NCBI RefSeq assembly: GCF_000315625.1
Contig: NW_005434663.1
Coordinates: forward strand, 525,882-589,881
Reading direction: 5' to 3'
Length of the DNA: 64,000 nucleotides
Source of the DNA: Guillardia theta CCMP2712
Lineage: Eukaryota > Protista > Cryptophyta
Shown in pieces: positions 1 through 64,000 of this stretch. How positions within the stretch are numbered: the stretch's first letter is position 1; every line of letters starts with the position of its first letter. The notes beneath the pieces are model-generated. The model was not told where the DNA came from. It worked only from the letters and a program-made list of their open reading frames with translations, and did not search any database. Made by a program: the position numbers and the translations under genes.

Positions 1-153
1 GACAATCCAACAGGATGCGAGGCCCTTGAAGAGTGAAAGTCAAAGATGCGGGATGCAATGATTTCAGAGCAAGCTCATACCTGGTTGAACATCGATCAAG
101 AGACAAGACGATGAGGGGCAGAGCCCGAGACATGTAACTTCCACGGTCGCCAT
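1..153 (-). CDS. 5' end of a beta-CASP metallo-beta-lactamase family protein, INTS9-like (CPSF100-like is the alternative); runs off the left edge of the window
   Basis: Not in the ORF track. ATG at 153, exon 153-81, 56-nt GT-AG intron 80-25 (GTATGAG...TTTGAC...TTCAAG), exon 24-1. Translation MATVEVTCLGLCPSSSCLLIDVQPGPRILLDC fits the N-terminus of INTS9/CPSF100/CPSF73 (xxCL...C.LL....RI(L/M)LDC). The next codon starts with C, so it is not the Gly of the DCG in CPSF73/100; Pro would match plant INTS9 DCP. Confidence 0.6.
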
Positions 154-307
154 TTCTCACTCCATGACCATAGGTGGCAAAATGAACGAGAGGCCGTATG
201 TCGACTGTGAACCACGACAGAGGGAGGGCGAGGTAGGAGCTAGGCACACGTGAGGAATCCAAGGAGGAAGAGAGGAGGGAGGAGGGAGGAGGGAGGAGGA
301 GTGACAA

Positions 308-335
308 GGATCAGGGATCAGGGATCAGGGATCAG
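308..335 (+). repeat. (GGATCAG)4 tandem repeat
   Basis: Four perfect 7-mers, read directly. Confidence 0.9.
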
Positions 336-479
336 GAGGCAATGACTCGATGATTCAAGTCCGCACGCGACAACTCCGGCATGCCGGAAAGCGACGCCAT
401 GGCAGAGAGGGAGTTGGTGAGTCCGCCTCAGACATCACCCTACCCTGTCGAACAAAAGGAGAACAGGGTGGTCTGTTTG

Positions 480-625
480 TCGTACCTGGGTGGGTGGGGA
501 CAGGTATAAACACTTATAGAGGGGTGGTATGGACTCAAAGGGGGGGTACATTCTCAGCTGAAATACAGGTTAGGGTACAGAAGAAGGGTAGGGTAGGGTG
601 GTTGTTGACGGATCCCCCGATAGTC
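480..625. promoter_or_regulatory. GGGGT(A/G)-motif array in a divergent intergenic region
   Basis: Clustered GGGTGGG/GGGGTGG/GGGGTAC/GGGTAGGGTAGGG motifs between two divergent genes; the same motif class recurs in other upstream regions. Confidence 0.5.
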
Positions 626-917
626 ATGGCTCGAGTGAAACCTGGCCCCTCCTCCTCCTCCTGCGTCGCCTTCCTAACCTCAATCTCGCCCTTATCTCCA
701 TCCTCGCCTCCGTTGTCAGCTAGATCGTCCTCCTCGTCCTCATCACGCCTCTCCCCCTCTCCCTGTCCCTCTTCGGCTTCAGCCTTCCTGCCTTCGATTC
801 CCAAGAAACCTTCAAATTCCGTTTGTTCATGTTATTTCGTTCAACCTCGGATCTTAGCACGATCCCCTTGTTACCGATCCTCTGTACTAGCTCATCACTT
901 GTCTTCTTACTCTCTCA

Positions 918-3440
918 TGCGAACTTCATCTGTGCCATTGTGGTTCAGGTGTGATTCTACACTCCCAAACATGGGCCCTCGATCAGCAAGTCCGTACGTT
1001 CCTTGCAGCCTTCCCCCCGAGGACCAACATCTCCCTGCACCTTCTTTGTTACCCGATTTCAAGCTGTCGCAAAGCACTCTGCAATCACTCGCACAGAGGC
1101 GTTTCACTTCCATGCCGCCAAGGCCAAGTGTGCGGCTTCGTCCGATGTTTCGCATTCCATGGGATGTTGATGTGCTGAGGAGAAGTCGAAGTGAAGCTTT
1201 CAGTGACTTCCATACCGAGATTTCTCATAGGGGACGAGAAGGACAAATGGAATGTCGTGTATGCTCCACTGCTTGTTTCGATGCTCCTCTTGTGAACAAT
1301 AAGAGCCAGGGGGAGGGTGAAAGGCAGAAGGATTCTTCTTTTGTTGGCCTCGTTTTCGGAGCCATCGTAATCGTCATGCTTGATGTAAGAAGAAGTTTAT
1401 GCGAAGAAGAGCAGAGTCCTCCGCAAGGACAGCTGATGAGCAAAGACAGCATCGAGAAGATTGCAACGCTGATCAATGCACTTGTTGACATGGACTACTT
1501 CACGGAAGAGGAGGAGCAGGAGATATTCGAGCATGCTGTCACGATGGTTCTGCAGGAAATAGAAAGAATTCTCCCACCTCCAGTGTTGCGATTGGTGATT
1601 CACTCAGATGATAAGGATGGGATTGATGAAGAGCATGCCGAGAGCATGAAGTGAGCATTCTATCTTGCTTCTCGTGATTGCTGTTAGGTGACTTGCTTGC
1701 TCTCAAGGTCGAGGCTGATTGAGTTTGTGAAGTGGAACATCAAAATTCCATACTTGGATGCGACTGACGAGGCCAGGGTTGTGACTGCTGTCTGCGCGGT
1801 AATCGTTGAGAGTCTGAAGAAAGGAAAGTCGTTCAAGAACGGTTTGCTTCCGAATACAAGAAAATATCTCCTTGATGGGATTTCTCTCAGTTGTTGAGCC
1901 CGTCAACAGCGGAGAGCTGATCATGGACGTCTTTGTGAAAGGAAGTGTTGGCCTCTTAGACAGGTTTGCTGACTCGTATACATCTGCTGCCTGACGATTT
2001 ACAGTGCAAATAAAAAGCAATTCGTCGAAACCATTTGCGAGGATCTCCAGATCCCGTTCGTCCCTGATCGACTTAAGACTTGGCTGGTGAGAAATGTTGG
2101 ATGTACACATTACTTTACAAGGTTTCTTCAAGGTGGGCATGATGGTGGAGGCGGTTGGTGAAGTCTTTGAAGCTTCCATCCTTGCTGTCTACCAGAACAG
2201 AATCTCGGAGGCGTATGACTGGTGAGCATGAAGTCTGGTCGTAGAGTCTAGAGTTTCTCAAAGTCCCGCGCTGAAGGGCTGCGGATCGAGTGGCAGACGC
2301 AAAGGAGTCGGAGGCATTCAAACTTTTGAGACAACAACGACCATGTATGCTCGAAAGCGTTTGAAGCCACGCGAGATCTTTTGGTGAAAAATTTACAGAT
2401 TCTCGATGGAGCTGGTTAGGTAACAGAATATCTGCCAAGGAATATGTCGACAAGGTGTTTGTGCCTCTTTGAGAGCTCCTATGATAATCCAATATGACTC
2501 GCCATCTCGGTGGGAATCAGCTCCCGGCATTTGACCAGGGAAAGCTTTTCGTAGATGGCCAGCTTGAATTGCCATATGTGAGGCTCTCAGATCGCTAGAT
2601 GAATCGAGTTTTGATGCAGTCATTTCATGCTTCCAGCGATCAGAAGCTAAGTTTGGTGAAGAAGTGAGAGACTGCCTGGTGAATGAGCTCAACGAGAAGA
2701 TCAATGTGATAGGGTCGTCGATCTACCTACAGATTGCCGTACAGCTGACGTTGTTGCAGGTGGGTATGCGACAAGTTCGAAGAGTGGGAAGGCATACTGA
2801 TTCGAAACATTGTGGACCTTACTTTAATGGAGGTAATCTCAATACCTCCCATAGATCCCGTGATGCCAATTTCATTTCAGAGCATGGACATGGAGAAAAT
2901 GGAGGGATCCGTCGCCTACTTGTGCAAAGAAAACTTTGGTAAAAGATATGCTTGTGTATGCGAAGGGAGAAGAAGTATTGATATCTCGTCTTTGCCTTCC
3001 AGGCTGTACGTATCCCTGCTTCAATTATGCTTCTTCTACTGACGCACAAGACAATTGCTGCACCTCATCCAATCAGTCGCGATAGGATATGAATGGTTTG
3101 AAGCTTTTCGAGCAGAGGAGGTAAGTTTGCTCCTTCTTCCGCCTGAGGGATCCCTCACTATGATGAAAGCTTCCTTGCCCCTACGGATGGGATCCCCTGC
3201 ACTGGTATTGGGAGCTAGCTAAGGTTATCGCTACTATCATGTCATGTGCTGCACATGACGGAGTCTCCTCACTAACACGTTTTGCTGGCTGTTGAACAGG
3301 AATTTGCTGTCAGGGACATGAAATTGGTGAAAGAGTTCAAGAAACCAGAAGGAGGCAGGTCAGTCCCGTTGTGCGTTGGTTTGAACTTCTTTGATACGGG
3401 AGAAACTCAGAGTCATGTCATCCGAGAAGAGAAAGGCTAG
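918..3440 (+). CDS. Spliced hypothetical protein, probably organellar, with internal helical repeats
   Basis: Exons joined by short introns (e.g. 1651-1707, 2833-2880). Arg/Ser/Pro-rich N-terminus, a hydrophobic segment followed by RRSLCEE, and repeats such as LINALVDMDYFTEEEEQEIF / FVKWNIKIPYLDATDEARVV / ICEDLQIPFVPD / LNEKINVIGWVCDKFEEWE. Start codon uncertain. Confidence 0.55.
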
Positions 3441-3749
3441 CAAACATGTTGTGTTCAACCTCTTCACGCGCTGAGAGCAATCTCGTAATGGACAATAATG
3501 TACTGTCTGATCAAAGTCTGCAATGAGAATGACTCTCTACCTCGCTGTCACTCGGCCTGACCGTCCGACACCCACTTAGAGTTTGCCGTGTACTGCCGAT
3601 GTTTTCTGTCTCCCTTTCCTCCTCTTCTTCCATCCTGCCTCGACCCGGCTCTCCCCTCCTCCCTGCTGAGCTCTCTTGTATGCCCCCTTTCCTTCTAGGG
3701 TTTTTTGGGCCTCCGATTGCTCGACAGTAGTCAACCTGTTTCAACGGAC

Positions 3750-3985
3750 GAAATGACCCCTACCCCATAGTTCGTCTCGCACTGGTAACATTTTTCTCAT
3801 TTGGAGTGGTCGAAGGTAGGGTAGCACGGTAGAGGGGACGTTTTGTGCCCGGAGAGCGTGGACTTTTCAGGTACGGTAGGGTCATCGCAGTACCCGTGTT
3901 TTTAACGTATAACAAGGGGGTGATTGTATTTTTTCTCGGCGCGAGGTAGGGGTTTGACAGGCTAGTAAAGCCGAACGGTAGTCCT
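3750..3985. promoter_or_regulatory. GGGGT/GGTAGGG-motif array upstream of the gene at about 4100
   Basis: GACCCCTACCCC followed by repeated GGTAGGGT, GGGGGTG and GGTAGGGGT; preceded by a CT-rich tract. Confidence 0.45.
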
Positions 3986-4099
3986 GACCAACAAACTCGA
4001 CAGTAGCGAGCACGGACAACGTGGGTCTCTGAAACTGAGCTCGAGATGCATGCTTAGAGGTACCAGAAAGAGTAGGAGAGGATCAAGAGAGCATTGTAG

Positions 4100-4937
4100 A
4101 TGAAGAAAAGAGCAACCTGGAGCCTGGATGAGGTCGAATCAGACCTTCAGAAAGCTGTTTGGAATGCGTCGAAAAACAGAGTCCTGATCATCTCAAAATC
4201 GGAGGCTTCTTCGTCTAAGAAACGTGGGGCAGACGGGAGGAAAAGGTACACTGAAATGACATGGATTGTTGACACTGATGACTTGTATTGTTAGAAGGAG
4301 AGTTGTGTTTCGAGACGAGATCGAACAGTCTGCTCACACTGCAATCCAATCAGAAAAGGCGATAGATCCAACCCCTCCAGAATTTTTCACCAGTGATGAT
4401 GTAATGCAAGAAGATGTACAAGTATACAAGAAGGAGAGTAAGCATTTTGAATTGACTGATCTTTTTGGAATCCAACTACTCGGACCTATGGGTTGGACAT
4501 TGCCAAATTTTGGTGGAGAGGGCGGGCATTCAAACAAAGAAAACAATGGAAGCAATGCATCGTCACTGGGGAAATTCTCTGGATCATCAACAAAGGCTGA
4601 GAGCAGCAACAAGATATCCAACATGATGGTTGATGACGAGCAATTCATCGAAGGAATCGTCAAATCTTCACATATGCTCTCAGATGTTAATATGCCCAAC
4701 ATCGTGTCAGCCTCGAAGAAGAGGTTTGGTAAAGGCACTCTTGCCGGACTGCAAGTGGAATCGATAGGAGAGCAGCCGCAGGAGTCAAGTCCTAGTAGCA
4801 GCATGCCTCGCAGAGGCTGGCACACTCGGAGGCGACAACTCACTCCGAGACGAGGGGGTCCTCCAGTCGAGGAAAGCTCTCCGAGCAGGGGACATGTACC
4901 CTTTTCTCTCACTCCGGAGAAGATGAATATCTGGTAG
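4100..4937 (+). CDS. Hypothetical low-complexity protein with an RVxF (RVVF) motif
   Basis: ORFs 4100-4294 and 4266-4937 are joined by a GT-AG intron at 4246-4294, giving GRKRRRVVFRDE. The 3' end may splice further. Confidence 0.5.
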
Positions 4938-5181
4938 TTACAAGGCATTCTCGAACTTTTACTACTGGAGTTCGCTAAACAAAGAAACATGAAGAATAAG
5001 AAATCTTTAAGGTACAGAGTTGCACACGGTCGCAACATGATCCATCACGTTGCAGACTGAGTTCACAACATGCGTGGGGTCGATATAAGTTTGTCCTACA
5101 CCTCCTCCTGCAATGATCCCGGCATTGTCCACCACAGGCTGCAAAACCAAAAGCGAGTTACTTTCACTCGAGTCAGGAGCT

Positions 5182-6459
5182 TCAATTTCGTACCTGAGCG
5201 ACTCCAACACTCTGCATGGCAACAGCATGATTCACACCATTAATAGGCGTGTGTGAATTCAATTCATCCGCGCTTGCAAGTACCACTGGAGACATCTTAA
5301 GGCTCGGCCCTCTGCCAAGAACGCTGCGGAGCCCCTCAAACACACACAAGCTGATGGACATGGCAGGGGCCATCCTTCCGAGACGAGCTTCAACGCCCGA
5401 GAAGAACCCACGAAGTCCCTTCCTGCGCATTACATTTCTTGCAGCAGCCTCAATGCTCATCTTCGTGGGGGTCACCGAGGAAGTTGGCAAGTTTCGGTCA
5501 CATGGAGCAGATTGTACCGTTGTTTTGATCACATCAGCGGGAGTGGTGATGAAAGAAGCCATCATGCCTGAGAACAAGCCGGCAACCATGGCTGCTCCCA
5601 GACTACTTGTGCAAACTCCATTCATGCACGACTTAGCACTCGAGTAAAGTGGAAAGTACATGGCTGCGAAGGGAATGTCTCTGAGCCACGTCGCCTGATA
5701 TCCCGTGTAGAGACCAGAGAGTCCTAGGTCTTTGATGTGATCCAAAGTTGATTTCTTCTCCCTGCTGATCTGTGCTTGAATCTTCAGCACTTCGAGCGGG
5801 TTGGTGGCAACGATTGTCGCTAGACCAGCGATGCTCCCTGCAAGCGCCTGGCCAGAGAAAGAGACTGAGGCCGCACTGTCGACATGTTGCACCTGTTTCA
5901 ACGTGGACAGGACAAACTCGTACACGGAGAGCTGGATGGCTGATTCAGGGGCCGCCCCGATCATCACCGGGATGAGACCATTATACAAGGCAAAGAAGCC
6001 CTCCTCCTCCACAATCTTCTTTATGGTCTGAAAGGTGTTGAGCTTCTCCTCCCCTTCTGCTGCTTGAATCCTTGTCTTGGCCGTGTCGATTGGAAACACA
6101 ACAGCACTTGCAACCATCCCTGCCAGCGCCCCGATGGCAAGGTTTAAAAGGTTCTCGTTGACTATCTTTGGTACCGCGTCCAGGAGGGTTGCTGAACTGG
6201 AAACAGATCCCGCAACGGCAACATTGATCATTGCATGGTCAAGCTCAAACATCTGGAGTGACAGGGCCATTTTCCTCCCCTTGTTGCATGGAAGGCTGGA
6301 TGGGGATGGCCGTTTCAATAGAGCAGTCACTCCCTCTACCCTCGAAGAAACACTTGGCATGCCGCCGGGGCAGGAAGGTAGGAAGGCATGCGCAGATTGG
6401 AGAACGAGAAGAAGAATCAGAAAACCTGAGCACCTGAACAGCATTCTCTCTGGGCCCAT
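5182..6459 (-). CDS. Mitochondrial carrier family (SLC25) protein with a bipartite plastid-targeting sequence; aspartate/glutamate-carrier-like
   Basis: Intronless ORF with three carrier signatures (PIDTAKTR, PLEVLKIQ, PADVIKTT). GAAPESAIQL and LRDIPFAAMYFPLY resemble glutamate/aspartate carriers. Signal peptide ends AHA-FLP and is followed by a Ser/Arg-rich transit peptide. Confidence 0.9.
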   Translation of the reverse strand: MGPERMLFRCSGFLILLLVLQSAHAFLPSCPGGMPSVSSRVEGVTALLKRPSPSSLPCNKGRKMALSLQMFELDHAMINVAVAGSVSSSATLLDAVPKIVNENLLNLAIGALAGMVASAVVFPIDTAKTRIQAAEGEEKLNTFQTIKKIVEEEGFFALYNGLIPVMIGAAPESAIQLSVYEFVLSTLKQVQHVDSAASVSFSGQALAGSIAGLATIVATNPLEVLKIQAQISREKKSTLDHIKDLGLSGLYTGYQATWLRDIPFAAMYFPLYSSAKSCMNGVCTSSLGAAMVAGLFSGMMASFITTPADVIKTTVQSAPCDRNLPTSSVTPTKMSIEAAARNVMRRKGLRGFFSGVEARLGRMAPAMSISLCVFEGLRSVLGRGPSLKMSPVVLASADELNSHTPINGVNHAVAMQSVGVAQVRN

Positions 6460-6629
6460 TCCTCGCGCACCCTTTCCTTATCTCTCTCCCTATCTCTCTC
6501 CCTATCTCCCTCCCTCTCTCTTTCTCTTTCTCTCCCTCTCCCTCTCCCTCTCTCGCTCCTGTTCGCTTGCTATGTCGCCTGTACGTTCGCTTGCTCCAGT
6601 GTCCTGTCGGAGTCTTGCAAGGCCTCGCA

Positions 6630-6955
6630 CACGTGGGGTGGGTGGACTCAGAGGGTGGGGTGATAAATATCGATGACCCGTATTTTTGAATATGAAAGAT
6701 AGGGGTAAAATACCTTGGAGTGGGAAGGTACGTAGAGAGTAAGTGGGGTGGTCTCAGCTTTTATCAGGTTGATTTTGTTAATGGGGGTGGTACTTTCCAT
6801 GAGGGGACGAGAGCGAGGCGGGCCTTTTGTGGGGTTAGCGAATGGTAGGGTGGGGTAGTCTTGTGATCACTTTGGGTGGGTATTGAACATTATGAAAGAA
6901 GGGGTACTTTTGAAAATATGGGGGTGGGGAAGAAAATTGGTGGGGTAGTAAATGA
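6630..6955. promoter_or_regulatory. GGGGT(A/G)-motif array in the divergent promoter between the carrier and elongase genes
   Basis: About 11 GGGGT/GGGTG motifs, all on the + strand, between a CT tract (6470-6560) and a GA tract (7010-7100). Confidence 0.55.
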
Positions 6956-7280
6956 GAAAGCAAGCAGTACAGGCTCGCGGGGGCCTCAAGCGGACGCGAT
7001 GGTGCGGGAATGAGAGGAAAGAAGGAGAGTAAGAAGAGGAGAGAAAGGAAAGAGCTATGGCAGCATTGAGGGAAGAACGTGAATTGAAGGAAGAGAAGAA
7101 AATCAACATCAGGCTCCAGAGCAATATGATTGATTGATCATCTGATACGCATTTCGTTCCGGAGATCACTTGCTCCAAGTCGAACTAAAGCTTCGTCATA
7201 TCGCTTCGTTTAAGCTCGGAATCTGCGCGATTTGACACCTCTGGGAAATTATAGTTTTTAGCTTTGGTACAGGATCATCA

Positions 7281-8409
7281 CATGTACAGCGATATCAAGG
7301 ATTCTGCTAGCTTGCACTCAATGAAGCACTCGAGCATGTTCTCAACGATGCTATCCCGTGTGTTTTCAGAGCACGTCAGAGAGCAGGTAGAACACTTTCG
7401 TTTCCACCCGTCACAGCCTCCCCTCCTGGCATCTTTCCACGATGTCGTGGTCATTTGTGTCGTTTATTTCCTGTCGGTGAGAGCTTTGAAGTTCTTCATG
7501 CGATCGAGGAAGCCGTTCGACCTGCGGTATGTTGTTGCCTTTCACAGCGGGCTGTTAACAGTGGCAAGCTTTGTGCTCTTTGCTTCTTTCATGATGATTT
7601 TGTTCGAAAAGTTTCAGAGCTTCTCGCCCTGGGAGACGATATGCTCATCCGACTTTCATCACGACGGCAACCTGCAATTTCTGTATTATATCAACTATCT
7701 GGTGAAATGGTACGAACTGCTCGACACGGTCATCCTGGTGTTGAGAAAGAAAGAGGTGATATTTCTCCATGAGTATCATCACGCAGCGACGCTCTTCTTG
7801 TGCTGGATACAGCTCGATCAGCATTCTACCGTGCAGTGGGTTCCCATCACCATAAACCTCCTCGTCCATGTCTTCATGTACTACTACTACACGCTGGCGG
7901 CGCTGAAAATCCCAGTCTGGTGGAAGATTTATCTCACTCAGCTCCAGATCGTTCAGTTTGTGATAGACATCGCAGCTTGTAAGCACCTCCGCATGATTCT
8001 TCTTTGCTCTCGTCCCCTTGCGCCAACTGTGATGTGGCGGACAAAGCTTCTGATCCCATCGCAGGTGTGTACGCAAGCAGCCATGAGCCTGTGATCGGAG
8101 GCCTGGGGCTGGCTGGGCTGCTCAGTGAGTATCAGCGCGATCAAGGTCCATCCTTGCGTGACTTTCTATGTCAGGTCCCAGGCCCATGTGCAACGGCACG
8201 CTTAAGGGAGCGCTCGTGGGGGTCGGGGTGATCTTCAGCTATCTCGTGCTCTTTGTCATTTTCTACCTTCAGACTGTGAGTATCTATGCGGGGTGGGTGG
8301 AAAGGGAGAGGGAGAGGGAGAGGGGGGGGGGGGGGATGGGAGGTGGTGGAGGAGGCTGACAGTATAGCAGTACCTGTCGAGGTCAAAGGGCAAGAGGAAA
8401 GAGGAATGA
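7281..8409 (+). CDS. ELO: ELO/GNS1-SUR4 family fatty acid elongase
   Basis: Motifs KWYELLDT, FLHEYHH, HVFMYYYY and TQLQIVQF. Introns at 7979-8064, 8125-8174 and about 8276-8370. Basic C-terminus KGKRKEE*. Confidence 0.93.
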
Positions 8410-8527
8410 GTGGGGGATCTTGGCACAACTGGGACAAGACGAAAGGATGCTTCAGATGCATTCTTCCTTGTTTTTTTACGCAGTTATGGTACAGGGGAAA
8501 CAATAAAACCAGCCAGGATAAACAGAA

Positions 8528-11500
8528 TCAAAGCTCGTTGGTGAGGACGGCGTTGGATGGGATGCCGAGGACCGAAGGCCTCACTTCGATGCCCTGACAA
8601 GAATGTGAGGAGAGGGGGAAAAAAGAAAGAAAACTGCCGCACCCAGACCATGATGAGAACGGCGATGGCAAAACTATTGGGTAGGAGACGAGTTAGTACA
8701 TGGTAGCAGGTGAGATCATAGTGCGAACCTGATCAGCAGGACGATGGTAGTTCCCCAGTTCCTCTGGGTGCTCACAGACCTGCGGACGACTCGCTCAGAG
8801 TTCATGGGAGGCCCTGCAGTGCTCACTGTTGGATCGTGGAATGAGTTTGCACACTCTCGTTGGAAAGCTTGATGATGTTGGCGTTGTGAACTCTGCTGAG
8901 AGACTAGGGAAAGGAGTGAACACAAAGTCATCAGCACTAGCAAGGTATCCACCTGAAACCTGTCCATGTGAGTAGCGATGAAGTGCCTCCTTGAGCTCGT
9001 TTGCAGCTCCTGACAAGCACGTCAGCGATTTGGCAGTGAGAGGCTACGTGAGACGCGAGAGCAGCACCTGCTCGTCGTCGTAGATGATGGATGTGTCCTT
9101 GTAGTCTGAGACCCAGTGGGGGTCCCGCTCTCGGATTCCAATCCAGCAGAGGAAGGAGTCGACCGCACCTGAGAGTTTCTGCTCTGCCGCTAGAGCATAG
9201 TCTTTGGTGAATGAATTCCGGAAGGCAACGTTCAGAGCCATGGAGCAGAAGAGGAGAACGAAACAGGCAATGATGGCAGAGACGTCGAACTTGGTCACCG
9301 AACCACAGGTGTTGGGCTGCAGAAGAGAGCTCATGTAAGTGTCTTCTGTGGATGCCAGAAAGCCAGAATTCGAGAGGTCGGACAAGACTGTGCTCATGCC
9401 TGCCGTCAAGTACGTGGACGCGTAGATCCGAGTCCCGCTGATAGGATCGTCGCAAGTGTCGCAGAAGCAGAGAGCGTTCTGGAGGCCAAACCTCTTGTCA
9501 GAGAGGAGCAGCGGGTCTCCCACAACCTTCAACGGGTTTCCGCACTCCTTAGCGTAGAGCCCCGAGCTCAAGAAATACTGCAAGAGATCGGCATGCGGAA
9601 CCACCATGGCCGCGACCTTCCCGTTCAGCACAGCCTTGCCGCATTCCTCTAGCGATGAAGCCGTGATAGGCTTGAAGCCAAAAATTGTAGATAGTTGCTT
9701 GTAGTAGGTGCGCTCAAGAACGCAGATGTCTACCCCGACCAACCCTGACACGTCTTGGATGTTCGCTGCCTCCTGCATGTTGTTGATCTCGTCCACCACA
9801 GCTCCACTGAAGAGTCCGAAGCAAATGAGACCAAAGATCATCCAAAACGACCCAAACAATTTCCCAATCAGAGTCGTCGGAACTTTGTCTCCATAGCCAA
9901 CAGTCGTCACCGTGACTGCCGTGTACCACAAACCGTCCATGACACCCTCAGCATAGAATTTCCTGAACAGGTCATTGTAGCGGTGCTCAACAATCCAGAA
10001 AATGTGGCCCATCACAAAGATGAAGAAGAAGAAGATCGACAGGAAGTTGATGAAAGACGGTGAGAAGAGCATGAGGAACATTGCGAGACCTCGAGAAATC
10101 AGTGGAGGATTCGTCTTCACGACAATAACAAAGCCGTCACCCTTCCACAGGCTGTCTGTGCATTGATATTTATCGATCTGTATGCTCGTATTCTGAGGTG
10201 AATACCTCAGCTGGTTGAAGTTGGAGATCAGAGTTCCTCGGAGTGGAGGCGGCCAAAATTTCTTGTCGTTGGACCCAGAAGTCGGAGCTGTTGATAGCAG
10301 AACACTGAGGTCAGTGACGACGTTGAAGGTGATGTTGTAGTTCAGACGGGCGGCAATCTCCTTGATTACATCGATGGTGTATCCTTTCGGCTCCACCATC
10401 CACTTGGGCAACCTTGGAAAGTACCCGCTCGGTTGCAATTCGTCCTGCGCGGTGCAAAATCCAAAGTAGCTGCAACCTCTGCCAGACACACAATCTTGAT
10501 CGCTTGCACACGTGTGCTTCAGGTTTTCTGCTGTTGCTGATGCGTTGCACGCTGCTGACGAGCATTTGCTCTGGTTCAACTCAACTTCAACGAAAGGAGG
10601 ATTGTTTTGAATCTGGACCTCCAACAAGCATGAACGTGACCATGGGGATCGGAGCAGTGACCTATTGTATTCGATAGAACCTGTCAATGAGCAATCATGG
10701 AAGATTGTGTAGTAGAAGTATCTGGTAGAGTCGATGGTGTTGATGGACCTGGAAGCGTCATACCTTGAGAAATCACTGTAACTCTCTACAAAATCTCCTA
10801 GAACCCATTCAGTGCTGTTCAGGATGTAGTTGCCATCGATGTCAGCAGCAATGAACTTCCTCTCTAAGAAAGAGATGCGGCCATCGCTGTTCAGGTCGTG
10901 CAGGTTGAAATTGATGGGATAGAGGTATTGGTTGTCCACTGCGCCACCCGTCGTCTTCTTGTAGAGAGAAAGATAGTACTCGCTCTTAGAAACATACTCG
11001 TCTCCATTCGTATCCGCAAACACCTTGAAGTAATGCTCCTCCAACGAGATTCGCTGGCTTCCATCCAAGTCTTCTTCCTGTAATGCTTGTGCGATCTCAG
11101 CCGTGGTCGGCTCACGCACGAGCGAGGGATCCCAGCCGTTGGACATGTAGATGTCCAGAAGCGCTAGCACAGACACTGAGTACCACATCTGCAGCTGTCC
11201 GCTGTCTGTCAAAGGCGACACATCGTCAAGGCAACGAGGGAACAGAGCACAGAGATTTTCGTACCTCGGAACAACCCCCCGAGAGGCCCGTTGTTCAAGG
11301 ACTTCCCATCGTCAAGATTCTGCACAGGACCAGACTTGCAGACGTGCGTGATGGCCCAGAAGTGTCTCAGCACAAAGTACTCTTCCTGGCTGAGAACTCC
11401 ATCCTTGTCCAGGTCTGCCTGGTGGAACGAATATTGAGGGTTCAGGCGATTGGCGGATACCAGCCAACGATTGGGTCCTGAATGCATGTATGGGCTGAAT

Positions 11501-11910
11501 TCAGCGAATGACAGGGTCCCACTGGCATTCGTATCCAGGTTGGCAAACTCAGTTCTAAACTTGTTGCAGTTTAGCTCTGGGTCAAACGAGAACGAGATTG
11601 GTGCGTTTCTTGGATAATTCAGAGTCCATACGCAGAACCTGCAGCAGAAGTAGTAGTTCTTGATGTACTCCAATCCCGGAACATACTTGCTCGGTGGATT
11701 TGTAGCTGTCCACCACAGGTCTGCAGGTAACTGGGTCCTGAAGAAATCGGCATCATTTGTAGCGCAGGAGAACGATTCTTGAGATGTGATGGGTGCTTGG
11801 CATGAGCTAGAACACTCTCTCAAGAGCAGAATGGACACCAGACACATCAACTTCGCCTTCGCCTTCATGTTCCATATGTTCTTCATCTTCATCTTCATCT
11901 TCATCTTCAT
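8528..11910 (-). CDS. Ionotropic glutamate receptor-like channel with a K+ channel pore (GluR0/AvGluR1 type) and N-terminal EF-hands
   Basis: Signal peptide; six EF-hand loops; S1 (NNPPFVEV...KGYTIDVIKEIA); M1; pore GLWYTAVTVTTVGYGDKVP; M3; S2 (IQDVSGLVGVDICVLERT); M4. ORFs 11209-11916 and 9044-11221 join through a short intron starting near 11263. The 3' exons down to about 8528 are inferred. Confidence 0.85.
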
Positions 11911-11959
11911 GTCCACGTTCGTCGCCGTCCGCCTACACCGCTCTTACTGTTTGCACCAT

Positions 11960-12300
11960 GGCTGTAGACCACCCCAACAATATCATCAAAGCAACTACCC
12001 TACCCCTCTTAAAATGGGACCCCACCCTACCGAATGTCGGAAGATTCCCACAAGATGGAGTTACCTACTACCCCCACCTCAACCCTCAATGGAAATTGAC
12101 CACCCCAAACATCCCACCCACTACCATCCACACAAAAGTCATATCCTGGACACTATTACCCTAACCCCTTTTTCCTAACAGTCGCTACCCTGACTACCCC
12201 ACAGATACGTACTGACCTACCAGGGAAAATTGGTGCAAGTTATGGTCAATATGACCGGTACTCTGCTTTACTGAGCCCACCCTCACCCCAGCCTTTCGGA
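11960..12300. promoter_or_regulatory. ACCCC/TACCC-motif array (GGGGT on the - strand) in a divergent promoter
   Basis: More than 10 CACCCC/TACCC/CTACCCC motifs between the channel gene and the FANCC-like gene, followed by a GA-rich tract. Confidence 0.55.
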
Positions 12301-12652
12301 TCAGAAGTCGCTTCTAAATGTGAGTAAAATATCATGAGGGCAGCGAAATTCAGACTAGGACAACAAGGAAGCAAGATGGGGGCAAGAGCGATCGGAGGCA
12401 TGGCAATGGCAGGGAGCGGGGAAATGGGAATGCTGGGAGGAGATACGGAGAGACGGGAGCGAGAAGGAGGATGATTGTAGCGTTTCCCTTCATAGATGCA
12501 GAAAGGAATTTGTTTGTGATGCTCGACGGCGGCACATTCCACCCATCATGCTCATTTACCAACGATTGCAGCCTCTTGTGCCTGCGTTTCCACCTGCGGC
12601 TGTTCTCACTTGATAGATGACAACCAGGACGAGGGTTTGAACATCATCACAT

Positions 12653-14663
12653 ATGGCAGCTAATCGAGACGTAGAGAAATTTGCCGCAACGAGTGAACAG
12701 TGGGGTTGGAGGAGGAATGCTGGGAGAAAAGAAGCGGCACGGTCAGGAGGGGCATGTAAAGCAGCAGCGTCTACGGGAGCTGCCCATCAGGATGCAGCAT
12801 ATCCTTGCCTTGACCCTCTACTACAGTCCGAAGAATTGCACAGGTGTCTTCGAGAGCTTGTGGAGCATTGGAAGAGAAGCAGCATAGACGAGGCCGTCAG
12901 CAGCAACCCCGAAGCCACGAAGCTGCTGGCAAGGCTCGTCCGACTGGAGCATGTCGTGCTGTCTCCTTGTGGGCAGGACATCGTCCGCTTGTTCGTGAGA
13001 CTCATGACCACCCTGCGGAGTCCTGATGAGCGAGGTGAGGGCATGAAAGCTGACGGCGGGCCGCGGAGGCAGGGCAGCGAGGCGCTGGATGCCAAGATGG
13101 AGGCGATGAAGATTCGTTCGGAAGCCTTCGCGTGCGAGCGTCTCCATGCTGCAATAAGGGGTGTGAAGCATGATTCCCTGCATCCCTTGTTCGATTCGCA
13201 GATGGGGTCGCTCTCAGCAGTTGAGGAGCTGCTGTTCGACCAGGGGTTCAGCCAGGAGGAGATGCAGGAGACGATTCGGGAGGAAGCGCTTGCGTCGCTC
13301 ACGCACTATGTTGACATCATCGACGACGAGGACTCTTGTTACCTCCTCCGGCATCTTGGTGTCATTCTTCTGCATTCATCGAGATGCCCTCTGGCCGACG
13401 TGCTGGGCGATATCGGTGAAAAGATGCTGAGGAAGGGATACACCAACCGCAGGGGCGAAGAGGATGGTGAGGAATCGAAGTCGATTGTGTTCATCCTCGA
13501 ATCAGCAGGCTGTGTGACTGGAGAGCTCGAGGTCTTCCTCCTTGCTAACGACAGCTACTACCTCTGGAAAAAGATCTCAAGCCTACAGGAGACGCTCTTC
13601 TCCACGAGCTTCAAGTCAGACACGGAAATACGCGCTTTACTCCATCCCCTCTGCGAGGCTGCGCTTCAGAGCCCGTGGGTGCTGAAAGAGCTTCTCAGCG
13701 TCTTTGATGCTTCGCTGCTTGCGATTCGAAGGCAAGACTACAACATCCATAGGATTCTGCTGGCTGTCCGCCAAGGCCTCGTTGAAGCATTAGGAAAGAT
13801 CTCTCAGGACGATTCTTTGCACTGGTTCCACTTGTACCCTCGTAGATCAAGTGCTGTCCTGCAATACTTCCATCGCAGGAATCTGTTCATGTTCGACAAG
13901 GCGCTGATTGGAAACGCGATGGAGGAGCGGGATGTGAGGTTTCTCAAGCAACTTGTGTTCTTCGACACGGCCTTGGACGATCGCCTCTCGCTGTGGGTGA
14001 CTTGCAACCACGTCCCAGAGATGAACGAGCAACTTTTGTCCTTCGTCCTCGGACCTCAGGAAGCGAGCCTGCTGGAGGATGCGATGAGACTGTACGCCTG
14101 GCTGATTGACCCGCTGCGATCTTTCGATGCGAACATGCACAGAGGTACCTTGCATGCTGTTAGAGACCCCTTGGGGTGACTTGAACGCAGCCTTCGTCCA
14201 GTGCAGGCAACTTTGGTTTCGTCTACTCGGCTTGCAGACGAGAGAGGAGATTCTGGCGTCCCATCTACTGGAGCAAGTGGCTGATGCGATCTTCGAGGAG
14301 CCTGAGGTAGCATGCGCCTACTTCATGCACTGCATCCTTTCGACGAAAGCAGGAGACTCCAGCTCGAGCTCAGGCGGCCGGGGGTCCCTCATGTCACTCA
14401 TGTGTGTCCTCCTCTACATCAGGGGAGGTCAAGGCCTGCAGGACATGGATGCTCACACCCTGCGCGTCATCGGAGGATGGGAGGTTGTTGAAGCCCTCGA
14501 GCGGACAGTGAAGGCTAAAGGTCTGCGGTTTCCCCTACAAGCAGCCATGAGGAGCCTGATGGGGAAGTCGCCATGTGAAGGGGTAGAAGAGCTTGAGACG
14601 GGTAGGGGCGTCTTGACAAGCTTGCTGTCAAAGACCTGGGAGGAGGCAACGACGAGGTCTTGA
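12653..14663 (+). CDS. FANCC: Fanconi anemia group C (FANCC)-like helical protein
   Basis: ORF 12653-14179 splices through intron 14144-14190 into the 14106-14663 frame. Collinear blocks resemble human FANCC as recalled: LRELVEHWK..NPEATKLLAR vs LRKMYEALK..FPTIGQLLAK, and QGLVEALGKIS vs QCFVEALEKAS. Confidence 0.6.
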
Positions 14664-14738
14664 TGTTTCATGTAGACTTTTTTGACATCTACGGATTAGA
14701 TATCTTGTGACATGTTATCTTCATGCTTGGAATGAATG

Positions 14739-14896
14739 TCAGACATCTGAGGCACCGTCATTGCTGATACCTGACTGCATCCCCGTCCCCTTCTGCTTCC
14801 GTAGGGTCTCTCGCTCACACTGCAGCAAAGCTTCCAGCTAAAATTCCAGAGTCAAAATCACCCAGAGGGTTGGGAATGATACAGGAAGACAGAAAA

Positions 14897-14934
<38 letters not shown>

Positions 14935-17729
14935 CCTTCTCAAAGTTGGCAAGCTTGTATTTCAGTTTCTCAAGCTGCCTTTTTAGAATTTCGCTGACCA
15001 ATCGCTGGATTTCCTTTTCTTCAGTAAGTGCCTTGGACCTGTATAGATGTTAAGTCAGTCGCCTATTTGTCTGATCTCAGACTTCACCTTGCTTTGAGAG
15101 AAGCTGCAGCTAGAGCCGTGATATTTTCAGCTCGCTGATGCAAGTCTCCGCTCTGTTCAGCTACTCGAGCGATCATGACAACAAAGAGAACGGTAGAATC
15201 AGGAGAGGGAGTGAGAAGAACGAGGAGTAGAACGAGATCGAGGATGGTTACCTGAATCCTTGCTTCCTTCTGCTCTATTCGACGATGCATGGGCATCGGG
15301 AGGGATCTGCGGTGACTCCGCCTGCAGAGAGTTCGACCAGGAGCGAGACAGGAGACCTCCTTCATACCTTGAGCAGGACCTGCAGCGCCGCCTCCGTGGC
15401 GTTGTTCGCTACCTCAGGGCTGATGCTCTGGCAGAGGAAGGCTACTTGCGCCATGACCTGACTTGCCTCTCTGATGTTCTTCTTGTCGTTCGATGTATCC
15501 GAACTGGACGCCTATCGCCAACGGTCAACAACAGCCTGTGGCAATTTTACAGGAGAGCTACTTGTTCCTCAAGGAATCGATCCTCAATGGGAAGGCGCAG
15601 GAAGTGCAAGATACACTGAAGGATAGTCAGAAGCGGGAGGATCATTCAACTAGAGACTCGCACCTGCTCTTTTGTCTTCGTCTCCACATGGCTGGCGACT
15701 TGCCTCCAATCCTCACCAAACTGCTCGATCCCCTCGAGAAGCCTCAGAGTCTCAGTCTCCGTCCAATCGCTCATGGCATAAAGTTCCTCGTCATTTTGGC
15801 TCTCAGTCACGCGCACGAAATCCGCTGAGGTGAGGCCGGTGGGGAATTTCTGAGAAAAATAAGCGCTCGGCGAGATGACCAGGTCTGGTTTGGAGATGCA
15901 ATGAAATCTTTCACGAGTACATTCCTCGCCGGTGATCGCACAGCGAATCTGTGGCTGACGAGCAGTGAGCAACACTGCGTAAGAGAGCACACGTAGTCAA
16001 TCACCTTCTCCCCCTGATTAGCTTCTTTCGCAGGAGTAGCATAGATGTTGGCATGGGTTCCCAGCTGCGGAGCAGGAGCATTCGGAAGGCCTTGAGAGCT
16101 AGAATCCATTTTCTAAGAGCAATCAAAATCACCACAGGAGAAGCAAAAGGTATTCAGCTGAACTCTCACCTCCTTCGGAACCAGTGATCCATCCGGCATC
16201 GCAACGAGGATGGGATGACCGGAAGTATCCATTGGGCCCACGGCCACCGGGCGATCATTCAGCGAGATGTTGTAGTTGATCAATCCCCAATGCTCCAAGA
16301 AAGCATGCAGACGCATCACTGCACACACGTCTATCGCCAAATGGCGCCTGCATTCCGTTGCTGTGATGTATTTGCTCGGACATTCTCTGTACAAGTTGAT
16401 AATGAGGTCCCTCGCCTCCACGTAATTCTTGGGTGTCTTAGAGCCAGATTGACTTGCAAACCATTCTGGCAAAGCTTTTCTCTCGATTGGATGAATCTGT
16501 GACCAGGCAAAAATATGTAAGATCAAATCTAACTTTCAGAAGAACCTTACCTGCTCCATCTTGAACCATGACGCGTAGCTCGGCACAAGCACCACAGCAC
16601 CTGTAGGCTCTCTAGCAGGTATAGGCTCAGGCTTGTTGGTGTAGTTGGAGTACATTCTTGATTGCCCGATAAAGCTCTCAAGACTCATCTGTGCTCGTGT
16701 TGCACCGGTTTGCAACTTTCCGAGTGACATTGGGGCGGGCTTGAAAACGGCCGAAGGTGCAGCAACTTGGGAAGTCTCTTCTGGAGAAATCTCCTGCTGC
16801 TTATCTTCACGTTTGGAAGCCTTAGAGCCCTTCGTGTCTCTTTTCCTCTTGGATCCTACTTCACTCGTCGCACTTGGGTCCTCCTGGGCCTCCTCGTCGT
16901 TGGTCAAGATATAGTCTTCTTCATTCATCCATTCGTTGAACTTGTCCAGGTCTCGCAAGAACCTTGCTGTTATCTTCCATACCAGAGGAGTGGGTATCGG
17001 GGGCTCAGGGTCCCCTTGAATCTCAACAGATGGCTTCCACTCCTGATAGCTGTCGGGGAAATACCACCAGTGGACTTTGCTCATGTGATCTTGAGAGTCA
17101 ATGGTCCTGCAGTAGTCTGCGTCGGCCTCGTCCTGCTGTTCGTCTGGAAACACTTCGTGTGTCGCCTGTTCTCGACGTGTAACGATTGCTCCCTTGTGAC
17201 TCAACACAATCTCATTCAGCTCTGCAAGTTGTGCTCGCGGCATGGACAGCGAGAAAAGAATTTTCGGTCGACGAAGAATCCCAGCATTCAGCAGCGAGCT
17301 CTCTATTCTTACAAAGAGTGCAGTATGTTCTTGCGCTTTGGCCTCGTCATTGATGAAGATATCTTCAAATGAATCACAATTCCATCCTTTCTCTTTCTTG
17401 TACCGGAAGGCAGTTGAAAGAATCGCCAACAAGCCGCCTTGCGGAACAATCTGAAAATCAGAAAACAACTTGGATGGTAACTTGGGCATCAATTTGTGGT
17501 TCTCTTTCGGTGCATTGGTCCCAAAAAGGTCATCTGATGCCTGCTCTAAGATAGCTGTCACGTAGGCAAGGTACCGGTTCTGCTCCTGGGGCTCTTTCTC
17601 AGAGAGAAACGAATCATCTAGTTCGATGAGGCAATTCTTGACGTTCTCGAATTTCGAAATGTACCAAGGTTGCTCGTATTCCTTGAATTTCTTTTTGAAA
17701 GGGCCACCAAAATGCCTGATTTCACTCAT
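14739..17729 (-). CDS. SMARCC: SWI/SNF subunit SWI3/SMARCC (N-terminal MarR-BRCT-chromo module, SWIRM, degenerate ZZ, SANT, leucine zipper)
   Basis: Chromo VHWWYFPDSY; FNEWMNEEDY; SWIRM VPSYASWF...IHPIERKALPEWF...RLHAFLEHWGLINY; SANT WTETETLRLLEGIEQFGEDWRQVASHVETKTKEQ; C-terminal ALAAASLKA. Multi-exon. Confidence 0.95.
14899..14933. repeat. (GCAG)n microsatellite in a SMARCC intron
   Basis: Read directly. Confidence 0.9.
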
Positions 17730-18913
17730 TGTCTGCTTTGAAAAGACTTATTAGCTGCCTTGTGAAATGTAAAGTAGTGTCGAATCCGATTTTCAGGAGG
17801 AAAACTCCATCGCTCTGCGGAATAGAAATAAGGCAAGTTCACAAAACAATACCTACAGCATCAAATTCACAAAGCTGCCTCGACTACCCAGACTTCACAG
17901 AGCAGCCATTTCCGAACTTGATATTTGACCAACCCATGACTATCACATTTCATGGGCAGAGACTAAAGTAGTTTCTGAACGTTCTCTCTTGTCATCATGC
18001 TTCACCTCGTCTGGCTTCACCCTGTCCCTACAACGTTCTCCGGCATTCCAGTTGCCCCTGCAGTACACCCTACCCCTACCTCCTCACCTCTACCTGCCTG
18101 CAGCATCCATTGTAGGTGAATTCTTGTCTCCAGCCGATCTAGTCTTGGTCTCAATCCTACTCATCTTGAGTTGTATATTCAATGCTCCGTCCTCTCCCTC
18201 TCCCTCTTCCCCTTCAGCCCCTCATGCGCCATGCAGCGCGGGCGATTTGGGACCGCTGTTACAGATCTGATACATCTGTTAAATACCCGAAACGTTGACT
18301 GTTGGCCACCCGGGGGCATCAAAGTGACGGGCCGGCCGGCAGGGAGTGTAACTGCCAACTGTAACAGATAGTAACGGCTGATCGTTAGGGGCATGCACCA
18401 ACGGAAACGGCCATGTTGGCGAAGAGGAGCGGAGAGGATGGTGGAGGAGCGGAAAGGAGAGATAGGAAGAGGAGGAGAGCGGGAGATATGTTATGATGTG
18501 AGACAAGTCAGGAGGAGAGAGAGAACAGGGATAACAGTTGAAGCGCTCGAAGAGAGTATGGTAGAGGTGAAACAACGTCAAATGCATGAATCGTACTGCA
18601 GGATACCTTGAAAACTTTTGCTGGCATATGCGACTTAGATGAAAGTTGAAATGAGAGAAGATAAGAAATCTAAGATAAGAAATCTTTAAGGTTCTCAACA
18701 CGAGGTTGTTGATAACAGCGAACAGAGATATTCGGCTAGTGATTAGTATGAGTGGCATGTTTCAATCCAACGCCATCAATGTCATAAGAGATTCAAGTTT
18801 AGACTTTAAAGAAATTCTCCAGCGTCATAGCAGCATCATCAACAAGAGTGTCATGATTTAACCTGTCTGGTCGGTGTGCTGACCGTATATCTATCAGATC
18901 CTTGCCTTCCAAA

Positions 18914-20466
18914 ATGGCGCAAACGGCCACAGAGAGCGGTTACGCTTTCGCGCAGCAACCCCGAGCAGTTTCAAACCGCAGGAAATTCCGCGATCCCGAG
19001 CAGACAGATGATCGGTTAGCAGTGAACATCATGTGGGACAGACGTGTCGTTCGCGGCAACACGTACTCGGCACAAGTGCTCCCCGCGGTTCGCCTTGCAA
19101 AGGGCCTCCTTTTGACCAATTTGACGCGGCTTGCAGACGGCTGTCCCCGATCCCGTGCAGCTGCAGAAGGAAGCAGAGAAGCGAAAGCTGTCCGAGCTGA
19201 AGAAGAGGCAGAAAATCAGGTCCTCACTCGCCAGACCCCGCTCCCTCTACCACCATCACCCTGATACCCTGAGCAGGCAGACAGCACGACCCACTACTCC
19301 TGATGCGGTACCTGGACGGAAGCACATGGACGTGCAGACGGAGATGTTCTTGGAGGAGATAGCTGATCGACCTGCGGAAGTCGATGCAGACACACAGACG
19401 GATCCGTTCATGGACAGGTCCTCGTCCGCTCCCATCTCCGTCGATGGACTGAGGCTTTTCCAGGCCGCCTACTCCGCTGTTCATCCCCAAGAAGACTGGA
19501 ATAGATCGTGAAACCCAGGCAGAGAATGTGTTGTGGCGACTGGATGCCTCTGACAGCAGCATGCAGATCTTCGAAGGGGAGCTGTTCGACTTTGATTTCG
19601 AAGTCGAACCAATCTTGCAAGTCATTGTCGGGAAGACGCTGGAACAGAGCTTGATGGAGGTGCTGGAGGAAGAGGAGCTGAAGAACATGCGAGCACATCA
19701 AGAAGAATTCGATCAAATCCGGGCAGCCGAGCTTGCAGAAGCTCAGGTGACTTCAGCTCGCTCCTTTCTTACGCTTCGTCCTCTTCTCACGCTCGATGCA
19801 GAGGATGGAAGCTGCGGAAGTCAGGCGTGCGGAGGAGAAGCAGAGGCGTGTGGAGCAGGAGAGGGAGAGGGTGGCGAACGAGAGGACAGTCTCAAAGAAA
19901 GTGGCAGCCAGAGGGTTTGCTCACAGATACGTGGGAGATGTGGTGTCGGAAGTGTTTGGGAACATGGAGGAAACTGGATTCTTCTACGACCCCCTGGTCA
20001 AAGAGATCGAGGACAGCTTCATGCCCTGGCTCCTTGGCGGGGTCACGTCAAGGTGATCCTCTCCTTCTCTTGCTGTCTGCCAGTGTGCTGATGGCTCCCT
20101 CGATGCTGCAGCATCAACGGAGCAAGAGAGGCTCATGAGATCCTCGAGCAAGCCGTTGTCGGGGCCCTCAAGCTGTCGGCGTCCAAGAACAAACTTATCA
20201 CTGTGAGCTGGAGTGGAACCTTGCCGTTGGCGCTGATGATTCGCAGGACAAGTACAACGAGCTCCAGGCGGAAGCAAACAAGGCTGCAGAAGAAGCGAAG
20301 GAAGCGGAGCAGCCGGAGGTGAGCGGCGGAGGGAACGCCCGCACCCTTGCATGCTGATGTTGTGAAGGAGCAGGCGGCCAATGAGGGAGAGGGAGAGGGA
20401 GAAGGAGAGGGAGAGGTGCAAGCAGAAGGAGAGCAACCTGCAGAAGGAGCTGCGGAGACGTCATAG
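18914..20466 (+). CDS. RSPH3: Flagellar radial spoke protein 3
   Basis: NIMWDRRVVRGNTY, GRKHMDVQTEMFLEEI, TQTDPFMDR, LFDFDFEVEPILQVIVGKTLEQSLMEVLEEEEL, GFFYDP. Multi-exon. Confidence 0.96.
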
Positions 20467-20785
20467 ACATTCCTTTAGTTTGCTTGTTCATGTTGGCGAT
20501 GGCAAGCTCTCCGAAACTGTATTATATCTCAAAGAGTTTGTTGGGCCACAGCCCCCACCTCCCCTGGAAGGAGACAGAAGAAGTGAAGAAGCGATTGGCA
20601 GAGTGATAGTCAAGGGTGATTCGCACGATTTCTTGAATGAAATGTCAAACATCGCACTCACACAAGTTTCAGCTTTGCATTCGCAATGTCTCAGACGTAT
20701 GTGCGTTAAACTCTAATACTATGGAACAATTTACATCAAATGCGACCGTTCGACCAAGGAGTGTGGACTTCCTCCCGCTACTCCA

Positions 20786-23700
20786 TCACACCAATCCCAA
20801 ACAAGAGTTGGGGATCGTGCAGATAACGGAACCATCTGGGATGAACGTCCCGGGAACGATGTCAAAGTTCATGTTCTGCAATTGCGTTATCGTCATTCCC
20901 ATGCGCTTCGCCACCTGCTCGGGAAGCTCGTTCGGATGCGTCTTGTACAGTACCCCCACCCTGATTGTCTGTCCCTGATAGACCAGATAGTCGGGATGCC
21001 TCAAGTCCATGTTGAAGCTCCACAACTTCATCCAGTCCGTCCCGAACATGGCCGCAAGCTCCTGCAGCTGCTGGTCTTGTTGCAGGCTGTACACGCATCT
21101 CCTCACCGTCACTCGAACGCAGCTGACCGTCATCGGCGTGGGCCCCGTGCAGGAATCAGAGTTAGTGAAGGCACGGAAGCAAATCAACGAGTCGAAGCCC
21201 CCCATGTGCAGAGGAGGAACCCAGCTGAACTGTTTGGTTGTCTGCTGGCATAATCCTACTCGTTGTTGACCCGAGGACAAGAGAGTGAGAGTTGCCTCTG
21301 GGGGAAGACCATTCTCTGGCTCCAACTGAACAGCTGATTGACAATCTTCTCCTTGAACCTGGGCCTGGAAGGTGAACTGTTTGCCAATGGTTGCGTTGAT
21401 AGTATCCAACGGGCGACCGGTGCTGTCGGAGAACTGGAGGGTCGGTGCACGGACCTGGCTGACTAGCAGCTCGAAACACTGCTGTTTCGATGCTACAGAC
21501 TGAATGGTACCAACAGCATTCGAGTGATGGTCGATGGCTTCTACACAGACGATGTGGGAGCCTTCGTCTTGGAGACACGGCCGCCAAGTTATGTAGGAGT
21601 TGGCAGGGTTTGACCCATAAGTCGGAGAGATCGTCGCCGTAGCAGGAACAGGGCTAGCAGCAAACCTCACCTGCACCACGGGGTCAAACAAGGTGAATGC
21701 AGAAACTTGACTCACCCATGTCGCAGTGCTTCCTGTCGAAGCCTGGGCATCAGTACCAATCAGTTTGACGGTAACCTGGTTTCCTGCAAACACTCTGATT
21801 CGATTCGGATATTGATCAGAAGCAGACAACGAGGTCTCTTGTTCATTGTCTCCACTGATTTGACCAATCACACGCTGTTCCGACCTTGTATCGCTCCGCT
21901 TCTTCATCAAAATTTGAAGACTCGGCATGTAATAGTTTCCAGGATAATGTGGGTCTATAATTAATCCACTCGAGTCTACCTGGATGACATTTATAACAAG
22001 ATCAATCCGAATCGAATTTCTGCCACTTGTAATTGTAGGGCTGACCGTGAAGTTGCCACTGTAATTTGTTCGAAATGTGAGTTCACCGTACCCCGAAAAC
22101 TTAACATCCGGATCGAAGAGATACATTTTGCCACTGCCATCAATTGGGCCTGTCATGACTGCGTTTGCAGTACCGGTCAAATACGCCCTTGCAGATGTTG
22201 AGGTTGGAAAGGAGGGCGATGTCTGATCCACGTTACATGGATTGGCTGAGTTGCACTGCTGGTCAAAGCTCCAAGAGGCAATCAGGGTCTTGTCAATCAG
22301 GAATGATGTGTCTCCGGCACCTCTTGTCAGTTGGCCAGTGCTAACTGAAGGGTCCCCATAGTACATGATTTTGCTCGCATCCAATGGCCTGGTCATGTAC
22401 AATCGAACCGCCGTCTCAGTTAATGCACCATTCCAAATCCGGAATTCATCCAAACTGCCAGAGAAGTATTTGCCCGTTGTAACTGCTGATCCGCCAAAAA
22501 ACAATGCATTAGGAAATTGTGGCGGTATAGCCCAAATCACAGGGTATGATTGCCCAGCTTCAAGATAGATATCCTCTGTCTTGGCATATTGCGTAAGAAA
22601 CGAAGGGCAACTCCTCTGAAAGTAGAAGTATGTGCAATAGTTGTATTTGGTTCTACTTTGAGCACTGCCGGCTGGAAACTGAATTGTTTCCAAAGTATGT
22701 CCGTCCACCATCACTCTGTAAGATAAACTATTGTCCAGAACAAACCTTGTTACGGACACATGAAACCACACGCCTACTGCCTTTGTCGCCCCACACAAGC
22801 TTCTGTCAACAAGAGCATTGCTGCAGATCGCGAATGCTTGTTCATATCTGTATTGGTTAGTTCCAATCCTGGTATAGAAATCTGGATAGAACTCTGGTGA
22901 ACCTGGAGGCAAAGAAAGGGCCAATATCATTTCATGACCAACTGTGACATGCGATTCATTCACTTGGATGTATCTGAGGTATGAATCAATTCAGAAAAAT
23001 GGAAAACAAAAACAAAGAACAAGACACGTACAATGTATTAAGAGGACATCCAGTAGGATTGGAAGACGATGTATCACAGCCCACTCGAATGATGTTTCCA
23101 CCCGTGGCGTTGGCGATGTTCAACCAAAATTCGAAAGTGGTCGCGTAATAAGTTGTTCCATCACCTGGTGTGTTTGCGAACAACGCTCCTTCAAGCGCAG
23201 TTATGAGTGGTCCAGGATTGGGCTTTGTGAGGTTGATCGTGATGTAACTCATTAGACTGGCTTGAAACTGTATGGCATTGCCCACGTCACTCGGCTGAGG
23301 ACTTGTCCACGTAACATTTCCTGGAGCAATCGCAGGCACACTGACAGATCCTTGGTATAGACCGTTAACCATACTAGCGCCCACAGTTAAGGTTGGTAGC
23401 GAGAAAGCCTGTGGGGATATCGATGACTGCTGAAGGTCAAGCTGCGCTACGATCGCCCACTCCAGGAACTGGGAGTTTGATACGTCATACGCTCTACAGC
23501 ATCCCGCTAGCTCAGCCAACCAAGGGCTCCCATCATTGTTTGGAGTGTAATACTCATGATCAGTCTGATACTCCACGATGACCCAGTCTTCTTCGATTGA
23601 GGAGGCTACAACAGTAACCTGGATTATAGTCTCGATGTACCCATCTCCATAGTAGAACACAGGAGATTCCCTCCCAACCAGCTGAAGCTTGTCTCCGAGT

Positions 23701-24020
23701 TGGGGTAGACGATCAGAACCAGATCCTCGCCAGGCATCGACACCACTTATGTTTCTGTCAAATCCCATCTGAACGGTAAAATGCACATTATTCCGATCGC
23801 TCCTCCAATGGATATTGCCATGTCGAAATGTACCTCCAATTGGATTCAAGACTGAATTCACGAGAACAATCAGTGACAGAACTGATACATCAGAAAGAAA
23901 CTCTTCACATGGCTTACCTTGTGCATCAACTCGAACGAGAAGCCCAGATAAGAAGAGAACGAGAAGGCTCAACAAGACTGGCCCGCATTGCATTTTTGAA
24001 GGAACTTCGTTCACAGCCAT
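20786..24020 (-). CDS. Large secreted protein with a LamG/concanavalin-like domain, Ig/cadherin-like domains and two C-terminal LysM domains
   Basis: Signal peptide (GPVLLSLLVLFLSGLLVRVDA); intron 23031-22974; LamG motifs WFHVSVT and FSGSLDEFRIWNGALT; LysM-like YSLQQDQQLQELAAMFGTDWMKLWSFN...GQTIRV and YKTHPNELPEQVAKRMGMTITQLQNMN...GSVIC. Confidence 0.75.
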
Positions 24021-24235
24021 CTCACGACCTTCAACCAAGGCAGTTCGAGCCCTCTACCTTCTTCTTCCTCCCCCTCCCCCTCTGTCCTCAAGCCTCCGCC
24101 AGCCTGTGTGCCATTCCCGCAGACCTGCTGGCTCCTCCGCTCCCAGAGCCAGACATGGGCGCTCTGCACGAAAAGCCAATGATCGTTACAAGTCGTTATT
24201 CGATTTGGTATTACAGACCGTTACGTGACGTTTCG

Positions 24236-24345
24236 AGTCCCGGCCCCGGCCCGGCCGGTCGCCGTCCGATCGGCGCGGCGATCATTGTGCGCACTGCGCC
24301 AGTGCGGCCCGGCGGCGGCCCGGCGGCCCGGCCGCACCGTCGCTT
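24236..24345. repeat. GC-rich palindrome island
   Basis: CCGGCCGG, CCGATCGG, GTGCGCAC, GCACTG..CAGTGC, GTGCGGCC..GGCCGCAC. Confidence 0.75.
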
Positions 24346-24639
24346 CAAACACAAGCCTTTGTTAGACTCGTGACTTGTACTGCCAGGCTGTGCCCAACTC
24401 AACGCGGCAGACATCATATCGACCGGGCCTCAGTTGCAACAAGCCAGTTTTTGCTCAAGACCGAGTTTAATGCACACAAAACCAGAATTGAGGAGCACAT
24501 GAGAGATAGACTGCATGACTAGCAACTGCATACGATCCACTGGCCAGATCATCGGCGACTCAGACTTGAAGTTGAAGCCTGGTGCCATCCAGACACGAGA
24601 GGACCTCAGTACGGAATACGTAAGGGTCGCCTTTGTGCT

Positions 24640-24725
24640 CTGCAGTCAGCCTCGGCTTCGGAACCGATCGGAGGCTGAGTCAGCTCCGAGGGCCTCGGAA
24701 GGGCCCGCGAGCCTCGGAGTCAAGG
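24640..24725. repeat. GC-rich palindrome island
   Basis: TCAGCCTC..GAGGCTGA, CCGATCGG, GCTGA-G-TCAGC, TCCGAGG-G-CCTCGGA, GGGCCC. Confidence 0.75.
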
Positions 24726-24799
24726 CTCAATACCAAGTGGCAATAGATGACCAGTACCGTGACTACATTGTATTGAAGCACCTTAGGTTAGACAATGGA

Positions 24800-26404
24800 T
24801 CACTTGGCTGATCGCCAATATCTGTACAGGACGACAACGGCAGCAGCTCCCAGCAAGATTCCCACATGATCCCACGTGATGAAGGAACTTGAAGGAAGTG
24901 AGGCGACATCCTTCTTGGCCTGCGGCTGAGCCTTTGAGGATTGCATCGGATCAGGTTTGGACGGGTCTGATTTTGCCGCCAATGCTGCTTTTGGTGGCGA
25001 AGAATCCCGCGGGGCAGACGGTTGCGACGTGTCGACCCCCAGGAAGCTATCGATCTCGGACTTGGATGGGATGACGAAGCTATCGCAAAGATACCGTAAG
25101 GCAGAAGCTTGCACAGTAAAACGCAACCACCTTGGTTTGATGCGATTGGCCTTCTCGAAAAGCTTCATGGCCTCTGCTCTGTCTGGTTTCAGCCCTCCCT
25201 GACCTTTGAGCTTGTCCAACAAGTCAAAGTCTTTCCGACGAAGACGCTTGAATGCATCTACCTGATACCATGCCAAGTTGTGAAGGGCAGGGGCATGATG
25301 ATCTCCCGCTCTCTTGAAGTATTCCACAGCCTTGTCTGCCTTCCCTAGGCTCGACTCGATGCTTCCTAGCACGAAGTATCCATTCGCACTGCCGTTGTCC
25401 GCGGCTTTCTGGGCCCATTCACGAGCCAAGTTCACATCTGCTGGCCACTGGAGGCAAAAGTAAGTCGAAGGACACTGACTGCTGCATCGTTCACATTGGC
25501 TCCGAAGAGCGACGGCGAGTGATACGCGAAGGCAACCTAGTCTAAGTCACTGAATATCCTCACGCAGAGGTCCAACAAAGTGCAGGTACCTGAGCCTGCG
25601 CATCTGCATAGCCCAAGTTCGCTGCCTTCTTGTAGAATTCCATCGCTCGATCTGACCAAGGAGCAGTCAGCTCACGTTGCTCAGCCTGCCAGCCCGTCGG
25701 CCTCACCTGGATCTGCGCTCAACCCTGCGATCGAATTGCTGAGAGAGACGGAAGTGAAGTCGACTGGGATCTTCTGCTCCGGTAAACTGGCTTCCGCAAG
25801 CCTTGCAGCAGCGATCAGGACGGATCAAACCGTGTTCACTCGGGTCAAGTCAGGAAAGTTTGAAAGCACCTCATGAGAGAAGGGACAAAGTCCATTTCGG
25901 CCGCCTCTGTGTAATACTTGAGAGCGTCGCTATCGTTGAGATTCATGAGGTAGCCTCTCCCGCCCTCCAAGGAAACACCTGCAACTCTCATCAGCCTCAT
26001 GAGCAGAGCCAAGGCATGCGCTTCACCGATGTTGTGCAGAGACTGCGGGTCAAGCTTGTCCGCAGGAGATGGCCCAGGACCAACGATCAGTATCGGCCAG
26101 GAGTTTTCGTATTCCTTCTCAAGATGGATGGTGATAGACTGTTCGGCCTTCTCAATCTGCCATACTGAATCGCTCGACACTGGCTGGAAAAGTTTCCCCT
26201 ACCACAACCTGGTAAGAGGAGCGGGAGCGATCGCAGAACTACCGATAGGATAGGAGGTTTCTTCTTCAATCCAGCTCGGATCCAAGTGCTTGACACCTTG
26301 ACATCAACGTCTTTGGATGTGAAAGGAAAACCGATCGGGATAGTGATAGAGACCCCGCGCTCGTCCTCCTCCTCCCAGCTGTACATTCCAACAGGCTGCG
26401 GCAT
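24800..26404 (-). CDS. CS (p23/Hsp20-like) domain + Sel1/TPR-like repeats + C-terminal tail anchor
   Basis: CS domain YSWEEEDERGVSITIP...SKDVDVKVSSTWI...SDSVWQIE...ITIHLEK...WPILI; Sel1-like ALKYYTEAAE, AREWAQKAADNGSANGYFVLG, AVEYFKRA; tail HVGILLGAAAVVVLYRYWRSAK*. Multi-exon; start codon uncertain. Confidence 0.8.
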
Positions 26405-27069
26405 CCAAACGAGCTTGTGGCTGATCCTGATGACGAGACCCGTCAGAACAATCGCAGTATCTCCTGCATGCGTTGTTGGTCTCTCCCTTCTTGTCACTTC
26501 CTTCTATGGTCACTAGATCTCTCCCACTCTCGTCGGCTGTCCTTACTTGAACCTTTCGCTCCTTTCCCATCTCCATCCACGTTCACTCTCCTTGACTTGG
26601 GACATCTTCATCCAGCTTGCTGTCTGGCACAAACTCGCCAATTGTTTGCCAATGTTGTTTTTTGATCCTCTATTTCCTCAACTCTTCACTGCAGATCCCA
26701 AGAAACCTCTCTCTCTGCCATGCGTATAGTGTGCCCCTCTCTTGCTGAAGCAAGCACTCCCTTCTCATCGTCGAGCACGCACTCCTCTGCCCATCATCCT
26801 CTCTGCTCCCTTCCAACACTCCTCCCTCTCTCTTCCTCTCCTCTCATGCTCTCCCTCTCTTCCTTGCTTCCCTCTCCTCGCTTCCCCTGCCCCATTCTTC
26901 TCCCTCCCCCCCCGGCCACATCGCATGCGCTTGTGGATCCCTTAGAAGGATGACATCGGAGGGGTAGGGGTACTTTAGTAGGGGTCACCTCAACGACCTG
27001 GATAAAAGCAAGGTAAGGGGTGCCTGAGCACCAGGCGGGGGTGGGGGAATTCCCTGGTAGAAGGGGAAA

Positions 27070-28216
27070 ATGCGGTCTGGAATGGCCGTCGGGCTGATCA
27101 GCATGGAGGTAAGAGCTAGAGCCCGCGGATGAACATGAAGTAGGATAGACTGACTGAGATGGCAGGTGCTGGATCCAATCTTCTCAGGGAATGGCATCGC
27201 CAGTAGGTTTGTTGCTCGCTCCATGCTGTCGAGGAACTCCACTTCCCTGTTTGTTCTCTGCGGGAGCAAGACGGCAGGACAGGGCGCCGGGCTGGCACAT
27301 CGCTGTGATAGAGAGGTTTTCGAAGCAATATCGCCAAAACGAAAAGATCAGTCGAGAGTGAAGGGGATTTCAATCCCTCTGCCGATCTGGGGGAAACTGG
27401 ACAAGAACAGCAGCTACGAGGAATTTGCGGCGGGGGCGTGTGACAAGCTGGTGGAAGAAACGATCAAGATCGACAAGGTGGACACCTTCTTGTGTGTAGA
27501 CTGGAGTGGATGCTACGTGTTCCATCGCATGAAGGAGCAGGGGTTGATAGTGGACGATGCGAAAATGATATACTTCCCTTTCTGCGTCTTCCACGCTTTG
27601 TACTCAGCGAGCAACGAGGAGGTCGGGTTTTACAAGGCAGAGGAGACAAGATCGATCGAGTCTGCAACGAAAGTAATCGCGCTGTGTGAGTCTGATCTCG
27701 AGAAGCTCGCCAAGCTGAACTCAAAGCACCGGGGAAAGATCGAGGTCCTGCCGCCTCCTCTCAGGGAGGACTTCAGGGCGGTGGTGCTTCGGAACTCGGA
27801 GGTTGTGAGGCAGAGAAAGTTCATCACTTGCTGCCTGCGATTTACTCCTTCCAAGAATGTCAAAGTCTTCTGCGAGGCCGTGAGCATTATCCACGAGGAG
27901 CTGAGCGCCAGGGGCATCATGGTTGTCATGTGCGGGGCTGTGATCGACGAGTCGTATGCCAACGAGTGCAGGAGGGTGATGGAGGAATCCAACACAAGAC
28001 ACAATGTAGGCAGGGGGTGAAGAGCAGGAGCGGTTTGCCTCTCACTTGCTTGCAGATCGTGAAGGACTTCTTGGACGCTCAAGGCTTGCAGGAGGTTCTG
28101 AGCCAATCCCTTGTCAACATCCACACCGCTCCTTACGAAGCTTACGGAATGACCATAGTGGAAGCGGCTGCTTGCGGTGAGAACCTGCTCGAGCTTTTTT
28201 CTTCCTGAGCTTCTCA

Positions 28217-28309
<93 letters not shown>

Positions 28310-28769
28310 GTTTCTGTAATGGCTCGACGCTTACTTTTTACTGTGTTGTCCCCTCCTATAACAATTCGTGAGCCTTTCTGATCGTATCCTTAAGGTTCGC
28401 CGTCTATCATTCATGAGCAATGGAGGGACATCGGGGCAACTATCTTGCTTCCTCCCACGAGCGATGGAGGTGAGACAGTGGTGCTCCTCTAGGTGCGAAC
28501 TCCTAACGAGGTAACGCTCAGGATCATGTTACCTTGCCAACATGCTGGACGCGAATGACTTGGCTCGTGCTATTCTCGACGCCATTCGAGACCAAGAGAG
28601 CTTGGGGGAGGCGTCGAGGAGAGCCCGGGTATGCTGAGGAGGAAGGAGGCAACTAGCTGAAACAGGTTTTTGTGAGCAGGAGCTTGCGCTGTCATGGGAC
28701 GAGGACAAGTATGCTGAGAGGCTGATCGAAGTTTTGGACGATTCGAAGATCATTACGAGGGACGGCTGA
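27070..28769 (+). CDS. GT-B fold glycosyltransferase (GT4 / Glycos_transf_1-like)
   Basis: Spliced N-terminus MRSGMAVGLISMEVLDPIFSGNG (intron 27109-27165); RFTPSKNV; YEAYGMTIVEAAACG (ExxGxxxxEA motif). Confidence 0.88.
28217..28307. repeat. (CTCCTG)n microsatellite, intronic
   Basis: About 15 perfect hexamers. Confidence 0.95.
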
Positions 28770-28783
28770 ATAAATAGTTTACA

Positions 28784-31686
28784 TCATAGAGACGGGGCAG
28801 CGTTGCACCCTCCTCCTCCTCCCTCTCCCCATCTCATCTCCCGTGACTCTGCAGCCAAGAGTTGATGGCTTCAACGTTGACCGCATCAGCCTCGTCGAGG
28901 GGGGGGAAGGTCAACTTGTCAAGCTCCGGCCGCTGCTGGATAATGCCAGCGAGCAGAATGACAATCTCCTCCTTTGACTTGCCGAGGCACGACAAGTCGA
29001 TCTAGAGGACCAGAGGTTCAGCGAGAGCGAGGGTGGAACAGACCGTCCGCTGCTCACCTCACTGAAGGTCGTCCCTTTCTCCGAGAACTTGACCTTCTTG
29101 CCGTCGACAAGGGAGTAGAGGTCAACGAGGGGAGGCGTCGCCTTGGAGTTGAACGCCTTGGTCGGCGAAGCAAGCTCCATCTCGCTGGGGTAGTTCGACT
29201 TGAAGTTCTTGAGCAGCATCCCAAAGTCTGCGACCCGACGTGAGGTAAGGAAGACGATGAGGGAGCGGCGGTGACGATCATTACCTGCCCGGAAGAACCG
29301 CTCGTTGAAGCAGCTGGCCACGTCATGCAGAGGAGCCGCCTTGAAGAACGAGAGCGCGCGGAGGAACTTGCGGTGGAGGGCGATCAGCGCCCGATGTTCT
29401 TTGCTGACGTTGACAACCTGAACCTGGTCTAGGAACGAGTGGAGTACCTGCCAGCCTGTCATCTCCAGCAGCGCTCTGAGGCGAGTCCGAGGACCGTCTC
29501 GATGAAGTTCACGTCAATGATGTACTGGACCATGTTGGAGCGCGAAGGTGAGATGGCCTTGTAGACGTTGACGAGAGCCTGAGACGTCTCGACCAGGTAC
29601 TCCTGCGCACTTCAATCAAACGATGAGGTGTTCCCCTGTGCATACCCCAAAGACAAGGTCTGCGGTGGAGTTCGCAAAGAATTCCTTGAGATCGTGCAGG
29701 AAATGCTTCGAGTAGAGATTCCACAGCAACAGGCCTGGAAGCGACCGAGTCAGAAACAAGAAGGATAGAGGACCGAACGTTCCAACCATGGCTGGCCACG
29801 GCCGTATCCCTCTTGAGAAACTGCCCTTGTTTCCACTTGCTTGCAATTATAGAATTGAAATAGACATCCTTACAGTTTTGAACATGGTACGTGATCTACA
29901 TGAAGCATGTCTTAGAGACGCAAAGAATTTCCGATCCAGACAGAACACAAGAGGAATATCTTGAAGCTCACCATGCATTGAAACATCTTTGAGAGAAAAG
30001 CATTCACGAGGGCAAAGCACGAATTCATCTGCTTTCTTTGCTCCGCCCCCTCCCCGCTGTCTTGGCTGTTGTAGCTTTCTTCTGAGATCTGCACGATTTT
30101 AGGCATTCAGGAGAGTACACTAGTTCAAGATCTACCATTCCCAATGCAAAATGGATCAGAGTTGTGTTGGCTGCTGCTCGGTATGCACATTTGATTCCGT
30201 CATGCATGGCCTCTGCCATGCTCGTTTCTAAGCTGATGAGGTATGCCTGTAAATTGATCCTGAAGGGCGGAGCCACCGTAAGACAGCCAAAAGGAGGAGA
30301 AAGAGACGGTTCAACAGTGCACCTCAATTGTTTGGTAAACTCAAGGTAGTAATCTTCGACCGGCAACAACCCATGACGAGGACAGATTGACAAGATGCTC
30401 TGAACAACGTTGAGACATCTTGGGGACGCTCTCTGCCACAAACCATCTTCACTCAAAGTCGTCAATACACCACCCAACAAATCACACCTTGCAGTACAAG
30501 GCAAATTCTTCCTGGTTCCCTTGAGGGGTATCGAAGGGGCCCTCATATATTTGACCCTTGATCGAATCTGAACTCTCAGCTTTGTTTTCTTCCGCAGCCT
30601 CGAGTTTGTCGTTCATCGTCAGATCACGGAACTGCTCACTCAGCAGATTGACAATCTTCGAACGCACCCACAATCGCTGCCATGCCGTCAACTGCTCACA
30701 TCAAATCCACACGGGACACCAAAACCTGTTGCTTCCACAGACTGAGAATGACGTCCTGAATGTCGATCAGTCTTCCTGATGTCAAGTTTTAATCGTGGAG
30801 AAACTTTCCAACAATCGCTTGCAGACATACCGCTGTCAGAAGATGCCTTGAAAATCGATGACGCGAGGTTCTGTGTCGTCGTCATCAATAGCGGAAAACT
30901 GATGCCTCGGACGAGCTCTGCGATGAAATTGCAGAGAGGAGTGATGGTCGCCTCCTCTACAATCTCTTTCCACGTCACTTTGAGGTGAAGAGAAGTGAAG
31001 GAATCAAGGATATTTGTCGCGTCAACTTCGACTGTCTTGCACATCGAGCTGATTTCAGCCAGCGACTGTCTATCAAAAAGATGTTTGATCTTCAGCCAGA
31101 ACTGCTGTCCCACCGTTGTGGCAACCTGCAGCTGTGGAAGTAAAAGGCAGAGGTTTTCAACAGCCTTCTTCATCTGTGTGACATTCTTCTCATTCATGGC
31201 ATCCAGCAGGGACTTTGTCAACGTCTGTACCAGCATGTTCTGCAGGGCGTTCAAAGAGAGCTTCGTATTGCCAGACATCGCGTCTGAGCTCCCAGGTAGA
31301 GAAACACTGGAATCAAGGGACGTGTCAAGGCTCCGCTCCCTCTCCTCCATGACCATGACGGCGCAATGCAGGCTTGAGCATGCTTCTCCCAACCTAGACT
31401 GTTCGAACTGCGACTGAGCGATGCGCAGCAGCTTCTCAGGATCCTTCCTTTGACTCGGTCTGTCCATCGTGGCCAACTTGGAGGCAAGCTCGAACTCCAA
31501 GGAGGAAGGATGCATGTTCTTACTGCCGCAGATGGCAGACGCTGCTTCAAGGAGATCCTTCTCGACCTGCCCGACGGCCACCTTGAGCAGCTCGTTGCAT
31601 TCGAACGCTCTCGACGCGAGAGATTCTGGTGTATCCTCGTCCGCAAACCAATTGAAATCGACATCCATGTCAGAATGTTTGCGCAT
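28784..31686 (-). CDS. Large spliced alpha-helical hypothetical protein
   Basis: Chain of minus-strand ORFs (30688-31686, 30482-30691, 30025-30546, 29912-30106, 29616-29846, 28911-29462) separated by short GT-AG introns. No family recognised. Confidence 0.6.
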
Positions 31687-32391
31687 CCGGCCAGCTCTGA
31701 TCGCCGGGGGGCAATCTCAAACTCCTGGCGAGCGCTCTTCGTCAACTTTTGAATCCCGTGCCCTCGTCGGCAATCTTTCGGAGCCCAGGCCGACTGTCCC
31801 TTTCTCCAAGTCTAATGAAGTGCATTACCACGTGCCAGCCCTCTTGAATCAATTCCAGCCTCATGTCTCTCCTCGCTCCGAGTTTCCTTCCCCTGTGCCT
31901 TCAAACCAACCATCCCACCAGGGGTCCGCTCTGCGCCTTCATCGCACCTCCCAGGTCCGATCGTCGCGTTGCAAGTTCCTTCCTAACATCGTCCTCTGCC
32001 TCTCATCCTCTTCTTACCATAGGTACGTGTCCCCATCGTTTCTCCTCACCCGCCTGCTCAGAACCCAAGTGCATTGCGCAATTCCAACTGACGCAATTGA
32101 TGCAACATCCGTTACTTTCCTTTGCATATAACGTGTCAAAACGGTCTATGGGAAGCAACAACTGCCGGGCCCACCTCGAGAAATCGGGCTATGCCCGCTG
32201 TGCCCGCTGCCCTTCCCGAAAATGAGGTTCCCCAGTCGTACGATCAGCAAGAGGACGAAGAGGAAGGGGAGGGACGGAGATGCAAAGAAGGGAGACGAGG
32301 AGATGAGGAGATGAGGAGATGAAGACATAGGATGAGGGTGGCTGAGCCATGTGGGAATCAAGAGAGCTCAGCACTGAAGGGAGCAAGAGCG

Positions 32392-34440
32392 ATGCTTGCT
32401 AAGTGCAAGGGAGGGGAGCAGAACCATTCGAGGGTAAAAGGGTTATGAAGTCTATGTGCCTTAACCCGAATCACTACATCTCTTTGCATGGTTTGCTTAC
32501 TGATGACAGGAATCCATGGCTTCTCCGATACCATCGAGGATTCCTCGACCTGCAAGTGAGCATACGCTGGATCTCTGACTGAGATGAATGCGATCTTTCC
32601 CGGGGTTTTTGTTGCTGATCTTGTGCTTTCAAGGCACGGAGAACTTCATGTCCGACAGGGAAGTTGTTAGGTTGCTAAATGAGCTACACTTGGAGAAGGT
32701 TAAAAGAGATGGTGGACTACGACGATTGGCTGACTGTCTGTTCTCGACGCAGATAAGAGCAGAAACGAGGGCATCGAACTTGCAGGCACAGATCGAGGAT
32801 TTACATAAGCGTTTGGATACTGTCAGGTCTGTATGAGAGCTGTCGACAACGTCTTTCTGCACTTGTGAATTGTTTTCTTTTTTCCTCAGCGGCTACGTGG
32901 TATCCGACAGTGAGTCCAATGCTGATGGATCAGGTGAGACCCATGGTGGACGGATATGAGTTTGCTCTGAACGTCAAGTTCAGAGTACAGCAGATCTGTG
33001 GATAATCAGATTCAGGACTTAGAGGTCGGTATCGTGTGCCATTCACGGAAGGCCCACCGAAGGAGCTGCTCACATACGAATTTCAGGAAGTGGGATCAGA
33101 GCTGGATAATTTCATCAGGCTGCGAAGCTACATACTTCATATGCAGGTGATTGGCGAGCTTGAGTTGAGAGCAGGAGCGATGAAGTGAGGGAGTGAAGAA
33201 ACGCTCGGCCCTGAACATGTCATGACTTCAGGAAGGGGCGTCCCTTTTGCTCTGGCGCGAAGATGGACTGCAGGTCAGGACCTCTCCAGCTTCAGCCTGG
33301 TGGAGCCCTCACCCTTGGAAACAGCTCTGCTGGTTCTGGCTGGATAAAGAATGCAAGTCCCTCAACTGGGACTTTGACGAACAAGACCTCGGTCGATTGG
33401 TCGCGCAACGATTTGGGATCTATGACACGTCAAATCAGGCGGGGGCGTTGAAGGAATGACGGGGGACTCGCTTCTGTTGGAGAGGATCATCGACATCGTC
33501 CCGTTGGGTGCTGGTCCAGATCAGGTAGGAGAGCTTGAAACCCTCTGGGAAGAGATGGAGAGTGGTTGTTTCGCCGTCCTTGAACGTATGTTGACAGCTC
33601 ACCGATAATCCTACTGACTCAAGTTTCACGATCATTCATGACGGAGGTAGAGCCGATGAGTATCAAGACACTGGAAATGACTTCCAGTGGTCAGGAAAAC
33701 TGGACATTGTCGCTCCAACCTCGCTAGACTTTCAAGTGCCGCATCTGAGGAGATTGGGAGCATTGTAAGGGCGTTGCTAGGTGTGGTATTTTGGCCTCGC
33801 GTTTGCAACTCGGTTGCGAATGAACGCGGTAGAAGATGTTCAAGGTGAAGTGAGGAGTTGATATGAATGTTTGATCTGATGTACCTGCTCAGATTCCTCG
33901 CGGGATGAACGAGACAGAATGGTTGGTGGTGATGAAACCATTGGGCTGCTGATGTAGATTTTGTTCGCAGAACGAAGATCACGAGATTCACAGTCCAAGT
34001 CGTATGAAGCGTTCAAGTGTCCAGTTTCTTGACACTGAGGCGGACAAAAACCATGATTCGCCCGAGGTTCTACTGACGATTTGCTATATCTCGTGATGAA
34101 CTACTCAGGTTGAAAATCTGATGACGAAGATGGAAGAGCAAAGGAGGTTAATAGAGCAGTTGCAACGAGAGAACCAAGTTTACTCAAGTTGATGGAGGAA
34201 GCAGATTGCTTGACTGCACTGTAGGCACTCAAGGAAGTAAGAAGGAACAAGGATGAAGCCATCTCAAGACTGCTGAAAGACTTACAAGTGATTGGAATCG
34301 ACATGTTGTATCAAAGTTGACGACCCTTGCAGGCTGCGGAGAACAGGAGCTGGGAGAACATGGTAGAGTACACGGATAGAGAGAGTTCGAAACGGTTGAC
34401 CGTCGAGACAGCAAGAAGGAAAGACACCCGCTACGAGCCA
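32392..34440 (+). CDS. Spliced hypothetical protein with a PH-like segment and a coiled coil
   Basis: Short exons flanked by GT/AG; LCWFWLDKECKSLNWD resembles PLC-type PH domains; coiled coil ENLMTKMEEQRRLIEQLQRENQ. Ends uncertain. Confidence 0.4.
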
Positions 34441-34569
34441 GGAGAGTGATAGCCACTGGCATCATCGGTAAAGCACCATCGAGGGGCCTCCTCTTGCTCT
34501 TACCACAGCATGCAGAGAGATATACAGAGTAAGACAGCGAAATAGCAAACTGCAACAGATTCTACAGGT

Positions 34570-37500
34570 AGCCCTCAAGGTGAAGAAGAGAAATGTCTCA
34601 TCACTTGTTGTACCAGGTGAAGCAGAAGACAGTGAGGGAGATGTGGTTCCTTCTCAAAGAAATGACGGCCCATAGCTGAGAGCTTGTTATGTTTAATCCT
34701 GTAATCCTTCATAATGTTGTCTCCTACATGACTCCTGTCCACTCCTGCACTTGGGAAATGCTCCAGCTGCAGCTCTCTTGCTGCAGTATGGACCTCAATT
34801 CAGAGTCTTCGGACTGCACGAGCTACATCATGATGAATCGACTAGAGGTGAAGATGAGGAATCCTTCACCTTCTCTGGTGACGGTCGTAGGAGCACTATC
34901 GAATCCGTCTTCTCCCCTTCCTGCCAACGAGGTCACACACTCACATCATACTAAACTCTCTCGAGCACCTCCTGTCCAGCTCGCCGGATCTCAAGCGTTA
35001 AGGGCGTTTCAGGTTTTCCTTGCATCATCTTCTTCACTGCATCAACCTGCAAGAAAGACTCACACGCTGAGAGATACGGCTTGAGCTTACATGCTTCCCA
35101 CGTAACGAAACCCCGTCAATCGCCACCACAGTGTCGCTGACTTGGATGCTTCCGTACGAACCTGCGACGCTGTCCTCTCGAATGTACGAGACAGAGTAAG
35201 ACCCGCTCTTGGATCACCAAATGAGTCAGAGTCCTGGCCTAGATGTTCTAGTGACAATCTTACCTCGGTCAGGAAGATGGCCAAGCCTAGATCGTGGCTT
35301 ATCGCTATTCTTTCAAGAATGCTCGAGAACTTGAAGCCGTAGTCCAAGCCGTTGACTTGCAGGAAGCAACCAATCAGTCTCATCCGATTGTTTCTGAAAG
35401 CTTGATGAAGAGAGCTATTTCGAACTTTGATACTTTGCAGAAACCTGAAGAAAATTACAAAGGAGCTCTCAATATTGCATTAGTTGTACACCTGTTTTTA
35501 AAATCATCTGTGAAGAATTTAGATTCGACAGAAGACTGCATAGAAGTAACAGATAGCTTCAGCATCACAAGGTCATGAAATCTAGATTCGACTAGAGGGA
35601 TTTCGTCTGTAGGCGTGTGGCTGTCCCAGGCGAATTCTGATATCTTGAAGCTTTCTGGTCTTGCCGGCAAGAATTCATACAGAATCGATTCGATCCTCTT
35701 CTTGATGTGAGATATCCCATCGTACGAGCTTAGATTGTTCGCCTTTGGAATATGCATGAGAATAACAACTGATTCTGAACCCCAGTCTCTAGTAGACGTT
35801 TTAATAGCAGTTTCCAGCACTGCGTTTTGAAACTCCAGTTGTTTTGATCTTCGCACTGCTTCATTGCTATTTCTTTGTAGCTTAGAGCACGCTTCTGCTA
35901 GACTTCGGCGTTTATACTCGAATGAAGTTCTTTCTCTATCTTCGATTGATGATTTATCACGAATCATTGATGAAAGTTGGTTCATTTTCCTGTTTTTCTC
36001 TTCAAGCTCTTGCTCGAATGTCAGTCTGTCACTTTGCAAACGTTGCACGTCGTCTCGAAACGCATCTCTTTCCTTCTGCACTCCAGCCAGTCGATTTCTC
36101 AAGTCTGTATGTTCGTCTTCCAGTCTGCGATGTGCTCTCCATAACCCTTCCAACTCTTCTTCCTTTGCAACACTCATCTTCTCTATCTGAGCTTTGCTTG
36201 AGCTCAAATCTTGTAACAAAGCCATTATTTGTGAATCTTTCTCATGCAGCGAGGCCAATTGGTGATCAATTCGAAGCTTCAATGATCCTCTTTCCAAGTC
36301 CTTCATTTTTTCTCTTGATCGCATACCGCTGATTCTAGTGGAGAACTTATCCATCGACCATTCAAGTCTCTCGAGTTGTTCGAAGACTGATCCGGACACG
36401 TCACTCAACACCTCCAGTTTCTCTTGGTCCTTTGAGATCTCCCGCTTGATATTACAGCAGAGATTGTCCACGTCCATGAGCTCCCCCATGAGCAGCGATA
36501 TTTCCTCAGCAGCCTTTCTACAGAGCATGATGCTTCGAAAACTCACTTCGCGCTCTACTATGAGATTGGACATCATTTCCCTCACCTTCCTCTTTTCTTC
36601 TTCCAACCTACTATTGAGATCTTGTACAGCTTTCGAAGCTTTTGCGTTGTCTTCCTTCATTTTTCTTTCAAGATTCGCTGTATTTTGTAAAGCTTCCTCT
36701 AGCATACTTTGTATAGACCTTGAATTGTTCTCTTCTGCTTTCAGAGCTTGATTGAAAACTTCTATTTCCTCATACTTTTGCATCAGTTTTTCGGCTTGCT
36801 TGGAAATTTCCAGTTTCATGGCTTCAAGCTTTTTTGTAAAGAAGACATTCTTCCCATTCATGACTTCCTTTGTCCTCTGAATCTCTTCATTTAACAATCT
36901 TATCCTGTCTTCTTTCGCTCTCAAATTATTCTGAAGCCCTATTATTTCCCTATCCTTGCGTTCAATCTCAGTCATGAAGAATCTGAATTGACTTTCGGTC
37001 ATTTGATCGACATCGGTTTGGGTCCTGTCGAAATCCTGGGCTGTCCTTGATATTGTCTTATCATCACTGAGAACTGCATTATCAGGATGAAGTGAACCCT
37101 GGATATGGCTCAAATTCGGAGGAGTTGCAAGAGAGAAATATGTCTTTTCATCCTTTCTTTGAACAACTTGATGCCTCAGATCATTCTCGTGCAGGTCAGC
37201 AGAGTGACAGAATGAAATACTTTCGGTCACAAATTTCACAAGGTCCTTACAATCCGTCAGCTGAAATATGATGTACATAAGATCTCCCTCGATGCAATGC
37301 ATGTCCATCTGAGAAATGCTCCTGTTGCTTTGATTGGGATGGTATCCCTTGACATCACGCGTGAAGAAATCTTCGTGGAGATCATCAAGCAAGGGCTGCG
37401 AGTTCTCTTCTGAGATCTCCTTCCGCACTATGGGGTCGAAGGTTCTATGGATACCTCCCAACAAAGACTCATTCTTGCTCATGCTTGAATGCATGTCTGG

Positions 37501-37925
37501 TGTGTTCACTTGAAAGTACATGGTCCGATCATAAGAGCTGGAGAGTGAGTTCTCAACAAGAGAGGATTCTTTGTGTATGCCTTCAGCGAACCCGGACAGA
37601 ATACTTTGAGCGTCTGCAACCAGACTGAAAATCTGATGAGAAATGTGGTAGAGATCCGGTCCCTGAGCCGGGAGCGCCGCCATACTTTTCTTCATGAATA
37701 CGAGAACTTTCCACTCAAAGAATGCTCGCGAGCATGCCTTCAGCCTGAAGACTCGGACAGAAGCGTGGTTCAACCCTCTCCTGTAAACTTTGGTAGCTCT
37801 CTTCCTCTCGATCGCAATCACATGCAGGATAGCTGCTGGAAGACGGCCTTCCTTCCTTGGAAACTCAACTCCGAGACTCTCTTCTCGATGAGATGCTTCT
37901 AAATCGCTCTCGTCCTGATGTATCA
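34570..37925 (-). CDS. Long coiled-coil protein
   Basis: 840-aa ORF 35455-37977 with extended E/K/Q/L heptads; further minus-strand exons to about 34570. Ends approximate. Confidence 0.7.
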
Positions 37926-38059
37926 TAATCAACCTGATAAATTGCGTCCCTTGTTCCCCCTCTCGTTTCGTCCTCAATCGACCCCTACTCTACTCTCCGC
38001 CATTCTGACCTGCTTTCTTACCGCCATTCCGGCATTTTGGTCATCCATCTTCCGCGGGT

Positions 38060-38345
38060 TATGAGTTCTGAGGGGTAGTCATGGACCCCTCTTGAGCACT
38101 TGAAACAGAGGGGTGTGTGTAGTGCATGGGGATCATGGTAACTTGAACGGTAGCTACAGGAAAGCAGGGGGTACTCTAACGAACATGGGGTGGCGGAAAG
38201 AAGGGGTGGTTCTTTTCATAGGTAGAAGTGGGGTACTTCTGGGTGGCATTGAAGGGGGTAGGCAGGAGGGATTGAAAAAGAGCATTCAAATGACGAAGGT
38301 GGGGTAGGAACAGAGCAGTCGGGACCGGGGTGTAGGGGTATCTTG
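38060..38345. promoter_or_regulatory. GGGGT(A/G)-motif array in a divergent promoter
   Basis: About 10 GGGGT motifs on the + strand between the coiled-coil and PDZ genes, followed by a purine-rich tract. Confidence 0.55.
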
Positions 38346-38532
38346 GTCATCGCAAGGCGAGAGGCGGCATGGCGTGAGTGCTGTGGTGTGCAAGAGGCAG
38401 AGGAAGGGAGCATGCAAGAGACGAGGATCCAGTGAATGAAAGGCGTGGGGGTGTAAGAAGAAGGCAGGCGGTTGATGCAAGAAGCCAGCGTTATACTTTA
38501 ACCATCATCTGTTAAGGAAGACCTCAGATACG

Positions 38533-41500
38533 ATGAACATATTTGGACGAAGGTCGAGCCAGAAGAAGAATTCAGGATCAAAAGCTTCATCACCATCACC
38601 TAATGTTTACAAGGAGAGATCTGCAGTAGATTTCCAAGCAGAGGAATTGAAACGCCTCCAAGGCCAGGAATCGACTCCGAATGAAGGTGCTGAATCCGGT
38701 TCAAAGAACGGTGCAAACGATACCGGCAACGCAGTTGAAACTCGAGACCAGAGGTTTGCACGATTGAAGAAATCGCTTGAGATTGCACTTCGCAATGGTG
38801 ACACAGATAGGATCATTGAAGGTTACCGAAATCTTGGTCAGCATTTCATGCAAGGAAAATCTTTGGCAGAGCAGCAAGCAGCAAAGCAGATGTTTGAAAA
38901 AGCACTCGAACATGCAGGGGTCACCTCGCCAGACAAAGGTTCTAGTGCAAATGAAGAATCAAAGAATGTTCATGACAACAAGCAGCTTCGTTCTAGTCAA
39001 GATACTCCCCCAATTTCTCGACCTGATGATACCGCGGCCAGAGTTGCGAGCCACCGGAACTCTAAACGACTTGTCTTGGAGCTCACACGGGCGCCTCTGC
39101 CTGGCATGGCTCCGGCGCCTGATGGTCTGGCGGGGGTAGGGTTTTCATTTGAGATGCAGCCGGATGGATCCCAGGTCATATCAACCCTTGCTCCAACTGG
39201 AAGTGCCGCAAGGAGCGGAAAGATCAAAGCAGGCGACATTCTGATCAGCGTCGACCATGTTCAGGTCAATAACATGCCGGCGACGGATATAATTCGGAGG
39301 GTGAAAGGTCAGCCTGGCTCTCGGGTAGTCCTTGAAATTGAAACCATGAATTATGAAGAAAACTCTGGAAGCAAGTCGCCCCCTGGGAGTAGAATCGGAA
39401 GTCCAAGTACACCGCTGCATAACATCCCTGAAACGATGAATGAGACCATGGAGTCAAATGTTGACATCAATAATCCTTCACCATTGCTTGAAAGCAATTT
39501 TCCAGCAGTGACAGCAGGTTGTTTTTGATGACTCACTGTTCCTTTGGAAGACATTAACTTTATACTCAGAATCTCCCAACATTCCACCGTTGCAGTTACC
39601 TGCTGCTCCTCCGAAGCAGGTAATTATTGAATCTATACTTCCTCTAAACATGACTTGAATCCATTCAGGAAACAATGACTACCCAAGCAACAGATGCCAA
39701 TGAGTCGTTCAGTTCACCTGAAAAATCTCCGAAGCATCCAGTCGTTCACAATGTGTCTGTACAGCAGTTTCTGCAAGAAATAGATCCACCAAAGAGTAAC
39801 AATCAGGAGCTGCCTCGAAAAGACAGCAGTTCATCGTCTTCTCAACAGATTCCGCAATCTCCTCAGCCTTCAGCACAGCCTGGCAATCAAGCTCAAGATA
39901 GTCGCGAGCCGAATGCAAATGCTCAAACCAATCCTCAGAATGGATATTTCTTCCCAGGTCAACCTCAAAATTATCCTTATCCCCTCACTCCTACAATGCT
40001 CCACCCCTCGCAACCTTTCGGTCCATTTCCCTTCCCCACTAATCCGTTTCAAGCACAACAGTATGTCTCCACATTCCCTCCAAACATCTTTTACAACTGG
40101 CCTCAAATGCAACAGATGCCTCCGAACGTCGAAGGGATGCAGCCCTCTTGGCAGTATCCGGTACCCAACATGCCACAACCGGATACTCCTGCTGGAAAAG
40201 CGTTGCCTCCCGAACCAAGTATTCCTGCGCCGCAAATGAACGTGCCGCCAAGCATGCAGCACGCGGCCTCGAATGCAAACAGCAATGGATTTATCAACAA
40301 TAGCGCAGGACCAGCAACTGTCATGGTTCAGAATTCTGTTGCATCGTCGTCGAATGCCGTTCAAAAATCTCCTGACACATCTCCCTTATCATCAAAGGTG
40401 CTTTTCGAACCTCCGAAAGAACCTCTGGCACCTTTAGCTCAAGATTCTGCTGGTGACAATCAGAGTTTAGGAGGAAAAAGGAGGGGCAAACGACTTGTCC
40501 TCATACGAGAATCAGCCAAAGGTCAGGTCGTTCTTCCAGAACAGCGAATTGGGATCGGTTTAAACTTGTCAGCCAAGAAAGCTAATCAACGCGCTCCGTT
40601 CGTGGTCGAGAGCTTGGTCCCGGACTCCCCTGCAGCTCGCAGCAATCAAATTTCAGTAGGAGACATCCTCTACTCAATCGATGGCATGAGGGTGAAAGAG
40701 AAGAATCTGACTGAGGTCATTCAAATGCTCAAGGGGCCAGTAGGCTCCCAAGTGGTTGTGGTGTTTCAATTGAAAGAAGGCCCCGTCGCTCCCCCGAATC
40801 ACACGCCCAGTTTGAACAATGACTCTCGGAATTTTGTCATGAAGTTTGAAGTGATATCTGCTGATGGGTTGCCAACCTCACCGACCACGGATACTGGTCT
40901 CTACGACCCTTACTGTTGTGTGTCGATCTTGTCGGATTGTTCCGAGTCTGAAGAAAATTACTTTGCCCTCCGTCTGCAGCCAGGCTTCGCGCAGTATACA
41001 ACCATCATCCAGCGGAAGACTCTCAATCCACTCTGGAACGAAAGTTTTGTCCTTCATGACATGTATGCATTGGACAAATCCCGTCAATTTTCCTCTCAGC
41101 GTTCTTCGCTTAATGGTAACTCTGTAACTCTGGTGTTTTCAATTTTCTCGGACAGCCCAGCGTCTAGCTCTGAGCTTGTTGGATTCTGCAAGATTCGAAA
41201 CTTCTCCCCTGGCACATCGTCGGAGAGCAATCTTCACCTCCTGGATAAGAATGGCAATGAGAGACAGTTTTCTGGGATCCCTTCCACTCTGAACGTGAAG
41301 CTCTCCTACCACAGCTCGCGCCCTGATGAGCTGGAGCATCAGAGCAGCACCAGCAGCAGGCTCACCGACACTGCCTTTTCCACTCCGGTTCGAAAGGACT
41401 GGGCACAGCAAGGAGCGACGCCGTTGAACGATGCAGCTCTTACCAAGACCCAGCTCGAAGGGAAGGGGAGGCGGTCGAAGAACTCCACGATGTCAGCTCA

Positions 41501-43100
41501 GAAAAGCTCTAATGCTGGCGGAAGCCTTGCGGCCCTGTGGGTCAGTGCGCATCCTCCACTGCAGACCAAGCGCTTGCTGGATATGACAAGGGAGAATGAC
41601 ACGACAAGGGAGAATGAGTCGGAGGGAAGGTCGGATGCCTGGATTACCTCCCCCATCTTCACCTCGTCAGGGTCAAGCGGAATCCCCTTGTTCGATCAGC
41701 AAGGTTCCATGTCAAAAAGAACTTCTCAATTCCCTGAACCGGTTCGTCGTGAACTAGAAAGTAAGGAGAGACAGATCTCCGGGCTGAAAACAGAAAATGC
41801 CAGGTTGATGGAAAGGATTCAAGAAATTTCCCTCATGAACGAGACGTCGTTAGAGTCCTCGCACACTGCCCTTCAAAGGATGAGGGAGGAACTCGACAAG
41901 AAAACGGAGAAACTGAGGAATTTGCAGTACATCGTTGACAACGCTGGGCCTTCACAGAAGAGGCTGGAAGAACAACTCGCATCAGCCCAGCAGCTCGTGA
42001 GGGGATCGATGCTTCAGCATGAGAAGTTCGAGGAGCAGACTCAGAAGAAGGATAAAGAGATTGAGGACTTGAGGAGGGAGAAGGAGCTTCTGGAAAAGGA
42101 GCTCCAGGCGTACAAGATCGAGTCATTCTCCGACAACGGCGGGTCCAGCAGGGAGGGGTCAAGCTCGCTGCACGAGCTCATAGATGCTGAGAGGAGGAAG
42201 TTCAAGAAAGCTCTGGCTGAAGAGCGATCCCGAGCTGCAGACGCGCTTGAACGGGAGCGAGCGAAGCATGAAACCATCGTGAGGGACCTGGAGATGAAGC
42301 ATGCGGCACAACAGCGCGACAGGAGCTCCAACGGGGACCTCTTGCACGAGAACGAGGAACTGCACAAGGACGTCTCGATCATCCGAGCGGCGCTGGATCG
42401 GGAGAAGGAGAGATACTCCAACCTGTTCTCGCAGATGCACGAGGAGCTCGCCCTGCTGAAGCGTCAGGCAGCCAGCAGCTCAGCAGATACTTCGGAGCGA
42501 GGGAGCCATTCGGTGGTCAAAACTTGGTACAGAGGAAGCAAGAAGGAGGAGGAGTACACGAGCAGGATATCGAAGCTCGAGGCTTCTCTGGCCAAGATCA
42601 CAACGGAGCGAGACAAGCTGAAACTCGAGAACGAGTCGCTACAAGGAGAAACTCAGGACAAGGAACAGAAGATCCGCTCGCAGAAAGATGCTGAGAAGCA
42701 TCAGTCGCAACTAGAGATGGACAAGAAGCAAGCGATCCAAGAGCTCCGAGAGTATGAGATGGAGGTCGAGAGGCTGCACGAGGAGAAGGAGAAGTTCAGG
42801 AGCCAGCTCTCGGAGGCAGAGAGAGAAAACGAAGAGCTGAGGGGGAGGCTGAGGACGATGGAGCTGACAAGAAGCTCATCGCACTCTGAGAATGGAAACA
42901 ATCTGGTTGACGAGCTGGAAAGCAGACTGAAGGAGAAGGAAAAAGCTTACAGCAAGCTGCAGAAGGTGATGTCAAGCCCTGTGCCCTTGTTGTGAGTTGT
43001 TTGATCTCTTTCACAGGAACATAAAAGACTGCAAATCCTTGCAGCAAGTAGATCCGGCGGATCTATCCGATGATCGATGGCGAGGTCTTCGGTTTCGAGC
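38533..43100 (+). CDS. PDZ-PDZ-C2 protein with a C-terminal coiled coil
   Basis: PDZ1 GVGFSF...GSAARSGKIKAGDILISVD; PDZ2 GIGLNL...SPAARSNQISVGDILYSIDG; C2 EVISADGLP...DPYC...RKTLNPLWNESF; long heptad region. ORFs 38533-39528 and 39675-42995 are joined by short introns. Confidence 0.85.
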
Positions 43101-43444
43101 GCTGTATTCTTCAAGTAAACCTTATAGCATCTAACCAGCTTGAGCTTGCCCCTCCAGTTTGCCTCTTGAACTTCTCCCTCTCCTCTTGTTCCTCCTAGCA
43201 TTGTAATTCCTTTCCTTCATCCCTCGGTTCACATTCATTGCCAAATGTAATTTGCAGTTCATGCAGCTTGCTGCTCGCTTTCCTGCATGCACGCACTCTC
43301 CCTTGCCATGCATTCCCTTTCACTCCCCTCTCCTCTTGCTCTCCGCTCATTTCGCCATCACTCTACTGCACTCCACACATAGTGTGCTCTTGCCTCCAAT
43401 CCTTCTTACTTCACTTGTATTTCATATCCCTTTGCGCCCCCTCC

Positions 43445-43500
43445 CTCTGTCTCTGTCTCTGTCTCTGTCTCTGTCTCTGTCTCTGTCTCTGTCCCTGTCT
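43445..43500. repeat. (TCTCTG)n microsatellite
   Basis: Read directly. Confidence 0.9.
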
Positions 43501-43746
43501 CGTCTCTGTCTCCCTCACGGCATGCTTGTTTGTTCTTTACCTTCGCACTCTTACAGCCTTCCCTCCTCCTCCTCCCCACCACTTTCTGAGGCAACGCCTT
43601 CTCCGCATCCCCTCCCCACCACTTCCGTCTCCTCCCTCTAACACCTCGCGCTCTGCGTCCATTTCATTTCCCGTGACTTTGTTTGATAATAGACCGGCAG
43701 CCATGCTTGCCCAGGTGCGCAGCATGTGGGTGCCGCGGGCAGTGAG

Positions 43747-44126
43747 CTACCATGCTGCTGCCGTGATAGGGGCGATGACTCCATGGGTCATGCGTTCCAT
43801 TGTCTCGCCTCCCAACGTCGCCATGATCATGGCAGGGCCGGCTGTAGCATGCTGCTCTTCGCAAGCCTTCCTGCTCCTGATGAGGAGCTGGGAGGAATTC
43901 CTCGGGGATTTCAGCGAGGAGGTGAGAGAAGCTGACTTGGCGTCTGTGCGAGCATGACGAGTAGCGCAGGTCCTGCAAGATCGCAGGTCCATCCCTCTCT
44001 GGATGGTGAGCGTCGTCAGCATCCCAGCATGGGTCGTGGGGTTCATCTTGTACAGCGTTGGCTCAAACTTCTTGTAACATACCGACGGGGGGAGACCAGC
44101 AGGTTCGTAGAGTGTGGATGTTGGCC
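43747..44126 (-). CDS. Possible small hypothetical protein or terminal exons
   Basis: Open minus-strand frame after a TAAG acceptor near 44127 (PTSTLYEPAGLPPSVCYKKFEPTLYKMNPTTHAG...). No homology recognised. Confidence 0.25.
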
Positions 44127-44231
44127 TTAGTCGACATCAGCTTTGTACAATATTGATATATTACATTCATGTGCATTATTCTACCACTAGTGAACATCAA
44201 GAGCTGAGGATGTGTTCGAGCATGAAAAAAC

Positions 44232-46110
44232 TCAAGGAGATCTCATCCTTGCAGGAGGGGATCCGATCGGAACCCCCCTCCAAGTTCTTCTTGAAATCGT
44301 CGAGGATGCTCGTGTTCCTGCGCACCATCGAGGGTCAGACAGGCCCCAACCTCCGAGAGCGGCCGATGACCTGAGGTGTGTGAAGATAAGCTCCTTGTCC
44401 TGTATGTCTCCATCGCTACGTGCGATCTGCCCACACACGCCCGTCACCCGGTACAGCCTCTCCTCCCCTTCCACTCACCGCCACGAAATCCGTCAGAGGA
44501 GTCAACTGCTCGACTGCCTTGGGCGACATCTGCACCCCCACCCGTCAGGACGGCAGTGCTGCTCCGTCGCACATTTCGCACCTCGACAGAGAGGTCGACG
44601 ACCTGCCGGGAGATGCACCGCCCCGTGCGGATGCACCGCTGCTGGACTCTCTCCCAGATGATTTCTCGATCGCACATGACGTGAATGATTCCGATCCGGT
44701 AGTGAGGATACCTGGTTGGCAAGTTATTCGTCTACCCGCCCCGATCACACGACGTCACTGACTTGGTTCGGATCTGCGTCAGATATTCCCGATACCACTC
44801 GGCGTTGGACAAGGACCCATCCACTATCAAATGCTTGCTGCCCTCCATCAGCTTTCGCACAATCACCTCCTGCCATAACAGCAAGCTGAGTCAAGAAGGA
44901 AGAGCGTAAAGCAATGGAAACGCACTTGTAAGAACCCCGATTCATTATGCGTGGCGTGCCCTGCTAGAATGATGTTCTTGTTTGGATTCGGCCCAGGATT
45001 TCGAGAGATGTAATGCTGGTAGATTGAAGCCTCAGCAATTCCCAATGCCGTAGAAGCAAAGTACCTTCATCTCAGGTAACTGGTATTTCACTGTATCAGG
45101 ATCCACCTGAGCCAGCGCGAGTCAACAGTCTTGTCATAGCCAGAGCTACTTCTCACCTTCACCATGAGACGGAGCGAGTCCACACCACTAGCTTCCAACT
45201 GCGAGATCGTCCTCGACTTGCCTGCACCCATTGCCCCCGCTGTAAAGATGATCCATGGCCGATCAGAATGAACTCCTGAGTCGCACCAGTACTTGACAAT
45301 CTCATCCTGCAGCCGCTGTCGCTCTTCGATATAGTTCACGTGATAGTTGTAGTCCAAGGCAGATCTGACTTGTTTGTAGACGCCATGAAAGTTCTCCTTC
45401 TTCGCCGGGGCTGCATAGTTGTAGTTCGTAGTCCTGTTCCAATCGAAGCTTTCTGGGATCCTGAAATTGGCTCTATCCGCAAACGTATCGGCGATGGGGT
45501 CAATGAAGTTGGTGTCATACGTGTCCCAGCTGTCTACTCCGCCCGAAATCTCCCAGGGGAACCCATGATACGCGTGCTCATCGCCGTCCTCTGTATACAT
45601 CGGTGCCTCCCCATCCCCCAAAGAGAATTCTCCTTCTGATCCCAACCACTCTACGTCCCGAGGCATCAGATCTCCATCCCATGTGTACACCATAGGAGGG
45701 TTAGAACGCCACGCCCTCTCGTTGACTCGCTGCTTCTCTTGGCCGTCGATATCCAACTTATCTCCATCCTCCTTATCGTCTTCGGGGGTGATTTTATTCG
45801 CAGAAGACGAACAGGAGCAGGAGGCTCTCAGCCCATCGCGAACAAAGCGTCTCGTGATCTTCTCATGGAGGAAGGAACAACATGGCCCCTTGAGCTTGTA
45901 GGCTGATCGACTCAACAGGTTCTTCCTCTCCCTCCGTTGCAGTCCCGGCTGCGAGAGGATCCAGCAAGGAGAAGCAGAGGGGTGGAATCCACAATCGTTC
46001 TGACGGAGCTGCTTCAAGGAAAGGAGGGAGGATCTCGAGCAGGCTGCTCGGATCATGGCGAAGAGGATAGCGTGGGTTGCGGCGCTACTCCTCATGCTGG
46101 CTGGCCGCAT
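44232..46110 (-). CDS. Zeta-toxin-like P-loop kinase domain protein with an N-terminal targeting-like extension
   Basis: Walker A PWIIFTAGAMGAGKS; spliced VDPD, THNESGF, IVDGSLSNAEWY and YRIGIIHVMCDREIIWERVQQRCIRTGR match the Zeta_toxin family layout. 3' end approximate. Confidence 0.8.
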
Positions 46111-46519
46111 CCTCAAGCCATATCTGCCATCGTTTGATGACCCTTGTGATTCCGGAGGGGTCAACTCAACACTTTGCTTTGAAATATATTGACTTCGTTT
46201 TTCAAAGTTACATTGTAGGATTGAACATATACGATTAGTTTGGAGCTATTCATTCAATTTCAAATAGTCACGCACAGTCAGCCCTCTGGAGAAGGGTGAA
46301 GGTCAGCACTTGCTTGAAATATCTTATAGTCTCACATATGATAATTTGTACCTTTGCAACAGAGCAGTGTAATGAATTGCTATTCATGTGTAGACCTTGT
46401 GGATCCAGAGGTAAGAGGATACAGCTTTTATACTAGGGATGTTGTTATAAAATCCTCCCTGTGCAGCCAATGGAATTCTGCTCTGGTGAGGTCGGTATGA
46501 GTCAGAAGAAAAACTCGTA

Positions 46520-46885
46520 CCAGCTGGCCCGCCGGCGCCCGGATCGGACTCAGGGCCCGGTCGGCCCGCGGCGCGGCGCCCGGCGCCGTGCCAGTAGTGA
46601 CGAGTCGGGACTCCGGGAGCCTGTCACTACTGATCATCGGATAGGTCAGGCTCGGCTCGGAGTCACTCCGTCGCCGACGGCCGGGCTGAGCATTTCGGAC
46701 CAGCGCCGTCACGACGCCCGTCACGGTGTCAGGCACGCACAGTGACTGGCCCGGCCTGCCCGCGGCCCGGCGGCCAGCGGCTGGGATCGTACTCCTGGCG
46801 GCAGTGACTGAGCTGCTGACTGAGCTGGCCGGACTGAGAGTCTGCTGGGTCTGAGGGGGATGAGGGGGATGAGGGGGATGTGGCC
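46520..46885. repeat. Large GC-rich palindrome island ending in (GAGGGGGAT)3
   Basis: CAGTAGTGAC(46592-46601)..GTCACTACTG(46623-46632); CGGAGT-C-ACTCCG; CCGTCG-C-CGACGG; dense CCGG/GGCC/CTGAG/GTGAC. Confidence 0.8.
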
Positions 46886-47521
46886 CTCGTGCAGTATTCT
46901 GGGAAATTTTTTGGAGTAATTTCAGGGATAAATTTGGTTCGTTGAAAACTTGTCTCTTAATTTCAAACTATTGACCAAATGTTCGTGCACTTAAGAAGTG
47001 CGCTGACGCGTACAATGTGCTAGGGGGACGAAAAGCGGGAGTACACGAGGGAGGGAGGGGGAGAGGGAAGGATGGGGGAAGGGATGACTGATGATACAAT
47101 GGAGATGATGAGATGGGAAGAGAGCAACAAGGGAGAGAGGAAGCAGCAAGTTACAGTACGAGGGAACATGGGAAATGGTAGATCAATATGAAGAAGTCAA
47201 GAGTGGACATCAGATTTGGACAAGATATTTCATTGGGAAGGAGATTGACACAAGAGACCGGAACTCAAACAGTAACGTTCTTGGAGAAGCAGCAAGGAAA
47301 CTCATTGAGAACCCTGTTTAGTCCAAGCATAGAGATCCCTGGGGTAACTCAAGGGTGACTGAGAGGACCGAGAAAAGAAAAGCTAGGGACGAGAACTATC
47401 ATGAAAACCTCATCACGAAAGCCCTGCTTTGAGTCCGATTCATTTCTTTGTTTCACAGAAATCTGAAAGCCAGTGAACGTATACTTCAACCGTTGCGAGT
47501 TCATCACCTTCCTTGGACAAG

Positions 47522-49327
47522 ATGAGTGATCTTGATGATTGGGGTAGGCACTGCAGCAATCCCTGTTCCTGCATCGTTGACGGCGTTTCCTTCAATGCAG
47601 AGAACGCCGACGAAGATGACATTCAACTTCAGAAGAAGCCTGACGAAGATGAATGGTCTGACAAGGAAGAGGAGGAGGAGGTGAGGCGGTTACGCGGCCT
47701 CGTGCGCTATGGCTGAAAAGTGTTCTTGTAGGAGGACCCTGATGAGAAAATGGCGAAGTTGAGAGAGGAGAAGGCAAAACTCCTTGAGAGGTCAGCAGAG
47801 AAGGTAAGTAGACACCATTGACAAGCATGCCCAGGCTGAGCGAGATCGACGACATCCTCCCCAAAGAACTCCCCAAGGAGAGCTCCAAGAAGGGGAAGGC
47901 TACCAAGAGGCTGATCAAGGAGAAGGAGGAGGAAGAGAAACGCCGCGCTGAAGAGATGACGAAGAGTGAGGCCCAGGTGAGATCCGAGAGGTCTCCTCCC
48001 TCCCTGCACGCCTGTGTTGACCCTGCTGTAGGTCTCCTTGCAGCGCAAGATTGAAGAGAGTGACTTTGAGAACGCTCAAGACATGTTTGGTGAAAAAGAG
48101 CAGCCGCGAGGTTTGCAGCGGTTCCTCTCACCATCACTTGGTACAGGCAGTGGAGGCAAGGCACAAGAAGGAACATCTGACAGTGGCCGGTTTGAGAGTT
48201 GGAATCTCTCCTGCAACTCCAAGCAGAAGGACGTCGAGGAGTTTGCTGAGTACACCGCTGCCAAGATCATCAAGTTTCAGGTTTCTTGCGCAAGTACTGT
48301 TCCTTCTTGATCGGTGGAGTGCAGGATGAGTTCCTCTACCTCGCTCTTATTCGCAAGCTCCTTCAGGAGACGACCAAGTCGATTGTAAGAATGAAGTTGA
48401 CAATTGTGCTCGACCTTACAGCATGGCAGGACTCCAACCAGGTCAAGGAGCTCATGCTTGTCTTGACCAAGGGGCGAGAGGTGCTCTTCATACCACATCA
48501 CAAGATCGACCAGTCACTGCTGTGCTTGCAGGACTTCAACGTCGCTGATCTTCTCAGATACCTCATCCGTGATGCCGACAAGGACCTGAGCGAGGCTGAC
48601 ATTGAGGTTGTTGCCTTGCTGACATGCTGCTCCTTGACTCGGGCCCGTCCAGGATATGTTGAACAAGGAGCTCAAGATTGAAGAGAAGGCTCTTGCCTCC
48701 AAGAGCCGCAGCAAGGCCCCTGAGAAGGTTAGAGAGGAGTGCAGCAGGAGGGCGACGGCGGAGCGTTCTTGGCAAGGGTTGACATGCATGACGTCTCGTA
48801 CACAGGTGAAGCTGACCGCAAGGCAGCTGCTGATGAAGGTGCTCCTGCACGACCTTGTTAGAGACTGCAAGCCCGAGGAAGTCCTCAGGATCATCGAGGA
48901 GGTTCTTGCTGCCCTCTCCTCCTTCCTGCCACTCAAACTTTGACCAGGGCTGCGGGTTGACCCTCACCAGGGAGCAGCAGGGCAAGGTAAGCCTCCTCTT
49001 GCTCTCCCTCCTGCCCTCCCATGCTCACTCTCCCTCCCTTTAGATCGCCCACAAGAAGGCTGAGCTGCAAGGAGACCCGAGCGCGCAGAAGCAGGCGGGC
49101 AAGGGCTCTGCCCGCGTCGCAGACCACAAGAGCATGTCTATGTATGATGACTCCTCTCCTCGCTCCCTTCCCCTTCCGCACTTGGCTAATCCAGGGGCAG
49201 GTACGATGCCTTTGGTACTGGAGGAGGAGAGGACTGGGGAGGCGGTGGTGGCACTCGAGGAGACGAGTGAGTCTTGATGCCACGTTGCTCTCGTGCTGAC
49301 CGCGTTCTCAGCTATGATTTCATGTAA
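47522..49327 (+). CDS. EIF3J: Translation initiation factor 3 subunit J
   Basis: Acidic N-terminus MSDLDDW...DEDEWSD; QRKIEESDFENAQDMFG; C-terminus ..DDYDFM*. Many short introns. Confidence 0.85.
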
Positions 49328-49560
49328 AGCCAGCAAACAGTCCACGACGAGGTTCGGAAGAGGTTTGACTGGCCACTTGTGGTCCTTTATGATCAGGATC
49401 TTAATTACATATGATTGCATTTGGAGTAGTTCAATCAGCGTTGCTGCCATCCCCTCGGCGCCCCCCTTCCTGTCATCTATCCTGTTCCCTTGTTGATCCC
49501 TGTCCCTTCCACTCTTGTTCTTTCCCTCCTCCTCCTTCCCCTCCCTCCATCCAAGCTCTC

Positions 49561-59870: not shown

Positions 59871-62800
59871 ATGGACCTGGAGGGCTTGGCTGAGGCATGC
59901 GCGCATGCAGAGGCTCCCTCCTCCTCCTCCTCCTCCTCCTCCTTCCCTGTGAAGGTCAGAGCAACGAGATCGCCTTCCTCTTTCGCCCCCAACCCTCTTC
60001 TTCGAGCGCTTGACGGCTCAGCCACCGCCGATGGGCGACCAGGGCTGAGGAGGCTCAAAGTCCAACTGAGCAGGCTGCTGTCAGAGGAAGAAGATGAAAA
60101 CTTCCAGTTCTGGCAGGAGCTACCGCAACACTATGCTGAGGCGATTGTAAAGTTTGCGATGTTGATCACTTCGAATGTCTCATTTCTTTTTGCTTCCCTC
60201 AGGTTTTACTTTCGGCAAACAATGACGCTAAAAGCGCATATCATGTGATGGAGATCATTCCGGAGTTGATACAGACGTTCACCTCGCAGCATAATCAAGT
60301 GAAGTGCTACACTGCACTGCTGGTCGTGAAGCACATCCGGCATGAGCTCTCGAGGAACTTGCACCTTCACTTGAGGGACGCGATAAGCTCAGGATGGTCC
60401 GAGTTAGTTGAGGCACTTGTGCTGTTTGAGTTGGCTCGAACCAAGGTATGATGTGATGCCTGCCTGTTGCTGCCTGCCTCCTACTCCTCGCTGACGGCAA
60501 CGTGCTCTCAGATCACACTGTCAAGAGCAAGAGCAGCAAAGTACATGAAGGACCTGCTCAACACATGTTTGAAGCACAGCGCGTACAACCTTCGAGGTGA
60601 CTGCCTGCTCGTGCTGTTGAAGCATGGAGCAGACATCCATGCTGCCGACGACTGGGGAAACACTGCATTGGACTTTGCGACGAAGAGGCAGGAGCAGCTG
60701 ATCAGAGATGTCAAAGTAACTTTTGATGATGATACCTGCGCCTTCGAGGACACGATTCAGATCCTTCGCAAGGCCAGCCTTGTGTCCAGTGACGTTCGCA
60801 GTGTCTGGGCAGGCGATCTGATGCGCCGCTTGAGATTCCTGGGATACGTGGAGAAGAAGCTGACGTGTGTTCTCGGATCTCACATTGCTGAGCGTCGCCC
60901 CTTCGTTTATGGCAAGCATTCGGCCTTGCGCTTCAGGTTAGAAGAACTCGTCTCCTCTTGACGTATCTTCCCGCTGACTTGCAGCGGATCAGCGCTACCT
61001 TACCGAGAGGACTTGAGATCGACGAGGCTACAGGAGCCATCGGCGGAGCGCCTTCGGTGCTGTGCCTGGACGAGCGAGTGACGATCACGGCTTACGACGA
61101 CTCGTCTCGGTCGTGCCTGTCGACCCACCTGGAAGTGACGGCGGTTCACCCCTTGCCGGACAAGTTCGATTACTATCACCATGGATTCATCCTCTGCTTG
61201 GATGTCGACTTCGATCTTCATCCCAGGTTCAGTGTGGCTGGTTACGAGGAGGGCTGGGAGGAGGAGGGAGAGGAGGTCCGAGAGGTAGAGGGAGAAGAGA
61301 CCTGGGACAGGAGGATAGGGGAGAAGATGAGGCACAAGATCCCATCATGTCTGGGGCAGCTGCAGTTTACAGCTCATCCTGATCTCCCTGTTGGAGTCTC
61401 TCTCTGCTCGCAGTCGGGGCGTATCTACGGATGTATGAGCGACGTCAGCGAGCCAGCAGGTGACGTCACCTTGTCAAACTTGACGTGACGTGACGTGACG
61501 TGACGTGACGTGACGTGACGTGGCAGAGTACAAGGTAGTAGCAAGAAACAGGGTCGGGCAGTTGGCGACTTGCTGGGTTGCCATCGGCAGCCAGGAGCCG
61601 CTGCTGTCGCTGGAGTTCGTGCCGAGCCGCAAGCACTTGCTAGTAGGCGAGGAGGTCAACCTGCAAGCCCTCCTCAACACCAGGTGCTGCTTCCTGACCT
61701 GACCAGCATCTGTCATGACTCTGCTCTTGCCCAGAGTCTACAGACCCCCGACCTCTCGTCCTCCCGGTGATCGTCCGTTACAGCTGAAGTTTGACGTGCA
61801 GCCGCCCCTGCCCGCTGGTCTCTTTCTGGACCCGGCGACTGGGGAGATCAGCGGAGCTTGTCAATCGGTCGTGAGCGAGCAGGAACAGGTGGTGACAGCA
61901 TCATGGGAATTTCTGCGAGGGAGGGAGGAGCTGGTGGTGGTGGAGAACGCTGACGAGCAGAGGGGAGGGGAGAAAACGAAGGTGAGGGTGCGAGAGGAGA
62001 AGGGGGGGAAGGGTTGGTTCATCCACGAGAGCCTCAGAATTGTCAGCGTCTCCTCTGCGCTCTCCCTCTCCATCCTCCGCCCTCCCACTCACCTCGAGTA
62101 CGGCAGCTCTTCCCTGTTCCTATCCCCCTCTTCGGACTCCCCTGTCCACTCCCCGACGTTTGACGGCTCTCCTCCTCTCTCCTTCTCCATCTTCCCCCTC
62201 GTTCGAGGGGTCTCGATCGATCACCAGACCGGAGTCATCCGCGGCTCCCCCTTGGACGGCGAGCCCTTCAGCAACAGCAGGACGAGGAGCAGCCCGAAGA
62301 GAGTCCACGTCCTACTCAGCAACCCGGTCGGCAGCGTCAGCAGAGAGATCATCCTCCATGTCATTGACAAGCCCTTCCTCTCCTCCTACACGGAGCCAGA
62401 GGTCACCTGCGCCATCGGCATCCTACTCGACCTTCCCATCAAGACTGCCAGGGGCCACAGGCTCAGATTCTCCGTCTCTCCTCCTCTCCCTCCTGGAATT
62501 CAGCTGGACAGCCGCACGGGGAGGGTGTTCGGAGCAGCGGAGGCTCCTTTGCGCAGGAGCTGCTTCCTTGTTCGGGCGGAGAACGAAGTCGGGGAGGCGT
62601 CGACAAGCTTCTACCTCACCGTCATGGACCCGCCGCTTGCAAGGCAGAGGACGGGGAAGGGCCCCAACACGAGCAAGAAGGTCTCCAGCAAGAGAGCAGA
62701 CGCTGCGAGTGGAAGGGCTGAGGCCAGGCAGGAAGGAGGCGGAGGGAGCAGGAGGATAGGAGGCAACAGCAGCCTGCTCGCTCCTGCACCTGCTTCCACT

Positions 62801-64000
62801 ATCCCATATCTTCCTCCTCCTCAACAGCCTCTTCCCTCCCCTTCCTATCATCCTCATGCCCCTCGTTCGCTCAGATATCGCAGGATGAACAACCTTCTCT
62901 TCTGCATGAACGAGCCCATCGCTCCTCTCCTCCCCGTCCTCCGCCACGGCCTCCCTCCCTTCTACTTCTCCGTCGCTCCTCCTCTTCCCCCTGGCATGCT
63001 TCTTGACCAGGAGCACGGGACGATCTCCGGGACCCCTGAGCAAGCGATTCCACTGATGGTCTATCAGGTGACACCATCCTTCCATGCTGCTCCTGCTCCT
63101 GCTCCTGCTCCCTGCTCCTGCTCCCTGCTCCTGCTCCCTGCTCCTGCTCCCTGCTCCTGCTCTTGCTCCGTATACCTTCCATCCATGTGTTTGCGCTATC
63201 CTTTATCTCTGCTCTTCCCCTTGCTCAGCTCCTCCTCATCTTCCCATCCCTGACCAGCTTCAGGTCACGGCAAAGAACAGTTTCGGCACCTGCTCGGCCG
63301 AGCTGGAGCTGGAGGTGCAAGAAAAGCCCTCGCCTCCCTCCTACTCTTCCTGTTACCTCTCCTTCGGCCTCCATCACTTCGCCGAGTACCCGCTGATCGC
63401 TCCCTCCTCGGGGACGCAGCCAGTCGAGATCCACGCGCTGAACGCGCTGCCCCCTGGGATCAGGCTGGAGAAAGACGGCAGGATATGCGGGACGGCGAGC
63501 GTGCTGATGGGGAGGAAAGAGGTTACGGTGGTTGCCTGCAACGCTGCAGGAACGAGCAAGACGAAGATTGAGATCGAGGTCGTGGAGCCCATCACCGACT
63601 TCAGTTACAGGAAGGGGACGAGGACGGGGGATAAGACGCTTTTCTCTTTCCTCTTCTCCTCCCCCTTCGACAGCGACACGCCCACGGTGGGAGGAGGGAC
63701 GGTAGAGGAGTTCCTGCTGCTTGGGGAGCTGCCGGAGGGGATCAGCCTCGACTCTCAGACAGGGAGGATGACGGGGCAAGCGTCGTTCCCGTCGGAAGGA
63801 GGAGAGGTGACGGAGCGGGAGGTCATCATCGTAGCAAGGAACAAGATCAGCGAGCAGCGGGTGCATGCTCGCTACGTCCCCGTCAGCTTCCTCCTCATCC
63901 GCGTCCTGGACCTCTTCACCGCTCGCCCCATCCCCCGCGTCTCGCTCCGCCTTACCTGCCTGTCGGTACAAGACTCCTCCTCCTCTTCCGTCGATCAGGG
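59871..64000 (+). CDS. Ankyrin repeat + tandem He_PIG (putative Ig) domain protein; runs off the right edge of the window
   Basis: Ankyrin LLKHGADIHAADDWGNTALDFA; repeats LPRGLEIDEATGAIGGAP, LPVGVSLCSQSGRIYG, LPAGLFLDPATGEISG, VRGVSIDHQTGVIRGSP, LPPGIQLDSRTGRVFG, LPPGMLLDQEHGTISGTP, LPPGIRLEKDGRICGT, LPEGISLDSQTGRMTG. Confidence 0.85.
61481..61520 (+). repeat. (TGACG)8 repeat within intron 61460-61526
   Basis: Read directly. Confidence 0.95.
63086..63168. repeat. Degenerate (CTCCTG)n microsatellite, intronic
   Basis: Read directly. Confidence 0.85.

What the first reader, a model, noticed from the sequence alone, without database searches (positions are those of the whole stretch)
8528..11910. 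K+-filter glutamate-receptor channel with six extracellular EF-hands replacing the amino-terminal domain
Seen: a signal peptide, then six canonical EF-hand loops (LDTNASGTLSFAEF, ADLDKDGVLSQEEY, EDLDGSQRISLEEH, ADTNGDEYVSKSEY, HDLNSDGRISFLER, ADIDGNYILNSTEW), then the iGluR order S1-M1-P-M3-S2-M4 with an intact TTVGYGD filter. Known: cyanobacterial GluR0 has the K+ filter but no M4 or amino-terminal domain. Rotifer AvGluR1 has the filter plus M4. Animal and plant iGluRs carry a LIVBP-like amino-terminal domain. Secreted multi-EF-hand arrays are typical of CREC proteins (calumenin/reticulocalbin). Inference: a ligand-gated K+ channel modulated by external or luminal Ca2+. I do not know this architecture from any characterised receptor.
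Basis: partly seen in the sequence, partly recalled or inferred. Interest (0 to 1): 0.88.

Follow-up and report, generated by a model that had tools for sequence, protein, structure and literature searches.

The report
EF-hand-capped potassium-type glutamate-receptor-like channel
A cryptophyte alga expresses a glutamate-receptor-type channel with a bacterial-style potassium pore. Six conserved calcium-binding EF-hand loops sit on its outer side, where animal and plant receptors carry their amino-terminal domain. I found no paper describing this build, and its function is untested.

Summary
Window 11910..8528 (minus strand) holds one expressed gene of seven exons encoding 1021 aa. Spliced transcript contigs from three studies join all exons.

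The domain order is:
- signal peptide and a Cys-rich head
- six EF-hand loops
- S1, M1, P-loop with TTVGYGD, M3, S2, M4
- a cytosolic stretch of about 100 aa

Main evidence:
- Six EF loops are found where 0.07 are expected by chance. Their Ca-ligand positions hold in 17/20 to 22/22 homologues.
- S1 and S2 model as a periplasmic-binding-protein clamshell (Z 16-17 to LAO, GlnBP, GluR0, GluN1 and GLR3 ligand-binding domains).
- Each LBD half alone matches bacterial GluR0-like halves (hhalign 96-97%). The pore is about 40% identical to them.
- The genome (87.1 Mb, 669 contigs, fits Guillardia theta) has three such genes. It also has at least six conventional iGluR loci with SYTANLA-like gates and no GYG.
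- The family occurs across Cryptophyceae, including plastid-less Goniomonas.

Caveats:
- The S2 Asp/Glu that binds the ligand's amino group is His or Arg here, and the S1 Arg is not clearly kept. The agonist is probably not bound as in known iGluRs.
- Ca2+ regulation, location and K+ selectivity are inferred, not shown.

I rate it a new variant of a known kind.

The parts
8528..11910 (-). Whole CDS of seven exons: 11910-11265, 11205-9068, 9009-8953, 8903-8827, 8779-8729, 8673-8643, 8593-8528 (stop 8530-8528). It encodes 1021 aa.
   Evidence: Spliced contigs in three studies plus raw reads. GT..AG check. Translation.
11803..11910 (-). Putative signal peptide (aa 1-36). It includes an (ATGAAG)5 repeat giving MKMKMKMKMK, so the true start ATG could be 11910 to 11847.
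   Evidence: The hydrophobic h-region LMCLVSILLL is followed by SSS|C. Homologues have an equivalent N-terminal hydrophobic segment before a conserved S-C. No predictor was run.
11566..11802 (-). Cys-rich head of the ectodomain (aa 37-115) with the motifs SCxxPxTxxExFxC, CCRxCVW and LxC.
   Evidence: The cysteines are conserved across about 20 homologues.
11380..11535 (-). EF1 (11535-11500) and EF2 (11415-11380), a canonical EF-hand pair.
   Evidence: Pfam EF-hand_5 at 32.4 bits and EF-hand_1 at 29.7 bits, both above cut-off. In the model of homologue P0003 this pair aligns to TnC, polcalcin and calbindin D9k lobes with Z 8-10 and rmsd about 2 A over about 70 aa.
11206..11264 (-). Intron 1 (59 nt, GT..AG), lying between the EF2 exon and the EF3-to-M4 exon.
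10808..11071 (-). EF3 (11071-11036), EF4 (11014-10979), EF5 (10897-10862) and EF6 (10843-10808). Loops 3/4 and 5/6 are only 7 and 6 aa apart and share a helix.
   Evidence: Regex match and conservation in 20/21 to 22/22 homologues. Secondary structure of the model. Atlas features are EF-hand at 0.90.
10109..10645 (-). S1 half of the ligand-binding domain (aa 403-581). It contains a Cys-rich insertion (10564-10454) at the position of NMDA-receptor loop 1.
   Evidence: VIA-align Z 16-17 to PBP and iGluR LBDs. hhalign to bacterial S1: probability 96.4%, E 1.2e-9. The GluN1 loop-1 alignment is marginal at E 0.011.
9782..10060 (-). Pore module: M1 (10060-9986), P-loop with TTVGYGD (9907-9887) and M3 (9871-9782).
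   Evidence: Ion_trans_2 1.3e-12. K+ channel pores in PDB up to 1.9e-9. About 40% identity to bacterial GluR0-like pores, E 5e-26.
9308..9772 (-). S2 half of the ligand-binding domain (aa 694-848). His753 (9595-9593) sits where GluR0, GlnBP and iGluRs have the Asp/Glu that binds the alpha-amino group.
   Evidence: hhalign to bacterial S2: probability 97.3%, E 2.1e-11 over 123 columns. The D-to-H/R substitution appears in three independent alignments.
9218..9283 (-). M4 transmembrane helix (aa 857-878).
   Evidence: Hydropathy peak of 2.47. Conserved in the family and absent in the bacterial relatives. Basic residues follow it in homologues (KHRRRRY).
8755..9217 (-). Cytosolic segment between M4 and M5 (aa 879-981), spanning exons 2 to 5.
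   Evidence: Family alignment. No Pfam domain was found there.
8531..8754 (-). M5 transmembrane helix (aa 982-1003, exons 5-7) and an 18-aa conserved tail (VRPSVLGIPSNAVLTNEL).
   Evidence: Hydropathy peak of 2.74. Conserved across both subfamilies.

Best explanation
The gene encodes a subunit of a tetrameric, K+-selective channel of the ionotropic-glutamate-receptor superfamily. Its closest relatives are the bacterial GluR0 type.

Inferred topology. After a cleaved signal peptide, a Cys-rich domain of about 370 aa with six Ca2+-binding EF-hand loops sits on the non-cytosolic side, extracellular or luminal. It is joined by a conserved helix and a PWSxSC motif to a bilobed S1/S2 ligand-binding clamshell. 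The clamshell is interrupted by an inverted K+ channel pore (M1, P-loop with TTVGYGD, M3). M4, a cytosolic segment and a fifth TM helix follow.

Most likely mechanism. Closure of the clamshell on a small ligand pulls the M3 gate open, as in GluR0 and iGluRs. Ca2+ occupancy of the EF-hand domain sets or modulates that coupling from the same side of the membrane. The domain stands in the position of the LIVBP-type amino-terminal domain.

Shown: one spliced transcript, the domain order, conservation of the Ca-ligand positions, the predicted clamshell fold, an intact K+ filter, and kinship to GluR0-type proteins.

Inferred: the topology, K+ selectivity, tetramer formation, Ca2+ binding and its effect, and the existence and identity of the agonist. 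The agonist is probably not bound like an alpha-amino acid in known iGluRs.
For: - One transcript: spliced contigs from three studies and raw RNA reads.
- Full-length collinear homologues from cryptophyte transcriptomes.
- Six EF loops against 0.07 expected. Ca-ligand positions are kept in 17/20, 22/22, 22/22, 22/22, 21/21 and 20/21 homologues at 23-49% identity.
- EF1-2 is a canonical pair in the model of homologue P0003: Z 10.0, rmsd 2.1 A, 70 aa.
- The N-terminal 400 aa of P0003 fold as one compact domain with pLDDT 81 and pTM 0.81.
- In the LBD-TMD model (pLDDT 77), the best Foldseek hits are NMDA and AMPA LBD-TMD chains at E about 1e-13.
- The clamshell scores Z 16-17 over 210-230 aa.
- S1 and S2 are each homologous to bacterial GluR0-like halves without using the pore.
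- BLASTP to a 434-aa GluR0-like protein covers S1, pore and S2 at 29% identity over 298 aa, E 3e-25.
- The filter TVTTVGYGDK is nearly invariant.
- The ectodomain carries many conserved cysteines and seven N-x-S/T sequons. Basic residues follow M4.
- GluR0 topology was shown by experiment to be inverted relative to K+ channels (PMC13099474).
Against: - No functional, localisation or Ca2+-binding data exist.
- The window protein's Pfam Lig_chan score (24.6 bits) is below the cut-off of 30.8.
- The S2 acidic residue is His or Arg, and the S1 Arg is not alignable with confidence. The clamshell may bind something unexpected or nothing.
- In seawater, with about 10 mM Ca2+ (general knowledge), ordinary EF-hands would be permanently loaded. 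Regulation therefore needs low affinity or an internal membrane.
- EF3-6 have non-canonical spacing and were not fold-searched on their own.
- The signal peptide was judged by eye.
- The structure models rest on shallow alignments of 18-34 sequences.
Confidence: 0.6

Rival explanations
1. The architecture is as described, but the EF-hand domain is a constitutively Ca2+-loaded structural or assembly domain. It would stabilise the ectodomain and drive tetramer assembly, as the ATD does, without acting as a sensor. Gating would depend only on the clamshell ligand.
For: - The organism fits Guillardia theta, a marine alga by my own knowledge, not shown by a tool here. External Ca2+ would then be about 10 mM (general knowledge).
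- Extracellular EF-hands such as those of SPARC/BM-40 serve structure (general knowledge). Weak SPARC_Ca_bdg hits appear.
- The domain is compact, Cys-rich and rigidly linked to S1.
Against: - Six loops are conserved at every ligand position across marine and freshwater cryptophytes, including Cryptomonas curvata. That is more than stability would usually need.
- An internal-membrane location is not excluded.
Confidence: 0.25
2. Ca2+ is the primary gating signal. The clamshell has lost agonist binding and serves only as a mechanical link, which makes this an exoplasmic Ca2+-gated K+ channel built on an iGluR chassis.
For: - The canonical S2 Asp/Glu is replaced by His or Arg in all family members.
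- The S1 Arg of the bacterial ITxxR motif is not conserved in the MAFFT alignment.
- The EF domain is coupled to S1 by the nearly invariant PWSxSC motif.
Against: - The clamshell is well conserved and predicted with high confidence.
- S/T residues are retained at the start of the S2 helix that contacts ligands in relatives.
- The window's subfamily keeps an Arg two residues downstream (QLRY).
- The S1 alignment in that stretch is unreliable.
Confidence: 0.12
3. The EF-hands are cytosolic and the protein is an ordinary internally Ca2+-activated K+ channel. Alternatively, the fusion is an assembly or annotation artefact.
For: The signal peptide was not tested with a predictor. EF-hands are mostly cytosolic (general knowledge).
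Against: - One spliced transcript is found in three independent studies.
- The same fusion is present in about 20 homologues from transcriptomes.
- S1 and S2 flank a 2TM pore, so they must lie on one side. GluR0 has them outside (PMC13099474).
- The domain has conserved cysteines and sequons, and basic residues follow M4.
Confidence: 0.03

Closest known systems
GluR0 and prokaryotic 'group 1' K+-filter glutamate receptors (Synechocystis slr1257; Chen et al. 1999; Ger et al. 2010, PMC2950845)
   Same: - Interleaved order S1, M1, P, M3, S2.
- TxVGYGD filter, with the pore about 40% identical.
- S1 and S2 each homologous.
- No SYTANLAAF gate motif.
- LBD fold match to 1ii5 and 2pyy at Z about 16.6-16.9.
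   Different: This protein is eukaryotic and spliced. It has M4, an M5 helix and a cytosolic segment, plus a 370-aa EF-hand ectodomain and Cys-rich insertions in S1 and S2. The Asp that binds the alpha-amino group is His.
AvGluR1 of the rotifer Adineta vaga (Janovjak et al. 2011)
   Same: A eukaryotic iGluR with a K+ channel signature sequence and a fourth TM helix, as described in PMC11479355 and PMC3483616.
   Different: AvGluR1 is described there as having the modular architecture of GLRs and iGluRs, with no EF-hands reported.
Conventional eukaryotic iGluRs and plant GLRs, including at least six loci in this same genome
   Same: LBD clamshell, M4, and an insertion in S1 at the place of NMDA-receptor loop 1 (marginal, E 0.011). 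Foldseek's best hits are NMDA and AMPA LBD-TMD chains.
   Different: Those have SYTANLA-like M3 gates and no GYG filter, and LIVBP-type ATDs in animals and plants (general knowledge). S1, pore and S2 of this protein all score better against bacterial GluR0-likes than against the conventional iGluRs of the same genome.
Exoplasmic EF-hand proteins: the CREC family (reticulocalbin, calumenin), SPARC/BM-40 and STIM1 EF-SAM
   Same: EF-hands in the secretory pathway or lumen. CREC proteins have six of them. STIM1 is a precedent for a luminal low-affinity EF-hand sensor that controls a channel (general knowledge).
   Different: Only weak shape matches were found: reticulocalbin-2 cluster TM 0.27/0.35 and a SPARC_Ca_bdg-bearing cluster TM 0.29. 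Loop spacing differs, with shared-helix double loops. There is no HDEL-type tail, and the domain is covalently part of a channel.

Membership tests
Ionotropic glutamate receptor superfamily (iGluR/GluR0) | Ligand-binding domain split into S1 and S2 by a pore module (M1, re-entrant P-loop, M3) | tested here: met
   BLASTP to GluR0-like P0030 spans S1, pore and S2. hhalign of S1 and S2 run separately gives 96.4% and 97.3%.
Ionotropic glutamate receptor superfamily (iGluR/GluR0) | S1S2 folds as a type II periplasmic-binding-protein clamshell | tested here: met
   In the AF2 model, residues 187-630 of the exon-2 protein align to LAO, GlnBP, GluR0, GluN1 and GLR3.x LBDs with Z 16-17, 210-230 aa and rmsd 3.3-5 A. 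This is a predicted structure, not a solved one.
Ionotropic glutamate receptor superfamily (iGluR/GluR0) | Pfam Lig_chan (PF00060) at or above the gathering score | tested here: inconclusive
   The window protein scores 24.6 bits against a cut-off of 30.8. Paralogue P0017 from the same genome scores 35.2 and passes.
Ionotropic glutamate receptor superfamily (iGluR/GluR0) | Conserved agonist-binding residues: the S1 Arg for the alpha-carboxylate and the S2 Asp/Glu for the alpha-amino group | tested here: not met
   The S2 Asp of the bacterial VYDAP motif aligns to His (PHAD) here and to His or Arg across the family in three alignments. The S1 Arg aligns to Asn in MAFFT, but that stretch is not covered by hhalign, so this half is uncertain.
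Eukaryotic iGluR/GLR (animal and plant type) | LIVBP-like amino-terminal domain and SYTANLAAF-type M3 gate | tested here: not met
   No ANF_receptor hit was found, and the N-terminal domain is EF-hand. M3 reads FWMIFGLICFGLFSGAVV. Six other loci in the same genome do carry SYTANLA-like motifs.
Eukaryotic iGluR/GLR (animal and plant type) | Fourth transmembrane helix (M4) after S2 | tested here: met
   A hydropathy peak at aa 859-877 is conserved in the family and absent from the bacterial relatives. Its equivalence to iGluR M4 rests on position only.
GluR0-type (prokaryotic K+-selective glutamate receptor) | K+ channel signature TxVGYGD in the P-loop | tested here: met
   TTVGYGD is at aa 649-655. 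The columns T, T, V, G, Y, G, D are invariant or nearly so across 34 sequences.
GluR0-type (prokaryotic K+-selective glutamate receptor) | Minimal architecture with no M4 and no N-terminal domain | tested here: not met
   M4, M5 and a 370-aa EF-hand domain are present.
EF-hand Ca2+-binding domains | 12-residue loop with ligands at positions 1, 3, 5 and 12 and a hydrophobic residue at 8, flanked by helices | tested here: met
   Six loops match and are conserved across the family. Pfam EF-hand_1 and EF-hand_5 are above cut-off on exon 1. Helices flank the loops in both models.
EF-hand Ca2+-binding domains | Loops arranged as four-helix pairs | tested here: inconclusive
   EF1-2 form a canonical pair, with Z 10.0 and rmsd 2.1 A in the homologue model. 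EF3/4 and EF5/6 are separated by only 7 and 6 residues and share one helix. That part was not fold-searched alone. Pfam Dockerin_1 passes its cut-off over EF4-EF5 of P0008.
EF-hand Ca2+-binding domains | Actual Ca2+ binding | not testable with these tools
   This needs ITC, 45Ca overlay or a structure.
CREC family (reticulocalbin, calumenin) | Soluble luminal protein of six canonical EF-hand pairs with a C-terminal retention signal | tested here: not met
   The domain is part of a membrane channel. The shape match to the reticulocalbin-2 cluster is weak, at TM 0.27/0.35. The protein ends ...LTNEL after a TM helix.

The most novel reading that the evidence does not exclude
The channel sits in an internal Ca2+ store membrane (ER, nuclear envelope, the outermost plastid membrane continuous with the ER, or a vacuole). 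Its luminal EF-hand domain would act as a low-affinity store-Ca2+ sensor, as STIM1 EF-SAM does, and directly gate a K+ counter-ion conductance. The clamshell would bind a non-amino-acid ligand or none. That would be an iGluR-derived, luminal-Ca2+-gated K+ channel, a coupling not known for any iGluR.
Probability: 0.15. Interest if true: 0.9.

Novelty: new variant of a known kind. Interest (0 to 1): 0.72.

Why it matters
iGluR evolution is usually told as three steps: a bacterial binding protein joined to an inverted K+ pore (GluR0), then M4, then a LIVBP-type amino-terminal domain, with loss of K+ selectivity. This cryptophyte family is a natural intermediate that went another way. It kept the GluR0-type K+ pore and gained M4, and then a fifth helix. 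It filled the amino-terminal position with a Ca2+-binding EF-hand module instead.

Two things follow.
- It is an independent example that the slot above the ligand-binding domain accepts unrelated regulatory modules.
- It is a candidate for direct sensing of external or luminal Ca2+ by an iGluR-type channel.

Practical points also favour follow-up. The host is a model alga with a sequenced genome. The gene is expressed, and full-length cDNA sequences exist for several species, so electrophysiology and structure work can start directly. The altered binding-site residues also make it a case for studying ligand-specificity change in this superfamily.

Tried and rejected
- Sequence search of PDB with the exon-2 protein returned only K+ channel pores. 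The LBD was invisible to phmmer and needed profiles and a structure model.
- Pfam SBP_bac_3 (E 0.057) and Lig_chan-Glu_bd (E 0.12) on the window protein are too weak to use alone.
- A seventh EF-like pattern in S2 (aa 825-836, DLSNSGFLASTE) is not conserved in homologues, so I took it as chance or lineage-specific.
- I considered whether the LBD came from the conventional iGluRs of the same genome and only the pore from a GluR0 type (a chimera). S1, pore and S2 all score better against bacterial GluR0-likes, though S1 and S2 only weakly, so I rejected this.
- I considered plastid targeting. The conserved Cys-rich domain begins right at the predicted signal-peptide cleavage site, which leaves no room for a transit peptide. 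This is inference only.
- A whole-domain shape search of the N-terminal model found only generic multi-EF-hand proteins: TM 0.34 or less by query in the Atlas and TMq 0.17 or less in PDB. Nothing matched the entire domain.
- Proteins matching only the N-terminal part (P0042, P0044, P0055, P0056, P0067, P0162) carry no other Pfam domain and look like fragments of the same family.
- The source of the EF-less K+-filter relatives P0038 and P0039 could not be identified; they come from metagenome contigs.
- No phylogeny with AvGluR1, plant GLRs or animal iGluRs was built, because no such sequences were available by reference and I did not type sequences from memory.
- The spliced full-length protein was not sent to the restricted tools. 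Exon-2 and homologue references were used instead.
- The earlier scan note naming the genome Guillardia theta (s1-432836) was checked only through genome size and contig number, and through the length of contig C41, which equals the 611,318-bp contig carrying the NCBI G. theta protein P0017.
Full report
**Gene model and expression**

The region holds two long minus-strand ORFs, 11916-11209 and 11221-9044. They are joined in frame by a 59-nt GT..AG intron at 11264-11206. I laid public runs on 8300-12100. Single contigs from three runs of three different studies cover 11838 down to 8371-8507. These runs are RNA only by the tool's guess; the spliced form of the contigs is what shows they are transcripts. 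They carry the same six joints, with no base differences. Raw RNA-seq reads from a fourth study confirm the three 3'-most joints. After shifting each joint to its GT..AG position, the seven exons translate into one 1021-aa protein. It runs from the first ATG (11910) to TGA (8530-8528). The contigs stop at 11838 inside an (ATGAAG)5 repeat, so which of the in-frame ATGs between 11910 and 11847 is used remains open.

**Organism and family**

The window lies in an assembly of 87.1 Mb in 669 contigs. An earlier scan note calls it Guillardia theta. Contig C41 has the same length, 611,318 bp, as the contig carrying the NCBI G. theta protein GUITHDRAFT_163588 (P0017).

- The genome has three loci of this family: C11 (this gene), C41 and C49.
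- Homologues at 31-49% identity come from Rhodomonas abbreviata, Hanusia phi, Cryptomonas curvata, Goniomonas and unnamed marine transcriptomes.
- Sources call them only 'EF-hand domain-containing protein' or 'Calmodulin'.
- A scan of 1.84 billion cluster representatives finds 27 clusters at E<1e-30. After those come bacterial proteins of about 350-700 aa that match the pore and the start of S2.
- Two complete transcript-derived homologues, P0003 and P0008, are collinear with all seven exons. That includes the exon 1/2 junction (GGLFR|D|SGQLQMWY against GGFFLDFGQLQVWF) and the last exon.

**The EF-hand ectodomain**

- After a hydrophobic N-terminal segment comes a head with conserved cysteines (SCxxPxTxxExFxC, CCRxCVW, LxC).
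- Six 12-residue loops fit D-x-[DNS]-x-[DNSG]-x-x-[hydrophobic]-x-x-x-[ED]. Shuffles of the first 400 aa give a mean of 0.07 matches and never more than 2 in 20,000 trials.
- Across 20-22 homologues, all five diagnostic positions are kept in 17/20, 22/22, 22/22, 22/22, 21/21 and 20/21 sequences for EF1 to EF6.
- Pfam EF-hand_1 and EF-hand_5 pass their cut-offs on exon 1 and score much higher on homologues.
- An AlphaFold2 model of P0003 residues 1-400 is one compact domain with pLDDT 81 and pTM 0.81.
- Its EF1-EF2 part is a canonical pair: Z 10.0, rmsd 2.1 A over 70 aa to a troponin-C-based sensor, and Z about 8 to polcalcin, calbindin D9k and calmodulin lobes.
- Foldseek gives calmodulin, calcineurin B and troponin C at E about 1e-3 with low TM-scores. 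The Atlas shape search gives only generic multi-EF-hand proteins at TM 0.34 or less. The whole domain therefore has no close structural match.
- EF3/EF4 and EF5/EF6 are unusual. The loops are 7 and 6 residues apart and share one helix. Pfam Dockerin_1 passes its cut-off over EF4-EF5 of P0008.
Language-model features class it with EF-hand clusters at 0.90.

**The channel core**

- Ion_trans_2 scores 1.3e-12 and the filter TTVGYGD is intact. The columns around it (HIxWxxERxxNxxF...VTVTTVGYGDKxP) are shared with bacterial GluR0-like proteins at about 40% identity.
- BLASTP against a 434-aa bacterial GluR0-like protein (SBP_bac_3, Lig_chan-Glu_bd, Lig_chan and Ion_trans_2) covers S1, M1, P, M3 and S2: 29% identity over 298 aa, E 3e-25.
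- With the pore left out, profile-profile comparison still links the family's S1 to bacterial S1 (96.4%, E 1.2e-9, 51 columns). It also links S2 to bacterial S2 (97.3%, E 2.1e-11, 123 columns).
- An AlphaFold2 model of the exon-2 protein (712 aa, pLDDT 77, pTM 0.67) has NMDA and AMPA LBD-TMD chains as its best Foldseek hits, at E about 1e-13 over about 520 columns.
- Its S1/S2 part aligns to LAO, GlnBP, GluR0 (2pyy Z 16.9, 1ii5 Z 16.6), GluN1, GluD1, kainate-receptor and GLR3.x ligand-binding cores. These give Z 16-17 over 210-230 residues.
- The clamshell is therefore confirmed as far as prediction can go.
- A Cys-rich insertion in S1 lies where NMDA receptors have loop 1. The family's S1 profile has GluN1 as its best PDB hit, but only at E 0.011.

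**Beyond GluR0**

- M4 (aa 857-878) is present in all family members and absent from the bacterial relatives.
- After M4, homologues carry a basic cluster (KHRRRRY). Then come about 100 conserved residues, a fifth TM helix (aa 982-1003) and a conserved 18-aa tail.
It would put the C-terminus back on the ectodomain side.
- The same genome has at least six conventional Lig_chan loci with SYTANLA-like M3 motifs and no GYG. S1, pore and S2 of the present protein all score better against the bacterial proteins than against these. The EF-hand family is thus a separate, GluR0-like lineage living beside ordinary eukaryotic iGluRs.

**Ligand site**

- Bacterial relatives have the invariant motif AxVYDAPxLQxY. 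Its Asp corresponds to the residue that binds the agonist's alpha-amino group in GlnBP, LAO and iGluRs (established structural knowledge).
- In the cryptophyte family that position is His (AMVVPHADLLQYF here) or Arg. This holds in the MAFFT alignment, the HMMER alignment to AncQR 4zv1 and hhalign.
- The S1 Arg of ITxxRE aligns to Asn in MAFFT. The window's subfamily keeps an Arg two residues on (QLRY), and hhalign does not cover this stretch, so that half is uncertain.
- S/T residues are retained at the start of the S2 helix.
- I conclude that the agonist, if any, is probably not held like an alpha-amino acid in known receptors. I cannot name it.

**Topology and mechanism (inference)**

- S1 and S2 flank a 2TM-plus-P-loop module, so they lie on one side of the membrane. 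GluR0 was shown by experiment to have the inverted orientation with the soluble domains outside (PMC13099474).
- Four features place the EF-hand domain with the LBD on the non-cytosolic side:
  - the N-terminal signal-like segment
  - the many conserved cysteines
  - seven sequons in the ectodomain
  - the basic cluster after M4
- The domain is tied to S1 by a long helix and the nearly invariant PWSxSC motif. That suits mechanical coupling.
- The most likely working model is a tetrameric K+ channel opened by clamshell closure and tuned by Ca2+ bound to the EF-hand layer.
- At marine Ca2+ levels, ordinary EF-hands would be saturated. Either the affinity is low, or the Ca2+ is structural, or the channel sits in an internal store membrane. 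These are the rival readings and the novel case.

**Novelty**

- Six full-text searches found no paper on an iGluR with EF-hands or on this cryptophyte family.
- A broad 2025 iGluR phylogeny mentions Cryptista sequences only inside the plant/sponge 'lambda' clade and has no EF-hand term.
- A 2023 review lists GluR0 and AvGluR1 as the K+-type receptors.
- The library is limited to open-access papers and preprints, so an earlier mention elsewhere cannot be excluded.
- The parts are all known kinds (GluR0-type core, M4, EF-hands). The combination, the extra M5 and the altered binding site make it a new variant of a known kind.

Noticed in passing
Proteins P0022-P0037 (bacterial; not in the window): Bacterial GluR0-like K+-filter channels of 690-735 aa carry an extra N-terminal OpuAC/ProX-type binding-protein domain (PF04069) ahead of the SBP_bac_3/Lig_chan core. 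Sources name them 'glycine betaine/L-proline ABC transporter substrate-binding protein ProX'. This could be a prokaryotic analogue of an amino-terminal domain, and the naming looks like misannotation.
   Followed up: no
window 11881-11910 (-): An (ATGAAG)5 microsatellite forms the start of the CDS (MKMKMKMKMK). Transcript contigs end at 11838 and the reads tool skipped 11839-11922 as repeat, so the 5' end and the start codon actually used are unresolved.
   Followed up: partly
window 8246-8507 (+/-): The plus-strand ELO-like neighbour (ORF 7264-8094 and onward) has a 95-nt GT..AG intron at 8276-8370. Its last exon overlaps the channel gene's 3' UTR, and one assembled contig runs from the channel mRNA straight into the spliced neighbour. 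The two genes are convergent with overlapping 3' ends.
   Followed up: partly
G000 C110:4863-5192, C79:68020-68337, C85:153968-154147, C120:194283-194573, C195:74970-75272, C29:615477-615818 (L013-L018): The same genome has at least six conventional iGluR-type loci, with SYTANLA-like M3 motifs and no GYG filter. Some carry Cys-rich inserts in S2 (CGSPGGFC..., CGNSGGYC...) at the place where the EF-hand family has CGNPLK.
   Followed up: partly
window 9344-9379 (-), aa 825-836: There is a seventh EF-loop-like pattern, DLSNSGFLASTE, inside S2. About 0.06 are expected by chance and it is not conserved in homologues.
   Followed up: yes
P0038/P0039; L021, L022 (metagenome contigs): These are intronless proteins of 648-676 aa with the same TVTTVGYGDK pore, a Lig_chan match and an M4-like C-terminal TM, but no EF-hands. 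Their organism is unknown. They may be another K+-filter iGluR lineage with M4.
   Followed up: partly
G000:C41:1359-3369 (L019); protein P0017 (GUITHDRAFT_163588): The public model of this paralogue leaves the family alignment after CGNPMRIL and ends in a low-complexity R/H/P-rich tail. The near-identical P0021 continues normally through S2, M4 and beyond. The 3' exons of the public model are probably wrong.
   Followed up: partly
P0008 aa 269-328 (homologue); equivalent to window 10862-11014 (-): Pfam Dockerin_1 passes its gathering score (24.1 against 22.9) across EF4-EF5. This hints that the middle loops resemble the duplicated loop-helix 'F-hand' of dockerins more than a classical EF pair.
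   Followed up: no
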